Shown in pieces: positions 1 through 64,000 of a DNA stretch of 64,000 nucleotides. Position 1 is the stretch's first letter, and each line of letters starts with the position of its first letter. Source of the DNA: a virus (Duplodnaviria; Caudoviricetes); IMG/VR virus record IMGVR_UViG_3300042549_001429, positions 933 to 64,932 of that record. One strand, given 5' to 3'. The notes beneath the pieces are model-generated. The model was not told the DNA's origin. It did no database searches and saw only the letters and a list, made by a program, of their open reading frames with translations. Both the position numbers and the translations under genes were made by a program.

Positions 1-1
1 G

Positions 2-1087
2 ACGGGTGTTGTAACAGTTGAGCGCAGTCAGACTGCTGAGACGTATGCTGAGACGACCAAGGGTCTAAAGATTGACCGTGGTTATTTGAGCTCGTTGTTC
101 ATCAATGACGCCAAGAAGGACGAGTGTGTGTTTGAGGACGTGATGGTCTTGGTTGCTGACATTGAGATAGCAAACATTTTGCAGATTGAGAACGTGTTGA
201 AACCGGTGATAAGCGAAGGCAAGAAGCTGTTGATTATATCCCCGTGCAATACGAACGTGGTAAACACGTTGGCGGCTAACAGCATGAAGGGTAACTTGAA
301 AGTGGTGGCTGTTGCTCCGCCTAATTTTGGTTATAAGCAGCATGAGCTGATGCAAGACATTGCGCTTAGCGTTGGTGCTACCTACTTCAGTGAGAAGACG
401 GGTGACGACTTGAGCCATATCAACTATGGTGACTTGGGTCATGCAGCGAAAGTGATTGTTGGTAAGGACAAAACTGTGTTGATACGCAGTGAGGCCAAAT
501 CTGACCAAGGGTCAATTGACGAGAGAGTGGCTCAATTGTGGGAGATGCACAAGTCTGCTACCAAAAAGGCTGACAAAGACTTCATGTTGGAGCGCATTGC
601 TTCACTTACAGGTGGCATTGGTGTCATTTTCGTGGGTGGTCAGACTGACCTAGAGCAAAAAGAGTTGTATGACAGGGTTGATGACGCTGTTTGTGCGGTG
701 AGAAGCGCTCTTGAGGAGGGCATATTGCCGGGGGCCGGCAAGGCATTGGTCGATGAGACGGCTGCATTGCTCTCTGAGATGGTTGACATCAATATTAGTG
801 ACGAGCATGACGCAGCATTGAAGATTGTGGTGAACGCACTTATGGCTCCATTCCAACAAATCCTTGCAAATGCGGGCCTCAAGCCTAGTGACGTGTATAA
901 AGACGGCACACCGGTGGGTCATGGGTACAATTTGAAGACCGGTAAGATGGGCGACCTAGTTGAGATGGGTGTTATTGACCCGTTGAAGGTAACGAGAAGC
1001 GCACTTCAGAACGCAATCAGCGTGGCTGTAACGATACTAAGTACAAATGCAATCATAACCATGGCTCGTAGCTATGAGCAACAATAA
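2..1087 (+). CDS. groEL: Phage-encoded chaperonin GroEL (5'-truncated by window)
   Basis: Frame is open from base 2 (TGVVTVERSQ..GLKIDRGYLS); GroEL motifs ERIASLTGG, RVDDAVCAVRSALEEGILPGAG, GVIDPLKVTRSALQNA. Confidence 0.95.
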   Translation, partial: TGVVTVERSQTAETYAETTKGLKIDRGYLSSLFINDAKKDECVFEDVMVLVADIEIANILQIENVLKPVISEGKKLLIISPCNTNVVNTLAANSMKGNLKVVAVAPPNFGYKQHELMQDIALSVGATYFSEKTGDDLSHINYGDLGHAAKVIVGKDKTVLIRSEAKSDQGSIDERVAQLWEMHKSATKKADKDFMLERIASLTGGIGVIFVGGQTDLEQKELYDRVDDAVCAVRSALEEGILPGAGKALVDETAALLSEMVDINISDEHDAALKIVVNALMAPFQQILANAGLKPSDVYKDGTPVGHGYNLKTGKMGDLVEMGVIDPLKVTRSALQNAISVAVTILSTNAIITMARSYEQQ

Positions 1088-1182
1088 TAAGATTATGACA
1101 GAAATTGAATGGATAGTAGTAATTGTTGGTTATATTTTATGGTATTCGGTAGGATATAGTCAAGGTATAAAAAATAAAAAAA

Positions 1183-1440
1183 ATGAAACCAATAGGTAAA
1201 TACATTGTGGTTAAAGACGTTCAAGAGAGCGTTAAGACTGAGAGTGGGTTGATACTATCAGGTGAGGATACCAATCAGCTGCGATACAAAAGGGCTGAGG
1301 TGATTGCACCGGGTAGTGACGTGAGTGTTATTGACAAGGGTGACGAGCTGTACTACGACAAGGCGCACAGCTTTACGATGCTCATCAATGACGAGCAGTT
1401 CACGATAATATCGGAAAGAGATGTGGTGGTGGTGATTTAG
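1183..1440 (+). CDS. groES: Co-chaperonin GroES
   Basis: MKPIGKYIVVK..KTESGLIL..IISERDVV; 85 aa; follows groEL. Confidence 0.9.
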   Translation: MKPIGKYIVVKDVQESVKTESGLILSGEDTNQLRYKRAEVIAPGSDVSVIDKGDELYYDKAHSFTMLINDEQFTIISERDVVVVI

Positions 1441-1886
1441 TCACCACCATTTTTTTTGAGTCGCTGCGCTTTGCAGTACTCGTTCATCTGTATAATCATA
1501 TTCCTGTAGACCTTGTCTGAGTAAGACACATTTTTGTGGAACATGGGGTTGGCTGATAGGCTTGTTGGAATCTCTTCACCGTTTAGTTTTCGGTAGATGT
1601 CAAGGACCACACGTGTGGCTTTGTAGCTAAGTTGGTAAAGTGCTTTTCCGTCTGCGCCTTTTCTGCGAAAAGTTTCAATCCATCCATCTCGGTGCAAGTC
1701 TTTGAAGCGGTCGGCACTCCAACTTACAATTTCGCAGTATTCATCAAACTTATCTTTGCTAAAGTAACTTTCGGAGTAGAGGAACAGGATTATGTCAAGG
1801 TCTGCTTGGGTAAGCCCATGCTTCATTTTCATATAGTACCTGATGACTCTCCAAAATTTTAGGTAGTCATTTGGTGGTGATTTCAT
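1437..1886 (-). CDS. Putative winged-helix (MarR-like) DNA-binding protein
   Basis: GLTQADLDIILFLY...DGWIETFR..ALYQLSYKA pattern; lone antisense gene with its own promoter. Confidence 0.5.
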   Translation of the reverse strand: MKSPPNDYLKFWRVIRYYMKMKHGLTQADLDIILFLYSESYFSKDKFDEYCEIVSWSADRFKDLHRDGWIETFRRKGADGKALYQLSYKATRVVLDIYRKLNGEEIPTSLSANPMFHKNVSYSDKVYRNMIIQMNEYCKAQRLKKNGGD

Positions 1887-1901
1887 TTAATTTTATTTTA
1901 T

Positions 1902-1922
1902 TACATTTGTAAAGCAAAGTTA
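1902..1922. promoter_or_regulatory. Closely opposed Bacteroidota-type -7 elements (+ TACATTTG 1902-1909; - TAACTTTG 1915-1922)
   Basis: Match to the TAnnTTTG consensus between divergent ORFs 1886(-) and 1936(+). Confidence 0.55.
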
Positions 1923-1935
1923 AAAAATTATAGCT

Positions 1936-2169
1936 ATGGCAGATGAGAAAAACCCAAAGAAAGTCGAGGAGGAAGTTAAGACGCTTCGTCAGGAGATGGA
2001 CGCCATAACTTTTAAGAACAAGCAAGCCAAAGAGATTGCTGCCATTCAAGCCGGGAAGGAGAAGTTGAAAGACAAGCTTTCAAAGAATAGAGAGCGCAGG
2101 GTTGGAGCAGCAAGTAAAATCTCAGGCTTGGGCAGATTGCAAGGATTAGCTACATTTAAAACCAAATAA
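1936..2169 (+). CDS. Small basic hypothetical protein
   Basis: 77 aa Lys-rich ORF. Confidence 0.7.
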   Translation: MADEKNPKKVEEEVKTLRQEMDAITFKNKQAKEIAAIQAGKEKLKDKLSKNRERRVGAASKISGLGRLQGLATFKTK

Positions 2170-2180
2170 AAAAAAGCAAA

Positions 2181-2369
2181 ATGAAAAAATCAGTTCCGAA
2201 TCTTCCTGCATCTTCTAAGTTGCAGCCTCCTTCAGGTGGTGGACCATCTATCAAAGGAGCATTGAAAGCAAAGCCATTGGCTATGTCAGGTGGTGTACCT
2301 TCTAAGGGTGCTAAGTCTACTGTTGCAAAAGGTGGTGTATCTAAGAACCTTGTTAAAAAAGCAAAGTAA
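2181..2369 (+). CDS. Small basic hypothetical protein
   Basis: 62 aa K/G/S/P-rich ORF with A-rich leader. Confidence 0.65.
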   Translation: MKKSVPNLPASSKLQPPSGGGPSIKGALKAKPLAMSGGVPSKGAKSTVAKGGVSKNLVKKAK

Positions 2370-2497
2370 TGATGAAAGGTAAAATGGATGGCTTAGTTGG
2401 CAAGGCCGCTAAAGCTGTAAACAAAGTAGGTAAAGAAGTAAAGCCTGCTGTAAAAGCTATTAAAAAAGCAGTTAAAGCTGCACCTAAAAAGAAATAA
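2369..2497 (+). CDS. Lys/Ala-rich histone-H1-like micro-protein (42 aa, not in ORF track)
   Basis: MMKGKMDGLVGKAAKAVNKVGKEVKPAVKAIKKAVKAAPKKK; TAATG coupling to the previous ORF. Confidence 0.6.
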   Translation: MMKGKMDGLVGKAAKAVNKVGKEVKPAVKAIKKAVKAAPKKK

Positions 2498-2499
2498 TT

Positions 2500-2652
2500 A
2501 TGGCAACGTCAAAATTAGTTGAGAAAACTACTGAAGAGGAAGTAAAGCCAACGCAAGTAGTTGTTGAGCCTACTCCTGTTGTTGAAGAAAAAAAGGAAGA
2601 GCAAGAAGTTGTTCAATATCCCGGTAACCCTACTAGAGGATTCCGTCAATAA
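2500..2652 (+). CDS. Small acidic hypothetical protein (50 aa, not in ORF track)
   Basis: MATSKLVEKTTEEEVKP...GNPTRGFRQ; fills the operon gap. Confidence 0.6.
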   Translation: MATSKLVEKTTEEEVKPTQVVVEPTPVVEEKKEEQEVVQYPGNPTRGFRQ

Positions 2653-2658
2653 TCTACT

Positions 2659-2949
2659 ATGGCTGACAAGTCTAAAATGAAATGTAACAGTCCTGTCCCC
2701 TCTGATAGAGCGGGAAAGAAAAGGATGGTTAAAGCCTGTTCCGGAGGGGAGGAGAAGCTCCTCCACTTTGGAGCAAAGGGCTATGGTCATAACTATAGCG
2801 CTGAGGCACGTAAGAGTTTTAAGGCACGTCATAGTTGTGACACGGCAACTGACAAGTTAACTCCACGCTATTGGGCGTGTAAGAACTTATGGGCAGGCCC
2901 GGGTGGTTCAACCAAATCATCTCCTAAGGGAAGAAAAGGAAAATACTAA
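2659..2949 (+). CDS. Small basic phage protein
   Basis: HFGAKGY..RKSFKARHSC..RYWACKNLW motif recalled from aquatic viral genomes. Confidence 0.7.
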   Translation: MADKSKMKCNSPVPSDRAGKKRMVKACSGGEEKLLHFGAKGYGHNYSAEARKSFKARHSCDTATDKLTPRYWACKNLWAGPGGSTKSSPKGRKGKY

Positions 2950-3284
2950 TGAAAGACGCTTGCTATAAAAAAGTAAAAGCATCTTATGATGTGTTCCCTT
3001 CTGCTAGGGCTTCTCAAGCTATTGCTAAATGTCGTAAGGCATCAGGCAATGTAAGGAAGTCAGAGGAGGGTACAAGCCTAAAGCGTTGGGAGAAGGAGAA
3101 GTGGCAAGACACTAAGAGTGGTAAAGCCTGTGGAGCCGGAGGAAAGAATGAGTACTGTCGTCCAACGACACGAGTGTCTTCAAAGACACCAAAGACCAAG
3201 AGTGAAATTAGCCCGTCAAAACTTGCAGCAAAAAAGGCTGAGAAGTCACGGGTAGGTATGGGAAATAAAGTTTCAAAAGTTTAG
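2949..3284 (+). CDS. Small basic Cys-containing phage protein
   Basis: DACYKKVKA..FPSA..LKRWEKEKW..CRPT.RVS.KTPKT. Confidence 0.7.
   Translation: MKDACYKKVKASYDVFPSARASQAIAKCRKASGNVRKSEEGTSLKRWEKEKWQDTKSGKACGAGGKNEYCRPTTRVSSKTPKTKSEISPSKLAAKKAEKSRVGMGNKVSKV
3174..3189. repeat. 16-bp palindromic motif copy (GTGTCTTCAAAGACAC), intragenic
   Basis: Exact match to the dispersed motif. Confidence 0.9.
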
Positions 3285-3292
3285 TATATTTG
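3285..3292 (+). promoter_or_regulatory. Bacteroidota -7 promoter element TATATTTG
   Basis: TAnnTTTG about 20 nt upstream of ATG 3314. Confidence 0.55.
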
Positions 3293-3313
3293 TTCAAATT
3301 AAAATCAAATCAA

Positions 3314-3718
3314 ATGGCAACGAAAGTTAACAAATCAAATGCGGAGTTATTGGAATTAGTGCGTGCACTGAATATGACTCCTGCAGAAAAGGGTAGCAAA
3401 GCTGAAGCTAAGCTCAAGAAGATTGCTGAGAAAATCAAGCCAATCTTTGAAAGTTACAACGAGAAGCGTGAAGACATTCGTCTTGACCATGCTCACACGG
3501 AGTCCAATGGTGTATTGGACCTGAATGAGAAAGGTGAATACAAGTTCACTAAAGATGGAATCAAGGCGATGGCTAAGGACATGAAAAAACTTCTTGATGA
3601 TACTTTTGAGTTTTATCAGTTTACATTTTCAACCGAAGGTATCGAAAGCTTCAAGTTCCTCGCAGGATGGGTTGAAGGCATAGAGCCTGAGCAACCTTCC
3701 GAAAGCGATGAGCAATAA
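3314..3718 (+). CDS. Hypothetical protein
   Basis: Start moved to the ATG after the AAATCAAATCAA leader. Confidence 0.75.
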   Translation: MATKVNKSNAELLELVRALNMTPAEKGSKAEAKLKKIAEKIKPIFESYNEKREDIRLDHAHTESNGVLDLNEKGEYKFTKDGIKAMAKDMKKLLDDTFEFYQFTFSTEGIESFKFLAGWVEGIEPEQPSESDEQ

Positions 3719-3803
3719 AGTAAAAACACAATAGACGTAATAAGCAAGGCATCAGCTCTTTTGGGTTGATGCCATTGTTGTTTATACACCATAAAAAATA
3801 ATC

Positions 3804-3968
3804 ATGGAAAAGAGCAAAGGTCTAGGAGATACTATCGAGAAGATAACCACAGCAACCGGAATAAAAAAAGTAGTTGAAACTGTAGCAAAAGCAACAGGCA
3901 AAGATTGTGGCTGCAAAGCACGCAAAGACGCATTAAATAGAGCATTTCCTTATCAAGATAAAAAATAA
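3804..3968 (+). CDS. Small phage protein with CGC motif (54 aa, not in ORF track)
   Basis: MEKSKGLGDTIEKITTATGIKKVV..DCGCKARKDALN. Confidence 0.7.
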   Translation: MEKSKGLGDTIEKITTATGIKKVVETVAKATGKDCGCKARKDALNRAFPYQDKK

Positions 3969-3973
3969 AAAAT

Positions 3974-4459
3974 ATGTCAGTTTTTAAATCACAATTTTCA
4001 AGAGCACTCGCAGTTATCAAGAGCGATAACGCTGACGTGCCGTTTCCTGCTCCTGTAAAATCAGGGGAGAACACAAGTGCCGTAGAGAACGAGCTTGTTG
4101 ATACTGCAGGCGACTTTATCAATGCAGGTGTAAAGACCGGTGACATTGTTTACAACACTACTGATGGCTTAGCTGCTACAGTATTGTCTGTGACAAGTGC
4201 TACTGTGATTGTGCTTAATGCTGACATCTTCGCTGCCGCTGAAAAGGTTTACACTATCTACCAAGCAAGTCCTCAGACTACCATTGGCAACACAGGATGT
4301 AATCTTTACATTGGTGGAGCGGGTAACGTAAAGGTTACTACAATTGGCGGAGACATTATTACATTCACTGCTGTACCTGTTGGCTCAGTATTGCCTGTTC
4401 AGGTGATTAAGCTTCACAGCACAGGAACTACAGCTACACTTGTAAATGCTCTTTGGTAA
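3974..4459 (+). CDS. Putative virion structural protein
   Basis: Beta-rich; C-terminal LYIGGAGNVKV..FTAVPVGSVLPVQV motif typical of phage structural proteins. Confidence 0.55.
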   Translation: MSVFKSQFSRALAVIKSDNADVPFPAPVKSGENTSAVENELVDTAGDFINAGVKTGDIVYNTTDGLAATVLSVTSATVIVLNADIFAAAEKVYTIYQASPQTTIGNTGCNLYIGGAGNVKVTTIGGDIITFTAVPVGSVLPVQVIKLHSTGTTATLVNALW

Positions 4460-4747
4460 ATGAATCCTCAAGAAAACAATAGGCTTGATTATATGGCAGC
4501 AGAGTTAGATGCGTTGAAAAATGACGTAGCTGAGGTAAAGGCTATTGTCAAAGATATGCATAACCTTCTTTCAGGCAACCCTATCGACAAAGACTCAAGC
4601 GGAATGATTGGGGATTTGAGGAAGATGAAGCATGAAGTTTATGAGTTGAAATCTGAATTGAAAAAATACAAGAACTATTTTTATGCGCTAGTTACCCTAG
4701 TGGGGCTTGGCGTATTAAAAGTGATTATTGAAATACTAAAAGGGTAA
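4460..4747 (+). CDS. Coiled-coil protein with C-terminal TM helix (possible lysis accessory)
   Basis: Heptad pattern, then YFYALVTLVGLGVLKVII. Confidence 0.55.
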   Translation: MNPQENNRLDYMAAELDALKNDVAEVKAIVKDMHNLLSGNPIDKDSSGMIGDLRKMKHEVYELKSELKKYKNYFYALVTLVGLGVLKVIIEILKG

Positions 4748-4869
4748 TGGCAAAGTCAGTATCAAGTATAAAAAAAGTTAGCTTCGGTAAAAGAAAAACC
4801 GGTGTAGCTAAGAAATCATATAACAAACACAGTCCAAAACCAAAAAAATATAGGGGGCAAGGAAGATGA
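4747..4869 (+). CDS. Small basic protein ending KKYRGQGR (40 aa, not in ORF track)
   Basis: TAATG and ATGA overlaps with both neighbours. Confidence 0.6.
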   Translation: MAKSVSSIKKVSFGKRKTGVAKKSYNKHSPKPKKYRGQGR

Positions 4870-5102
4870 AAAAATTTTTTGAATGGTCAGCAGGATTCTT
4901 GTCTGAGAACGGACAAGCTTCAAGTAAAAGATTTGTAGGAGTGTTTAGTGCAATAGCATTGTGCTACACTTTGTATGCCAACCATGATTCGGTCAATGAA
5001 CCTTCAGAGGCTTTGGTGTATTCGGTTGCGGCTTTGTCTGCTGCTGCTCTAGGTATTAGTGCGGCTGAGAAGATATTTAAAAAGCCGGCTGACAAAGAAT
5101 GA
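4866..5102 (+). CDS. Putative holin (2 TM)
   Basis: SSKRF followed by two hydrophobic helices and a charged C-terminus; lysis context. Confidence 0.65.
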   Translation: MKKFFEWSAGFLSENGQASSKRFVGVFSAIALCYTLYANHDSVNEPSEALVYSVAALSAAALGISAAEKIFKKPADKE

Positions 5103-5857
5103 AAAATCTTTCCAAGGAGGAGCTACTAAGTAGATTGGAAGCGATTAATCGTAGCAATGCGATTATTTACTTTGACCTAAATGGATTTATTCTTGGTATG
5201 AATGCGATATTCTTGAAGGCTATGGGGTTTCAAGAAAAGGAACACGATAAAATAATAGGCAAGCATCACAGCATTTTTGTGTCCTACGAGTACTCAAAGT
5301 CTGATGACTACAAAAAGTTTTGGGAGACCTTAGCAAGTGGTCAATTTTATGAGGGTGAATTTGAAAGGAGAAAAGTAGACGGAAGCCCAATTTATTTGCA
5401 AGCAACCTACAACCCAATCTTTGACGATAGTGGAACAATTACAAAAGTAATGAAGATAGCAACCGACATTACTGAAACCGTTGTCAGCAAGAATAAAATT
5501 AATGAGCTATCAAAGACCTTGCAGACTGAGTTAGATAATACTAACAAGTTAAAGTTAGCTATTGAAATAGAAAAGGACGCAGCGTTAAACGATTTGGATG
5601 CAACAATAAAGAAAAGTCAAAACGAGCTGATTAAAACAATTGTTAAATCTGCTTTATTCGTGATTATGAGCGTAGGCTTTATTACAACCATTATGTACTC
5701 GTTTGCAATCTTGTCAAACAAGGACACACAGATTATTGGGTCAACGTGGTCGAATATGTTTTCGGTTTTATTGACCAATGCATTCTCAATAGTAGGTACC
5801 ATTATGGGAATTAAATATGCAACACAAGACGATAAAAAAATAAAAAATGAAAATTAG
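5099..5857 (+). CDS. PAS/PAC sensor - coiled coil - 2 TM protein in lysis cassette
   Basis: AINRSNAIIYFDLNG..IIGKHHSIFV..FWETL..GEFERR..YLQATYNPIFD..KVMKIATDIT, then coiled coil and two hydrophobic helices. Confidence 0.85.
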   Translation: MKNLSKEELLSRLEAINRSNAIIYFDLNGFILGMNAIFLKAMGFQEKEHDKIIGKHHSIFVSYEYSKSDDYKKFWETLASGQFYEGEFERRKVDGSPIYLQATYNPIFDDSGTITKVMKIATDITETVVSKNKINELSKTLQTELDNTNKLKLAIEIEKDAALNDLDATIKKSQNELIKTIVKSALFVIMSVGFITTIMYSFAILSNKDTQIIGSTWSNMFSVLLTNAFSIVGTIMGIKYATQDDKKIKNEN

Positions 5858-6314
5858 TAACCACCTATCTCTTTCCGAGGTAACAAGAAGCGAAACAGCA
5901 AAGCGTAGAGGAATCAGTAACACTCCAACCGCTGAGCATTTAGAGAACTTTAAGAAATTGGCTGAAAATATATTTGAGCCTATTCGTGAGCATTTTAAAG
6001 TACCTATTCATGTGTCGTCAGGGTACAGAAGCAAGGAGCTCAATTCTGCTATAGGTGGAAGTTTGTCCTCTCAGCATTGTCAGGGCGAAGCCATTGACAT
6101 CGACATGGATGGAAGCAGTAGTGGTGTTACCAACGCTGACGTTTACAACTTTATTAAGGACAATCTTGAGTTTGACCAATTGATTTGGGAATTTGGTACA
6201 GACGCTAATCCTGATTGGGTTCACGTTTCTTACGAAAGCACAGGCAAACAACGCAAGCAAAAACTAAAAGCTGTAAAAACAAATGGTAAGACTTCTTACG
6301 TTAATTTGCCTTAG
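5847..6314 (+). CDS. Endolysin, peptidase M15 family
   Basis: SSGYRS..SQHCQGEAID..WVHVS zinc-peptidase motifs. Confidence 0.9.
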   Translation: MKISNHLSLSEVTRSETAKRRGISNTPTAEHLENFKKLAENIFEPIREHFKVPIHVSSGYRSKELNSAIGGSLSSQHCQGEAIDIDMDGSSSGVTNADVYNFIKDNLEFDQLIWEFGTDANPDWVHVSYESTGKQRKQKLKAVKTNGKTSYVNLP

Positions 6315-6738
6315 TCTATCCTTATTTTCTTGCGCAACAAGAAAGGTAGCTATATCTAAGTCTGTAGTGGAGACACGTACAGACAGTGTTGTCGTGGAGA
6401 AAAAAGATAGCGTAGCGGTTCAGCAGAATGCTATTAGCATAAAGGAGGACATTGACGAGATTGAGATTGTGCCAATAGACACCTCCAAGCCTTTAGTTAT
6501 TGGAGGCAAAGAGTACTTTAATGCTACGGTCAAAATTAAAAAGACCAAGCGTGAGGTTGTAGATTCTACAAAAACAACTGTTGCTGTTAGCGACTATAAG
6601 CAGACCGAGGTCAGCAAAGAAGAGACAAAAGAGACTTATGACAAGTCAATAGATAAGAAGCCTAGCTACATGAATTTGTGGTGGCTTCTATTGATTCCAA
6701 TCGCTGTTTTGTCGATTAGATTCTTCCTTAAAAAATAA
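6283..6738 (+). CDS. Putative unimolecular spanin (lipoprotein with C-terminal TM)
   Basis: Signal peptide with lipobox LFSC, beta-rich middle, C-terminal LWWLLLIPIAVLSI. Confidence 0.65.
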   Translation: MVRLLTLICLSLSLFSCATRKVAISKSVVETRTDSVVVEKKDSVAVQQNAISIKEDIDEIEIVPIDTSKPLVIGGKEYFNATVKIKKTKREVVDSTKTTVAVSDYKQTEVSKEETKETYDKSIDKKPSYMNLWWLLLIPIAVLSIRFFLKK

Positions 6739-6751
6739 GGGTTATCTTTAG

Positions 6752-6759
6752 TATATTTG
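6752..6759 (+). promoter_or_regulatory. Bacteroidota -7 element TATATTTG
   Basis: Consensus match about 20 nt before ATG 6779. Confidence 0.5.
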
Positions 6760-6778
6760 TTTAATTATTTGACAGCGA

Positions 6779-9700
6779 ATGGCACGGATAAGTACATACC
6801 CAATAATATCTACCCCTACCCTCAACGACTTGTTGATTGGTACAGACGTGGACAACCTCAATAACACTAAGAATTTTACGATTAGTGAGATTGGTGATTT
6901 GATTGGACAAGACTACGTGCCCTATGTTGGAGCTACAGGCAACGTAAATTTAGGCGCTTTTAACATTCAAGCAGCTGCATTTATTGTGCCGGGAGGTCTT
7001 GCGAACCAATTCCTAAAAGCCAATGGTACGCTAGACAGCACCGCATACGTTCCTGAGACAAGAACAATTACCATTAATGGTACGACATTTAATCTTTCAG
7101 CCAATAGAACTTGGGACCTGCCTACGATTGATAGCTTAACAACTATTGGTACAAGTGGAGCAGCGACATACATTGGCAAGGTTTTAAATATCCCTGTCTA
7201 TCAGGCTCAGGGGAACTATATCACTCAACTTTCGGGAGAGGCTACAGCCTTAGGCCCCGGAAATGCAACCGTTACTCTTGATAACACCGCTGTAATTAGC
7301 AAGGTATTGTCAGGATTAAATATTACAGGAGGCAACATTGTTGCTTCTGACAATATTTTACAGGCATTCGGTAAGGTTCAAAACCAAATCAACAGTCTTG
7401 TTGGCGGTGTTCAGTACCAAGGTACATGGAATGCAGCAACCAATACTCCATTCTTACAGAGTTCAGTTGGAACGAAGGGTTACTATTATGTGGTAAGTGT
7501 GCCGGGTAATACAAACCTTAACGGCATTACTGATTGGAGACTTGGTGATTGGGCTATATTTAATGGGACAACATGGGACAAGGTTGACAATACTGATGCG
7601 GTTGTAAGCGTTAATGGATATACCGGAGCCGTAGTATTGACCTTTAGCGATGTCGGTGCTCCTCCTGCAACAAGAAATCTCACCATCAATGGCGTTGGTT
7701 ATGACTTGAGTGCAGATAGGTCTTGGACAGTTGGTGACGTAAGAACTGATGGTTCTTATGCGAATCCGTCTTGGATTACTTCACTTGGTTGGAATAAGAT
7801 TACAAGCACGCCTACTACGTTAGCCGGATATGGCATTACTGATGGCGCATCAAATACTACCACATTAACAATTAATGGAGTAACATTTGACCTTAGCGCC
7901 AATAGAACTTGGAATGTAGGGACAGTAACTAGCATTGCTACAAGTGGGCCACTTACAGGTGGAACCATTACTACATCAGGTACAATAGGCATTACTCAGG
8001 CGGGTCCAACTACGGATGGTTATTTGAGTAGCGCTGATTGGAATGACTTTAATGATAAACTAGATTCGCTTTCAGCTGCAGCTCCAATTACTTTGGCGGC
8101 AGGGGTTATAGGCATTACTCAGTCAGGAGCGTCCTCAAATGGTTATTTGAGTTCAACTGATTGGAATACTTTCAACAATAAACAGAATGCGCTTACCAAC
8201 CCGGTTACGGGTACCGGTACAACATATACGCTTCCAATGTGGAGCGGAGCAACTACGCTTACCAATAGTCCATTGTCTTATGTATCTGATGCATTTACGT
8301 TTCAATACAACAGCAACTCAGGCGGCACGGTAAACTTTACAAACAGTGGATTGACTGCGTACACGTATTCAATTCAGATGAACAACTTTGGTTCTCCGAG
8401 GTCAACTGTACACAGCTATACTGATGGCATTGTTGTAAACTCAATTGCCGGCACTCAGGTGTCACGAATGTTTGCCAATGGTAATTTTATCCTTGGTGAT
8501 GGCTTTGTTGACAATGGCTATAAGCTTGAGATAGAAGGAAATCTTTATGTTGATACAATTGCAAATGCAACTGTTGATACTGACAAGTTCCTTGTTTCAG
8601 ATTCAGGAGTTATTAAGTATAGAACAGGAGCAGAGTTAATTAGCGATATTGGAGCTGTTCCTTCTACTAGAACGCTTACCATTAATGGTACCGCTTTTGA
8701 TTTAAGCGCTGACCGTAGTTGGTCAGTTGGTACGGTTACATCTGTAGACATGAGTGTGCCTACAGGGTTTACCATTTCAGGGAATCCCGTTACATCTAGT
8801 GGCACACTTGCTGTAGCATTTGCTTCAGGATACAGTTTGCCTACAAATGCTGTTCAGGCCAATTGGACTACAGCGTATAATGATTCAATTGTAAGTGCTT
8901 CAGTAACAGGTACTGCTACTAAAACTTTGACATTGAATCAGCAAGATGGCGGTACTGTTACAGCTTCTTGGACTGACATTGATACAGCCCCGGTTACAAG
9001 TGTGTTTGGAAGAACAGGGGCAATTATAGCTCAGTCGGGTGATTACACAACGACCCTTGTTACCGAGGGCACTAATTTATATTACACAGACGGGCGTGCT
9101 CGTTTGGCTATTAGTCTTACTACAACAGGCAGCAGTGGTGCTGCTACATACAATAGTGGTACAGGAGTATTTAATATCCCTAATTACGGAAGTGCGTTAA
9201 CTGCTTACGTTCCTTATTCAGGAGCGACTCAAAGTGTTAACCTTGGAGAGTGGGGATTGACCGCAGGATTTGTAGGGTTTGACCTTACTCCTACCGGTAC
9301 ACCATCTGTTCCGGGCACGATGTTTTGGAGTGCTGACGATGAGACTGTAGACCTTGTAATGGATGCAGGCGTTACTCAGAAGATTGGTCAGGAGACGTTC
9401 TACCTTGTAAAGAATCAGACAGGAACAGCTATACCAAAGGGGACTGTTGTTCGTGCTGATGGAACGGTAGGGTCAAGCGGAAGGATATTGATTGCTCCAT
9501 TCTTAGCGAATGGCACAGTACCTTCTAAGTTCTGTATCGGTGTAACGGCAGAGACTATTGCTGATGGAGCAGATGGATTTGTTACTGCATTTGGAAAGAT
9601 TCGTCAGATTAACACTGCGTCTTTCCCGAATGGTACTGTGCTTTATGCCTCCCCTACTTCAGCGGGTGGATTCACTGCAACAGCTCCTCAGGCACCGAAC

Positions 9701-11491
9701 AACATTGTAACGGTAGCTATTGTAATTAACTCAAGCACAAGCAATGGAGCAATATTCGTAAGGCCAACTTTTTCCTCAAACATTAATGAGGATGAAGGGG
9801 TAAAGATTACTTCTCCTGTAGCGAACGAAGGTTTGTTTTATAATGGTGGCTATTGGGTAAATAAGACTATCGCTGCTGCGCTTGGATATACTCCTGCAAA
9901 TGCAGCAACTACGCTAACTATAAATGGGCAAACTTACGACATCAGTGCCAATCGCACATGGTCAGTAGGTACTGTTACTAGTGTTGACATGAGCGTGCCT
10001 ACAGGATTCGGTATAGCAGGTAATCCTATTACAGGCGCAGGCACTCTTGCTTTGACATTTGCAGCAGGCTACAGCTTGCCGACAAATGCATCTCAAGCGA
10101 ATTGGGACACAGCATACAGCAATCGAATTACATCTTTGACAACTACAGGTACAAGTGGTGCAGCTACGTTGGTCTCCAACGTGCTCAACATTCCTCAGTA
10201 CCAAGCTCAGGGCAACTATATTACTTCACTTACGGGTGAAGCCACAGCAAGTGGACCGGGCGCAGCAAGTGTCACGCTCACCAACTCTGCTGTTACCGGC
10301 AAGGTCCTTACAGGGCTCACTGTAGCGGGTTCTTCTATCGCATCGACAGATAGTATCCTTACAGCATTTGGTAAGCTCCAAGGTCAAGTAAATGACCTTA
10401 TCGGTGGCTTGCAATATCAGGGTACTTGGAACGCATCTACAAACACTCCTACCATTACATCAGGTGTTGGTACTGATGGTCACTTCTACATTGTTAGTGT
10501 GGCAGGAAATACCACCATTGATGGAATAAGTGGATGGGAGATTGGGGATTGGATAGTATTCCATGGCACTGCTTGGCAAAAGGTGGACAACACTGAGTCT
10601 GTAGTTTCTGTGAATGGACTTACGGGAGCAGTTACGCTTACTACTAGCAATATATCTGAGGGAACTAATTTGTACTTTACAAACAGCAGGGCTCGTCAGG
10701 CTATCAGTTTAACTACTAGCGGCAACAGTGGTGCTGCCACTTATGATAACGGAACAGGGGTATTGAATGTGCCTCAGTACAGCTTATCAGGATTAGGTGG
10801 GGTGCCAACTACAAGGACATTGACTATTAATGGTACAGCTTTTGATTTGAGCGCTAATAGAAGTTGGAGCGTAGGTACGGTTACTAGCATTGCTACTAAC
10901 GGCCCGATTCAAGGAGGGACTATTACAGGAACAGGAACGATAAGCATTACGCAGGCAGGTTCTGCCTCAGATGGATACTTGAGCAGCACTGATTGGAATA
11001 CGTTTAACAACAAGCAGGGTACAATAAGCTTGACTACTACAGGAAATAGCGGTTCATCTACATTTATTTCTAACGTGTTAAACGTGCCTACCTATACTCT
11101 TGCAGGATTGGGAGGTGTGCCTACTACTAGAACGCTTAGCATTAACGGTGTAAGTTTTGACTTGAGTGCAGATAGAAGTTGGAGTGTTGGTACGCTTACA
11201 GGCTCAGGTAATACGAACTATGTTCCTAAATGGAACGGCAGCACGTCACTTACTGACAGCTTATTATTTGATAATGGTAGTGGATTAGGATTGGGTACTG
11301 CGAGCATCAATGCTTCAGCGTTGTTCCAAATGGACAGCACGACTAAAGGCTTCTTGCCTCCACGTATGACAGCTGCTCAAAGAGGAGCTATCTCAGCACC
11401 TGCTCAAGGATTGATAGTTTATCAAACAGATGGCGTAATTGGTTTGTATATTTACGCTAACTCCGTATGGAGAACACTTGGAATGATTTAA
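6779..11491 (+). CDS. Long tail fibre protein with modular internal repeats
   Basis: 1570 aa, T/G/S-rich; repeated RTLTINGxxxDLSAxRxWxVG, DWNTFNNKQ and YQGTWNA modules. Confidence 0.8.
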   Translation: MARISTYPIISTPTLNDLLIGTDVDNLNNTKNFTISEIGDLIGQDYVPYVGATGNVNLGAFNIQAAAFIVPGGLANQFLKANGTLDSTAYVPETRTITINGTTFNLSANRTWDLPTIDSLTTIGTSGAATYIGKVLNIPVYQAQGNYITQLSGEATALGPGNATVTLDNTAVISKVLSGLNITGGNIVASDNILQAFGKVQNQINSLVGGVQYQGTWNAATNTPFLQSSVGTKGYYYVVSVPGNTNLNGITDWRLGDWAIFNGTTWDKVDNTDAVVSVNGYTGAVVLTFSDVGAPPATRNLTINGVGYDLSADRSWTVGDVRTDGSYANPSWITSLGWNKITSTPTTLAGYGITDGASNTTTLTINGVTFDLSANRTWNVGTVTSIATSGPLTGGTITTSGTIGITQAGPTTDGYLSSADWNDFNDKLDSLSAAAPITLAAGVIGITQSGASSNGYLSSTDWNTFNNKQNALTNPVTGTGTTYTLPMWSGATTLTNSPLSYVSDAFTFQYNSNSGGTVNFTNSGLTAYTYSIQMNNFGSPRSTVHSYTDGIVVNSIAGTQVSRMFANGNFILGDGFVDNGYKLEIEGNLYVDTIANATVDTDKFLVSDSGVIKYRTGAELISDIGAVPSTRTLTINGTAFDLSADRSWSVGTVTSVDMSVPTGFTISGNPVTSSGTLAVAFASGYSLPTNAVQANWTTAYNDSIVSASVTGTATKTLTLNQQDGGTVTASWTDIDTAPVTSVFGRTGAIIAQSGDYTTTLVTEGTNLYYTDGRARLAISLTTTGSSGAATYNSGTGVFNIPNYGSALTAYVPYSGATQSVNLGEWGLTAGFVGFDLTPTGTPSVPGTMFWSADDETVDLVMDAGVTQKIGQETFYLVKNQTGTAIPKGTVVRADGTVGSSGRILIAPFLANGTVPSKFCIGVTAETIADGADGFVTAFGKIRQINTASFPNGTVLYASPTSAGGFTATAPQAPNNIVTVAIVINSSTSNGAIFVRPTFSSNINEDEGVKITSPVANEGLFYNGGYWVNKTIAAALGYTPANAATTLTINGQTYDISANRTWSVGTVTSVDMSVPTGFGIAGNPITGAGTLALTFAAGYSLPTNASQANWDTAYSNRITSLTTTGTSGAATLVSNVLNIPQYQAQGNYITSLTGEATASGPGAASVTLTNSAVTGKVLTGLTVAGSSIASTDSILTAFGKLQGQVNDLIGGLQYQGTWNASTNTPTITSGVGTDGHFYIVSVAGNTTIDGISGWEIGDWIVFHGTAWQKVDNTESVVSVNGLTGAVTLTTSNISEGTNLYFTNSRARQAISLTTSGNSGAATYDNGTGVLNVPQYSLSGLGGVPTTRTLTINGTAFDLSANRSWSVGTVTSIATNGPIQGGTITGTGTISITQAGSASDGYLSSTDWNTFNNKQGTISLTTTGNSGSSTFISNVLNVPTYTLAGLGGVPTTRTLSINGVSFDLSADRSWSVGTLTGSGNTNYVPKWNGSTSLTDSLLFDNGSGLGLGTASINASALFQMDSTTKGFLPPRMTAAQRGAISAPAQGLIVYQTDGVIGLYIYANSVWRTLGMI

Positions 11492-11501
11492 AAGATAAGA
11501 T

Positions 11502-14500
11502 ATGTCTAATTTAGCAACGATAGTAAACAACATATTAGCAGACAGTGGGATTGACGACATCAATGTTGTTGTCACCACAGGGTCATATACTAACCCTGCT
11601 TGGATAGTCTCATTGCCTTGGACTAAGATTACCGGAACTCCTACTACGCTTGCAGGTTACGGCATAACCGATGCCTATACGCAAACGCAGGTAAATAATT
11701 TGCTAAATGCTAAGCTATCGTTGAGTGGTGGCACAATGACAGGTGCTATTAATTTGCCAAATGGTATTGTAGGAATTAATGTCGGAGATGATGCGACTAT
11801 TTCAGATAGAAATGTTGCTAACACAATGTATGTCGCAGGTATTCAAAATACTGATAGAGGATATATTAACTTCAGTGAAACAGGAGGTAATCAACTTGGA
11901 GCAATTAATGGTGGTGATTTAACTTGGAGAGGTGTTCCTATTATTACAACATCAAATGTTTCAGGAACGGTTGATTATATACCTAAGTTTACTGCTGCTA
12001 ATTCAGTAGGTAATAGTGCATTGCGTGAAATTTCAGGTAATTTAGGGTTGGGCATTGCACCAAGCAGTTGGAGTAATGTTAAGGTTCTTCAAATTGGAGC
12101 AACAAGCATAGGTGGATATAGCAATACAGGATATTTTAACTCTAATGCTTATTATAATTCAACTACAAGTTGGACATATGTTAACTCATCATATGCAGCA
12201 AGATATGAATTAAACTCAAGTGATGCAGGTATTCATAAATGGTATGTAGCACCAACAGGAACAGCAGGGGCAACAATATCATTTATTACTGCAATGACTT
12301 TGAATAATTCCGGACAACTTGGTATTGGAGTAGACCCTACTCAAATGCTTGATGTTAATGGCAATGGTAAATTCAGAGGACAGGATTTGTTTCTTGGTAG
12401 TGATGTAACTGCTGATAATGTAATCTACATATACTCAAAGAATGGAGCACAGAGTCAGATAAGAACAAATGCAGGTGTTTCATCTTCTTATAATGGGATG
12501 ATGATTGCTTCAAACTATAACCAAGCAGCTTCATTGCCGTCTTGGAGTTTAGATTTAGGTGGGGCATTAAACTCAACAGGAAATGTAAATACTTTTACAG
12601 TCGGATATAAACCATTTGGTGGAGCGTGGGCATCATTAATGATTGTTAATGCAAATGGAGACACCGTTGTTTCAAATAATTTTACATCAGCAAGTGCTGT
12701 ATTTAACAATGGAACAAATAGTACAAACGGTATTAAAGTAGTTTCATCCACAACGGCATCTGTATTTACAGGAGGTATTGAGTTTATTAGAACAACTGTA
12801 GCAGGAGGCTCTAAGATTCAACCATTAAGAGATGCCGCAATAGGTGGTGTTGGATTTGACTTTTTAGTTACTACCAACAATGCTGCTGAGATAGCCGCTA
12901 GTTATACTTCTGCATTAAGTATTTTAAATACAGGTGTAGCTACCTTTTCTAATAATATATTTATTGGAGCAGGTAAATATTTAGGTTACTCAGCATCTGC
13001 GTATGTTACACCTGAAGATAATATTCAAGGTGCAAGAATTAAAACCCCCGGAGGATTTTTAGTAGAATCAGCAGGTGCGGTTACTTTCAACAACCTTGCA
13101 GGAACGGGAACAAGAATGGTTGTTGTTAATTCAAATGGCGTATTTTCTACACAAGCAATTGGTAGTGGAAGTATTACAGGAAGTGGAACTACTAACTATG
13201 TCCCTAAATTTACAAGTAGTAGTGCTATAGGTAATAGTGTTATTATTGATAGCGGTTCAGATGTAACTGTTGGTAATGCTCTTCGTGTAAATGCTTTTGG
13301 AAACGTAGCAGGTGGAACAATAAGAATGGGTGCTGTAAATGATGGTACAGAGAAGTGGTCTTATTTAGTAAGCACTCAATACAACAGTTCATCTAATCCA
13401 CAAGGATTTTCGGTTATAGGAGCATATACTACTGCAACAGCAAATCAAATTGTAATTGGAGGTAGTATTTATGAAGCTAATCCTGCTACAGAAATACAAT
13501 TTTGGACACATACTGCTGTAACTCACGGAACAGGTGGTTCAAAAAGAATGACAATTGATACCAATGGTAACGTAGGCATAAATACTGCAACACCAACTCA
13601 AAAGTTTGAGGTTAGTGGTGGAGCAATTATTGCTTCAGGTTTTGGAAATCGTGCAGCAGGAACAGGTAAGGCTCTTGAAATTGGAATGGATGGGACAAAT
13701 GCAGTTTTACAAGCACTTGATAGAACGGCAAATGCATTTATTCCAATTGCTATTAATTCAAGTGGAGCTACTTTCAACAATAGTGTAACTGCAGTAGGAT
13801 TGTTTTCAACAACATCAGCAGCAGGAAATTTAGCTGCAAAAATTAGAAATGGGGTTACATCAGGAAGTGGCAGTACAGGATATGGGTTAGCGATAGAAAG
13901 TGAAGCAAGTGCTGCAACAAGTTATGCTTTAACTGTTAGAAACCTTGCAGAGTCAACTACTTATTTTCACATTTCAACTGAAACGGGGAAAGTGGGGTAT
14001 GTTGGAATTGGTACGACATCATCAAATTATAGACTGCAAGTAGGAGACTTAACAAATACATCAGGAGTTAAAAATGATATTTTTATTACAGGTGATACAG
14101 TTAATACAAATGGATTTTATGCAAGATTAATATTTGGTAATTCTAATCAAAGTGGTGGTTCAACTGCAAGTATTAGAGCGGAAAGAATAACAACTAACTT
14201 TGCTACTGAACTTACTTTTTATACTAATGAAGCAGGAAGTGCAGGTAATGGGGCTGAAAGATTACGTATAGCCTCTACAGGAAATATTGGAATAAATACT
14301 GCAAATCCATTAGCAGGACTTCAAATAGAAAAGTACGGCAGCAAGTTTGATTCAGACGTACAGTATAATCAACCTGCAGGTAATGTATTCTTATCTGTAA
14401 CAGGAGCAGTTGCTGACCAAGTCAATTGGTTTGGTATGAGAGGTAGTTACAACTCAAGTACAGGAAGTGCAAATTTACTTTTACAAGCAAACTACAGAGA

Positions 14501-15902
14501 CGTAAATAGTCAGGCAGGTCATTACATTTCATCTAAAGCACAAAGTTTAGGAGTAGCTGATTTTATAATAGGTAAATTAGTTACAACAACTTCTGTCTCA
14601 ACTCCTCCAACATTAGTTCCACAATTAACAATAGCTGCTTCAGGTGCAGTAACAATTTCAAATAATGCATCTCCGGGATTAAATATATCCAAAGATGCAA
14701 GTTTGGACAATAGATATTTAAGATTAACAAATACTCAAGCATCAAGCGTAAATTGGGATTTAATTAATCAACAGAATTCAGGTGGCAATAGCTTTTTAAT
14801 ATATAATGCAACAGCAAGTACAACTTCTGTAGAAATAACTCCAACAGGCAATATGACTGCAAGGGGCGTTATTGGTTGGTATAGCGGTATAGGTGCTTTA
14901 TCTTATGGTAGTGGATTTGTTACAATGGAAACAAATACTGCAAATGCTATCCAATTCAAAACTAACGGTACAACTGCATTAACACTTCAGACTAACCAAA
15001 ATGGAAGATTTGCTAATCTCTTAGGTATTGGCAGAGACCCTTCTCATGCTCTTGATGCTCTTGGCTCAATAAGAGGTTCTGACAGATTGTATTGGAATGG
15101 GTTAAGTCAATTGGTTTATATTCTTAATTATGACCAAATAAATAATGCTGATACAACAACTATTTCAGACTCAACAGCAACAAATGGGTTTGCACTGAGA
15201 AAATCAGGAGGAAGTAGTACATTCTTTTTTGGTAATTACACAAGTTTTCCTCCGGGTAACTATACTGCATATTTTAGATTAAAGGTAGCAAGTAATGCTT
15301 CAGGTTCGTCTCTTGGCACTCTTGATGTCGTTGGTGGTACTATGATTGGGTTTGCAATTACTTTAAGACCAAATATGTTTGCGGCAAGTGATACTTGGCA
15401 ATACATTAAACTTCCATTTACAGTTACAGGTAGTGGATATATTGAATGGAGATTGGTAGGTTGGACAGGAATTACTGACACGTTCTTTGACCATATAATG
15501 GTTTATCAAGAAGGAGGAGAAGGCAATGTATTTACAAGAAGTGCTTATAGCGTATATGTAAATCAGAATACACTTGGAATGCAATTAAATACTTCAGGTG
15601 CATTGACAGTAACAAGTAGTGTTACAGCCACTTCGTTTTTTGAAAGTTCAGATGAAAGATTAAAGTCAAACATAATTGACTTGGACGCTAACGTAAGCAG
15701 TATAATTGCAAAGTCTTATTTAAAGAATGGAATGCAAGAGATTGGTTATCTTGCACAAGATGTCGAAAGGATTCTTCCAAGTGCAATCTCTAAAAGGGAT
15801 GATGGCTACTTAGATTTATCGTATAGGCAAGTCCACACAGCAAAGATTGCTGCCCTTGAGAAAGAAGTATTTGAATTAAAACAACAACTTAAAAACAAAT
15901 AA
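11502..15902 (+). CDS. Tail fibre/spike with C-terminal intramolecular chaperone (peptidase S74)
   Basis: GNVGIxT repeats; C-terminal SDERLKSNI..IGYLAQDVE..YLDLSY plus coiled coil. Confidence 0.85.
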   Translation: MSNLATIVNNILADSGIDDINVVVTTGSYTNPAWIVSLPWTKITGTPTTLAGYGITDAYTQTQVNNLLNAKLSLSGGTMTGAINLPNGIVGINVGDDATISDRNVANTMYVAGIQNTDRGYINFSETGGNQLGAINGGDLTWRGVPIITTSNVSGTVDYIPKFTAANSVGNSALREISGNLGLGIAPSSWSNVKVLQIGATSIGGYSNTGYFNSNAYYNSTTSWTYVNSSYAARYELNSSDAGIHKWYVAPTGTAGATISFITAMTLNNSGQLGIGVDPTQMLDVNGNGKFRGQDLFLGSDVTADNVIYIYSKNGAQSQIRTNAGVSSSYNGMMIASNYNQAASLPSWSLDLGGALNSTGNVNTFTVGYKPFGGAWASLMIVNANGDTVVSNNFTSASAVFNNGTNSTNGIKVVSSTTASVFTGGIEFIRTTVAGGSKIQPLRDAAIGGVGFDFLVTTNNAAEIAASYTSALSILNTGVATFSNNIFIGAGKYLGYSASAYVTPEDNIQGARIKTPGGFLVESAGAVTFNNLAGTGTRMVVVNSNGVFSTQAIGSGSITGSGTTNYVPKFTSSSAIGNSVIIDSGSDVTVGNALRVNAFGNVAGGTIRMGAVNDGTEKWSYLVSTQYNSSSNPQGFSVIGAYTTATANQIVIGGSIYEANPATEIQFWTHTAVTHGTGGSKRMTIDTNGNVGINTATPTQKFEVSGGAIIASGFGNRAAGTGKALEIGMDGTNAVLQALDRTANAFIPIAINSSGATFNNSVTAVGLFSTTSAAGNLAAKIRNGVTSGSGSTGYGLAIESEASAATSYALTVRNLAESTTYFHISTETGKVGYVGIGTTSSNYRLQVGDLTNTSGVKNDIFITGDTVNTNGFYARLIFGNSNQSGGSTASIRAERITTNFATELTFYTNEAGSAGNGAERLRIASTGNIGINTANPLAGLQIEKYGSKFDSDVQYNQPAGNVFLSVTGAVADQVNWFGMRGSYNSSTGSANLLLQANYRDVNSQAGHYISSKAQSLGVADFIIGKLVTTTSVSTPPTLVPQLTIAASGAVTISNNASPGLNISKDASLDNRYLRLTNTQASSVNWDLINQQNSGGNSFLIYNATASTTSVEITPTGNMTARGVIGWYSGIGALSYGSGFVTMETNTANAIQFKTNGTTALTLQTNQNGRFANLLGIGRDPSHALDALGSIRGSDRLYWNGLSQLVYILNYDQINNADTTTISDSTATNGFALRKSGGSSTFFFGNYTSFPPGNYTAYFRLKVASNASGSSLGTLDVVGGTMIGFAITLRPNMFAASDTWQYIKLPFTVTGSGYIEWRLVGWTGITDTFFDHIMVYQEGGEGNVFTRSAYSVYVNQNTLGMQLNTSGALTVTSSVTATSFFESSDERLKSNIIDLDANVSSIIAKSYLKNGMQEIGYLAQDVERILPSAISKRDDGYLDLSYRQVHTAKIAALEKEVFELKQQLKNK

Positions 15903-15903
15903 A

Positions 15904-16275
15904 ATGAAAACAATCGAGCCTGTATCCGTTTGGTTTAACGGTAACGAAGTTCAAGCAACAGTGCTTGCTTCAAGCAGTAGTAATGACAACCTGTTTAATA
16001 GTGCAATTTTTAACTATCAATTGCTTCAGGTTATTGTTAGTCCTGCGAATCCTTATCTTGAGCAATTAAACATCCTAACAAATGGAACTTTACTTATGGA
16101 TGGTGAGACTTATCAGAATTGGGAAACAAATGATTATGCTTATGATTGGATTGCTCAGCAACTGAATCTTACAATCACAGGCAACTATGTACCACCGGTA
16201 CCTCCTGCTCCTGAGCCCGAGCCAACTCCGACTCCTGAGCCTGAAGTAGAAGAAACTCCTGAAATCGAAAAATAA
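15904..16275 (+). CDS. Tail-fibre-associated protein
   Basis: Follows the fibre gene; PE-rich tail. Confidence 0.55.
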   Translation: MKTIEPVSVWFNGNEVQATVLASSSSNDNLFNSAIFNYQLLQVIVSPANPYLEQLNILTNGTLLMDGETYQNWETNDYAYDWIAQQLNLTITGNYVPPVPPAPEPEPTPTPEPEVEETPEIEK

Positions 16276-17048
16276 TGTCTTGGATAAGCTTAGCAAGTAA
16301 TCAGACTGTATCGTTTAACAACTTACAGAATGCTGTAAACAATGGTGTGTTTACTGCTAAGACTGCTATACCCGTAAGTAACGAGCAGATTACTAAGGCT
16401 GATGCGAATACCTACGTAAACATTAATACGTCTTACGGACCGTATGCAGCAAAAGCAAGTAATCAGCTCGTTGTGAAATCTGATTTGCAGGCTGTCATCA
16501 CTTCATACGCTCATACGGTGTATTATAATTCTACTTGTTTTTGGGATGGTATTTATATTGAAGCAGGAGCAGCAAGCGCAACAGCGGCCTGTTCTTTATC
16601 TACTAATTCAATTACTCTGTATAGTTCTGACTTTGCACTTGGTAATGGCTCAGTGCTTTACTTTGATAGTAACCTTTCAAATCCTTGGTATAGCGATGAG
16701 TTATGCGGAGGAACTCCCGGATATTACTTAGTAGGAGAGTATTCATTTCGTTATTACACCATAGCTGACATTCTAAATATTTCAGAATACACTCTTTGTG
16801 CAGGTCAAACATCTTACGCAATTACTAATTGCGGTATAAGTAACTCAAGCGCAGCAGGAGCTTGTTCTGATGCCGGTACTAATCCAAAAACACTTTACTC
16901 AGAATGTGCTACATTATCTGCAGGATGCTCAATACACTTTAATTCAAACCTAACTAATCCTGTAACAGACCTATATGTTTTTGCTCAAGCAAGTTGGGAC
17001 ATGGATGGGTATGGTATAATTTCAAATTATTCATCAGTTCAATGTTAA
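16275..17048 (+). CDS. Cys-rich putative virion protein
   Basis: Two copies of an AC..TLYS..L..G..xF.SNL.NP module. Confidence 0.6.
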   Translation: MSWISLASNQTVSFNNLQNAVNNGVFTAKTAIPVSNEQITKADANTYVNINTSYGPYAAKASNQLVVKSDLQAVITSYAHTVYYNSTCFWDGIYIEAGAASATAACSLSTNSITLYSSDFALGNGSVLYFDSNLSNPWYSDELCGGTPGYYLVGEYSFRYYTIADILNISEYTLCAGQTSYAITNCGISNSSAAGACSDAGTNPKTLYSECATLSAGCSIHFNSNLTNPVTDLYVFAQASWDMDGYGIISNYSSVQC

Positions 17049-17051
17049 AAT

Positions 17052-17288
17052 ATGTCAACAATTAGTTCTTATCCAAACGATGGCAATGTCACTTATAGTG
17101 ACAAGCTTATTGGCACAGATGCCAATGATTCAAACAAAACAAAGAATTTCACTGTAGGTGATATTCTTGCGCTACCAATCCCAACTGTTCCTGTTTACGC
17201 AAACAATGTTGCGGCTAAAGCGGCAGGTCTTGCGGTTGGCAAGATATATCGCATAACCGGAACCGATAATGCGGGAGTAGTTTACTAA
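17052..17288 (+). CDS. Short protein sharing the tail-fibre N-terminal anchor motif
   Basis: ISSYP..D.LIGTD..TKNFT matches the N-terminus of ORF 6779. Confidence 0.65.
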   Translation: MSTISSYPNDGNVTYSDKLIGTDANDSNKTKNFTVGDILALPIPTVPVYANNVAAKAAGLAVGKIYRITGTDNAGVVY

Positions 17289-17293
17289 CTTTG
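17286..17293 (+). promoter_or_regulatory. Bacteroidota -7 element TAACTTTG
   Basis: Consensus match upstream of ATG 17322. Confidence 0.5.
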
Positions 17294-17321
17294 TGCTGTT
17301 AATTAAATTAAATCAAATCAA

Positions 17322-17549
17322 ATGGACATTAGGAAAATATCTGTGGGGCCTGACTACAAGGGTGGTGCGATGCACTACATCGTTGGTCAGAAGGTGCTCG
17401 GAGATACGAATGAAATACACCTCATTAAACTTGTCCCTGAAACGGGGGCAATAAGGATTTATATTATAAACGAGAAGCAAGAGGTTGTAATGTGGAAGGA
17501 GTTCAACCACACCATTCCTTTGTCCATCGAATATAATATAAACATCTAA
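17322..17549 (+). CDS. Conserved hypothetical phage protein
   Basis: IRKISVGPDYKGGAMHY..WKEFN..SIEYNI; AAATCAAATCAA leader. Confidence 0.75.
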   Translation: MDIRKISVGPDYKGGAMHYIVGQKVLGDTNEIHLIKLVPETGAIRIYIINEKQEVVMWKEFNHTIPLSIEYNINI

Positions 17550-18112
17550 TGAGGTCACCATTCTATTTTATAGCGAAGCCCATTAACGGCAAGAGGTACG
17601 ATAACACCAAAATGATTGGTGGCATAGAGTTTATTGTCAGTACCTCAGAAGAAGACCATAAGTTTTCAAATCGTTTTGCTGAGGTGATTGAGTTGCCTTT
17701 GGGATACAAGGGCCCTATCAGGGTTGGTTACACCCTACTCGTGCACCACAACGTATTTAAGTTTTACAACGACATGAAGGGCAGGCAAAAAAGTGGAAAG
17801 TCTTTTTTTAGAGACGACCTATTTTTTATTGAGCCCGACCAATTTTTTATGTACAACGATGGTTCCACGTGGAATGCTTACGATAGGTACTGCTTTGTAA
17901 AGCCAATACCTGCAACTGAGAGTTACATCAAAAAGCCATTTACTGAGGAACCGCTCGTAGGAATAATGAGATACCCTAATGACTATCTTTACAATAAAGG
18001 TATCAGAGAAGGGGACATGGTTTGCTATAGCCCCGACAGCGAGTACGAGTTTACCGTGGACGAGGAGAAGTTATACCGAATGTACGACCATCAAATAACA
18101 ATCAAATTATGA
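17549..18112 (+). CDS. Possible tandem GroES-like protein
   Basis: Two halves, each starting with a (F/C)xxKPI motif and with I+xGxxxxx strands, reminiscent of the GroES fold. Confidence 0.45.
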   Translation: MRSPFYFIAKPINGKRYDNTKMIGGIEFIVSTSEEDHKFSNRFAEVIELPLGYKGPIRVGYTLLVHHNVFKFYNDMKGRQKSGKSFFRDDLFFIEPDQFFMYNDGSTWNAYDRYCFVKPIPATESYIKKPFTEEPLVGIMRYPNDYLYNKGIREGDMVCYSPDSEYEFTVDEEKLYRMYDHQITIKL

Positions 18113-18594
18113 ATCTAATCACATTCGACAACGTATTAAAAGACCCTAAAGAATATGTGGCAGACATACACAAGTATGGATTTCAAGACGTGGCAGATGG
18201 AGACAACGTATTCCGGAACATACAGCCACGTGACATTTACGATGAGTTTGCCCAATATGTCACTAACGTATTTGGTGGTTACAAGGTAAGCGTAAACTTT
18301 ATTCGTAAGTCACCATTGAACCAAGAAGAACCAAACTTTGTACATACTGATGAGATGATGGGAGATATTACTTGTATCTTGTATCTCAACGAGGATGCAC
18401 CAAGTGAGGATGGTACAACTATTTATGACGAACAGGACAAGCCTCTAGCTGTGGTCTACTCTAGGTTCAACCGAATGATAGCATTCAACTCAGACTTGCC
18501 TCATTCAAGAAACCTTTTTGAAAACTTTGGAGAAGGAGAGAATGCTCGATTGATTCAAGTAATATTTTTGAAAAGAAATGAGAGAAGACACTAA
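18109..18594 (+). CDS. 2OG-Fe(II) dioxygenase
   Basis: HTD..CILYLN..GTT..FNRMIAF..H..RL motif set. Confidence 0.8.
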   Translation: MNLITFDNVLKDPKEYVADIHKYGFQDVADGDNVFRNIQPRDIYDEFAQYVTNVFGGYKVSVNFIRKSPLNQEEPNFVHTDEMMGDITCILYLNEDAPSEDGTTIYDEQDKPLAVVYSRFNRMIAFNSDLPHSRNLFENFGEGENARLIQVIFLKRNERRH

Positions 18595-18871
18595 AGACAT
18601 AAAGCTGCGTATTATCAATGCGGGCTATAAGGCTGTGAGTCATTTGATAAAAGTAGCAGAGGAAAACATCATCAATAGCGATGATGATAGCGCTGATGTG
18701 GCCGCAGATAAAATGAAGAACGCTGCTGCTGCCAAGAAGTTGGCAATCTTTGATGCATTTGAGATACTCAATCGTATTGAGGCAGAGAAAGAAAACATTG
18801 ACTCCGCAGAGCGTGGAGTAAGTAAAACAGATACAAAACAAGGATTTGCAGAACGAAGGTCAAAACAATAG
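18578..18871 (+). CDS. Putative terminase small subunit
   Basis: Helical 97 aa protein immediately before TerL. Confidence 0.5.
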   Translation: MREDTKDIKLRIINAGYKAVSHLIKVAEENIINSDDDSADVAADKMKNAAAAKKLAIFDAFEILNRIEAEKENIDSAERGVSKTDTKQGFAERRSKQ

Positions 18872-21095
18872 CCTGTGCCGGGTAGTAAAAGATTACATAC
18901 CTGCAGCCGTCATCTCCAAGAAGAATGGGGTGAGGTCGTGGCTTTATGGCTATAACGACCAATATGACGTTGTTGTAATATCTAAGACCGGACAGATAGG
19001 TGAGATTGTAGAAATCTCAGGGCTAAAGATTGCGCTTCCATTGGCTCCTGAAAAGTGTCTTCAAAGACACAATAATAAAAGCGAGCAGTATTGGGAGCGG
19101 CAAGACTTGCCAAAAGACTTGGCCAAGATTCAGTCGATATTCCAATGGAACGAAAAGCCAAAAGAATTTAAGGACAGGTGGATTGATTACATCGAGCAGG
19201 AGTTTGACTGCAGAGAGCAAGGCCTATGGTTTATGAACAATGGAGTTAAGACCTATATCACCGGCTCCCATTATATGTATCTGCAGTGGTCTAGCATTGA
19301 CGTTGGGTACCCCGACTTCAGAGAAGCCAATAGAATCTATTGGATATTTTGGGAAGCCTGTCGTGCAGACCCAAGAGCATTTGGTATGATATACCTAAAG
19401 ATTAGACGCTCAGGATTTTCGTTTATGTCATCCTCGGAGTGTGTCAACATAGGCACGCTTGCACGTGATGCTCGTATTGGTATCCTGTCTAAGACGGGTG
19501 CCGATGCTAAGAAGATGTTCACCGACAAGGTTGTACCTATTAATAGTAGGTTGCCTTTCTTTTTTAAGCCTGTAATGGATGGTATGGATAGACCTAAGAC
19601 CGAGTTGGCCTTTAGGGTTCCTGCATCCAAGATTACCAAGAAGAATATGTATGAGTCTGAGGATACTGAGATTGACGGGCTAGATACCACGATAGATTGG
19701 AAGAATACTGAAGACAACTCATACGATGGTGAGAAGCTATTGTTCTTGGCCCATGATGAAAGTGGTAAGTGGACAAAGCCTGTAAACATCAAGGAGAATT
19801 GGCGTGTAACCAAGACCTGTCTTCGACTTGGTAGCAAGATTATCGGCAAGTGTATGATGGGTTCAACGTCCAATGCGCTAAGCAAAGGAGGTCAGAACTT
19901 CAAGGACATTTATGAAGAGTCAAACGTCAAGGTTAGAAATGCCAATGGGCAAACCAAGAGTGGACTGTATGCCATATTCATTCCTATGGAGTGGAATATG
20001 GAAGGGTTCATTGACAGGTATGGACATCCCGTATTCAGAAAGCCTGAGGAGCCTATTGCAGGTGTTGACGGCAATTGGATTAAGAACGGTGCAATTGACT
20101 ATTGGGAGGCTGAGGTTGATTCATTAAAGAATGACGCTGACGCACTCAATGAGTTTTACCGTCAGTTCCCAAGAACGGAGTCTCATGCATTCCGTGACGA
20201 GAGCAAGCAGGCAATATTTAACTTGACCAAAATCTATCATCAGATTGATTACAACGACTCGATGATTAAGGAGCACTACATGACTCGTGGAATGTTCTCT
20301 TGGAAGGATGGAATAAAGGACACGCAAGTGATTTGGACTCCTGACCCCCGGGGCAGGTTTAATATAAGTTGGGCCCCTCCTAAGCATTTGCAAAATAATG
20401 TACACATCCGTAATGGTATTAGGTACCCCGGCAATGAGCACATTGGCTCATTCGGTTGTGACTCCTATGACATCTCAGCGGTCGTTGGTGGTCGTGGTTC
20501 TAATGGAGCCCTCCACGGAATGACCAAGTTTCACATGGATGATGCGCCTGTTAATGAGTTTTTCTTGGAGTACATTGCTCGTCCTCAGACGGCAGAGATA
20601 TTTTTTGAGGAGGTATTAATGGCGTGCGTATTCTATGGAATGCCTATCTTAGTGGAGAATAACAAACCAAGACTTTTGTATCACATAAAAAATAGAGGGT
20701 ACAGAGGCTTCTCGATTAACAGGCCTGATAAGCAGTTGGCTAAGTTGACTAAGACTGAGCGTGAGTTGGGAGGTATTCCAAACTCATCAGAGGACGTTAA
20801 GCAAGCGCACGCATCAGCAATTGAATCTTACATTGAGAAGTTTGTTGGACTTGATTTAGAGGCGAAGTACAGAGACCCTGAAGAGATGGGAACGATGCCG
20901 TTCACTAGAACACTTGAGGATTGGGCGAAGTTTGATATAAACGACAGGACTAGATTTGATGCTTGTATTAGTTCAGGATTGGCGATTATGGCCAATCAAA
21001 AGCACCTGTATATCCCTGAGAAAAAAGAATCAAAATTAATTATTAACTTCGCTAAATATAAGAATGAAGGTACAATAAGTCAATTGATTAGATGA
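18846..21095 (+). CDS. terL: Terminase large subunit
   Basis: KIRRSGFS Walker A-like, HDESGK Walker B, GCDSYD and ENN nuclease motifs; start uncertain (TTG). Confidence 0.9.
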   Translation: MQNEGQNNSLCRVVKDYIPAAVISKKNGVRSWLYGYNDQYDVVVISKTGQIGEIVEISGLKIALPLAPEKCLQRHNNKSEQYWERQDLPKDLAKIQSIFQWNEKPKEFKDRWIDYIEQEFDCREQGLWFMNNGVKTYITGSHYMYLQWSSIDVGYPDFREANRIYWIFWEACRADPRAFGMIYLKIRRSGFSFMSSSECVNIGTLARDARIGILSKTGADAKKMFTDKVVPINSRLPFFFKPVMDGMDRPKTELAFRVPASKITKKNMYESEDTEIDGLDTTIDWKNTEDNSYDGEKLLFLAHDESGKWTKPVNIKENWRVTKTCLRLGSKIIGKCMMGSTSNALSKGGQNFKDIYEESNVKVRNANGQTKSGLYAIFIPMEWNMEGFIDRYGHPVFRKPEEPIAGVDGNWIKNGAIDYWEAEVDSLKNDADALNEFYRQFPRTESHAFRDESKQAIFNLTKIYHQIDYNDSMIKEHYMTRGMFSWKDGIKDTQVIWTPDPRGRFNISWAPPKHLQNNVHIRNGIRYPGNEHIGSFGCDSYDISAVVGGRGSNGALHGMTKFHMDDAPVNEFFLEYIARPQTAEIFFEEVLMACVFYGMPILVENNKPRLLYHIKNRGYRGFSINRPDKQLAKLTKTERELGGIPNSSEDVKQAHASAIESYIEKFVGLDLEAKYRDPEEMGTMPFTRTLEDWAKFDINDRTRFDACISSGLAIMANQKHLYIPEKKESKLIINFAKYKNEGTISQLIR
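19055..19070. repeat. 16-bp palindromic motif copy, intragenic (terL)
   Basis: GTGTCTTCAAAGACAC. Confidence 0.9.
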
Positions 21096-23527
21096 AAAAT
21101 ATAACAGTCGAAATAAATGCGGTATCTTTTCCGAGTCAGTTGGCTACTGACGCAGAGAAAGCATCCGATACTTTTGGCCTTCAAGTAGGGCAAGCCATTC
21201 AATACGAATGGTTTAGAAAAGATGGCAGCTCTTGTAGATACTACGGCCAATGGCAAGACTTCCGTAGGCTTAGGCTATACGCAAGAGGCGAGCAGCCTAT
21301 CGGTAAATACAAGAACGAACTAGCCATTGATGGAGACCTATCCTACTTAAACTTGGATTGGACTCCCGTACCTATTCTCCCTAAGTTTATTGACATCGTT
21401 GTAAACGGAATGTCTGATAGACTTTTTAAAGTAAAGGCATACGCACAAGATGCAATGTCTCAGTCTAAGAGAAGCAAGTATCAGGACATGGTCGAGTCTC
21501 AAATGGTTGCAAAGCCTGTGCTTGAGATTATTCAACAAGAGACAGGAGCGAATCCATTTATGACCGACCCCGACAATCTTCCGGAAACAGATGAAGAGTT
21601 GTCATTGTATATGCAGCTTAACTATAAGCCTGCTATTGAGATTGCCGAAGAAGAAGCCATTAACACAATCTTTGAGGAGAATCATTACGATGATACCCGG
21701 AAAAGATTGAACTACGATATTGCTACCATTGGTATTGCTATTGCTAAGCACGAGTTTCTTCAGGGAACAGGCGTGCAGGTCTCTTATGTAGACCCTGCCA
21801 ATGTGGTTTACAGTTACACAGAAGACCCATTCTTTAAGGATTGCTTCTATTGGGGTGAGATTAAAACCATGCCAATTACTGAGTTGATGAAGATTGACCA
21901 ATCCCTTACTAAAGAGGACTTGCAGCAAATTACTCAGTACAGCCAAGCATGGTACGACTATTACAACGTAGCGCAGTTCTACGAGAACAGTATGTTCTTT
22001 AGAGATACCTGCACCTTGCTATACTTCAATTACAAGAGCACTAAGAAAATCGTCTACAAGAAAAAGAAACTTGATGGCGGTGGTTCTCGTGTTATTGAGA
22101 AGGACGACACCTTTAATCCTCCTGCTGAAATGATGGAGGAAGGTAATTTTGAAAAGATTGAGAAGACCATTGACGTGTGGTATGATGGTATTATGGTTAT
22201 GGGTACCAACATTCTTATTCAGTGGAAGCTGTCTGAGAATATGGTGAGACCTAAGTCAGCCTCTCAGCACGCATTACCAAACTATGTTGCTTGCGCTCCA
22301 CGTATGTACAAGGGAGTTATTGAATCACTATGCAGAAGGATGATACCATTTGCTGACTTGATTCAAATCACTCACTTAAAACTACAGCAGGTTATTGCAC
22401 GTACTGTGCCTGATGGTGTATTCATTGATGCCGATGGTCTTAATGAGATTGACTTGGGTACCGGTAATGCGTACAATCCTGAGGATGCATTGAGACTATA
22501 CTTCCAAACGGGTAGTGTTATTGGCCGTAGCTTTACGCAGGACGGTGACTTTAACAATGCTAGAGTTCCAATTACGCAGCTTACGTCTAACTCAGGAGCA
22601 GCCAAGACGCAGATGCTTATCACCAATATGAACCACTACATTGATATGATTAGGTCCGTAACCGGGCTTAACGAAGCAAGAGATGGTTCAATGCCTGACC
22701 CGAACTCATTGGTTGGGTTACAGAAACTAGCAGCACTAAACTCAAATACAGCAACAAGACATATTCTTGATGCTTCTTTGTATATTTATCGTTCATTGTC
22801 TGAAGCATTAACTTACAGGGTGGCAGACATCCTAGAGTATTCTGACTTTAAGGATGAGTTCGCTAACCAAATTGGCAAGTACAACGTCTCTATCTTGAAC
22901 GAGATTAAGGACTTGTACATTTACGACTTTGGTATCTTTATCGAGGTTTCTCCGGATGAGGAGCAGAAAGCTCAGCTTGAAGCCAACATTCAGATGGCAT
23001 TGTCTAAAGGCGACATTAATCTTGAGGATGCAATTGACATCAGAGAGATTAAGAACATAAAGCTTGCCAATCAATTGCTCAAGATGAAGCGAGTTAGACT
23101 GCAGGAGCGTGAGGAAAAGATGGCTATGCAGAAGCAAGCCATAATTGCTCAGCAGCAAATGCAGGCTCAGCAATTGGCAGCAGAGACCGCTATGCAAAAG
23201 ATACAGATGGAGACTCAAGCCAAGATGCAGCTAAAGCAAGCCGAGGTAGCGTTTGATATTGAGAAAGCTCAGAATGAAGCAACGCTTAAATCTCAACTAA
23301 TGAGAGAGGAGTTTGAGTATAACCTTCAGCTTCGTGATATTGAGGTGGGTAGCTTGACGGAAAGAGAAAAAATGAAAGAGGACGCTAAGGCGAAAAGAAT
23401 TAGTCAACAAAACACCGAGCAATCTAAATTAATTAATCAAAGAAAGAACAATTTACCTCCTTTGAGTTTTGAATCAAATGAGGATAGTTTGGATGGATTT
23501 GATTTGGCAGAATTTGAACCTCGTTAA
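21092..23527 (+). CDS. Portal protein
   Basis: 811 aa after TerL; Q-rich coiled C-terminus as in podoviral/crAss-like portals. Confidence 0.85.
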   Translation: MKNITVEINAVSFPSQLATDAEKASDTFGLQVGQAIQYEWFRKDGSSCRYYGQWQDFRRLRLYARGEQPIGKYKNELAIDGDLSYLNLDWTPVPILPKFIDIVVNGMSDRLFKVKAYAQDAMSQSKRSKYQDMVESQMVAKPVLEIIQQETGANPFMTDPDNLPETDEELSLYMQLNYKPAIEIAEEEAINTIFEENHYDDTRKRLNYDIATIGIAIAKHEFLQGTGVQVSYVDPANVVYSYTEDPFFKDCFYWGEIKTMPITELMKIDQSLTKEDLQQITQYSQAWYDYYNVAQFYENSMFFRDTCTLLYFNYKSTKKIVYKKKKLDGGGSRVIEKDDTFNPPAEMMEEGNFEKIEKTIDVWYDGIMVMGTNILIQWKLSENMVRPKSASQHALPNYVACAPRMYKGVIESLCRRMIPFADLIQITHLKLQQVIARTVPDGVFIDADGLNEIDLGTGNAYNPEDALRLYFQTGSVIGRSFTQDGDFNNARVPITQLTSNSGAAKTQMLITNMNHYIDMIRSVTGLNEARDGSMPDPNSLVGLQKLAALNSNTATRHILDASLYIYRSLSEALTYRVADILEYSDFKDEFANQIGKYNVSILNEIKDLYIYDFGIFIEVSPDEEQKAQLEANIQMALSKGDINLEDAIDIREIKNIKLANQLLKMKRVRLQEREEKMAMQKQAIIAQQQMQAQQLAAETAMQKIQMETQAKMQLKQAEVAFDIEKAQNEATLKSQLMREEFEYNLQLRDIEVGSLTEREKMKEDAKAKRISQQNTEQSKLINQRKNNLPPLSFESNEDSLDGFDLAEFEPR

Positions 23528-23545
23528 AATGTTGAAAAATTTATC

Positions 23546-23553
23546 TAAGTTTG
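23546..23553 (+). promoter_or_regulatory. Bacteroidota -7 element TAAGTTTG
   Basis: Consensus match 20 nt before ATG 23574. Confidence 0.5.
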
Positions 23554-23573
23554 TATAAATTAAATCGAATCAA

Positions 23574-24665
23574 ATGGAATTAAAAGTAAGAGCAGTGGAC
23601 ATTATTGAACCTAAGAGTGTTCAAGAAGTTGAAAAGGAATTGCTTGAAAAGCATGATGAGGCTTTAAAGCAAGAGAGTAATTCAGGTCAAGACTCAGGTG
23701 CAGGCAGCGAACCCGCTCCCGCAACACCACAAGAGTTGAGAGATGAAGACGTTCTTTCATATATTGGGAAAAGGTACAATAAACAGATTAACTCATTGGA
23801 TGATTTGGTTGCTGAGCGTAAAGACTCAGAGCCGCTTCCTGATGACGTGTCTGCTTATTTGCAATACAAGAAGGATACAGGCCGTGGATTCGAGGACTTT
23901 CTTAGTTTAAAGAAAGACTTTGATGAAATGAATCCTGACCAACTTCTTAAAGAATACCTGACTGCTACGCAGGAGGGTCTCGATAGTGATGACATCGAGG
24001 CTTTGATGGATGACTACAGATTTGACGAGGAGTTGGATGATGAGTCAACCGTAAAGAAAGCAAAAATCGCAAAAAAGAAAGTACTTGCTGAAGCCAAGAA
24101 ATACTTCAATTCTCAGAAAGAGAAATACAAGATGCCCCTTGAGTCAAGGTCGGTGTCTATCTCTGATGAAGAGAAGGAGGTTTACGAAAGCTACAAGCAG
24201 TATATTCAAGAGGCAAAGACCATAGAGGAAGAGACCAAGCGTAAGCGTCAATGGTTTGACCAAAAGACGGACGAGGTTTTTAATGGAGAGTTCAAAGGTT
24301 TTGAGTTCAATGTTAATGACAAGAAGATTATGTTTGCTCCCGGGGATGCCAATGAGTTGAAGAAAGTCCAAGCGACACCACAGAACTTTATCAATAAGTT
24401 CTTGGATGACCAAGGATTAATCAAAGACGCAGCAGGTTATCATAGGTCATTGTCAATAGCAATGCATCCTGAAAAGTTTGCCAAGTTCTTTTATGAACAA
24501 GGAATGTCAGACGCAACTGACGATGTTACTCGTAAAATCAAGAACATCAATATGTCAGACCGTAAGACTCCTGAGGTTGGCAAGGCAACAGGTAGCGTGC
24601 AGGTGAGGGCGGTAAACCCCGATTCAGGTAGAAACCTGAAAATCCGCAGCATAAAAAAAATGTAA
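23574..24665 (+). CDS. Capsid scaffolding protein (putative)
   Basis: Acidic, helical; lies between portal and capsid genes. Confidence 0.65.
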   Translation: MELKVRAVDIIEPKSVQEVEKELLEKHDEALKQESNSGQDSGAGSEPAPATPQELRDEDVLSYIGKRYNKQINSLDDLVAERKDSEPLPDDVSAYLQYKKDTGRGFEDFLSLKKDFDEMNPDQLLKEYLTATQEGLDSDDIEALMDDYRFDEELDDESTVKKAKIAKKKVLAEAKKYFNSQKEKYKMPLESRSVSISDEEKEVYESYKQYIQEAKTIEEETKRKRQWFDQKTDEVFNGEFKGFEFNVNDKKIMFAPGDANELKKVQATPQNFINKFLDDQGLIKDAAGYHRSLSIAMHPEKFAKFFYEQGMSDATDDVTRKIKNINMSDRKTPEVGKATGSVQVRAVNPDSGRNLKIRSIKKM

Positions 24666-24685
24666 AAACTTAAAACTAAAAAACA

Positions 24686-26104
24686 ATGGCAGGTTCATTA
24701 TTAAGTAATCCTACCTTTCAACTTCAGCCGAGTGCTGAACAGGTAGCGTTACAAACAAACTACATTACCAACTTCAACTTCTTGAATCAGTATCTACCTG
24801 ATACTTACGAGAAGGAATTTGAGCGTTATGGTAATCGCACAATCGCTTCTTTCCTTAGAATGGTAGGAGCTGAGATGCCTTCTAACTCTGACCAAATTAA
24901 GTGGGCAGAACAAGGCCGTCTTCACATCAAGTACACCAACTGTACTTCTGCAGCAGCATTGGCAGCTAACACTGCTACTTTCACTGTAGCTGATTCAGGT
25001 GTAACTTACATCGCAATCCGTGTAGGTCAGACTGTAATGATTCAGAACAACGCTTCAGGTGTGTTCAACAAAGCAATCGTAACTGCTGTACCTTCTGCAA
25101 CTACTTTCACTGTAGCTTACTATGAGGCAACAGGACAAGCATTCGCAGTTTCTACTCAGTGTACTGTATTCATTTACGGTTCTGAGTTCAAGAAAGGAAC
25201 CAACGGAATGATTGGCTCATTGGAATCTGAAGATGAAATCTTCTCTAACAACCCTATTATCATCAAAGATAAGTATGCGGTTAACGGTTCTGATATGGCT
25301 CAAATCGGTTGGGTTGAGGTTACCACTGAGAACGGTGCTACCGGTTACTTGTGGTATTTGAAATCAGAGCACGAGACTCGTCTTCGTTTTGAAGACTATC
25401 TTGAGACTTCAATGATTGAAGCAGTACCTGCTGCTACCGGTTCCGGTGCTAAGACTGCAGGTATGATGGGTTCTGAAGGTATCTTCTACGTTGTTAACAA
25501 CAGAGGTAACGTATGGGGTGGTGGAACTCCAACTTCTCTTAATGAGTGGGATACTATCGTTTCTCGTCTTGACAAGCAAGGAGCTATCGAAGAAAACGTA
25601 ATCTTCGTAAATCGTGGTCTAAGCTTTGACATCGACAATATGTTGGCTACATTGAACGGATACACTTCAGGTGGTGTTGCTCAGTCTGCATCATTCGGTT
25701 TGTTCGACAACGATGTTGACATGGCGTTGAACCTTGGCTTCACAGGTTTCCGTAGAGGTTATGACTTCTACAAGTCTGATTGGAAGTACTTGAACGACCC
25801 AACCATGCGTGGTGGTTTAAACCAAACTGCTGCTACAGCAACCGGTACTATCACAGGTTTGATGGTTCCTGCAGGTTCTACTTCAGTGTATGACCAAATC
25901 ATGGGTAAGAACGCTAAGCGTCCATTCTTGCACGTACGTTACAGAGCTTCTGAAGCTGAAGACAGACGTTACAAGACTTGGATTACAGGTTCTGCCGGTG
26001 GTGCTGCTACTAGCGACCTTGATGCAATGGAGGTAAACTTCCTTTCTGAGCGTTGTGTTTGTACCCTTGGTGCTAACAACTTCGTATTGTTCAGATTTGG
26101 ATAA
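24686..26104 (+). CDS. Major capsid protein
   Basis: 472 aa after the scaffold; strong codon bias; followed by a terminator. Confidence 0.85.
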   Translation: MAGSLLSNPTFQLQPSAEQVALQTNYITNFNFLNQYLPDTYEKEFERYGNRTIASFLRMVGAEMPSNSDQIKWAEQGRLHIKYTNCTSAAALAANTATFTVADSGVTYIAIRVGQTVMIQNNASGVFNKAIVTAVPSATTFTVAYYEATGQAFAVSTQCTVFIYGSEFKKGTNGMIGSLESEDEIFSNNPIIIKDKYAVNGSDMAQIGWVEVTTENGATGYLWYLKSEHETRLRFEDYLETSMIEAVPAATGSGAKTAGMMGSEGIFYVVNNRGNVWGGGTPTSLNEWDTIVSRLDKQGAIEENVIFVNRGLSFDIDNMLATLNGYTSGGVAQSASFGLFDNDVDMALNLGFTGFRRGYDFYKSDWKYLNDPTMRGGLNQTAATATGTITGLMVPAGSTSVYDQIMGKNAKRPFLHVRYRASEAEDRRYKTWITGSAGGAATSDLDAMEVNFLSERCVCTLGANNFVLFRFG

Positions 26105-26113
26105 AAAATAATT

Positions 26114-26145
26114 GGAGGGTGTCTTTAAAGACACTCTCCTTTTTT
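26114..26145 (+). terminator. Intrinsic terminator whose stem contains the perfect palindrome GTGTCTTTAAAGACAC (26119-26134)
   Basis: GGAGGGTGTC-TTTAAA-GACACTCTCC followed by a T-tract. Confidence 0.85.
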
Positions 26146-26177
26146 AATTAATTAAATCAAATTAAATTCAATAATAA

Positions 26178-26921
26178 ATGGCAAAGATTAATACCCCTGT
26201 AGACAAGGTCTACAAGTTGAAAAATGGAAGCCCACTTTCATATACATTAGCATCAAGAAACCACCCTAGATTTCCTTTAATGTGGTTTGATGAGAAGAAC
26301 AATGTGAATAGAGCTCTTAGATACGCATCCAATCAGAAGTCTCCTTTCGAGGATGAGCAAGATGGAAACTCTATCATTGAGCCAATTCTTTTTGAGGATG
26401 GATTTTTAAGAGTGCCAAAACAAAACCCGGTATTGCAACAGTTCTTGCACTACCATCCTTTGAATGGAATTATCTTCTCAGAGGTTGACAAAGAAAAAGA
26501 AGCGGCTGATGAAGTTGCTGATTTGAACTTGGAGGTTGAGGCATTAGTAGAAGCTCGTCAATTAAGTATCGACCAAATTGAAACTCTTACAAGAGTAATG
26601 TTTGGCAAAGACCCATCAACTGTGTCAACTGCTGAATTGAAGCGTGACATTTTGGTGTTTGCTAAGACAGACCCTAAAGAGTTCTTGAACATATTGAATG
26701 ACCCCGAACTAAAATATCAAGCTAAGATTCGTTTGTTCTTTGAGAACAAGCTGTTAATCTTGAGAAATGGAGACAAAGAGGTGTGGTACAATACCCCAAC
26801 CAATAAGAAGAAAATGCTATCGGTTCCTTATGGCGAAGACCCATACGAAATGGTTGCACACTTCTTACAATCAGACGAAGGTATTGACTCATTAAAGATG
26901 TTAGAAGCCGTTTTAGCATAG
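26178..26921 (+). CDS. Conserved protein downstream of capsid gene (putative structural)
   Basis: 247 aa; synteny. Confidence 0.55.
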   Translation: MAKINTPVDKVYKLKNGSPLSYTLASRNHPRFPLMWFDEKNNVNRALRYASNQKSPFEDEQDGNSIIEPILFEDGFLRVPKQNPVLQQFLHYHPLNGIIFSEVDKEKEAADEVADLNLEVEALVEARQLSIDQIETLTRVMFGKDPSTVSTAELKRDILVFAKTDPKEFLNILNDPELKYQAKIRLFFENKLLILRNGDKEVWYNTPTNKKKMLSVPYGEDPYEMVAHFLQSDEGIDSLKMLEAVLA

Positions 26922-26942
26922 ATTGATAGATAGATTGAGTAG

Positions 26943-26974
26943 AAAGGGGGGCATCTTGTGCCCTCTTTTTTTTT
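26943..26974 (+). terminator. Intrinsic terminator
   Basis: AAAGGGGGGCA-TCTTG-TGCCCTCTTT plus a long T run. Confidence 0.75.
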
Positions 26975-26977
26975 ATG

Positions 26978-26985
26978 TATATTTG
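26978..26985 (+). promoter_or_regulatory. Bacteroidota -7 element TATATTTG
   Basis: Consensus match upstream of ATG 27000. Confidence 0.5.
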
Positions 26986-26999
26986 TAAAAAAGGAAATA

Positions 27000-27743
27000 A
27001 TGATAAACTCAGTTAGAAATACCGTATTATCTGTTCTAAATAAGAACAACTACGGGTACATATCTCCCTCTGATTTCAACTTGTTTGCTACGCAAGCACA
27101 GCTTGAGGTGTTCGAGGAATACTTTTCTGAGTACAATAAGACCATTAACATGGAGAATGCTCGTCAGTCAGGCACTGAATATGCTGACTTACGAAAACCA
27201 ATTGAGGAGGCAATGGAAGTATTTGCTTTGACCTCTACATTGACTCAGTTTGCTCCCGCTACAAACAGGTTCTTATTACCATCGGTAAGCACGACAGGTT
27301 TTGACTATTTTATGATTAACAAGATTCTTTGTTATGACGCTTCAGTTAGCCCAAGAGTACTCAAGGGTGAGGCAGAGAAGGTGCCGCATACAAGAATAAC
27401 TTTACTGAATAATTCAAACCTTACTGCTCCTACAGAGATGTATCCTGCTTATACGCAGGAGGGCAATGTGCTTACTGTATATCCCTCTACATTTAACTTG
27501 GCAAATGAGGTTGAGGCCAACTACTTTAGATACCCTAAGGTACCAAAGTGGACTTACGTAACTCTTGCTAATGGCGAGCCTATCTTTAATCAGTCTCAAG
27601 CAGACTATCAAGACTTTGAGGTGCCGGCAGAAGATGAGTACAAGTTGGTCACAAAGATTCTTCAGTATTGCGGGGTGTCAATTCGTGAAACAGAGGTTAC
27701 TCAATTTGCTATGGCTCAAGAGCAGATGGAAAAAACTCAATAA
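27000..27743 (+). CDS. Tail ring/adaptor protein
   Basis: MINSVRNTVLSVLNKNNYGYISPSDFN..YFRYPK; start moved from GTG 26958, which lies inside the terminator. Confidence 0.65.
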   Translation: MINSVRNTVLSVLNKNNYGYISPSDFNLFATQAQLEVFEEYFSEYNKTINMENARQSGTEYADLRKPIEEAMEVFALTSTLTQFAPATNRFLLPSVSTTGFDYFMINKILCYDASVSPRVLKGEAEKVPHTRITLLNNSNLTAPTEMYPAYTQEGNVLTVYPSTFNLANEVEANYFRYPKVPKWTYVTLANGEPIFNQSQADYQDFEVPAEDEYKLVTKILQYCGVSIRETEVTQFAMAQEQMEKTQ

Positions 27744-27755
27744 AAAATATAGGTT

Positions 27756-28679
27756 ATGTCATATATATCGCAGTATCAGTATTATGAGAATGGGGGAGTC
27801 AACCCTCAGGATGCCAATTGGGGCTCGTATCAGTACGTTAGTTTGGAAGATGTTGTAAACAATTTCTTGTTGATGTATGCGGGCAACCATTCATTGGTTA
27901 ATAATGAGGAACGATATAAGATTTTGTTTCACGCAAAGCGTGCCATTCAAGAATTGAACTACGATGCGTTCAAAGAAATCAAAGTATTGGAGCTTATGGT
28001 TCCTGATACATTGAGATTTATTCTTCCTTCTGACTATGTCAATTGGGTTCGTATTTCACTATACAAAGATGGATGGCTTCGTCCATTGTCTGAAAACATT
28101 CAGACGCTTTCTGCTAAGGCATATTTGCAAGACCAACAAGGAAAAATATTGTTCGACCAAAACGGCAATGCTCTTTCTCCTGAGTTTTCAGATATTGACT
28201 TTGACAGATTAACCCATATCAAGAAAAGTATCTACCTTAATCAAGATAATCAATTCGATGGTAATGAGGGATGGAACTACGATGGGATGTGGTATTTTGA
28301 AGGCAACATTGGTGCGGCTTATGGCTTAGATACTGAGACTGCCAACTTCAATCCTACGTTTAATGTAGACCGAAAGGCAGGTGTAATTAACTTTGATTCA
28401 CCGATGACCGGTCAGCAGTGTATTCTTGAGTACGTATCAGATGGTATGGAGCAAGGAGACAATTCAAAAATTACTGTAAACAAGTTATTTGAGAAGTACA
28501 TTTATGCTTACATTCAGTATGAAATTCTGAACAGCAAGTTAGGTGTGCAAGAATATATTGTCGCTCGTGCTCGTAAAGAAAAATCTGCGCTATTAAGAAA
28601 CGCAAAGATTAGAATAAGCAACATTCATCCCGGAAGACTCTTGATGAACTTGAGAGGATTGGACAAGCAAATTAAATAA
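27756..28679 (+). CDS. Tail tubular/ring protein
   Basis: AKRAIQELNYD..LPSDYVNWVRIS..LEYVSDG. Confidence 0.65.
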   Translation: MSYISQYQYYENGGVNPQDANWGSYQYVSLEDVVNNFLLMYAGNHSLVNNEERYKILFHAKRAIQELNYDAFKEIKVLELMVPDTLRFILPSDYVNWVRISLYKDGWLRPLSENIQTLSAKAYLQDQQGKILFDQNGNALSPEFSDIDFDRLTHIKKSIYLNQDNQFDGNEGWNYDGMWYFEGNIGAAYGLDTETANFNPTFNVDRKAGVINFDSPMTGQQCILEYVSDGMEQGDNSKITVNKLFEKYIYAYIQYEILNSKLGVQEYIVARARKEKSALLRNAKIRISNIHPGRLLMNLRGLDKQIK

Positions 28680-28680
28680 G

Positions 28681-31600
28681 ATGACAAAACTTACAAGAAA
28701 CTTCGTAGCGGGCAGGATGAACAAGGTCGTTGATGAACGACTGCTTCCTGAAGGAGAGTACATTGACGCTATGAATGTAAGAATGGGTTCTACCGAGAAC
28801 TCAGAGGTTGGGGTTATTGAGAATACAAAGGGCAATTTGCCCCTTACTAATTTAACGTACACTAACGGAACTTTGCTTAGTACCAATGCAAAATGTATTG
28901 GAGCTATCGAAGATAGTGCCAATGAGGCTATATATTGGTTTGTTCACGACCCTACCTTTAGTGTAGGTGCGACAGGCAAACTTGATATGATTGTGTCTTT
29001 TAATGTAAGCACAGGCATATTGACCTACCACGTTATTTCAATTAACGATGGGAGCAATGTGAATACCACATTGAATTTTAATCCAAGCTACCTTATTACG
29101 GGAGTAGACTTGTTGGACAACAAGTTGTTGTTTTTTACAGACGACTATAATGCCCCAAGGGTTATTGATATTACTACCAATTACCCTAATCCTGTTGCAA
29201 ACATTGACGCTGTATCTGCAGAGTCATTGCTAGTTATAAAGAAGCCTCCTGTGCAGTCACCGGGCGTTCAACCTATTATAACCAATGGGCAAGAAAATTA
29301 TTTAGATACACGATTTATTTGTTTTGCATACAGGTATAAGTACGCAAACGGAGAGTACAGTGCCACATCTCAGTGGTCTGCTCCTGCGTTTGTGCCAAGA
29401 CCTTTTAGCTTTAGCATTGAGAGTTACCTAAATGAAGGTATGACCAACTTCTGTAACTCAGCCATCATCACCTATAACTCAGGTGGCCCGCTTGTTGTGG
29501 GCATTGACCTGTTATTTAAAAAGGCTGATGGAAATATCATTAGAGTTATTGAGAAGCTTGATAAGGCTATTTTAGGTATCCCTAATAATACCAATCAGCA
29601 ATACACTTTTACCAATAGCAAAATCTTTACAGTACTATCAGAGGCTGAGCTTCTTAGATTGTACGACAATGTACCAAGATTTGCTAAAGCCCAAACTATT
29701 ATGGGCAACAGATTGATGTATGGTAACTATGTAGAGGGCTATGATTTGGTTGACTCTACGGGAGCACCTGTTAAGTTTGAGTACACTACTCAGTTGGTGT
29801 CCCTACCGATAGGTGTAACTAACATTGACGATGGTCTTCAGTCAGGTAACTATACCATTAATGGTAGCGTTAACGTAGCCAACTCAGTTGTAACAATTGA
29901 TTTGGCAGGTCAAAGTTTGGTTGCAGGTTCAGCCATAAACCTAGACCTTGTAATAGCACACGCTCAGTTTACAGGGCAATCACCATTTCCTACTGAGACT
30001 ACTGACGATGTAAGATTAAACTTTGCGTTTTTCTTATCGACTAACTATACTTCTGTTTACCAATTAGCAACGAGCATTGAGTTTCAAAACGCTATTGGTA
30101 CCGCTGCAAATATTCAACCTATTGCTAACGCTTGTAATGGTACAACCTTTACTGATGCGTTCAACTGTGCTATCCCTCAGAACCTAAATACGCTTATCAA
30201 AAGTGGTAGTGGTATTAGTGCGGTTGGGCAGCCGTTTGGTATTGTAACAAGCCCTGCTAGTAGTGTAATTGGACTTCAGTTGCCCGCTATGCGCTATGTC
30301 AATAACTTGACTACTCCGACACAAACTGTCTTTGAGTACTATGACGTGTCATTGGCAGAGGCTACATTCCAAGAGATAGCAAACACGCAAAGCTTGCACA
30401 GCAATAGAGACTATGAGATTGGTATTGTTTACATGGATGATTATAACAGGGCTACAACTGCCTTGGTTAGTCCAAACAATACTGAGCATATCCCTTGCGG
30501 TTTATCTGCTAGTAAGAACTCTCTTCAAGTTACAATACCTGCAACACAAAAGCCACCGGCTTGGGCTAAGAGATACAAGTTTGTAATAAAGCCCGACCAA
30601 GAGAACTATGAGACAATCTATTGTAGCATTTTCTTTGAAGACCCTGAGACCAACAATGCTTACTTCTTGCTTGAGGGCGAGAATGCACGTAAGGTTGAGC
30701 CGGGAGATAGACTCATTGTAAAGGCCGATTCAAGTGGGCCAACTACAACTTGTGTTTATGCTACCATCCTTGAGAAGTCAGCACAGGCTTCAGGTTTTAT
30801 TGAAATACCAAGTGAGTTAGACCCTGATGTCCTTATCCCTGTACCTGCGGGAGTGTATGCAAAGATTAATCCAAACAGCTTTAACATTGTTCAGGATGAG
30901 TTGGCAATTATAGCACCGGGCAAGATTACGGTTACCTCACCAAGAGGCGGTACCTACCCTAAGTTGTACTATCCAATGAACCGATTTGATACGGCTACTT
31001 CTGCGTGGGTTGATTACGATGTACCTGCAGGTAGTCGAATTGTATTAAGCATTAAGCAGAGCAGGGGTGGTGTAGGAGATGCTTGTGAGGAGAGAAGAAA
31101 CTTCTTGGAGAAAACATTAATATCAAGCAATGCATACGACAATATGTATGATTGGTTTGTTGGTGAAAATGTAGAGCAGTTTCTAAATGATGGGTCAAGA
31201 TTTGCAGGAGCAGGCGCTTGTATCCCGGATAACGAGTTTGTTCCGGGCATTACTAACATTGTAGGCAATCTTCCTACTGACCTATGTGTTAACTACTATA
31301 GGTTTTATAGAAATAGTTCTACCAATCAATTGCAGTTGATGGTTACGGGCACATTGCCTTGTACAGGTATTGGGTACCCTAACTCTCGTGCATCAGTGGT
31401 TGAGGTAAACATTACCGTATTCCGTTCTGACAAGACCATTATATTTGAGACAGAGCCTTCTGACGCTTTGCCTGACGTATTCTTTGAGAATGAGATGTCA
31501 TTTGCAATTGTGAATGGAAACCATCAAGGAAACATTCAGAATCAAAACGTATCCACAGGCACACCTGCTATTATTGACACCAAGTTCTTTAACTGCTTTG

Positions 31601-33099
31601 CATTCGGTAACGGAGCAGAGAGTTACAAAATTCGTGACTCAATTGTAGGCGCATCGTTTAATCTTGGTAACAGGGTAACAAGCGTATCTGCTCAAGATTA
31701 CAAAGAGGCTGATAGATTCGCTGACATTACTTACAGTGGTATTTATAGCGCAGAATCAAACGTCAATAAACTCAACGAGTTTAATTTAGGCTTGCTTAAC
31801 TATAAGGTTTGTGAGCCATCCTTTGGGGATATTAACTTAATGGATGGAAGACAGACTGATATTTTAGTTCTTCAAGAAGATAAAATCTCTTACGTACTTT
31901 CAAGCAAGAATCTTATTTCAGACTCTACAGGTGGAGGCGTTATTGCCTCTGTGCCTGAGGTGTTGGGTAATCAGATTGCTAGGGTTGAGAAGTATGGCAT
32001 CAGTTTTAATCCTGAGAGTTATGTACAGTGGGGATACGACAGGTTCTTTACTGACGTGAAGCGTGGAGCTGTACTTCAACTTAGAGGCGACTCAGCAGGC
32101 AGCGACCAATTGATTGTTATTTCTGAATCAGGTATGAGAACTTGGTTTAGAGATACGTTTAACGCTTCGTACGATACTCAGAAGCTTGGTGGCTTTGACC
32201 CTTACATGAATGAGTACGTTTTATCAAGCAACGAAAGAGAGTTACCTCTCAATCCTGAGTGTTTGAATTGCGGAATCTCTCAGACGTTTAATCTGTCTAC
32301 CGTTGGTGAAGAAGAAGGCTCAGTTGAGTATTGCGTTGACTTGGGTCCAAACGTAGGTTCTACTAATGTGGTGTACACTGTTAACGCTATTAGCGCAGGA
32401 GCATCATTTGAGATAGAGGTTGAGTATGACGGAAACACTGTAACCACAGGTGAGGTGAGTGCAAGTGGTGTATTGACTTTTAACAAGGATAATGTATCAG
32501 TAGAAACTTCAAACATTACTATCACCTATACGGGAGATATTACATTGACCGTGCTTGCTGAATGTTGTGGCGCTATTCCTCTTACTATCGTTCAAGTAGT
32601 AGTGACGAATGATTTTGATAGTGGCGATACCATCCATACTGAGTACAGATTTGTGGATGGCACATACACGTCTCCTTTGCAGTCTGCTCTTACAATATTC
32701 TCTTCAGGCACTAATAACCCACTCGTGTCAAGATATGGTGTTACAGTGGGCCCTATAGGCGCAGGAGCATTCCCGCCTGCAGGTAGTACGCTGAGAATGA
32801 TTGCAAACAAGCTATCGACTGATACGTTTGTATTTAATCCTGCAACAGACAAGTTTAAATATTATACTTCAGACACGTTGTATGCAAACAATAGTGGAGC
32901 AATTTCTACCTTGTTAGGGTTGGCAACAACTGCTACTCCTAATCAGGGAACAGCGGGTAATAACTACGCTGAATTTACGGTTCCTGCTTTACAAGATTAC
33001 TTATATTTGATTTGGGATTTTAGAGCCTCCACTTCTGTTACGCTTTGCTACTCAGATGAGAGTACTGTTGATGCGTGCTGCGGATGTGAGGTAACTTAA
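28681..33099 (+). CDS. Tail muzzle/stabilisation protein (crAss-like), N-terminal part
   Basis: NFVAGRMNKxxDERLLPEGEYxDAxN start; FAYRYKY; GNRLMYGNY; YGISFNPES. Confidence 0.75.
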   Translation: MTKLTRNFVAGRMNKVVDERLLPEGEYIDAMNVRMGSTENSEVGVIENTKGNLPLTNLTYTNGTLLSTNAKCIGAIEDSANEAIYWFVHDPTFSVGATGKLDMIVSFNVSTGILTYHVISINDGSNVNTTLNFNPSYLITGVDLLDNKLLFFTDDYNAPRVIDITTNYPNPVANIDAVSAESLLVIKKPPVQSPGVQPIITNGQENYLDTRFICFAYRYKYANGEYSATSQWSAPAFVPRPFSFSIESYLNEGMTNFCNSAIITYNSGGPLVVGIDLLFKKADGNIIRVIEKLDKAILGIPNNTNQQYTFTNSKIFTVLSEAELLRLYDNVPRFAKAQTIMGNRLMYGNYVEGYDLVDSTGAPVKFEYTTQLVSLPIGVTNIDDGLQSGNYTINGSVNVANSVVTIDLAGQSLVAGSAINLDLVIAHAQFTGQSPFPTETTDDVRLNFAFFLSTNYTSVYQLATSIEFQNAIGTAANIQPIANACNGTTFTDAFNCAIPQNLNTLIKSGSGISAVGQPFGIVTSPASSVIGLQLPAMRYVNNLTTPTQTVFEYYDVSLAEATFQEIANTQSLHSNRDYEIGIVYMDDYNRATTALVSPNNTEHIPCGLSASKNSLQVTIPATQKPPAWAKRYKFVIKPDQENYETIYCSIFFEDPETNNAYFLLEGENARKVEPGDRLIVKADSSGPTTTCVYATILEKSAQASGFIEIPSELDPDVLIPVPAGVYAKINPNSFNIVQDELAIIAPGKITVTSPRGGTYPKLYYPMNRFDTATSAWVDYDVPAGSRIVLSIKQSRGGVGDACEERRNFLEKTLISSNAYDNMYDWFVGENVEQFLNDGSRFAGAGACIPDNEFVPGITNIVGNLPTDLCVNYYRFYRNSSTNQLQLMVTGTLPCTGIGYPNSRASVVEVNITVFRSDKTIIFETEPSDALPDVFFENEMSFAIVNGNHQGNIQNQNVSTGTPAIIDTKFFNCFAFGNGAESYKIRDSIVGASFNLGNRVTSVSAQDYKEADRFADITYSGIYSAESNVNKLNEFNLGLLNYKVCEPSFGDINLMDGRQTDILVLQEDKISYVLSSKNLISDSTGGGVIASVPEVLGNQIARVEKYGISFNPESYVQWGYDRFFTDVKRGAVLQLRGDSAGSDQLIVISESGMRTWFRDTFNASYDTQKLGGFDPYMNEYVLSSNERELPLNPECLNCGISQTFNLSTVGEEEGSVEYCVDLGPNVGSTNVVYTVNAISAGASFEIEVEYDGNTVTTGEVSASGVLTFNKDNVSVETSNITITYTGDITLTVLAECCGAIPLTIVQVVVTNDFDSGDTIHTEYRFVDGTYTSPLQSALTIFSSGTNNPLVSRYGVTVGPIGAGAFPPAGSTLRMIANKLSTDTFVFNPATDKFKYYTSDTLYANNSGAISTLLGLATTATPNQGTAGNNYAEFTVPALQDYLYLIWDFRASTSVTLCYSDESTVDACCGCEVT

Positions 33100-33111
33100 A
33101 AAATAAAAACA

Positions 33112-34476
33112 ATGGCGACAAGTTCATCATACTATTTAAACGCACCTTCTCTTGGGTCTGCTACTGCAGTGTTTACGAACGCAGCATTGTCTGTATGTGC
33201 TGCTGACGGCTTTTACTCGGATGGTGTAATAGTAAGAGAGCAAGTAGGATGCGTATTATTACCTCAGCAAACGTGTCCGGCTTGTGCTACACCTTGCGGA
33301 ACAACTATTAATGCGAGTGGTGGTCAAGGAATTTATTTGCTTGATTTGGAAACGGGCACAACCGTATCGGATATAGGTGCTGTTATCATTAGATTTAATC
33401 CACAAGGAGTACCTGATGGTATCAGAGCTACTCTTGGTGCTAACGTCTATAATAAATTAACCTCACCGGTAGATGGGCTCCATCAATCATCAAATGCAGG
33501 AGCGCTTACTTTTGTTGGGCAAACTTCTGCTGACTGTGGAATATCAGGAACTACTTACCCTACTTTGGCAGAGTTTGAGTATAATGGTACAGCCTTCGTT
33601 GCTACAGGGGACACACAGAGTGTTACTGTTGCAGCAGGAGACGTCTCGCTAGGGGCTTCAGCACCGGGCAATACGATGATGGTTATTCCTAAGCTTACAC
33701 CATCCCCATCAATTATAAACTTTGAGGTGGTTGGTCCTTGTTCAGGTACAGCGTGGTCTATGTCAGTTGCTTGTCCTGTATTGCTTACAGGATTTAGCTC
33801 AAGCGTTATGGCGGCCACATCAAATGCGGCTTGCTTATTGGCTGAGACTACAACATATTACAATGCATCATTGGCTAATACTCCGGGCACTGTAGGCTTG
33901 TATGATTTTGTTTTTGCGGATGCTTATGGAAATACTCCATTGGCTGCAGGATTCTATTACGCAGCAGGTTCTATTACCGGTAGTAATGAGTGGTTCCAAG
34001 TAAACGCAAGCGGTGTTGTTATTGTATTAGGAGTTTGTGCCGCACCTGTTTCTTATAATTGTGTGAGTGGAACTTGCGTAAACCCGGGTGACGGTACAGG
34101 AACTTATGCTACATTGGGAGAATGTGAGGCAGCTTGTAGTTCTCCTAGCGTGATTGGTGTTTTTGGATACATGGAGCCTTGCATTGGCGGTACTATTGAC
34201 GACTATATGGGGGCTTCAGTCTCCCTTGATGAGGCTGTAGACGTTATTACTACCTTTGGGGTAGACGTGTTTTATGTAACAGGAGGAGGGACTTGTGGAG
34301 GCACTACATCAACTCAGTCTTTTACGATAGAGATAAATGAGGGAGAAACCTCATCTGCATTTAACGCTTGTTTGTTCGGTGCTTATTTCTCATCGGGAGC
34401 AACAATATGTGGGGCTTGTATAACAAGCTGCGATAATCCAAATGTAGATTTAGGCGCATCTGAGTGCGTTTATTAA
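33112..34476 (+). CDS. Cys-rich putative virion/tail protein
   Basis: 454 aa, many Cys, G/S/T-rich. Confidence 0.6.
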   Translation: MATSSSYYLNAPSLGSATAVFTNAALSVCAADGFYSDGVIVREQVGCVLLPQQTCPACATPCGTTINASGGQGIYLLDLETGTTVSDIGAVIIRFNPQGVPDGIRATLGANVYNKLTSPVDGLHQSSNAGALTFVGQTSADCGISGTTYPTLAEFEYNGTAFVATGDTQSVTVAAGDVSLGASAPGNTMMVIPKLTPSPSIINFEVVGPCSGTAWSMSVACPVLLTGFSSSVMAATSNAACLLAETTTYYNASLANTPGTVGLYDFVFADAYGNTPLAAGFYYAAGSITGSNEWFQVNASGVVIVLGVCAAPVSYNCVSGTCVNPGDGTGTYATLGECEAACSSPSVIGVFGYMEPCIGGTIDDYMGASVSLDEAVDVITTFGVDVFYVTGGGTCGGTTSTQSFTIEINEGETSSAFNACLFGAYFSSGATICGACITSCDNPNVDLGASECVY

Positions 34477-34487
34477 AATAAAAAACT

Positions 34488-35291
34488 ATGGCAAATTACA
34501 CGCTAACATTTAGTGATATGGCTCAGGGATGGGTATCGTTCTATTCCTACTATCCTGACTATATGATTGGGATGAACAACTTCTTCTATTCATTCAAGGG
34601 AGGCAATATCTATCGTCATAACACAAACGAGAACAGAAACACGTTCTATGGTCCTTGGTTTGTTAGGATAGGAAATCCTGCGGGGGCTTTTACCAATACC
34701 ACTTTACAGAGTGTGTTTAATACCGGTGCCCTTGAAAGCAAACTTTTTAAAACCATTAGCCTAGAGGGTGATGCCAAGTGGGCAGCACAATTGACTACTG
34801 ACCTTCAGTTCTCAGGGTTTATCGAGGCCAATTGGTTTGAGAAAAAAGAAGCGTCATTCTTTGCGTTTATTAGGAACAACAAGGTGGGTGAGCTTGCACT
34901 ACGAAGTGTGAATGGTATAGGACAAAGCAATGTTGTGACCGGTGGCAACGTAGTAAACTTTGCTCCGACAGTTGAAATCGGCAGCATCATTAGTATTGGC
35001 GACTTGCTGTACTTTGCATTGCCGCCATACACTGCACCTGTGCTTGCGGGTAGAGTTACTGCTATTACAGTGAATCTTCCTGCGGGAATAAACCGATTAA
35101 CAATTGACACTACAATACCGGGCACTACTCCGATACCAATTCAAAATGCATTTTTCTTGTACATCAAGGACTCTGTTGCTGAATCTCATGGAGTATTAGG
35201 TCATTATTGCACATTCAATATACAGAACACTTCAAACAGTAAGATTGAGTTGTTTGCAGTTCAGTCTGAGGTGATGAAAAGTTACCCTTAA
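34488..35291 (+). CDS. Muzzle/stabilisation protein C-terminal module
   Basis: TLTFS..GWVSFYSY.P..SVFN..KLFKTISLEG..KKE..ELFAV.SE. Confidence 0.6.
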   Translation: MANYTLTFSDMAQGWVSFYSYYPDYMIGMNNFFYSFKGGNIYRHNTNENRNTFYGPWFVRIGNPAGAFTNTTLQSVFNTGALESKLFKTISLEGDAKWAAQLTTDLQFSGFIEANWFEKKEASFFAFIRNNKVGELALRSVNGIGQSNVVTGGNVVNFAPTVEIGSIISIGDLLYFALPPYTAPVLAGRVTAITVNLPAGINRLTIDTTIPGTTPIPIQNAFFLYIKDSVAESHGVLGHYCTFNIQNTSNSKIELFAVQSEVMKSYP

Positions 35292-35312
35292 ATTTAATAT
35301 CTTTGTTAGAGT

Positions 35313-35723
35313 ATGGGACTATATATACGAGAACTGCAGGACACGGACTACGAGAATATTCTTGTTGGTTGGTGGCAGCAGTGGGGATGGGAGCCTCCAC
35401 AAAAAGACTTCCTTCCTAATGATGGCAAAGGTGGTATCATAGTCTATGACGATGAGACCCCGGTGTGCGCAGGATATATGTACCTTACTAATTCTAAAGT
35501 GGCTTGGGTTGATTGGATAATATCGAACAAGGAATACACAAAAAAGCCACAAAGAAAAGACGCCATTAAGTTATTGGTGTCAGCGTTGACTGAGATATGC
35601 AAAAACACAGGAAGTAAGTATGTCTACGCTTTGATAAAAAACCAAAGCCTTATAGGAACCTATGAGGAACTTGGATACCTTAAAGGTGATTCATACACAA
35701 GTGAAATGATAAAAGCATTATAA
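35313..35723 (+). CDS. GNAT-like acetyltransferase-fold protein
   Basis: GIIVYD..PVCAG.MY..AWVDWIIS..YEELGY; position before the ejection proteins, as for T7 gp13. Confidence 0.6.
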   Translation: MGLYIRELQDTDYENILVGWWQQWGWEPPQKDFLPNDGKGGIIVYDDETPVCAGYMYLTNSKVAWVDWIISNKEYTKKPQRKDAIKLLVSALTEICKNTGSKYVYALIKNQSLIGTYEELGYLKGDSYTSEMIKAL

Positions 35724-35724
35724 T

Positions 35725-36552
35725 ATGGCAGTTACAACAGCAGCAGTAGTAGGAATAGCGGCAACAGCCGCAACTACCGGTATGTCATTTGCCCAAGCAG
35801 GCAAACAAAAGAAAGCTATGCGTCAAGCAGAGCGAGATGCCGATGAGGCTATGCAGGCGGCAAGAAAAAAATTAGAGGTCAATGTGTTTGACCAACTATC
35901 TATTCAGAAAGAACCATTTGAATTGGAGCGAGAAGCTCTACTCTCTCAGGGAGCTCAGGCTATTCAAGCCGGAGTCGAAAGTGAGAGAGGCGCTGCAGCT
36001 ACTGCAGGTCGTGTTCAGATGGCACAGCAAGAAGGACAAGGAGCCGTTAGAACCGCAATGGGTCAGGAGTTGCAAGGTCTTGAAAGATTGAGTGCACAAG
36101 AAGAAGGAAGGCTAAGAGACATTGGCGTTCAGCTAGACCTTGAAGAAGTTGCCGGGGCACAACTTGCTGCTGCAAATGCGCAAGAGTTACAAGCTCAAGC
36201 AATGCAACAGGGTATGGAAGGGGTAGTAAGTCTTGCAGGTCAGGTCGCTTCTACAGCTCCTTTATTTCAAAGAAATCGTGCTGCTGAAAAAGCAGCCATT
36301 GGTCAAATGAGTTTTACTACTGAGGATTTTCAAAAGTTTGGCAATGTTGCTGAAAAAGGGGGTTTAGGAGCTCCGGGGACTGATGGGTTTACAAATTTAG
36401 ACTTTAGTGCTGTAAGCGGAATGAGTAATCAACAGTACAACAAGTTTTTGAAAGCGCTTACACCTCAGCAAAGAATGATGTTGTTTACTAACCCACAATT
36501 TGCAAAAGCTTCTGAGTTAATAAATCCTACAGCTGCACGCCTTATTAGATAA
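35725..36552 (+). CDS. Internal virion/ejection protein 1
   Basis: Hydrophobic Ala-rich N-terminus, A/Q/G-rich helices. Confidence 0.6.
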   Translation: MAVTTAAVVGIAATAATTGMSFAQAGKQKKAMRQAERDADEAMQAARKKLEVNVFDQLSIQKEPFELEREALLSQGAQAIQAGVESERGAAATAGRVQMAQQEGQGAVRTAMGQELQGLERLSAQEEGRLRDIGVQLDLEEVAGAQLAAANAQELQAQAMQQGMEGVVSLAGQVASTAPLFQRNRAAEKAAIGQMSFTTEDFQKFGNVAEKGGLGAPGTDGFTNLDFSAVSGMSNQQYNKFLKALTPQQRMMLFTNPQFAKASELINPTAARLIR

Positions 36553-36579
36553 TTGGTAAATAATATAAAAGTTTAATTG

Positions 36580-38310
36580 ATGGCAACATACTATAAATAT
36601 GCAGAGCGGAGCGCTGAGTCTCAGATAAATTGGGCTGAGATAGGCAAGAACATGACGGATATGCTTCAGAACGAAGTGGCTATCCGTGAAGAAAAAAAAG
36701 CCGCTATAGATGCTGCATCAAGAGAGTTTGGTGAGAAGCTTGCTAACCCTCCTCAGGGAGAGCATAAGTCAGCAAACCAATGGGCATTGGAATATGGAGA
36801 CAATGCTTCTCAGTATATGTTGATGCAGGATAGACTTTTGAAGCAAGGTTTATTGAAACCTAAAGACTATATGGTTACTCGTCAAAATTTAATGGACGGA
36901 ACCAAGCAAGCGTTTAATTTGACTAAAGAGTTTCAAGAAACTTTTAAAATGAAAATGGACCGTTATAAAAAAGGTGAGTCTCAAGACTTAGAACTTTTTC
37001 TTAACGCTCAGGCTGAAAAATTTGGAGACTTCACAAAGTCTCAGCTATACATCAACCCTACTGATGGCTCCGTTAACGTGGCTATGAAAGAAAAGAAAGT
37101 GATTGATGGCAAAGAGGTTTTTGTAATGAACCAAAACCCAAACGAGTTTACTACCATCAGTTCATTGAGGAATACTATTGCCGGTACCTACGATAAGTTT
37201 GATACCAATGCTGTATCAACTGCGTTCGCTGAATCTTTAGGTAAAGAAGAAACGGCAAGCATTGTATTTGGTACGCTATCACAAGGTGGTGCTATTACAA
37301 CCGTTGAAGATATTACAAGCAGAACAGACTTGGATGCTGATGGCAAAACTGTCATGTTCAAATTTATTGATGCGGAGAATCAAATGATTACTGCCGCTCT
37401 TGAGAATCCATACAACAGATTGTCTGTTCTTACTAATACAAAGAAGTTCGCTCCTAATGGGAAGCAGTACACATTTACTTACGATGAGGCTGATGCAAAA
37501 GCAAATCCTGAGAAGGTATTATTGAAGGTTGATTCTACTACAGGTCAGCCTACTCCTCAGTTTAGTGATGAGCAAATGAAAGTGTCTAACGAAGCCATGC
37601 GTATAGAAGTTCGTTCTAAGTATGACTATAAGAAAGGCATTGACGCAACAGCACAAGCACAGCTACAGGAAAGAAGACCTAGAACTGAAGGTGAAATGGG
37701 AAGAGCTGATAAATTAAAAGATGCTGAAAACTTTGGTAAGAATTTAGGTATGGCATTAAAGTCTCAAAACGCAGAAGAGCGTGGCAATGCGGTTAAATAC
37801 TTGGGCCAAAAGGCAGGTCGACAGGTTATTATAAAAGATGGTAAGTTTGTTGTTAAAGACCTAGACGGGAAAGGGGAATCTTCTTATAACTTAAATGCTG
37901 ACCCTGATAAATTAGCAAGTAGTTTAGTTAGTGCATTTGGAGTAGACCTTCCTGAAGATACTATTCTTAAATTTGCTAAATCAACATTGAAAGGAAATAA
38001 AACCAATACTCTTGGAGAAGCAAGCGCAATTAACGTGCAACCTCCTGCTCCTGAAAAAATAACCATACCTTTAGGGGGGATAACTCAACCTTCTCAAAAG
38101 GCGATTAAACTTCTTCAAGGAGCATTAGGCCCTAATTTTATTGTTAAAGAGGTAGGTCTTAATCCTTTTGGAAATGACATTGAAATCACGACAAAAGATG
38201 GCAAACAGACATATCCATTTACTTCAGGTAAGTCAGAAGCTGCTGCAGGTGCAATTCAAAAAGACCTTCAGGATTGGGTACAAAAGTATGGAGGACCTAA
38301 AGAGTTATAA
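36580..38310 (+). CDS. Internal virion/ejection protein 2
   Basis: 576 aa; synteny. Confidence 0.55.
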   Translation: MATYYKYAERSAESQINWAEIGKNMTDMLQNEVAIREEKKAAIDAASREFGEKLANPPQGEHKSANQWALEYGDNASQYMLMQDRLLKQGLLKPKDYMVTRQNLMDGTKQAFNLTKEFQETFKMKMDRYKKGESQDLELFLNAQAEKFGDFTKSQLYINPTDGSVNVAMKEKKVIDGKEVFVMNQNPNEFTTISSLRNTIAGTYDKFDTNAVSTAFAESLGKEETASIVFGTLSQGGAITTVEDITSRTDLDADGKTVMFKFIDAENQMITAALENPYNRLSVLTNTKKFAPNGKQYTFTYDEADAKANPEKVLLKVDSTTGQPTPQFSDEQMKVSNEAMRIEVRSKYDYKKGIDATAQAQLQERRPRTEGEMGRADKLKDAENFGKNLGMALKSQNAEERGNAVKYLGQKAGRQVIIKDGKFVVKDLDGKGESSYNLNADPDKLASSLVSAFGVDLPEDTILKFAKSTLKGNKTNTLGEASAINVQPPAPEKITIPLGGITQPSQKAIKLLQGALGPNFIVKEVGLNPFGNDIEITTKDGKQTYPFTSGKSEAAAGAIQKDLQDWVQKYGGPKEL

Positions 38311-38328
38311 TACTTATAAAAAACAAAA

Positions 38329-41300
38329 ATGAACGAGTTAGAGAAATTGTATAACGTATTGTTTCGTGAAGGAAAGACATCAAAGTCATTCCAAGAATTT
38401 CAAACTCAATACGCTAATGATAATGCGTATAGAGAGAAGGTTTATGAAGTTGTTCTTAGAGATGGATTTACCGATAAAGACAAAGAAACTTTCTTCTCAG
38501 TGTACAAACCATCGTCTAGTGTTCAGTCACCTGCTGCTCAGTTGCCTGTTGCTGAGGAAATAAAAAAAAAAGAAAGTACTACGGCATTACCATCGGCAGA
38601 TGGTGGATTGGCGCAACAAGGGCCTAAAAACCGTGCTCCATTATTTAAGCCTGAAGGATTTGATAAACAAATGCCTACTGCTGCAGACGCAACCTTCGTC
38701 AAGAAACCTAAGTTAGATTTAGTAGAAAAGAAAGTAGCAACAGCTGTAGATGATAGAGCTCTTGAGGTAGAAAAAAGAAAAGCCGAAGACCTATTTGATA
38801 AGCAGACTGTAAAGCCACGAGTAGACCAAAGCGTTTACTTGAAAGAAAGGCTTTCTAATATCAACAAGAACCTTATTAACAGGGAGGAAGAATACGTTGT
38901 CCCTGAAATGCAGTATCAATTCGGAGACTTAGGATTTAAGTTTGAAGAGACAGGTGCGACCGGTGACTTTATGAAAGTGGTTGCCCCTAATGGTAAAACA
39001 ATAGAAGTGTCTTTAGATAACTTCCTTGACTCATCATCTGAAGCAGAGGCAAACAAGCTACAAAGTTTTATCAAAAACAATACTCCTCAAAAGGGATTGT
39101 TTGTGCTTGAAAAAACAATGAGAGAACAGGACAAAAAGTTCAACTCTCAAAAGCAAGTCGATGATGAGATTAAAAAAATCAACGCAGATGTAACTGCTTT
39201 GAATCAAAAGCAGAAGAACTTTTTATTAAAGAAGACTGCATACGAAAACGAGATAGCAGAGTTAGAAAAGACACCTGCTTCACAAAGGAATACCGAGCAA
39301 TTTAATGCCAAGCTAAATCAGTTAGAGCAGCGAAGAGCTGCAATGACCGAAGAGGTTCAGTCTATTCTTGGTGAAGAGGAAGCAATAAAAAATAAAGGCA
39401 AGGCACTAGATACTTCTGTAGGTAAGTACACTATCGCAAAATCAAAGCAAGGGACTTGGGGTGGAGGTATATGGGATTCGTTTCTTGGTGGTATTGGCAA
39501 GATGGCATCTGCCGCTGCGAGCACCACTATTGATATAATGACAGAGATAGCCCCTGCAGGTTTCGGAATGAGTCCTCAGGATGTTAAAAATGTAACCATT
39601 GAAAAGGCTGCTAAGATTGGCGTTGCTCCTCCTACAGCAAATCAAAATATTGAAGATTGGAAAAAGACATTGACCCCTCAGCAATTGAATGATTGGGAGG
39701 ATGAGATGGATGATTACATAAAAAAATCTTTGAAGAAGGAGGTTCTACCTTCTACTCGTGTTGGTTTAAAAACATTGGCAGGAGACCCTGATACCACGCT
39801 TGAATGGGAGAACCTAAAGAAGCAGGGATTTTGGGGTGGTGCTTTTCTAGGATTAGCAGAATCACTTCCTGCCATGATAGGCGGCTCCGGTCCTGCAGGA
39901 TGGGCTCAGAGAACAGCACAGATGTATGGTCAAGTGTCAGATGGATTGGCTCAAGAGATGGAGAACGACCCTGAGTTTGCAGACATATCAGAGAATGAAA
40001 AGTTAGCAATCACTTTACCAATTGGTATTACCTCTGCTGTGTTAGAAGCTTACGGTTTAAAAAATGTGTTAGCAAGCACCGGTATAATCAACAAAATTAC
40101 AATGTCCGCTTTAGGTAAAGCGGGGAGAGGTGTTGGTGCAAAGTCATTTAGAGAGCTAGTAGAGAACGAGGTTCAGAGTAGATTACTAAAAGGAACATTG
40201 ATTTTAGGGGCAGCAGGTCTTGCTGAAGGTGAGACAGGTGCGCTTCAAGAAGTTTCTGAAACCACATTCAAAGCAATCTACAATGAAATTAAGGGGAAGG
40301 ATATGTTTGAAACCCCTGAATCAGCGTTGGATTTTGTAGAGAATGTTGTTGTGGCAGGAGCGCAAGAAGCCGTTGGTGGATTCGTGTTGGGAGTGCCGTC
40401 TTCTGTAAGTGCCGCTTATAGTGAGAAAGGATTTCTCAAAATGGACGATAATGTCTTCAGGACATTTGAGCTCATGGCTAATGATGAGACACTGCAAAGT
40501 GCTTATATAGCCAAGCTGAAAGAGAAGATTGCGAATGGCGAAATAACCGTAGAAGAAGGTAAGAATAAGTTAAATGACTATCGTAATTCAGTTGGCTTAT
40601 TCAGACAACTACCTGATGGCTTAACCACTCAGCAGAAGAAAGAGGCGATGAATCTTTTGAAAGAGAAAAGAGATTTAGAGCAGTACGTAAACGGTAAAGA
40701 TGCTTCTTTAGTTAGCCGTCAGAAGAATAGAATCAATGCTATCAATGAAGAGCTTACAAAAATATCTGAGCAAGATGGTGGGCAGGTTCAATCAGAGACA
40801 ACTCCTGAGGCTACAAAAAGAAGAGAAAGAATTGTAGAGTTACTCAAGGTGCTCGAAGATGACAATACTGCCATCGAATACGATACCTCAAATAAATTGC
40901 CTTTAGAAGAAAGGAACAAAGTAATTGAAGAAATAAAAACCCTTAAAGCAGAAGAAGATGCCGTTCAAAAGCAAGCAACAAGTCAAGTACCTGTACAGTC
41001 AGGAGCCGGAGTTAGCCAAGAAGTGGCGCAAGGAGAACCCCAAGCAGAACCTCAAGTCGCTACCCAAGAAGGTGTCCAAGAAGAAGTAGTGTCTTCAAAG
41101 ACACGGGTCAACATTGCCCCGTTCTTTAATACAAAAGTTGAGACAGTACAAGAGGCTGAGCAATTAAGACAGGCTCCTGAATACAAGGCGTATAAGGAGA
41201 CCTTGGTTAAACTTGCTGAGCAACTTGGTATCCCGGGTATAATTATTGACGATGTTATCGGTGGTTACAAGAATGAGTCGGGTGAAGAGATTGTAGAAAT

Positions 41301-44300
41301 TTCAAATCAGATTACGTTTGAGAATGCTACCTTAGACCAAGTCGAAGAATATGCGGCTATGATAGCTGCCCTTGCTCCTGAGGTTCAAGAGGCTTCTATT
41401 GCCGCTCAGTATGTAAACGAAGGTGATGCCACGCACAATGCAAACGAGTACCGATTTAAAGTAAACAACATTGACAATGCAATAAAAGCATTGAAGGGGG
41501 CAGGTATAACTGACTTTAGCATAAACGAAAACGATAGCACTGTAACATTTACTGATGTTTTTGACTTCGCAGATGCTCAACTTCAAGATAAAATCGGTAA
41601 GTTTGCAGAGTTATTAGACGAAAATAATACAACTTATGAACAACAGCAATTTAGACCAACCGAATCAAGGTATGTCGACAAGGGAAAGAGGAAAGAAATT
41701 ATTAGAAGAGTTAAGAGCGATGGGGCCCGACCTGAGTCTCGTGGGCAAGGTTTCAATGAGGCCGTTGAGCAGGCAATCCAACGTGACGCAGCCTTCCAAG
41801 GAACAACCTATGAAGAATACTCAGGAGCCAAACCAAAAGGCCCTGCAGCAGGAAACAGACTCTTCAATGAGCCAATCAAGGCAGTTGCGGAAATTGCGAA
41901 TAGATATTATCAACGAGCGTTCGGAACTAAGAGACCTGATTTCAAAGGGACAAGACAGCTCGACAAAGCAAGAGCCAAAAGGATAAGCGATGCCTTTGAT
42001 GCAATGAAGCATTCGCCAAACGACCCTCAGGTTCGTGCGGCATACAATGCTTTGGCTAAAGAAACCATTGCTCAATACCAAGCATTTTTAGATGCAGGCT
42101 ATGTTGTTGAGATAAACAATCAAGAGCCTTATGCAAATTCTCAAGAGATGATTGATGACTTGAGAAACAACAAGCGTATCAAAATATTCTCTACAGAGTC
42201 AGGATTCGGAGATACTCCAATCACTGCTAAGCAAAGAAAAGAAAACCCACTTCTAGCTAAGACTAAGTTTACTGATGTGAACGGGCAGCCTATGCTCGTT
42301 AATGACTTGTTCCGTGCGGTTCACGACTTCTTTGGACACGCTGAGTTAGGCAACTCATTTGGTCCACTAGGAGAAGAGAATGCTTGGAACGTGCACGCAC
42401 GTATGTATTCTCCGTTGGCAAGAAGAGCAATGACCACTGAGACACGTGGTCAAAACTCATACGTAAACTTCTCAGGAATTAACGAAGAGGCTGACAAGAT
42501 AAGAGAGCAATCAAGAAAACTTCGTGAAGAAGGTAAGCTTGAGGAGGCTCTAAAATTAACAGATGAGATTTACGAGAAGACTTCTTTCGCAGACCAAAAG
42601 GTAGGATTACTACCTGAAGAGTTCTCTCAGATAGATGAAGAGGTTGTTGCTGAACCTGTGGCAGAACCGGTGGTAGAAGAAGAGGTAACAGAAGAGTTTG
42701 TTCCTATATCATACGGAGACATTACCGGGGCTGCATTTACCAAGGAAAATGCAATTGACTACGAGGAGGATACTAGAGAAGATACTAACGGAAGACAGTA
42801 CACTTATTTATCATCAATAACCATGGAGGTTGTGGATGGTAATGGGGAAACTGTTGGCACAATCACCAAGCTATCTGATGGAGAGGGATTACTTTCATTC
42901 ACAGCAGAAGACTTAAATGGTCGTACTGTTTTAAAAGGAAAGGAGTTCCCTACACTAAGAGATGCTAAAGTTGCTCTTGCTGAAGTCACCAATAAGATTC
43001 GTCAGAAAGAATTTGATAAGCAGCAGAAGGCTGTTACCAAAGAAAGAGAAGCAGCTAAGTCTAAAGCTGACAAGGCTAAGGCTCGTGAGAAGGCTAAGCA
43101 AAAAGCAAAGGAGCCACAGGTTGAAGAGGAAGTAGTTGAGGAAGTACAAGGCAAGATGGACGAACTTCTTGAGCTTGACCCTAAGCAAAAAGGCACCGGT
43201 CAAAAGATTCTCGATGGTCTTGACAGCATGATTAAAGACATTGAGAAGTTCGAGAAAGGAACTCTTGGTGTCAACATTGCTCTTCCAATAATGAAGGGTA
43301 TCCTTCAAACTATTAGAGCCTTGGTTCAAGCCGGGATGACTTTGCAAGAAGCCATAAAGAAAGCAGCGAAGGACAGCGGTACAACCGTTAAGCAGGTTGT
43401 AAATGGTATCAATGCCATTGGACAGATTGCTCCTATACAAGAAGCATACGATGCGCTGATGGCTAAAGCGGATGCATTAATCGCCCGTCAGAAGTCAAGG
43501 GGTATTGCTGACAAGAAGATTGTGTCCAACTTGGATACAATGATTCGTAACTCAGATGTCTACAAGAATGCCACTGATGCACAGCGTAAGATTATGGAGC
43601 GTGAGGCACGAGTGAAGATGGGTGTCGGTCCACGTAAGGCCGCATCAATCGGACGTGTTATTGGTGTTCTGAAAGACATTACAAACGTATCAAGACAAGA
43701 GAAGCTACAAATCATATCAAGGATTCGTGAGCTGTCAAGAGATGTAGCAAAGGATTTGGCTCAGGAGATTAAAGACCTAGCTAAAGAAGGCAAGATTACT
43801 GCTGTTCAAGCGGCTAATGTTATTGCTAGATTTGGTAATGTCAATCTATTAAATGAGATGTCTGTGTCCAATTTTGTGGACTACATGGCTAAGGTTTTTG
43901 CTGATGCTGATTACGATAATAAAATTAAGGGGGCTAGAAGTAAGATTGCAAAAGCAAGAAATAACATAGCCACTAAGATTGGTATCGCTGATGGGCTAAT
44001 GCTTCCATTACAGAAACTATTTTCAATTAACCCTGAGCTTATACCGGACGCACAACTTGAGCGCTACCTAGAGCTTCTTAAAATGTTTTCTGCAAGTGAC
44101 GCTGTTCTCACGCTTGAAAATAAGGTTGCTGTCAAGAAAGATGTAGACGCTATCCTTAAAGATATTGACGCAGAGCAATCAAAGGCTGATGAGTTGGCTG
44201 AGATATTTAGTAATTCTAAGAACCAAGTATTTAATGATGAGGGTGATTTAGATTACGCTGCATCATTAAAGAAGATGGTTAAGGAAGGAGATATAACAGA

Positions 44301-47300
44301 AGAGGATGCTGAACTTATGCGTAAGTATAAGCAAGATATAATCCCTCAGGTTGAACCTACTCCATTGAGTGACGAAGAGATTGCAAAAAAGAAAGAAGAG
44401 CAAATTGCTGATTTGAAAAAAGCCAAGGTAGTAACCGATGGCCTTCCATCAAGAGATGAGAATAGACTAGCAAAGAGATTGGCTGATTTGATTGCAAATA
44501 CTTCAAAGGAAGACTTAATGAAGTTGAGTCTTACTGACCTAAAGAATTTGTTGAAAGTAGTTAACAACATAAACAATGGATACCTCCCTCACTATGCACA
44601 AATAATGGTGGAGAAAATCAATGCCATTAAATACGGTAAAATTCTTGCAGCTGCAATTAAAGCGGCCAAGCCTTTAAAGTTCTCTGAACTATACTCAAGG
44701 TTTAAGGCTGCTATTATTCGTAGTCAGAAGGGTGGTATTGCTGAGATGGTTAGAAGAAACCCTCTCTACTATATTGACCAAGTATTCGGTGACTTCAAAA
44801 CTAAAAACATATTTGAGGCACTGTTTGAGCAGACCGCAGAAGCTGAAGCGAACTTCAAAGCTGAACTTAAAAAGGTTCAAACCATATTGGAAAAGGCTGA
44901 AGCAAAAGTTGCCAAGTCTTTCAATCTAAACCCTGACGAGACTTTGATGTCTAAGTTCAAGATGATGACCTATATGATTCAGCTTGAGTATGAGTCAAAC
45001 AAAGGTAGCGAACAGGTTAACCCTGCTGCCGCTTACCTTAGGGAGACCATCAAACATATTGACGGAGGTAAGTCAAGATTCGGTGAGCGTGATGCCAATA
45101 TGCTCCAAGATATACTTACCAATTATTCTAAAGATGGAGAGATAGATAATGAAAAACTATTCAACTCTTTCAACCAAGCCGAGAAGGATGCTATCAGTGA
45201 TATTAGGAAGGTCAACGAGTCTTTGAAAGATAAGGCTCAGTACACTGCTGCGATTATTCGTGGTGATGCTATCGACCCATTAAATAACTACGTACACTTG
45301 AATGTGCTTCACGATACGGAGCCGCTCGATGTAAGTGCTGCTACTGACTTCTTGAACCAAGCAAACAACTCACGTAGACCATCAACAAAAGCTAAGTCTT
45401 TAATATCAAGAACTAAAGGCGCTAAGCCTTTGAACTTCGATGTATTTGCTTCTGCTCAGCGTGGCGCTAAGTTTGTCATATTGGATTACAACTTGACCGA
45501 GCCTATCCGTACTGCACGCAGAACAATGAATCAGGCTACTGCTGAATTAGAAGAGCAGGGAAGAATACCTAAGATGCAGAGGGATGTTAAGAACGCAATT
45601 GACGGAGCGTTTGAGGAAGCAGTAAGCAATCTACTTACTAACTCTATACTTCAGAACTCACTTGCTGACGAGGCGATTGACTTTATAAGCAAGCAAGGGT
45701 ATCGTGCAGTTCTTGCAGGTACAGGAAGGTTTGCTGCGGAATTAACCTCAAACATTTCTTATGCGATATTAGCAGACCCGAAGGCATTCACTACAGGTGC
45801 AAAGTATAAAGGTTTGATTATGTCAACGCTTGCTCCTGCTATCATGGAGAATGTAGGAAGCAAGCAGACCAACAGGATATTCCCTAACACCACATTGTCA
45901 GGAAGTTTTGTTGATACCTCTATCCTAAGCCAAGCAACAGGCATTCAAGGCACGAGCTCAAAGAATCCTGTGCTCAACAAGATGCAGCAGATATACAACC
46001 TTACAGGTAAAAAGTATCAGAATGTTATCGAGTTGACTGCAGATACTTTAATCTCTACTCCGGATAAACTCGTGATGAGACCGATGTGGTTTGGTGCATT
46101 TGCTAATGAGTTTAAAAAGGCATCAGGCAGTGAGGTTGACTTCGATAAGATAGCAGCAAACGACAAGGCTTATATGGATGCCAATCAAGATGCAATCCAA
46201 AAGGCCAAGAGAGCAGCAGACCAAAAGTCAGTGATGACAGGTGCTACAGACAATGCCTTTATGGGAATCCTAAAAGGAACTGTAAAGCCTAATCAAAGTT
46301 TCTCATCAAGAGCGTTCAATAACTTCAACAACTACATGACTCGCTTCTTGATATTTGAATATGTTACTGCACGTACAGCCATTTATGCAATGGTTGGAGA
46401 CGGCTCATTATCTAAGCGTCAGGGAGCCGCAATGCTCGCTGCTGTAGCCACACGTATGACTGTGTACACATTGCTTTCTCAGATGATGGCAAATGGTATC
46501 ATGGGATTGTTTGGAATAGGAGACGATGAAGAGGAGGATGAAAAATCATTGATGCAAAAAATCGGTCAGTCTCTTACAGGTACATTTACTTCGCTATTGA
46601 TTGGTCGTGACTTTGGTAATGCCACTAAGTTGGTAATCAACTATGGTCTTGAGGAAATCAATGAGAAGCACCTTGACTTCCTAAGAGAAGGAGAGTACGA
46701 CCCATACAAAGATGGAATCGCTTACTCAATAATTCCAAGAGAGGACAGACCTGATGATAACTTGGGCAACCTTCTTATGAATATGACCGGTTCACTTGGC
46801 CCGGCATACAACACCGCTAATCTTATTTACAAAAACAGAAATAGGATTGTAACGGGAGAGACAGAGAAGAAAGAACTTGATGCTATTGAAAGAGAAGACC
46901 GAACAGTTAAAGAACGTATCCCACTAGAACTCTTAGGAAACTTTGGTTTGATTCCTTTTTACAAGGATGTAAAGAAGATGGTAAATAAATCAATCTACGC
47001 AAGCATCAAAGAAGCAGAGAGAGTAGCAGAGAGAAACAAGCGAAGAGATACTGACTTGCTTGGTGGATACGAGAATAAGACTGACCTCAAACGCTATAAT
47101 CCTGAGCTATACGAGAAGAACTTTGGTGAAGGGTCAGAATGGTACGAGTCAACCAAAGAAGAGCGTGAGGCTAAAGAAAAAGAGGCCAAGGAGGAACAGA
47201 AGATAAAAGACAGGATGAACAACTATACTCCTGAAGGTGAAGGTGGCTTTGGCTCCGCAGGATTTGGAAAAAAGAAAAGCAAGAAGAAAGGTTCAGGTGG

Positions 47301-47334
47301 AGGCTTTAAGGCTAAGAAGTTTGGAGGCGACTAA
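38329..47334 (+). CDS. Giant internal virion/ejection (polyvalent) protein
   Basis: 3001 aa, helical, G/A-rich hydrophobic stretches, FRAVHDFFGH..GEENAW..ETRGQNS domain. Confidence 0.7.
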   Translation: MNELEKLYNVLFREGKTSKSFQEFQTQYANDNAYREKVYEVVLRDGFTDKDKETFFSVYKPSSSVQSPAAQLPVAEEIKKKESTTALPSADGGLAQQGPKNRAPLFKPEGFDKQMPTAADATFVKKPKLDLVEKKVATAVDDRALEVEKRKAEDLFDKQTVKPRVDQSVYLKERLSNINKNLINREEEYVVPEMQYQFGDLGFKFEETGATGDFMKVVAPNGKTIEVSLDNFLDSSSEAEANKLQSFIKNNTPQKGLFVLEKTMREQDKKFNSQKQVDDEIKKINADVTALNQKQKNFLLKKTAYENEIAELEKTPASQRNTEQFNAKLNQLEQRRAAMTEEVQSILGEEEAIKNKGKALDTSVGKYTIAKSKQGTWGGGIWDSFLGGIGKMASAAASTTIDIMTEIAPAGFGMSPQDVKNVTIEKAAKIGVAPPTANQNIEDWKKTLTPQQLNDWEDEMDDYIKKSLKKEVLPSTRVGLKTLAGDPDTTLEWENLKKQGFWGGAFLGLAESLPAMIGGSGPAGWAQRTAQMYGQVSDGLAQEMENDPEFADISENEKLAITLPIGITSAVLEAYGLKNVLASTGIINKITMSALGKAGRGVGAKSFRELVENEVQSRLLKGTLILGAAGLAEGETGALQEVSETTFKAIYNEIKGKDMFETPESALDFVENVVVAGAQEAVGGFVLGVPSSVSAAYSEKGFLKMDDNVFRTFELMANDETLQSAYIAKLKEKIANGEITVEEGKNKLNDYRNSVGLFRQLPDGLTTQQKKEAMNLLKEKRDLEQYVNGKDASLVSRQKNRINAINEELTKISEQDGGQVQSETTPEATKRRERIVELLKVLEDDNTAIEYDTSNKLPLEERNKVIEEIKTLKAEEDAVQKQATSQVPVQSGAGVSQEVAQGEPQAEPQVATQEGVQEEVVSSKTRVNIAPFFNTKVETVQEAEQLRQAPEYKAYKETLVKLAEQLGIPGIIIDDVIGGYKNESGEEIVEISNQITFENATLDQVEEYAAMIAALAPEVQEASIAAQYVNEGDATHNANEYRFKVNNIDNAIKALKGAGITDFSINENDSTVTFTDVFDFADAQLQDKIGKFAELLDENNTTYEQQQFRPTESRYVDKGKRKEIIRRVKSDGARPESRGQGFNEAVEQAIQRDAAFQGTTYEEYSGAKPKGPAAGNRLFNEPIKAVAEIANRYYQRAFGTKRPDFKGTRQLDKARAKRISDAFDAMKHSPNDPQVRAAYNALAKETIAQYQAFLDAGYVVEINNQEPYANSQEMIDDLRNNKRIKIFSTESGFGDTPITAKQRKENPLLAKTKFTDVNGQPMLVNDLFRAVHDFFGHAELGNSFGPLGEENAWNVHARMYSPLARRAMTTETRGQNSYVNFSGINEEADKIREQSRKLREEGKLEEALKLTDEIYEKTSFADQKVGLLPEEFSQIDEEVVAEPVAEPVVEEEVTEEFVPISYGDITGAAFTKENAIDYEEDTREDTNGRQYTYLSSITMEVVDGNGETVGTITKLSDGEGLLSFTAEDLNGRTVLKGKEFPTLRDAKVALAEVTNKIRQKEFDKQQKAVTKEREAAKSKADKAKAREKAKQKAKEPQVEEEVVEEVQGKMDELLELDPKQKGTGQKILDGLDSMIKDIEKFEKGTLGVNIALPIMKGILQTIRALVQAGMTLQEAIKKAAKDSGTTVKQVVNGINAIGQIAPIQEAYDALMAKADALIARQKSRGIADKKIVSNLDTMIRNSDVYKNATDAQRKIMEREARVKMGVGPRKAASIGRVIGVLKDITNVSRQEKLQIISRIRELSRDVAKDLAQEIKDLAKEGKITAVQAANVIARFGNVNLLNEMSVSNFVDYMAKVFADADYDNKIKGARSKIAKARNNIATKIGIADGLMLPLQKLFSINPELIPDAQLERYLELLKMFSASDAVLTLENKVAVKKDVDAILKDIDAEQSKADELAEIFSNSKNQVFNDEGDLDYAASLKKMVKEGDITEEDAELMRKYKQDIIPQVEPTPLSDEEIAKKKEEQIADLKKAKVVTDGLPSRDENRLAKRLADLIANTSKEDLMKLSLTDLKNLLKVVNNINNGYLPHYAQIMVEKINAIKYGKILAAAIKAAKPLKFSELYSRFKAAIIRSQKGGIAEMVRRNPLYYIDQVFGDFKTKNIFEALFEQTAEAEANFKAELKKVQTILEKAEAKVAKSFNLNPDETLMSKFKMMTYMIQLEYESNKGSEQVNPAAAYLRETIKHIDGGKSRFGERDANMLQDILTNYSKDGEIDNEKLFNSFNQAEKDAISDIRKVNESLKDKAQYTAAIIRGDAIDPLNNYVHLNVLHDTEPLDVSAATDFLNQANNSRRPSTKAKSLISRTKGAKPLNFDVFASAQRGAKFVILDYNLTEPIRTARRTMNQATAELEEQGRIPKMQRDVKNAIDGAFEEAVSNLLTNSILQNSLADEAIDFISKQGYRAVLAGTGRFAAELTSNISYAILADPKAFTTGAKYKGLIMSTLAPAIMENVGSKQTNRIFPNTTLSGSFVDTSILSQATGIQGTSSKNPVLNKMQQIYNLTGKKYQNVIELTADTLISTPDKLVMRPMWFGAFANEFKKASGSEVDFDKIAANDKAYMDANQDAIQKAKRAADQKSVMTGATDNAFMGILKGTVKPNQSFSSRAFNNFNNYMTRFLIFEYVTARTAIYAMVGDGSLSKRQGAAMLAAVATRMTVYTLLSQMMANGIMGLFGIGDDEEEDEKSLMQKIGQSLTGTFTSLLIGRDFGNATKLVINYGLEEINEKHLDFLREGEYDPYKDGIAYSIIPREDRPDDNLGNLLMNMTGSLGPAYNTANLIYKNRNRIVTGETEKKELDAIEREDRTVKERIPLELLGNFGLIPFYKDVKKMVNKSIYASIKEAERVAERNKRRDTDLLGGYENKTDLKRYNPELYEKNFGEGSEWYESTKEEREAKEKEAKEEQKIKDRMNNYTPEGEGGFGSAGFGKKKSKKKGSGGGFKAKKFGGD
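41089..41104. repeat. 16-bp palindromic motif copy, intragenic
   Basis: GTGTCTTCAAAGACAC. Confidence 0.9.
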
Positions 47335-47744
47335 ACGTGCCTCACATACTTCATCTCCTTCTGCTTATCATAGTAGACCATTAACTCAGCGTCATTAAAC
47401 GAACCATCACGGGGAGGGCGACCTCCCCATTTAACTTCTCCTCTTAGTTTGTTGGCCTGACCGTATATGATTCCATCATCACAAGCCCATATCAAAACAG
47501 GAGTAATCCTTTTGTCTATTAGTTTGACCAACTTCCTTGCCGATACAGGCAGAGGGTATGCCAACTTCATTGACCTGAGTCTGCCCTTTACTTCTGCGTA
47601 TGCTATCAAGTTGTTGTCCTTGTCGAACACTTTGTAGTCGATGTCCTGAGGGTCTAGTTTTTTGTAAGACCCTCCAAAAATACTGACGAACAACTCGATT
47701 GCTTTCTTCTCTCTTAATAAGTCTGTTTCTGTTTCAAAAATCAT
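47331..47744 (-). CDS. PD-(D/E)XK-type endonuclease
   Basis: E..DIDY..YAEVKGR. Confidence 0.6.
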   Translation of the reverse strand: MIFETETDLLREKKAIELFVSIFGGSYKKLDPQDIDYKVFDKDNNLIAYAEVKGRLRSMKLAYPLPVSARKLVKLIDKRITPVLIWACDDGIIYGQANKLRGEVKWGGRPPRDGSFNDAELMVYYDKQKEMKYVRHV

Positions 47745-47928
47745 CTTCTTCTATTGACTTTAAAATTAAACGTAGGTCTACGATTATGTCTCTGATGTCC
47801 TTTTCTGCGGGCTTAAAGTCCCTGTCCACAAGGTTCTCGTAGATGTTTGCTAACAACAAATGGTTTTGATTTATTCTAAAAGATATACGCTCCGCCCGGG
47901 CGTTCTCTTTCTTCAGGTAGTTCTCCAT
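47734..47928 (-). CDS. Hypothetical protein
   Basis: 64 aa ORF in operon. Confidence 0.6.
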   Translation of the reverse strand: MENYLKKENARAERISFRINQNHLLLANIYENLVDRDFKPAEKDIRDIIVDLRLILKSIEEDDF

Positions 47929-48424
47929 AGTCTATCATTCCGTTAAACATTAAATTTATTTTCTTGTAGACGAGGAACTCTTTACCAATCGGTGTGCGAT
48001 AATCAATCATGTCAATTATGTTTTTAATTCTCTCGTACTTTTCTATCTTTTTATTTAGCCTTTCTCTGTCCAAAAGTAGTTCATCAATCCTTACTTTTAG
48101 ACTAACAATGTTCTTATTTTCTTCATCAATGGTTTCAGTGACTACATTACCAAAGGCATTCTTACAATGGACATACTTCTCTGCCATTCCATCTGTGTAT
48201 TTAATCATGTCGTCCACGTCATACATATAGTGCACTATTGATGAGTGGTCTTTCTTCAAGTACCTTCCTATCTCTGAGCGAGTATATCCTCTGTCGCTAA
48301 GTATCTTGGAAAATATCTTACGAGCGTTTACCGCTTCTCTCTTGTTTGTTTTCTTTACTATCTCTACTTTAAATGCTTCTGAAACAATAGTCCTTAACAC
48401 ATCCATTTCGTATGTACTATTCAT
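47876..48424 (-). CDS. DnaA domain-IV-like HTH protein
   Basis: VNARKIF..SEIGRYLKKDHSSIVH resembles the DnaA IG..F..DHTTV motif. Confidence 0.7.
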   Translation of the reverse strand: MNSTYEMDVLRTIVSEAFKVEIVKKTNKREAVNARKIFSKILSDRGYTRSEIGRYLKKDHSSIVHYMYDVDDMIKYTDGMAEKYVHCKNAFGNVVTETIDEENKNIVSLKVRIDELLLDRERLNKKIEKYERIKNIIDMIDYRTPIGKEFLVYKKINLMFNGMIDYGELPEERERPGGAYIF

Positions 48425-48668
48425 GTTTTTCTCCTTTATAGATTTCAACTTTAATTCCATGAGCTCCTAGCTCTTTTAATCGGTACTCCTGCAGCTTAGA
48501 AACTTTCCCTGTTGGTCTCTTGACTTCAATGAATATAACGTCAGAGTCCTTTGGTATGGCTATCAGGTCAGGGATGCCATTCTTGTTGGTGTTAATCAAC
48601 TTGATTACGTAATATCCCTGAGCCTCTAACTCTTTAATTTTCTTTGTCTGTATCTGCTGCTCTGTCAT
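48417..48668 (-). CDS. VRR-NUC domain nuclease
   Basis: MTEQQIQ..GIPDLI..FIEVK..GKVS.LQ. Confidence 0.85.
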   Translation of the reverse strand: MTEQQIQTKKIKELEAQGYYVIKLINTNKNGIPDLIAIPKDSDVIFIEVKRPTGKVSKLQEYRLKELGAHGIKVEIYKGEKHE

Positions 48669-48973
48669 ACCTCTATTGACTTTGTTTCTTTCAACAACTC
48701 TTTGATTGACATATTCACCTGAGTACATTCTTTAATGAACTCTATAAGCCGCTCTAGGTCCTCAGCCCTGAAGGCAAACCTATTTGCTAAAAAGAAACCA
48801 TAAGGCTTACAGCTTTCGTCCAAATCAATCTCGTCAATTTGAACGGCCAATTGTTTTTGTGGTAGAACAACCAATGTGAATATCACGGTGTACTCCTTCC
48901 CTTCCTTTATCCACTTGTGTGCAGGGATTCTGCTTGGTTTTTCTTTGTCATTGATGCAGATACACTTAATCAT
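48665..48973 (-). CDS. Hypothetical protein
   Basis: 102 aa ORF in operon. Confidence 0.7.
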   Translation of the reverse strand: MIKCICINDKEKPSRIPAHKWIKEGKEYTVIFTLVVLPQKQLAVQIDEIDLDESCKPYGFFLANRFAFRAEDLERLIEFIKECTQVNMSIKELLKETKSIEV

Positions 48974-49620
48974 TTTTCCGTTTCGTTTATTTCGTTTATG
49001 TCATAGTAAAAAGAATTTCCGTTTGCGCTAACCCACCGGTCGCTTTCTGCCTCCACGCACTGCAGCTCTGTGTCCACCTTGAACTCTTTAGGTTCCACGG
49101 GAAACGTATTGGTTATGAAGTTAGAGTCCTTCCAATAAATCCTGTTGTTCGGTTGGCACAGCAGGTACCCCTCGTCAGCCAATAGGATGTGGCCACACTT
49201 GTAGTCGGTAGGCTCGTCAGAGTACGGATTGTTGAACCAATCCACGGTGAGCAGGTACGTTGCCCACACGAGCGTCTTGTCCTTGAGTATCACCTTGCAT
49301 CGTTTCTCTGCTAGATATAAGTACTCAATCACGCTCACGTTCTCGCTGAAGCAATCCCACAACTGCTTGAAGTCGCTCGGGATGTCGTTGGTTGGCTCGT
49401 GGAAGAACAACTCTGAGATAGGCACACGGCTCCTGAGCATCCCATAGTCGGTCATAATGTGGAAGGTTAGAATCTTCCCCGCCACACTCTGAATAGCGAA
49501 TGCGTAGCAGTTGTCGTAGGTCTTGTGGTCTTCCTCTTTCTTGGTCAACCAACTCCTGCGAACTTTTAACTTTAGGTTGGGGATGTTGGCATTCAAAACA
49601 TTCTGTTCGTTAGTTATCAT
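48970..49620 (-). CDS. Conserved hypothetical phage protein
   Basis: QLWDCFS..YLLTVDW..KCGH..QPNNRI motif. Confidence 0.7.
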   Translation of the reverse strand: MITNEQNVLNANIPNLKLKVRRSWLTKKEEDHKTYDNCYAFAIQSVAGKILTFHIMTDYGMLRSRVPISELFFHEPTNDIPSDFKQLWDCFSENVSVIEYLYLAEKRCKVILKDKTLVWATYLLTVDWFNNPYSDEPTDYKCGHILLADEGYLLCQPNNRIYWKDSNFITNTFPVEPKEFKVDTELQCVEAESDRWVSANGNSFYYDINEINETEK

Positions 49621-49847
49621 AGTTTCTCTAGTTCTTGTTTAACTTCTTCCCAATATCTCCATTGTTTATCTAATGGATAAATATGCCAATCAATACAGCG
49701 TTTTATCTCACCTAATGCTATCAGTGCACATTGTTTGGCATTATAATTAAGTTGATTTACAAATAACACATCATCATTTGTTGTTGGATAATAAGAATAC
49801 TTTTTAAACTTATGTACCAACTCTTCTGCTTTTTCTTTAGGTGTCAT
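49617..49847 (-). CDS. Hypothetical protein (MTPKEKA family)
   Basis: MTPKEKAEEL..AKQCALIA..YWEEVKQE; AT-richer than neighbours. Confidence 0.7.
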   Translation of the reverse strand: MTPKEKAEELVHKFKKYSYYPTTNDDVLFVNQLNYNAKQCALIALGEIKRCIDWHIYPLDKQWRYWEEVKQELEKL

Positions 49848-51300
49848 AAAAATCTTTTTTAAAATGGTTGATAGTGTAGTCTTTCTTTTTGGTCACTGCT
49901 TTATAAATTTCGTACTCAATTCCGTCCTTGGCAAATACCCAATAAACTTTATTCTCAAGCCTATCCTTGGTCGTCATCCTATCCTTGCTCTGCCAATAAC
50001 TCGTAGCACTGAAGTCAATGTTATAGTACACCAAGAAGTCAGCGTCACGCAAAGATATTCCCTCTCTACCTGATACAATCTGAAGGGCAATGCTCTTGTC
50101 AGTGTCTTCAAAGACACTCAATTCTGTAGTCAGGGTGTCACCAAATACACTCTTCAGTGCAGCCAACTCCTCCTTGAACTTGTAGAAGATTCCAATCTTG
50201 GACGTACAGAAGTTGTCGTAAATGAACTGAGCCTTAGTCAGGTCAAGCACCATACTGTTACCGCTCTCGAACTTTATCGTTCCACTGCACAACTGATGAA
50301 CCTTCATCATCAACTTGACCGGGGTGTCTGCAAGGATGGTCTCCTCTTTCCCCTCGATAACCAAGTCACGCTTTAGTTTCTTAATCATTGAGTAAGTCCT
50401 GTCGCTCATCTGTACCTCAAGCACCTCCTCAATGGTCTCTGCTTTGAACCCTGCCTCCGCTTGCGTGTAGTTAATCGTGTACGGCTCCATGGCTTTGACT
50501 ATCGTATCCAAGCCACCGCTGTAGTCCTTGATAAACATCCCGTTGATTTTCTTTTGCGTCACGTTCACGTACTTATCACAGAATCTGTAAAAGTTTCTGA
50601 ACTCATCGAACGGATTTTTTGGGATAGCATAGACCTGATGGTACATCTGAGAGTAAGACTCAGGGGTTGGTGTCCCTGATAGCAGTATTACCTTTGGCCT
50701 GTACTTTTGAATCACGCTCGCTACCAACTCTGCCCTGCCACTTGGCTTAGGGAATGCTCCCATGCTGTGAGCCTCATCGCAAACTATTAAATCCCATCTC
50801 TCATTGTTCATTACCAAGTGGAGGCTCTCGTAGTTGATTACCGTAATTTGATAGGATGGCATAAGAAGATTATAGTCAGCCTCAATTGTGCTGATGGCTT
50901 TCTTCTTGGTAATAAATAGCACACGCTGTGCGTGTATTCTATCGGCAATACCTAGACTCGTAAGAGTCTTGCCTGTCCTCACCTCCATGGCAAGGTACAG
51001 GAACCCATGCTTCTCAAGTATCTGAGAGCCTTTCTCGATTATGTCTGTCTGATAATCTCTGAATGTTACGCCTCCTTTCTTTTCCATCTCGTGTAGGTTT
51101 TTGTAGTACTCGCAGCTCCTGATTATTCTGTCTACAGTTTCTTTGTCGGTAGTGTGTTTAGGCACTTTGAGTATCTCTACATTACGACCTCTACCTACTT
51201 TTACATCTTTGGTTTGTGTGACAACTGATTTAAGAATCTCGCATTGCCTCCACATCATCTCGTTACTGTAACAGGGTATGCGTGGTACTATGTCTATCAT
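49837..51300 (-). CDS. SF2 (SNF2/DEAH-like) helicase
   Basis: FRDYQ, EVRTGKT, DEAH, SGTP, EGISL, QSKDR motifs. Confidence 0.9.
   Translation of the reverse strand: MIDIVPRIPCYSNEMMWRQCEILKSVVTQTKDVKVGRGRNVEILKVPKHTTDKETVDRIIRSCEYYKNLHEMEKKGGVTFRDYQTDIIEKGSQILEKHGFLYLAMEVRTGKTLTSLGIADRIHAQRVLFITKKKAISTIEADYNLLMPSYQITVINYESLHLVMNNERWDLIVCDEAHSMGAFPKPSGRAELVASVIQKYRPKVILLSGTPTPESYSQMYHQVYAIPKNPFDEFRNFYRFCDKYVNVTQKKINGMFIKDYSGGLDTIVKAMEPYTINYTQAEAGFKAETIEEVLEVQMSDRTYSMIKKLKRDLVIEGKEETILADTPVKLMMKVHQLCSGTIKFESGNSMVLDLTKAQFIYDNFCTSKIGIFYKFKEELAALKSVFGDTLTTELSVFEDTDKSIALQIVSGREGISLRDADFLVYYNIDFSATSYWQSKDRMTTKDRLENKVYWVFAKDGIEYEIYKAVTKKKDYTINHFKKDFYDT
50102..50117. repeat. 16-bp palindromic motif copy, intragenic (helicase)
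   Basis: GTGTCTTCAAAGACAC. Confidence 0.9.
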
Positions 51301-51632
51301 TTTTTCAATCTCTTTTTACAATTACCGCAGAACATCTTTCTGCTGTACTCGGTGATTAATGGTTGGGTGCACTCGCATCCTATTTCTTTTCTCGTTCCGT
51401 CCCTGTTGAAGTTCTCTTCCATTACTAAGACTATCTCAACACACTTCTCGAACATCTCGAATGCAGAAAAATAATCTATCATCATCTCGAACAACTCAAA
51501 CGGTGGGTCTTGGTCAGGTGCGTGAGCAAACAGGCTTACATCTGAATTAAGTATCTCATCCATTGTATTCTTACCTGTTATTACATTGAATGAATTAATC
51601 ATTCCAATGTGAATCATTTGTTCTTGTGTCAT
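51297..51632 (-). CDS. Hypothetical protein with C-terminal Zn ribbon
   Basis: CEC...CGNC. Confidence 0.65.
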   Translation of the reverse strand: MTQEQMIHIGMINSFNVITGKNTMDEILNSDVSLFAHAPDQDPPFELFEMMIDYFSAFEMFEKCVEIVLVMEENFNRDGTRKEIGCECTQPLITEYSRKMFCGNCKKRLKK

Positions 51633-51638
51633 AATTTT

Positions 51639-54059
51639 TTAAAATGGTGGTTCCTCATTTGTTGTCTTCTTGCTTCTGATAATTATCCATCTACCTTGTT
51701 GGTCTCTGTCCTCCTCAGGCATCGTGCCCTCCTTGTAAATAGCGTAGGCTATCAACCACTTGTAGAACTTTGTCCTGCTGATTGTCATCCTACCCCTCGG
51801 GCCGTAGTCAGGATACTCATCAATGAAGTTGGAATACAATTCGTTCTTGTATAGTCTCGTGTCCGTCTGCAGTGCTACGTTCCTTTCGTTGTTGTCAACA
51901 AGTCCACACCACTCTATAAACTCGTGGCAAGTCTCTGCTGATAACTGACGAATCTTTAGGTTGACAAACTTACTCTTCACAAGTCCTGTCCTCAGGTAGT
52001 TGGTCAGACATCCAATCATGTAGTTGTCGAACTCACACCAATCGTCATCGTTCCAATCACCGAACATCAACTTACCAAACTCATCTAGTGGGGTAAACTC
52101 TTTCGTGTAGTACTGATGCAACTCCAACTCCCACTTACGTCTTGCGAATGAATTACCTGCCCCCTTGATAGCATAGTTGGTAGTTATCGCAATCTTAGGT
52201 GACTTGCTGAATGGTATCTTGATAGCGTCCTTGTTCTTCTTCTCTAGTGTCAAACCCTCGGTCACTACACTGAACAGTCGCTCGAAGTCGAAGTGCTTTC
52301 TCACATCATCGAAGCAAAGTATCTGCGTGTCTGCAGACACCAACTGATAAGCGAAGCTGCGCTCGAATGCGAATGACTTACCGTCAATCACCACAAGTTT
52401 TTTCATCTTACTCAGGGCATTCATCAATAATCCTTTGCCCGTTCCTCCTTCAGGGTTGTCACTGATTACCTCATCGTTCAGAATCACAGCAGGGCAGAAG
52501 CTCAGGTTCTTGTAGCCATGGAGTAGGAATCCAATCGTACTCTCCATCGTCCTGACTCTGTTATCATCACCCCCGTTGATATTGCTCACGAACTTTTTGA
52601 AGTCACATTTTTGAGTCACACCACACAACGTGAAGTTTCTGTCTATCACGTGGTCTTTCCATACGTAACCACCCAAGTCCAAATAGTCTAGCGTGGTAAC
52701 GCCATCCTTGGTAATTTTTATTGCGCAGTTTTTGTAGTACAGGTATGACGACTCCTTGTTGTCAGCGATAAAGTAAATGTCAATCGTAGACAGAAGCGAC
52801 AAGAACTCTTCCTTGAAGAATCTAGTTTGGTCAGCGAAGTAATTGTACACAGCCACATCGTCCAACTCCAATAGGTGCGTAAGCACGAAGTCCTTAATCT
52901 CTTTCTCACTCGTGTGGTCAATCAAGTTGTTGGTGACCTTAACGAATATGTAATTCTTGCCACCCTCAGGGCAGTACTTGTAGAAGCCATTGTCCTCAAG
53001 GAACTGCTTGAACTGAATGTGGATTATCTTGATGACCCCCTTATCGTTTCTGTCCCAAAAAGTTTGTTTGGAATTTTCCTCCTCAACTTTTGTGAGCACT
53101 GATTCGATGGTCTCGCTATCCAAGTTGGAGTCTTGCAATTGGATGCGTATCTCTTTTTTTGATACGCCTCTTCTCAGTTTGGCTTTGATTGAATTGATTC
53201 TCTCCTCGTCCTCGTAGTACTTGGTACCGAAGTTAGCAGTGTGTCTGTAGGCTGAGTCAATTGTTGTACCAATCTCCCTAAGTGAGAAGTCGTCTGAAGC
53301 GAACTGATTAAGCACGTAGGAGGCAAGGCTTTTGTTGATACCGAAGTCGTTGAACGCCATCGCTAGAACGTATGCGTTCTGATTACGCTGACCCTCACTC
53401 ATCGGATACTTTTTCTCCCACCACTTTACAAGTATCTCTACAATCTTATTCTCATCTGTGATAGGGATGGTAGCCTTGTCTCTCGTTCTACTCACCTCCG
53501 TGTACTCAGGCTCCTCAATTACATCCCAAATGGATGAGTTGTCATTAACGTAAATTAAGGGGTCGTAGGACTCGTAACATACTCGGCTAAGGTTCTTGCT
53601 CGTCTTATCGAAATAAGCGCTGTTAAAGTACTTTTCTAGGCTATTAAAGAAACTTGTATGGTTGTCTGCATCTGCAGGAATCTTAACCAATACTTTCAGG
53701 CCATTGCCTGATGGTGAAATGAATACTGAGAAGACATATTTGTTCTTGCTCAGGTTCTCTTTGTCCTGCAGTAATTCTTTCTGCTTGGTGTAGCCATCAA
53801 AGTCCAAGCATATCAATCCTGAATGCTGAAGCAATGAAGCGTCTGTCCTCTTGTTGAATGTACCGCTGAAGCAAATTGCAGGCAGCTGTTTCTTGAGCTC
53901 CTGTCTCTCGGGCTTGTTTTTTTCCAAGCGTATTTTCTTTACCAACTCCTTAGTCGCACCTGAGCCATCCTTAATCCTCTCAAGGATTACGTGTACATCA
54001 CGGAAGAAAGGTGTGTCGGTGTCTCTAATGCTTTGGAATATAGTTACAGTATGTGTCAT
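51639..54059 (-). CDS. Primase-helicase (BT4734/VirE-N-like primase, PriCT, P-loop helicase)
   Basis: HSGLICLDFD, FISPSGNGLK, SRVCYESYDP, EGQRN, GGTGKG, FDD. Confidence 0.85.
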   Translation of the reverse strand: MTHTVTIFQSIRDTDTPFFRDVHVILERIKDGSGATKELVKKIRLEKNKPERQELKKQLPAICFSGTFNKRTDASLLQHSGLICLDFDGYTKQKELLQDKENLSKNKYVFSVFISPSGNGLKVLVKIPADADNHTSFFNSLEKYFNSAYFDKTSKNLSRVCYESYDPLIYVNDNSSIWDVIEEPEYTEVSRTRDKATIPITDENKIVEILVKWWEKKYPMSEGQRNQNAYVLAMAFNDFGINKSLASYVLNQFASDDFSLREIGTTIDSAYRHTANFGTKYYEDEERINSIKAKLRRGVSKKEIRIQLQDSNLDSETIESVLTKVEEENSKQTFWDRNDKGVIKIIHIQFKQFLEDNGFYKYCPEGGKNYIFVKVTNNLIDHTSEKEIKDFVLTHLLELDDVAVYNYFADQTRFFKEEFLSLLSTIDIYFIADNKESSYLYYKNCAIKITKDGVTTLDYLDLGGYVWKDHVIDRNFTLCGVTQKCDFKKFVSNINGGDDNRVRTMESTIGFLLHGYKNLSFCPAVILNDEVISDNPEGGTGKGLLMNALSKMKKLVVIDGKSFAFERSFAYQLVSADTQILCFDDVRKHFDFERLFSVVTEGLTLEKKNKDAIKIPFSKSPKIAITTNYAIKGAGNSFARRKWELELHQYYTKEFTPLDEFGKLMFGDWNDDDWCEFDNYMIGCLTNYLRTGLVKSKFVNLKIRQLSAETCHEFIEWCGLVDNNERNVALQTDTRLYKNELYSNFIDEYPDYGPRGRMTISRTKFYKWLIAYAIYKEGTMPEEDRDQQGRWIIIRSKKTTNEEPPF

Positions 54060-54062
54060 TCT

Positions 54063-54222
54063 ATGTCGTTTTAATGTCGATTCTATGTCGCTTATTGATA
54101 GTTAACTATCTGATTACTAGAACTAATGTCGATAATGTCAATTTTATTCTTAAAATATAATTTAAAAAAAATAAGAAGAATAGATACACACATATAGAAA
54201 TATGGGAGAAACGTCTTGACAT
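54063..54222. repeat. ATGTCG iterons, 14-bp palindrome GATAGTTAACTATC and AT-rich tract: candidate origin
   Basis: ATGTCG at 54063, 54074, 54085, 54126; ATGTCA at 54135; palindrome 54097-54110. Confidence 0.55.
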
Positions 54223-54242
54223 TTTCGTCACGCATTGGAGGT

Positions 54243-54269
54243 AAAAAAAGGGGAAGTTTACACTCCCCC
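54243..54269 (-). terminator. Intrinsic terminator after SSB gene
   Basis: GGGGAG-TGTAAA-CTTCCCC + T7 on the - strand. Confidence 0.7.
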
Positions 54270-54294
54270 GATTCTTATTCCTAAATGGGTTAGA

Positions 54295-54600
54295 TTAGAA
54301 CGGAAGGTCTCCGTCCTCCTCAGGCTCAGGCACAACTGCTTTTGGCTCTGCCTTTGGCTTTGCCTCTGCCTGTGGCTTAGCGCCACCCTGTGTCGGCTCG
54401 TAGGTATCCAACTCAACATAGTGATTGCCACTGCGGGCAGTCTTAATGTTGAGGTTTACCCATCCATTTTTCTCGTGTTCCCTGATGAATGCTACCGCAT
54501 CGTCAGCCTTGATTGACATTCTCCCCACCACGAAGTCGGGAGCCTTTTCGTTTCTCTTGAATGAGAAACCATCTGCAAAGATTTTTTCGTCTTGTGCCAT
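54295..54600 (-). CDS. Single-stranded DNA-binding protein (putative)
   Basis: Small beta domain, flexible linker, acidic EEDGDLPF tail; next to exonuclease/Sak. Confidence 0.7.
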   Translation of the reverse strand: MAQDEKIFADGFSFKRNEKAPDFVVGRMSIKADDAVAFIREHEKNGWVNLNIKTARSGNHYVELDTYEPTQGGAKPQAEAKPKAEPKAVVPEPEEDGDLPF

Positions 54601-54620
54601 TGTGAATTGATTTTAAATGT

Positions 54621-54674
54621 GCCTCAGTCTATTTGAACCAACCACCCACCTCTGAGGCTAAGTGGATGATTGGT
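54621..54674 (-). promoter_or_regulatory. H-type RNA pseudoknot in SSB leader
   Basis: P1 ACCAAUCAUCCAC/GUGGGUGGUUGGU (13 bp with GU pairs); loop GCCUCAG pairs with downstream CUGAGGC. Confidence 0.7.
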
Positions 54675-54682
54675 TTGTCTTT

Positions 54683-54698
54683 GTGTCTTTGAAGACAC
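54683..54698. repeat. 16-bp palindromic motif copy
   Basis: GTGTCTTTGAAGACAC at the exonuclease stop codon. Confidence 0.9.
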
Positions 54699-55432
54699 TA
54701 TAAAAGATACTCGTCAATATAGTAATTGACAATGTCATCTGATGGATTCTTGCCGAAGTACTTATCGTAAACCTCGATGGCTCTGCCAACCTTGGCTTCG
54801 CCTGACTTAACAAAGTCCTCCGTAGGTCTAAAGATTCCTAGCACTCCCGTGCCCTTGTCGATTACATAGAACACCAAAGGCTTACCAAACAACTCCTGAT
54901 AAATGTAGCACTGTGAGTCGTAGTTATAAGACTTGGCCGACCATTTGAACTTATGAATGTCACTCGTAGTCTTCAGGTCAATCACCGCATTGTCTGTTAC
55001 AATGTCGGCCTTACCCTTCCACATCATGCCTTGGATTTCTCCAACCGCAGGCGTCTCATACTGATTGCCATCTTTGTAAATCTCATCGTAGAAGGCAATG
55101 TTGCCGTTGATGATATTGACTAGCGATTGAATCTCCTCCTGCTCTTTCTTGAGCATACAGAACGGTAAGTTGTTGGTCTCACAGAACGCTTTGTACTCCT
55201 TGGTAGTACGTGTGCTCACGTCCACCGAAGGCACATCCTTGGCCTTCTCAGGCTCAAGGATTAACTGATGGAAGTAACGGCCATCCATGAAGGCTTTGTT
55301 GTCCTCCCTCGGCTTGCCAAAGTCCTGAGGGTTCGAGAGTAGCGTGCCAATGTCTGAGTTGGATAGGTAGTTCTTACCGACTCCATTGTAGTACTCATTG
55401 TCGTCACGTAGTTTTGAAATGATATTGTCCAT
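54698..55432 (-). CDS. PD-(D/E)XK exonuclease (RecE/DUF3799-like)
   Basis: YLSNSDI..GRYFHQLILEP..KGKADI..IDLKTT..YDSQCYIY. Confidence 0.8.
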   Translation of the reverse strand: MDNIISKLRDDNEYYNGVGKNYLSNSDIGTLLSNPQDFGKPREDNKAFMDGRYFHQLILEPEKAKDVPSVDVSTRTTKEYKAFCETNNLPFCMLKKEQEEIQSLVNIINGNIAFYDEIYKDGNQYETPAVGEIQGMMWKGKADIVTDNAVIDLKTTSDIHKFKWSAKSYNYDSQCYIYQELFGKPLVFYVIDKGTGVLGIFRPTEDFVKSGEAKVGRAIEVYDKYFGKNPSDDIVNYYIDEYLL

Positions 55433-56076
55433 TACTTTGCGTTTATTAGGTTAGCGATTTCTTTCTTTAATGCAGGACTGATTTTGTACTTGCGTGTAAG
55501 TTGCGCACCAATCTTCTCAATGCCTGAGGCTTTGTTGGTAGTCACATACTTGACAACCGCATTCCAATTGTCAGTGTCTTTCTTCAACTCAATCAAGCCA
55601 TCACCTACTGCAGGTGCTGCTTTCTTTGGAGCCTCAGCCTTCGCTGTAGACTCACCCTCAGGTAAATCCTCGCCTGCATAAATGTAAATCCCCAATCCAA
55701 ACATCGCTAGGTTCTTAACCAAGCAACGCATAAGTGTTTTGTTAATGTCGAACGTAGTAGCCGCATCCACCTGCTTGTCACCGAATCGGGTGCTGTAGGT
55801 GTAAGCAACTTTTCTCATTGACTTGTTCTTGCCGTCCATTACAGGAAGCCACATCTCAAGGGTCTCACCCTCGATAGTCACAGTGGTGTGACACATGAAT
55901 CCAAGTACCTCATCGTACTCTGTCTCTAGGATTTTGTAGGTAGCGTCAGGACACGCTCTCTTAGTTTCTGACCAAGCCCACGCCCATGACAGGTACGTAA
56001 GGTTGTCTTTCTTTTCAACGTGCTCATTCACATTGATAGCCGATAGTCTTTCAAAGACAGTTTGCTTTTTTTCCAT
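55432..56076 (-). CDS. sak: Sak/Rad52-like single-strand annealing protein (DUF1071)
   Basis: LTYLSWAWAW..MWLPVMD..RCLVKNLAMFGLGIYIYAGEDLP. Confidence 0.85.
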   Translation of the reverse strand: MEKKQTVFERLSAINVNEHVEKKDNLTYLSWAWAWSETKRACPDATYKILETEYDEVLGFMCHTTVTIEGETLEMWLPVMDGKNKSMRKVAYTYSTRFGDKQVDAATTFDINKTLMRCLVKNLAMFGLGIYIYAGEDLPEGESTAKAEAPKKAAPAVGDGLIELKKDTDNWNAVVKYVTTNKASGIEKIGAQLTRKYKISPALKKEIANLINAK

Positions 56077-56110
56077 TTGATTTGATTTGATTAGATTGAT
56101 AAATGATTGA

Positions 56111-56413
56111 CTAGATAAATACTGAACGCTCCAATTCTTTAACGATTGACACATAGTCCCTATCCTCCGCTATCCTGCGCTCGACTGATGCGATGCCATG
56201 GATGATTGTTGTATGGGTAATTTGGTAGCCCGCCTCACACATATAGCGCTCAATGTACGTCACCTGCATTGGCCTCTTTGAGCATAGGTAATAAATTAAG
56301 TGCCTAGCGTCCACGTACTTTCTCTTCTTAGATTTGGAGAAGAGCTCCTCCTTTGTGATGCCAAACAGGTCGATAACCCGTTCTACATACTGATTAAAAA
56401 CATCATGCTTCAT
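56111..56413 (-). CDS. DnaA domain-IV-like HTH protein
   Basis: FGITKEELFSKSKKR..VDARHLIYYL..HTTIIHG. Confidence 0.7.
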   Translation of the reverse strand: MKHDVFNQYVERVIDLFGITKEELFSKSKKRKYVDARHLIYYLCSKRPMQVTYIERYMCEAGYQITHTTIIHGIASVERRIAEDRDYVSIVKELERSVFI

Positions 56414-56435
56414 AAGTAGATTTGATTATAAGAAA

Positions 56436-56443
56436 CAAATATA
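56436..56443 (-). promoter_or_regulatory. Bacteroidota -7 element TATATTTG
   Basis: CAAATATA on the + strand, upstream of 56413. Confidence 0.55.
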
Positions 56444-56468
56444 GTGAATATGTTGATTCTTGGTACAA

Positions 56469-56717
56469 TTATTTTTCAGAAATTTTTGAAAAGATTTTAG
56501 CCTCAACATCGTCAAGCACGAACCCACGGATATTGTCATTGTAATAAAACTCCCCTGTGCTTAGCACCTGAATGGTTTGTTCTAGTACAGAATATACAAT
56601 AACATCCGTACAACTGCTGATTAATACTGACTCAGGATACTTGTCTAAGAAATTTTGCCTGCTCATAAATCGACCTGAGTCGATGAATACTTCTAACGGT
56701 GATTGATTTTTTTTCAT
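56469..56717 (-). CDS. Hypothetical protein
   Basis: Start moved to the ATG after the AAATCAAATCAA leader. Confidence 0.65.
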   Translation of the reverse strand: MKKNQSPLEVFIDSGRFMSRQNFLDKYPESVLISSCTDVIVYSVLEQTIQVLSTGEFYYNDNIRGFVLDDVEAKIFSKISEK

Positions 56718-56730
56718 TTGATTTGATTTT

Positions 56731-56778
56731 ATGGGAGCCGAGGCTCCCGTTACTTTGTATAAATTTCGTACAAATATA
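56731..56778 (-). promoter_or_regulatory. -7 element TATATTTG (56771-56778) followed by 5' leader hairpin ACGGGAGC-CTCG-GCTCCCAT
   Basis: Consensus match plus GC-rich stem-loop 56731-56750. Confidence 0.55.
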
Positions 56779-56785
56779 GTACAAT

Positions 56786-57088
56786 TTATTTGTAAAAACA
56801 AAGGTCTGTAAATTTCACATAGACATACCCATCGTGTGTGATTTTGTCGGCACTGTCCCACGACTCCTTGGTGATTACGTGACCGTCAGGATACCTTGGA
56901 TTCTGCTGCTCCAACTCAGACTTTAGTTTCTGAATGTACAGCGTAGCGTCCATCAACTCCTCCTGTAAATGGTTTAACCACTCAATAAGCGGAAGTGTAT
57001 TACCCTCCAAGGTAGTCCCGTATTTGGTGACGCCAACCTCAGACCTCTGTGCGTACTTGTCTACCACATCTTTAACTATCTTATCCAT
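56786..57088 (-). CDS. Conserved phage protein (MazG-like helical fold possible)
   Basis: RSEVGVTKYGTTL..WLNHLQEELMDATLY. Confidence 0.55.
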   Translation of the reverse strand: MDKIVKDVVDKYAQRSEVGVTKYGTTLEGNTLPLIEWLNHLQEELMDATLYIQKLKSELEQQNPRYPDGHVITKESWDSADKITHDGYVYVKFTDLCFYK

Positions 57089-57470
57089 ATACCACCTCCC
57101 CCATAGTTAAGTGTTGAAAAACTATGTCAGCATCGTTCGCATCTCCTGAGCCACCAACGAAATTGTAAATGGCGTACCGCTCGCTAGACTGAACCAACTT
57201 GCTTAGCCTGTCCTGCATAGTGGTTGCGCTTATCGTCCCGATTACATCCTCCTCATTCTCCACGTCATTGATTGGTACCTCAACACCATGGTCAAGGATT
57301 GCTTTGAGGATTGCTGTCGATATGTACGGGTCTTCCTCTTTAGGAACCGCCTTCCTGATTCTCTCGATGGCATCATCGCTCAGGAAGTACCAATAATTAC
57401 TGCCACCCTCGATGGCTGTGACGAACACATCTTCTAGGACGTCACGACTGATTTCGATTTCAACTTTCAT
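57081..57470 (-). CDS. Hypothetical early protein
   Basis: TAIEGGSNYW..DA.DAD.VFQ..GEVVYG. Confidence 0.7.
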   Translation of the reverse strand: MKVEIEISRDVLEDVFVTAIEGGSNYWYFLSDDAIERIRKAVPKEEDPYISTAILKAILDHGVEVPINDVENEEDVIGTISATTMQDRLSKLVQSSERYAIYNFVGGSGDANDADIVFQHLTMGEVVYG

Positions 57471-57705
57471 TGTCAATTGTTTTATAGTTTAAAGATTTCT
57501 TTCCGTAGTAGTGGCAGTACTCCTCCACATCGTGCCAAACATCTGTGACCCCATATTGAAGCCCATCCGACCCACTGTTTAACGAGTAAGCGAAGTCCTC
57601 TGCCTCCTGCTTGGTGATGAATGCGTAAACGTGCCCTGAATTGTATCCATCGCAGTCAACTCCATCGGCAAGCACCCAATGCGTAGCGTATTCTTTCTTT
57701 GCCAT
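57460..57705 (-). CDS. Hypothetical early protein
   Basis: 81 aa ORF. Confidence 0.65.
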   Translation of the reverse strand: MAKKEYATHWVLADGVDCDGYNSGHVYAFITKQEAEDFAYSLNSGSDGLQYGVTDVWHDVEEYCHYYGKKSLNYKTIDNES

Positions 57706-57706
57706 G

Positions 57707-58021
57707 TTAATCTTCTTTTGATTTGATTTCTAATGTGTCACACGCATCCTCGATAGCCAACCATATTTGCTCCATCGTAGCCTCATTGGTCAACGCCATC
57801 TCAAGTACCTGCTGTGCCTGCTCTTCTGAGCAATGGTGACCTTCCATTACATCGTCAACGTGCCACAGGTTCTCCATGAAGTAGCCTCGGGATTTTAGTG
57901 TTTGTCTCGCTGTTAAGACATCTTTTAATTGTCTCTTTGCTTGATTCAATTGGTCTCTAAGATAGTCAATTTCAAGTTGAGCAGTACCTGCTGCCGTCAT
58001 TTGGTAGTGATTCTTTGACAT
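57707..58021 (-). CDS. Hypothetical early protein
   Basis: 104 aa; WHVDDV motif. Confidence 0.65.
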   Translation of the reverse strand: MSKNHYQMTAAGTAQLEIDYLRDQLNQAKRQLKDVLTARQTLKSRGYFMENLWHVDDVMEGHHCSEEQAQQVLEMALTNEATMEQIWLAIEDACDTLEIKSKED

Positions 58022-58174
58022 AGTGATTTGATTTGTTTATAGATTACGTAAATGAAAAGACCCACGTGCAAGACAATATAAATTGTGATTGCAAGTGGAA
58101 CGGACAGGAAAAAGAAGTACATCAATTGTCCTGTGATGGATAAGATTTTTTTCATGCCATATATTTTTGGTTTG

Positions 58175-58375
58175 TTAAGTGTTTATAAATCCTCCTTCAA
58201 TTGCTATAGTCCGTCCCTTCTCAAGGGCTCTGTTTAATGATTCGTAGTCCTCAATTAATCCTTCAGAGCCATCATCGTAGACAACGAACAACTCGAATAG
58301 ACCTGAACTGAATACCTCTTTTGCTTTGTCGGTTACCACGAACCACACGAAGCCGTCAATAATTTTTACTTCCAT
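58175..58375 (-). CDS. Hypothetical early protein
   Basis: 66 aa; first gene downstream of hammerhead HH-D. Confidence 0.65.
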   Translation of the reverse strand: MEVKIIDGFVWFVVTDKAKEVFSSGLFELFVVYDDGSEGLIEDYESLNRALEKGRTIAIEGGFINT

Positions 58376-58402
58376 GATTAAATTGATTTGATTGATTAAT
58401 TT

Positions 58403-58453
58403 TCCGTTTCATCCTTTCGGAATCGTCAGTCAGGACACCCATCCTGATACGGA
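58403..58453 (-). ncRNA. Type III hammerhead ribozyme HH-D (U.U at base of stem II)
   Basis: UCCGUA^ UCAGGA UGGGUG UCCUGA CUGACGA UUCC GAAA GGAU GAAA CGGA; predicted cut 3' of 58448. Confidence 0.85.
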
Positions 58454-58458
58454 GGGCA

Positions 58459-58474
58459 GTGTCTTTGAAGACAC
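58459..58474. repeat. 16-bp palindromic motif copy in extended hairpin 5' of HH-D
   Basis: GTGTCTTTGAAGACAC. Confidence 0.9.
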
Positions 58475-58488
58475 CACCCCTGAGGATG

Positions 58489-59580
58489 CTAGGCTTGGAA
58501 CCTGAGCACCTCACTCTCACTGAACCACTCACCGCAACCACTACAGTGGTAGTTCGAGAACCCGTCATGCTCCAAGTCATGGAAGCACTCCACACACACA
58601 GGCTTCTCATTGAGTACATCAAAGTCGCAGTCATCGCAGTCATCATCAATGAAGTCTAGCAAACTCAATTGGTATTTGTTAGCCACATACTTTGTCTCCT
58701 TCAAGTCCTCCTCCTCGTAGTACCATGCCCTGCTTGTCTCCTGAATATACGAAGTGTGAAACATCTCACCCGCACTCGTCTCCTTGATATTGAAGTAAAT
58801 CCAACAGGTCAAAGACTTACCCTTCACAACAATTGGCACCTGCTTTCTCCTGTACCAAGTCGGGTGACCCTCCAACCTGTCAAGGTTTGCCAACACCGTA
58901 CCACTCACCTTGAACACGTCCACCTCCACATTGTAACCTTTTCCACTCTCGTCAATCAAGTAGGGAAGTCCCCTGATTATAAGCGGATACTTGTTTAAGG
59001 TCTTGCCCTTACCCACGTGCTTGGAACTTGTCAGGTAGCGATTGTAATTGTTGTAGCCCTTCTTGAGCGTACCATACACCGCAACCAAGTTATCCTCCAA
59101 CACATTGTCTTTGCTGTACCACACACCGTCACGCTGTGTCCACAACTCTTTGTTGTAAATCTGATACGTCCTGCTGTGCGTGTTGATAGTCACGAACCTG
59201 CACTCATGCTGCTCCAATTCTTTTTTCCACTTGTGGCGGGGCACTCTCCCGAGGCTCTCAGCCAATACACGTGAGTCACTCTTGTTGACATTACCCAAGC
59301 CACGTATCGTGCCATTCATCATAAGCCACTCATGCTTGTTGTCACCGCATCTGAATGGGTGCGTGTTCTCTTTGTTGATGGCACCCACAGTGGCGTACCT
59401 GAAGTGAGCAATGAAAGGGCGCTCTGTATCTAGCACCTTGTACTCTGCTGATTTGTGATAGGTCACCTCAAAGGTATCCAACCATATTACCCCCAAGCCA
59501 TGAGGATTGATTCGTGCTGAAGTCTTTGCGACCTCCTTGGACATTTGCTTGCCCTTCTGTTTGATAATGATTACACACAT
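58489..59580 (-). CDS. Class II glutamine amidotransferase - gamma-glutamylcyclotransferase - Zn finger fusion
   Basis: True start MCVII (Ntn Cys); NPHGLG, HFRYAT, NTHPF, MNG, SDS; then VAVYGTLKKG..LDRLEGHP; CxxC..CxxC. Confidence 0.85.
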   Translation of the reverse strand: MCVIIIKQKGKQMSKEVAKTSARINPHGLGVIWLDTFEVTYHKSAEYKVLDTERPFIAHFRYATVGAINKENTHPFRCGDNKHEWLMMNGTIRGLGNVNKSDSRVLAESLGRVPRHKWKKELEQHECRFVTINTHSRTYQIYNKELWTQRDGVWYSKDNVLEDNLVAVYGTLKKGYNNYNRYLTSSKHVGKGKTLNKYPLIIRGLPYLIDESGKGYNVEVDVFKVSGTVLANLDRLEGHPTWYRRKQVPIVVKGKSLTCWIYFNIKETSAGEMFHTSYIQETSRAWYYEEEDLKETKYVANKYQLSLLDFIDDDCDDCDFDVLNEKPVCVECFHDLEHDGFSNYHCSGCGEWFSESEVLRFQA

Positions 59581-59602
59581 AGATAGATTTGGTTTGTGGG
59601 CA

Positions 59603-59618
59603 GTGTCTTTGAAGACAC
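59603..59618. repeat. 16-bp palindromic motif copy in 5' leader of GATase gene
   Basis: GTGTCTTTGAAGACAC between promoter and start codon. Confidence 0.9.
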
Positions 59619-59646
59619 AGAACCCGATTAATAAACGAGTAATAGA

Positions 59647-59678
59647 CAAAGATAATACATAGAATGTACATATCCAAA
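59647..59678 (-). promoter_or_regulatory. Bacteroidota sigma promoter (-33 TTTG, N20, -7 TATCTTTG)
   Basis: Both consensus elements present. Confidence 0.75.
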
Positions 59679-59686
59679 TTTATTTT

Positions 59687-59848
59687 TTAGTAGACCTTCT
59701 TTGCCTTGAACTTTGAGCGCTCAAGATTCGGTCGGTCTCCAATGAATTTGTAGTAGGCTTTGTCAACCGCCTCCCACTTTGTGTGGGCTGTTACGTTCAG
59801 CACGTAGACAGTCCCGTAGTAGATTTTAAAGTAGTGTAAACTCTCCAT
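59687..59848 (-). CDS. Small early protein (53 aa, not in ORF track)
   Basis: MESLHYFKIYYG..KFKAKKVY; fills the operon gap. Confidence 0.55.
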   Translation of the reverse strand: MESLHYFKIYYGTVYVLNVTAHTKWEAVDKAYYKFIGDRPNLERSKFKAKKVY

Positions 59849-59849
59849 G

Positions 59850-60035
59850 CTATTTGATTTTAGTTAGGTTAAAAGGGATGGCATCCAAGCCATACTCAAA
59901 CGTGTAGCCCTCAGCCTCACACCTGCTAAGCAGGTCAGCGCAAGCCTCATACGTGTTGTCATCCTCAGCGAACTCGCTCAGGATTAATTGTACCTTGTAA
60001 GGTAGCGTCTCGATTACTTCAAATAAGTCTTCCAT
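59850..60035 (-). CDS. Hypothetical early protein
   Basis: DLFE..GYTFEYGLDA.PFNL. Confidence 0.65.
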   Translation of the reverse strand: MEDLFEVIETLPYKVQLILSEFAEDDNTYEACADLLSRCEAEGYTFEYGLDAIPFNLTKIK

Positions 60036-60082
60036 TTTAATTTTGTTTTGTGGAGGGTTTCAACCCCCTCGGGTTTGAAATT

Positions 60083-60131
60083 CTGTTTCGTTCTTTAGAA
60101 CTCATCAGCCCGGGCACACACCCGGGGACAG
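60083..60131 (-). ncRNA. Type III hammerhead ribozyme HH-C
   Basis: CUGUC^ CCCGGG UGUGUG CCCGGG CUGAUGA GUUC UAAA GAAC GAAA CAG; predicted cut 3' of 60127. Confidence 0.92.
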
Positions 60132-60151
60132 CCGGGAGCCGAAGCCCCCGG
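60132..60151 (-). other. C(UUCG)G hairpin immediately 5' of HH-C
   Basis: CCGGGGGC-UUCG-GCUCCCGG. Confidence 0.75.
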
Positions 60152-60155
60152 ATTA

Positions 60156-60365
60156 TTACCTACCAACCATAAACTCTTGCTCGATAGCGAAATTTTTCAG
60201 GTCACTCTTGGTGACCTCACCTATGATTAGGTGCACGTTGCTCTCCTCCGTACTCCTAGCAATGAATTGATTGGTTTTAAGCAACACGTTCCACTCATTG
60301 GCAATCTCATTTGCCTCCTGTTTTGTGCCTACAAAGTAGGTCTTCACTGAAGTAGTCTTTTCCAT
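60156..60365 (-). CDS. Hypothetical early protein
   Basis: 69 aa ORF. Confidence 0.65.
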   Translation of the reverse strand: MEKTTSVKTYFVGTKQEANEIANEWNVLLKTNQFIARSTEESNVHLIIGEVTKSDLKNFAIEQEFMVGR

Positions 60366-60370
60366 TTTGA

Positions 60371-60913
60371 TTATTGATTGATAGTTGTCAACACTCGATT
60401 GAAGTCCTCAGGTCGCACGACCACGAAGTAATTCGGTCTATACACCCCGTCCGTATCACTCTCCCACCTTCTGTAAGGCACACCCAACGCCATCAAGCCT
60501 ATCTCAATGGGCACAAGCGTGCCAAGGTCATTGCTATGCCACACCGAATACAGGGGCTTGCTATAGCCACCCTCAGGAATCCACACGCTAGACAGGTCGA
60601 ACTCAGGCTCTGCCTCAGGGATGAAGTCACCCACAAAACTTTCCACGTGCACCCACTCACCGTTCCAAGCGTGCCCGTTCAAATACCACTGCCCTTTCTT
60701 TTGCACTATGCTCACGTCAGGGATGCCGTTCAACCGCTCCTTTGTTGTTGGAGTAGGCCAACCCGCATTGGTTATCCAAAGGCCGTCCGTCCTGAACTCA
60801 GCAATTGAATGGCCATGCAGCCAAATAGTTCGGCCATCCGTCCACGTGTTGCCGATTCGTCTGTACTCGTTGCGCAAAAAAGCGCTCACAATTTTTTCAG
60901 TTACTTGTCTCAT
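60371..60913 (-). CDS. Hypothetical early protein
   Basis: LHGHSIA..GWPTPTTKERLN motif recalled from phage early proteins. Confidence 0.7.
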   Translation of the reverse strand: MRQVTEKIVSAFLRNEYRRIGNTWTDGRTIWLHGHSIAEFRTDGLWITNAGWPTPTTKERLNGIPDVSIVQKKGQWYLNGHAWNGEWVHVESFVGDFIPEAEPEFDLSSVWIPEGGYSKPLYSVWHSNDLGTLVPIEIGLMALGVPYRRWESDTDGVYRPNYFVVVRPEDFNRVLTTINQ

Positions 60914-60917
60914 TTTG

Positions 60918-61112
60918 TTATTGGTTTTTGGTTGCTGAATAAATTCTTAATCCGTTTACTTTTTGCACGCTCACTTGGAACTTGCTGTGAATAGCCTCAA
61001 GGCTTGCCTTGTACTTTGCCACCTGCTCGGGGGTCAAGTAAAGCAGGCGGTCGATTACGTCCTGAACTATCTCAGCACGCTCATTGATTGGGTCTTGGTC
61101 TTTGGTTTGCAT
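60918..61112 (-). CDS. Hypothetical early protein
   Basis: Start moved to MQTKDQ, downstream of HH-B. Confidence 0.6.
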   Translation of the reverse strand: MQTKDQDPINERAEIVQDVIDRLLYLTPEQVAKYKASLEAIHSKFQVSVQKVNGLRIYSATKNQ

Positions 61113-61136
61113 AAAATAAAATTTGAAATGTGGTTT

Positions 61137-61187
61137 GCTGTTTCGTTCTTTTGAACTCATCAGGGAGGGCACTCACCCACCGACAGC
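61137..61187 (-). ncRNA. Type III hammerhead ribozyme HH-B
   Basis: GCUGUC^ GGUGGG UGAGUG CCCUCC CUGAUGA GUUC AAAA GAAC GAAA CAGC; predicted cut 3' of 61182. Confidence 0.9.
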
Positions 61188-61188
61188 A

Positions 61189-61204
61189 GTGTCTTTGAAG
61201 ACAC
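61189..61204. repeat. 16-bp palindromic motif copy 5' of HH-B
   Basis: GTGTCTTTGAAGACAC. Confidence 0.9.
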
Positions 61205-61215
61205 CACTGCCACGC

Positions 61216-61434
61216 CTAGAACCTCTCAGGCTTGTTGCGCTCGGGCTTGCTGAAAAGCAGCACCCCCGCAACAAAAAGCAGGGATAACTCAGCCAAGAAA
61301 AACACAGCCAAGTAAAGCAGGCTAATAAAATTGAACTCAGGTAAATCCTGCACAAGGGCAACACTAACTCTGAAGAGGGACACAGCCACAAAAATGTAGC
61401 AAAGGGTAAGGGTAATTTTCTCGAACTTTTTCAT
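61216..61434 (-). CDS. Small 2-TM membrane protein flanked by two hammerheads
   Basis: Two long hydrophobic segments. Confidence 0.65.
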   Translation of the reverse strand: MKKFEKITLTLCYIFVAVSLFRVSVALVQDLPEFNFISLLYLAVFFLAELSLLFVAGVLLFSKPERNKPERF

Positions 61435-61458
61435 TGTAATATGGTTTTAAATTGGTTT

Positions 61459-61510
61459 GCTGTTTCGCCCTTTGGGGCTCATCAGGCGGGGCAACACACC
61501 CCGCTACAGC
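61459..61510 (-). ncRNA. Type III hammerhead ribozyme HH-A
   Basis: GCUGUA^ GCGGGG UGUGUUG CCCCGC CUGAUGA GCCC CAAA GGGC GAAA CAGC; predicted cut 3' of 61505. Confidence 0.92.
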
Positions 61511-61532
61511 GGAGGGGGATTGAGCCCCCTCC
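61511..61532 (-). other. GC-rich hairpin immediately 5' of HH-A
   Basis: GGAGGGGG-CUCAAU-CCCCCUCC. Confidence 0.75.
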
Positions 61533-61539
61533 CTTTGCA

Positions 61540-62400
61540 TTACCGCAGGAATCCTCGGATGCTATCGCCCTCCTCGCCTGTGTTTATGTAGGCTTGGAAC
61601 GCCTTTGCTAGTTTTAGCACCTCCTCAGCCTTTTGGGCGTCCCCGTTGTACATGGAAAGGATAACAGGGCGCACACGCTTGATAAATGAATCGAAAGAGC
61701 CTGTGGGATTATTTACCGAAAAGTCAACCAAGTGGTAAAACAATTCGTAGCGTCTCATTACCTGCTTTACGCTCTCAAAGCGGGACGGCAAGCGGAACTC
61801 AAGGCAAGAGCCCTTCACCAAGGCAACTTGGTAGCGGTCACCGTAGTGCAACGGGTCTAGGCGCTTGTTGCTCCCGCAGTACCTGTTTGTTAGCCTGTTT
61901 CTGAAGAGGGCAAGCACCACGCCTGCATTTTTGCGCACCTTGCAAAGTAAATCCGTCCCATCCAAGCCCTCGCAGGCAATTGTGATGTGACCCCCGCAAC
62001 GTCTATCTGAGGGGCTGTAGCGGTCATCAATGATTTTTTCCGCTTTGTAAATCATATCGTACACCTTTGTCCTCCATTGCCCCGCAGGGAGCAAAGGGAG
62101 CACATGGGTCACCGCCTCATAGCCGCAGGATGCATCCCGCTCAAAGCCGCAAAACAATTCGTACTCCCGCACCGCATTGCGGCTCAATTGATTTTTCTCA
62201 ATTTCAAAGCCTATGGTGAACCTTGAGGCGTATTCGACCCCGTCAAACTTTATGGCTTTTTGGTCGGCTTTTTTAAGCCCCGCAACGTCCACGCTGTATT
62301 TGGACTTATTCAAAAACAAGGGCTGTGGCTTTCTGTGATAGCCCGCTACTTCGCCTCTTTCTAGTTCGCCTGTGATTTTGTACTCGATACCTTTTTGCAT
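61540..62400 (-). CDS. Putative amidoligase (COOH-NH2 ligase)
   Basis: IGFEIE..RDAS..YEAVT..CGGHI..LEFR motif order. Confidence 0.75.
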   Translation of the reverse strand: MQKGIEYKITGELERGEVAGYHRKPQPLFLNKSKYSVDVAGLKKADQKAIKFDGVEYASRFTIGFEIEKNQLSRNAVREYELFCGFERDASCGYEAVTHVLPLLPAGQWRTKVYDMIYKAEKIIDDRYSPSDRRCGGHITIACEGLDGTDLLCKVRKNAGVVLALFRNRLTNRYCGSNKRLDPLHYGDRYQVALVKGSCLEFRLPSRFESVKQVMRRYELFYHLVDFSVNNPTGSFDSFIKRVRPVILSMYNGDAQKAEEVLKLAKAFQAYINTGEEGDSIRGFLR

Positions 62401-62417
62401 GATTTCTGTGGTTTAAA

Positions 62418-62433
62418 GTGTCTTTGAAGACAC
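62418..62433. repeat. 16-bp palindromic motif copy, intergenic
   Basis: GTGTCTTTGAAGACAC. Confidence 0.9.
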
Positions 62434-62437
62434 AGGA

Positions 62438-63106
62438 TTAAAGTTGATTATTTTGAGAATTTTGATTATTGATTGAACGATACAGGAACTCGATTGCATC
62501 CACTACAGCGGAACTTTCGCCCCCTGTGATTTTTACACGTCCTTCAGTGTCTACTTTTACGCTTAGGCTTTGCCCGTCTACTTTGTAGGATAAGGAAAGA
62601 ACCACCTGTGAACGTGTTTCGACCTGTGGGGCGTTCTCTTCGCCTTCGCCTTCACCTTCACCGCCTTCACCTTGTCCACCGCCTTCAGGGGCATTTTCCA
62701 CCTGCTTTGCAAACTTCAAAAGTCCTTCTAGCGACCTGTTTGGCTCTTCGCCTTGCGCCTCCAATTCATCGCATTTTGCTTTGAACGTGTCAACAACTTC
62801 ATCCTTCAACTTGGATGCCTTCACTACTTTGTAGAAAAAGGATTTTTGCCACCCGAAGACCTTCAAGCCTATTTGCTCATTAGTCCACGAAATGCCTTCT
62901 TCAGCGCAAAGCCTTTGCCCGTCCTCAGAGCCGAACCACTGCACCACCGACCCAACCAACTTGGAAAGGGTCAATGTCTGTTCAAACTTCTTTTTCTTGG
63001 CGTTGGTGATAGTACGCTGCACCGCCCTTATTTCCTGTAGGTTCAAAGCCTGTTTGACCTGTGGGAGGCTAAGGAAAGCCTGTTCGATTGATAGTAAATT
63101 ACTCAT
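62438..63106 (-). CDS. First early gene, hypothetical (possible HTH; G/E linker)
   Basis: 222 aa; WTNEQIGLKVFGWQKSFFYKVV helix-turn-helix-like segment. Confidence 0.65.
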   Translation of the reverse strand: MSNLLSIEQAFLSLPQVKQALNLQEIRAVQRTITNAKKKKFEQTLTLSKLVGSVVQWFGSEDGQRLCAEEGISWTNEQIGLKVFGWQKSFFYKVVKASKLKDEVVDTFKAKCDELEAQGEEPNRSLEGLLKFAKQVENAPEGGGQGEGGEGEGEGEENAPQVETRSQVVLSLSYKVDGQSLSVKVDTEGRVKITGGESSAVVDAIEFLYRSINNQNSQNNQL

Positions 63107-63157
63107 TTTTAATGGTTTATGTGGTTGAATAGGTCAATTGTCCGTCAATTGCCTGTA

Positions 63158-63187
63158 CAAATATAGTCAAAATCTAATTGCTCCAAA
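63158..63187 (-). promoter_or_regulatory. Early Bacteroidota sigma promoter (-33 TTTG, N18, -7 TATATTTG)
   Basis: Both consensus elements at the head of the minus-strand operon. Confidence 0.75.
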
Positions 63188-63332
63188 CTTTTTTTCTGTT
63201 TTTGTTTAATTCTAGTATAAATCTTTTTAGCCTCAGGGCTTTACGGGAGGCACAAAGGGGCTGTTTTGTTTATGTCTACAGACTACAGGAGGGGGGCAAA
63301 GCCCTTTCTCTTTGCCTGTGGGCTCTTTGTTA

Positions 63333-63348
63333 GTGTCTTTGAAGACAC
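63333..63348. repeat. 16-bp palindromic motif copy in non-coding region
   Basis: GTGTCTTTGAAGACAC. Confidence 0.9.
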
Positions 63349-63351
63349 AAA

Positions 63352-63423
63352 GGGGGCGCAACGGGCGCAACAAAGGGAGGGAGGGGCGCAATACGGGGCG
63401 CAATACAGGGCAACGGGGGGCGC
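63352..63423 (+). repeat. GC-rich short repeats (GGGCGCAA x4 plus variants)
   Basis: GGGCGCAAC, GGGCGCAAC, GGGGCGCAATAC x2, GGGGCAAC, GGGGGGCGC. Confidence 0.7.
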
Positions 63424-63645
63424 TTTACGTCCTGAGGGGGTGCTGCGGTGCTACAGCCATGGCAAAAAGGCAAAAAATCCTGAGGGGCGGAGGCAAAACG
63501 TACCCCCACCCCTCGAAAAAAAAGTCGTTTTCGGACACGGGCTGTCTTCACCAAACCGCTATATAGCCCAAACACTCCGGGTATCTGATAATTTTTTTAT
63601 CTTTACCCTGAAATATTTCGTTTACTGTTTTAAAACAAAAAGATT

Positions 63646-63879
63646 ATGAAACTAAATTTGAAGAACTCGATTTACTCTAAGGGCTACACGATGGGTAGTG
63701 GCTTAGATGTAGAGAAGGGTCGGTTGATTAACAATCGTCCTGATGGCATGACGGGCATTGCTAAGGCTGCCGAGGTAAAGAAAGCAATGAAGCAAGCTGA
63801 GAAGGTGAGCATGATTGCTGATGGTGTTAGTTTAGGATACCTTAAAGCAGAGATACTTGAGGGTCCTGAAAAGATGTAG
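63646..63879 (+). CDS. Hypothetical protein
   Basis: 77 aa; followed by a terminator. Confidence 0.65.
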   Translation: MKLNLKNSIYSKGYTMGSGLDVEKGRLINNRPDGMTGIAKAAEVKKAMKQAEKVSMIADGVSLGYLKAEILEGPEKM

Positions 63880-63901
63880 TGTTTTGGGTTTATTGGTTAG
63901 T

Positions 63902-63937
63902 AAAAGGGAGGCTTAGTTTTAGGTCTCCTTTTCTTTT
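63902..63937 (+). terminator. Intrinsic (possibly bidirectional) terminator
   Basis: AAAAGGGAGGCTTA-GTTT-TAGGTCTCCTTTTCTTTT. Confidence 0.7.
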
Positions 63938-63947
63938 ATGCTATTAT

Positions 63948-63985
63948 CGACATTTCTAACACAGTTTTATGTCGTTTTTATGTCG
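63948..63985. repeat. Second ATGTCG iteron cluster
   Basis: Inverted CGACAT at 63948; ATGTCG at 63969 and 63980. Confidence 0.55.
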
Positions 63986-64000
63986 TTTTTATTTTTATAA

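What the first reader, a model, noticed from the sequence alone, without database searches (positions are those of the whole stretch)
61137..61218. HH-B looks switchable: an upstream hairpin sequesters its cleavage site 4 nt after a stop codon
Seen: on the minus strand GGCAGUGGUGUC-UUCAAA-GACACUGCUGUC (61211-61182) forms 12 contiguous pairs (3 GU). These include the 5' strand of stem III and the GUC cleavage triplet, so the fold is mutually exclusive with the active ribozyme. The hairpin starts 4 nt after the UAG of ORF 61216-61434. HH-D has a weaker analogue: CAUCCU right after the stop can pair with AGGAUG of stem/loop I. Inference: a terminating ribosome, or a protein binding the palindrome hairpin, could control cleavage, giving a translation-coupled ribozyme.
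Basis: partly seen in the sequence, partly recalled or inferred. Interest (0 to 1): 0.7.

Follow-up and report, generated by a model that had tools for sequence, protein, structure and literature searches.

The report
Hairpin fused to phage hammerhead ribozyme
A self-cutting hammerhead RNA between two small genes of a freshwater phage shares its cut-site strand with a conserved upstream hairpin, so the two folds exclude each other, but this hairpin precedes nearly every hammerhead in the phage family and a translation-controlled switch is only one untested reading.

Summary
On the minus strand, TAG (61218-61216) is followed by 4 nt and a 12-bp hairpin (61211-61182, 3 G-U). The hairpin uses the stem III 5' strand and C17 of hammerhead HH-B. 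In folding models it wins: the stem III fraction is about 2e-5 with the upstream strand and about 0.6 without it.

The hairpin is not special to HH-B. Its 16-nt core occurs 11 times in this 65-kb phage. With a covarying lower stem, it sits directly 5' of stem III in most hammerheads of about 30 related contigs. The gap is 0 or -1 nt in 33 of 47 modules. HH-B, at -8, is the extreme of a "fused" subclass.

The one accessible orthologue (L035) keeps a 4-bp overlap, or 7 bp with one bulge. Shuffles reach this in 2% of trials.

My preferred reading: the hairpin is a structural cap. It stacks on stem III and ends the upstream mRNA after cleavage. In fused copies it also attenuates cutting and then traps the product. 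Ribosome gating is geometrically possible but untested (about 0.2). The HH-D "analogue" is at chance level.

Earlier notes of this scan describe similar hairpin-hammerhead designs in other phages.

The parts
61216..61434 (-). p72: 72-aa predicted membrane-protein gene upstream of HH-B. Stop TAG at 61218-61216.
   Evidence: ORF list. Five homologues at 57-79% identity. No homologue in loci L005-L032.
61182..61211 (-). 12-bp hairpin: 5' arm 61211-61200, loop 61199-61194, 3' arm 61193-61182. The lower 7 pairs use the stem III 5' strand and C17.
61189..61204 (-). 16-nt core (GUGUC-UUCAAA-GACAC), one of 11 identical-arm copies in the genome.
   Evidence: 11 sites against 0.03 expected..
61136..61188 (-). 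HH-B, type III hammerhead. Stem III 5' strand 61188-61183; C17 61182 (cut between 61182 and 61181); stem I 61181-61164 (one U-U mismatch); CUGAUGA 61163-61157; stem II 61156-61145; GAAA 61144-61141; stem III 3' strand 61141-61136.
   Evidence: Covariation in a 54-sequence alignment.
61210..61213 (-). GUGG, 5' strand of a possible outer helix (P0) with CCAC at 61133-61130. It forms only in the active fold.
   Evidence: Constrained folds. AAGUGG/CCACUU is invariant in 8 of 8 loci of the p64 group. This helix is inferred.
61130..61133 (-). CCAC, 3' strand of the possible P0 helix, in the leader of the next gene.
60918..61112 (-). p64: downstream 64-aa gene. ATG at 61112-61110, 23 nt after stem III.
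   Evidence: (homologues in 11 loci).
61457..61532 (-). HH-A with its own abutting hairpin (GGAGGGGG/CCCCCUCC, 61532-61511). Its stem III sequence matches that of HH-B.
60080..60151 (-). HH-C with an abutting UUCG hairpin (60151-60132). Stem III is only 4 bp.
58401..58480 (-). HH-D with the same 16-nt core hairpin (58480-58454) abutting stem III (58453-58449).

Best explanation
HH-B is one copy of a composite hairpin-plus-type-III-hammerhead module that punctuates the early or middle operon of a family of roughly 55-65 kb freshwater phages.

Shown. The hairpin has a 16-nt core and a covarying lower stem of 4-6 bp. It lies 3-13 nt after the upstream stop codon and directly against stem III. Hairpins of unrelated sequence occupy the same place at other hammerheads.

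Inferred. The hairpin is a structural cap. Before cutting, it insulates and coaxially extends the short stem III. After cutting, it is the 3'-terminal hairpin of the upstream mRNA.

Shown. In a fused subclass the core is joined straight to the stem III strand. This subclass comprises HH-B, its orthologue L035, L030 and the p64-junction group. In it the hairpin's lower stem competes for the same nucleotides with stem III and an outer helix (GUGG/CCAC).

Shown in models only. The uncleaved HH-B transcript sits in the hairpin state, so HH-B should be a slow, attenuated cutter that needs the hairpin base to open.

Inferred. Once cut, the hairpin closes over the released 3' end, leaving it flush with a 0-nt overhang. 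This expels the 5' product, blocks re-ligation and caps the p72 message. What opens the hairpin is unknown. It could be breathing, a ribosome terminating 4 nt upstream, or a factor that reads the 16-mer.
For: Hammerhead fold: 54 distinct family members; 12 of 15 consensus pairs show compensatory changes; the core is invariant.

Hairpin lower stem: 47 sequences, 92.0% of cells paired against 85.8% in shuffles. Covariation score 0.239 against 0.132, reached by 0 of 500 shuffles. One pair shows UG 16, GC 11, CG 9, GU 4, UA 3. Flank pairing averages 4.56 bp on the sense strand and 0.38 bp on the antisense strand, which points to RNA-level pairing.

Position: the gap to stem III is 0 in 17 and -1 in 16 of 47 modules. 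The stop-to-hairpin distance is 3-13 nt in 42 of 47. In loci not fetched through the hairpin motif, 15 of 17 hammerheads have a hairpin ending within 1 nt of stem III, with at least 5 unrelated hairpin sequences.

In L013 the same hairpin is the closed stem III of a type I hammerhead.

Fused copies: the ensemble cost of forming stem III is +6.5 kcal/mol for HH-B, +4.2 for L035, +4.4 for L030, and +3.7, +5.0 and +3.7 for the p64 group. HH-B is the most extreme of 54. Shuffle tests give 0.002 for the window, 0.02 for L035 and 0.076 for L030. In the p64 group one compensatory G-C to C-G change (6 loci against 2) keeps the hairpin pair while breaking stem III pair 16.4-15.4.
Against: Everything mechanistic is in silico.

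Nearest-neighbour models ignore hammerhead tertiary contacts and coaxial stacking, so the true balance may be closer.

Across the family, capture of the stem III strand by upstream sequence is not above shuffles: 2.43 against 2.27 paired nt, and -2.6 against -1.9 kcal/mol.

Stand-alone copies of the 16-mer mostly lack a lower stem (0.5-0.9 bp). Some lie inside coding sequence, and one is antisense to its gene. A cap role therefore cannot explain the core itself.

HH-B carries the only U-U mismatch among 54 stem I helices, and L035 has a bulged A in stem II. This could mean decay rather than design.

Only one true orthologue could be examined.
Confidence: 0.45

Rival explanations
1. Translation-gated switch. 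The ribosome terminating at the p72 stop codon unzips the base of the hairpin and frees C17 and the stem III strand. HH-B then cuts only on translated messages.
For: The two folds are mutually exclusive and the hairpin is strongly favoured in models. The hairpin starts 3-4 nt after the stop in the window. From recalled ribosome footprint geometry (about 12 nt 3' of the A-site codon, not from any call), about 5 of the 7 competing nucleotides would lie inside a terminating ribosome. The overlap is partly kept in L035. An earlier scan note (e1-3481804) reports a like design in other phages.
Against: The short stop-to-hairpin distance is a family trait (42 of 47 at 3-13 nt). It also holds where the hairpin does not hide stem III, so it is not specific to gating. 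In L035 the MFE hairpin starts 7 nt after the stop, and its 4 overlapping pairs lie at +11 to +14, at the edge of a ribosome's reach. There are no expression data.
Confidence: 0.2
2. HH-B is a disabled or decaying ribozyme at the junction of an inserted gene cassette. The hairpin is kept for its own role and the hammerhead no longer cuts at a useful rate.
For: p72 is absent from all other family loci, so the cassette is an insertion. HH-B has the only non-standard stem I pair (U-U) in 54 sequences. Its orthologue has a bulged A in stem II. The predicted active fraction is about 1e-5.
Against: The catalytic core and GUC are intact in both orthologues, at 79% p72 protein identity. Stem III and the outer helix remain complementary. 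A dead ribozyme would be expected to lose core positions.
Confidence: 0.15
3. The palindrome is a DNA site for a dimeric protein, and the RNA hairpin next to HH-B is incidental.
For: There are 11 exact-arm copies against 0.03 expected. Copies inside conserved coding sequence are kept in relatives while their flanks diverge, and one copy (50102) is antisense to its gene. L031 has its own arms with the same centre, 9 copies in 13.4 kb.
Against: Hammerhead-associated copies have lower stems with G-U pairs that work only on the sense strand (4.56 against 0.38 bp) and with covariation. Loop orientation follows the gene strand in 9 of the 10 oriented window copies.
Confidence: 0.08
4. Circle lock. 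HH-A and HH-B release a 323-nt p72 RNA whose ends can rebuild a hammerhead and ligate. The hairpin then locks the junction against re-cutting.
For: HH-A and HH-B share the stem III sequence in both the window and L035. Perreault et al. 2011 raised circular products as a possibility and did not detect them (PMC3088659, passages read).
Against: There is no junction evidence. Shared stem III sequences between neighbouring hammerheads are common in this family, where UCCGU types dominate. A similar bold reading on other DNA fell on later checking (scan note e1-2575356).
Confidence: 0.04

Closest known systems
Clustered hammerhead ribozymes flanking single genes in prophages and phages (Perreault et al. 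2011, PMC3088659; passages read)
   Same: Several type III hammerheads lie between small genes of a phage operon. The presumed role is to cut a polycistronic RNA. The paper speculates about regulated cleavage.
   Different: The passages I read describe no conserved hairpin abutting stem III, no genome-wide core motif, and no fused two-state variant. I could not open the paper's supplementary figures.
Viroid and satellite-RNA hammerheads with alternative inactive folds (recalled, not checked here)
   Same: A competing helix holds the cleavage-site strand, so the active fold is a minor state.
   Different: Those are circular RNA replicons in which the alternative fold protects the monomer. Here it is an mRNA of a DNA phage, and the competitor is a repeated hairpin module placed just after a stop codon.
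REP elements of enterobacteria (as summarised in PMC12306157; passages read)
   Same: A repeated palindrome sits just after stop codons inside operons. Its RNA hairpin is a barrier to exonucleases, and those near the stop codon can stall ribosomes.
   Different: REPs are not coupled to a ribozyme. Here some copies lie inside coding sequence, and the 3' end is made by self-cleavage.
RNase III processing sites of phage T7 early mRNA (recalled)
   Same: Intergenic processing leaves a hairpin at the 3' end of the upstream message.
   Different: The cut here is made by a cis ribozyme beside the hairpin, not by a host enzyme within it.
Engineered ribozyme insulators such as RiboJ (recalled)
   Same: A hammerhead plus an added hairpin is used to standardise mRNA ends.
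   Different: In RiboJ the hairpin is downstream and synthetic. Here it is natural, upstream and conserved.

Membership tests
Type III hammerhead ribozyme (Rfam RF00008) | Conserved core (CUGANGA, GAAA, NUH cleavage triplet) in type III order | tested here: met
   HH-B has GUC, CUGAUGA and GAAA with full-length model alignment 1-54. The core is invariant in 54 relatives.
Type III hammerhead ribozyme (Rfam RF00008) | Three helices supported by covariation | tested here: met
   12 of 15 consensus pairs have compensatory changes. HH-B has one U-U mismatch in stem I.
Type III hammerhead ribozyme (Rfam RF00008) | Score at or above Rfam's curated cut-off (a database threshold, not a structural feature) | tested here: inconclusive
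   43.4 bits against a gathering score of 48.5. E = 7.2e-7 in 12 kb and 9.2e-10 in the genome search.
Type III hammerhead ribozyme (Rfam RF00008) | Self-cleavage after C17 | not testable with these tools
   The only RNA run held contigs of a relative and gave no cover at 61118-61318.
Conformationally gated (switching) self-cleaving ribozyme | Two mutually exclusive folds sharing the cleavage-site strand | tested here: met
   The lower 7 hairpin pairs use 61188-61182. The stem III fraction is 2e-5 with the upstream strand and 0.57-0.66 without it.
Conformationally gated (switching) self-cleaving ribozyme | Alternative pairing conserved or covarying in relatives | tested here: inconclusive
   L035 keeps 4 bp, plus 3 more with a bulge; shuffles give 0.02. 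L030 keeps 4 bp; shuffles give 0.076. The p64 group shows one compensatory pair. The family-wide test is negative. Only one true orthologue was available.
Conformationally gated (switching) self-cleaving ribozyme | A trigger (ribosome, protein or ligand) that shifts the balance | not testable with these tools
   Only the geometry can be argued: the stop codon lies 3-4 nt before the hairpin.
REP-like repeated hairpin / 3'-end stabiliser | Many copies of one palindrome, mostly just after stop codons | tested here: met
   11 copies in the genome. The stop-to-hairpin distance is 3-13 nt in 42 of 47 hammerhead-linked copies. However, 25 of 110 distinct copies were scored inside ORFs.
REP-like repeated hairpin / 3'-end stabiliser | Protects upstream mRNA from 3' exonucleases | not testable with these tools
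   No decay data.
Intrinsic (rho-independent) terminator | GC-rich hairpin followed by a U tract | tested here: not met
   The HH-B hairpin is not among the 10 terminator-like sites of 57500-64000, and no T run follows it.

The most novel reading that the evidence does not exclude
The fused hairpin-hammerhead junctions are natural two-state RNA devices. One state is a locked hairpin. The other is an open state held by stem III plus an outer helix that reaches into the next gene's leader. A ribosome terminating 3-4 nt upstream, or a factor that reads the lineage-specific 16-nt hairpin core, flips the device. Cutting of the phage polycistronic message is then licensed by translation of the upstream gene. 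That would give phage hammerheads a regulatory role.
Probability: 0.2. Interest if true: 0.75.

Novelty: new variant of a known kind. Interest (0 to 1): 0.5.

Why it matters
The function of the many hammerheads in phage genomes has been open since 2011. This family offers a defined architecture: stop codon, conserved hairpin, stem III, ribozyme, then the next start codon about 21 nt later. It also offers a natural series running from abutting to deeply overlapping hairpins. HH-B and its orthologue L035 are ready-made test cases. Measuring cleavage across this series would show whether the hairpin helps, caps or gates the ribozyme. The lineage-specific 16-nt cores used all over each genome point to a recognition or copying system that is not yet identified.

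Tried and rejected
Rfam at gathering threshold found nothing in the window. The hammerheads appear only at E-value threshold.

A blastn of 58000-62500 against deposited phages gave one weak hit, 12% covered at 68% identity. It was no help.

N4-like idea: the 3001-aa ORF made me suspect hairpin promoters of a virion RNA polymerase. Pfam gave no polymerase hit and the motif is spread over the whole genome, so I dropped the idea and do not claim that taxonomy.

Family-wide switch: I tested whether sequence 5' of the hairpin captures the stem III strand across all 54 modules. It does not exceed shuffles.

HH-D analogue: at chance level.

Terminator reading for the HH-B hairpin: no U tract.

RNA evidence: one metatranscriptome run (X1, 11% of words) held only short contigs of a 95-99% relative. 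Depth in 61118-61318 was zero and no ends were informative. This says nothing either way.

T-loop resemblance of the UUCAA loop: considered from memory only. The loop is one nucleotide short and the closing pair is reversed. I did not pursue it.

Replication-linked orientation of the 16-mer: GC skew flips at about 47-48 kb together with gene direction, so replication and transcription cannot be separated.

Literature: searches for hammerhead + bacteriophage + intergenic + type III, hammerhead + N4-like (0 papers) and hammerhead + alternative + stop codon + phage + self-cleavage listed no paper describing an upstream hairpin module or translation-coupled phage hammerheads. I read only listings and abstracts there, and passages of PMC3088659 and PMC12306157. 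Supplements were not opened and may show secondary structures that include flanks.

Full report
THE OBSERVATION. Read on the minus strand, ORF 61216-61434 ends in TAG (61218-61216). Four nucleotides later a hairpin begins. Its 5' arm is 61211-61200, its loop 61199-61194 and its 3' arm 61193-61182. It has 12 contiguous pairs, three of them G-U. The 3' arm ends with the stem III 5' strand (61188-61183) and C17 (61182) of a type III hammerhead. The rest of the ribozyme follows: stem I 61181-64, CUGAUGA 61163-57, stem II 61156-45, GAAA 61144-41 and stem III 3' strand 61141-36.

Rfam finds nothing at gathering score. At E-value threshold it finds four type III hammerheads on this strand, scoring 43.6, 43.4, 35.0 and 32.5 bits against a cut-off of 48.5. 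The core pattern occurs 5 times against 1.05 expected. The window is nearly the whole of a 64,932-bp virus record with terminal repeats, and these four are its only hammerhead matches.

ARE THEY HAMMERHEADS? I collected relatives from public viral and metagenome contigs and scanned them with a simple stem/core rule. This gave 64 hits, of which 1 lay at a locus edge and was skipped. The remaining hits reduced to 55 distinct sequences. I dropped one as spurious (L011:3707; 2-bp stem III, no hairpin). The 54 remaining bodies align with an invariant core, and 12 of 15 consensus pairs show compensatory changes. The fold is therefore conserved. Self-cleavage itself is not shown.

THE HAIRPIN IS A MODULE. 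All four hammerheads of the window have a hairpin directly 5' of stem III. HH-B and HH-D share the same 16-nt core. An exact 20-nt search found that core in 24 further viral stretches, mostly followed at once by a hammerhead.

Forty-seven hammerhead-linked hairpins align without gaps. Their lower stems covary: 92.0% of cells are paired against 85.8% in shuffles, the covariation score is 0.239 against 0.132 (0 of 500 shuffles reach it), and one pair shows five pair types. Flank pairing averages 4.56 bp on the sense strand and 0.38 bp on the antisense strand. This is therefore an RNA hairpin.

Its placement is tight. The gap to stem III is 0 in 17 and -1 in 16 of 47 modules. The stop codon lies 3-13 nt upstream in 42 of 47. 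The next ATG lies mostly 15-31 nt after stem III.

These loci were fetched through the hairpin itself, so I repeated the count on loci fetched through a protein, through a hammerhead body or through p72. There, 15 of 17 hammerheads have a hairpin ending within 1 nt of stem III, and these hairpins have at least five unrelated sequences. In L013 the same hairpin is the closed stem III of a type I hammerhead. The position and the stacking geometry are what is conserved at hammerheads, not the hairpin sequence.

HH-B IS THE EXTREME OF A FUSED SUBCLASS. In most modules the hairpin has its own 3' strand and stem III starts after it. In HH-B the core runs straight into the stem III strand, so the lower stem must use that strand. 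Its gap is -8, the most negative of 47; the next are -4 (L030) and -3 (four modules).

The upstream gene p72 has no homologue in loci L005-L032. It does have five homologues at 57-79% identity elsewhere, so it is a real gene and a lineage-specific insertion. A scan with their alignment recovered one true orthologue, L035 (identical L036). There the same core-to-stem-III fusion is present. The 5' flank differs in sequence yet pairs over 4 contiguous stem III nucleotides, and over all 7 up to C17 if one bulge is allowed.

Shuffling the 15 nt 5' of the minimal hairpin reaches the observed capture energy in 0.2% of trials for the window, 2% for L035 and 7.6% for L030, each from 500 shuffles. L030 is a third lineage with the same fusion behind a different gene.

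A second fused group precedes the p64 gene in 8 loci. Here a 3-bp lower stem overlaps stem III. One compensatory change (G-C in 6 loci, C-G in 2) keeps the hairpin pair while breaking stem III pair 16.4-15.4. That is one evolutionary event, not two.

Against this, a test over all 54 modules shows no general excess of stem III capture: 2.43 against 2.27 paired nt. The overlap is a property of the fused subclass, not of the family.

ENERGETICS. With 40-60 nt of upstream sequence, the ensemble fraction with stem III formed is about 2e-5 for HH-B. Without the hairpin's 5' arm it is 0.57-0.66. For HH-A the figures are 0.27-0.87 and 0.87-0.91, and for HH-C 0.014-0.03 and 0.03-0.04, so neither shows a large effect. 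For HH-D they are 0.03-0.10 and 0.35-0.69. HH-B shows the largest upstream effect of 54 modules. Fifteen of 54 exceed 100-fold, and the median is 5.6-fold.

When 25 nt downstream are included, the best active fold of every fused module adds an outer helix. This is GUGG/CCAC in the window, and AAGUGG/CCACUU, invariant, in 8 of 8 p64-group loci. Even so, the active state costs +6.5 kcal/mol in HH-B and +3.7 to +5.0 in the others. These models omit hammerhead tertiary contacts and coaxial stacking, so the milder cases may be near balance. HH-B probably is not.

The hairpin is transcribed before the stem III 3' strand, so there is no kinetic window in which the ribozyme folds first.

TRANSLATION COUPLING. 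The stop codon is 3-4 nt before the hairpin. But the short distance is shared by modules that have no overlap. In L035 the MFE hairpin starts 7 nt after the stop. I have no expression evidence: the single RNA run gave no cover here. The proposed HH-D analogue is at chance.

THE 16-NT CORE. It occurs 11 times in the window against 0.03 expected. Four of the copies follow a stop codon or precede a start codon. One sits on a terminator-like stem with a U run (26119). At least three lie inside genes (3174, 41089, 50102), and one of those is antisense. Stand-alone copies lack a lower stem, at 0.5-0.9 bp. In L031 every hammerhead hairpin has different arms but the same centre, and that variant core occurs 9 times in 13.4 kb, while the window's core is absent there. 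Each lineage thus has its own standard hairpin. This points to a reader that co-evolves with it or to concerted copying. I cannot say which.

WHAT I THINK IT IS. At hammerheads the hairpin is most simply a structural cap. It keeps the short stem III strand from mispairing with the upstream coding RNA, it stacks on stem III, and after cleavage it is the 3'-terminal hairpin of the upstream message. This is comparable to REP hairpins (PMC12306157, passages read) and, from memory, to T7 RNase III sites.

In fused copies the same hairpin also competes with stem III. The likely consequences are slower cutting of the precursor and, after the cut, closure of the hairpin over the freed end. That closure would release the product and prevent re-ligation. 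In HH-B the product would end flush with the helix.

A regulated switch, a decaying ribozyme, a DNA-level protein site and a circle lock remain as rivals. Their odds are given in the Rival explanations section.

KNOWN OR NEW. Clustered phage hammerheads are known, and regulated cleavage has been suggested for them (PMC3088659, passages read). I found no description of a conserved hairpin abutting stem III, of a genome-wide core motif, or of fused two-state variants. Notes from this scan report similar hairpin-hammerhead designs in other phages (e1-3481804, e1-5877459, e1-6017483). The general theme is therefore not unique to this genome. I class it as a new variant of a known kind.

LIMITS. 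There is one accessible orthologue. Every energetic statement comes from nearest-neighbour models. There are no cleavage or expression data. The host is unknown. Supplements of the cited papers were not seen.

Noticed in passing
window 3174, 19055, 26119, 41089, 50102, 54683, 58459, 59603, 61189, 62418, 63333 (16 nt each): An exact-arm 16-mer (GTGTC-N6-GACAC) occurs 11 times against 0.03 expected. The centre is TTCAAA in 10 copies and TTTAAA in 1. Loop orientation follows the gene strand except at 50102. Copies inside genes are kept in relatives while their flanks diverge.
   Followed up: partly
L031 (13,443 nt): 1021, 3383, 4412, 5071, 5833, 6143, 7187, 7571, 8501: A related phage has its own 16-mer with different arms (GAGGG/CCCTC) and the same centre. 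There are 9 copies: 4 before hammerheads and 5 alone. The window's arms are absent there.
   Followed up: partly
L013:5324-5483 (minus strand of the locus): A type I hammerhead in which the family hairpin is the closed stem III. Stem I is GGCAUA/UAUGUC.
   Followed up: partly
window 61213-61210 with 61133-61130; L016, L018, L019, L023, L008, L027, L041, L042: A possible outer helix brackets the hairpin plus hammerhead. It is GUGG/CCAC in the window and AAGUGG/CCACUU, invariant, in 8 of 8 loci of the p64 group. Its 3' strand lies in the next gene's leader.
   Followed up: partly
window 61505 to 61182; L035 2431 and 2753: HH-A and HH-B, which flank p72, share the same stem III sequence in both the window and the orthologous contig. 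The released RNA would be 323 nt.
   Followed up: no
window 26109-26144 (+): One copy of the core sits on a GC-rich stem followed by a T run, just after ORF 24686-26104. It looks like an intrinsic terminator.
   Followed up: no
L006:11129-11202 (-) and L007:324-417 (-): ARAGORN calls odd tRNA-like genes (anticodon not assignable, or 4 nt) that are followed at once by a copy of the 16-mer. The window has no tRNA.
   Followed up: no
window 58406-58429 (-) and 11 relatives: 12 of 54 family hammerheads, HH-D among them, have U at both 10.1 and 11.1 (the first stem II pair) instead of G-C. HH-D also has CUGACGA.
   Followed up: no
protein P0006 (101 aa): Its 36-residue N-terminal extension is a read-through of the HH-A-like hairpin and ribozyme. 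This is a gene-calling artefact, and it shows that the upstream hammerhead is kept in that contig.
   Followed up: no
window 63514-63482 (-): A 14-bp GC-rich hairpin with a T run lies near the start of the minus-strand operon.
   Followed up: no
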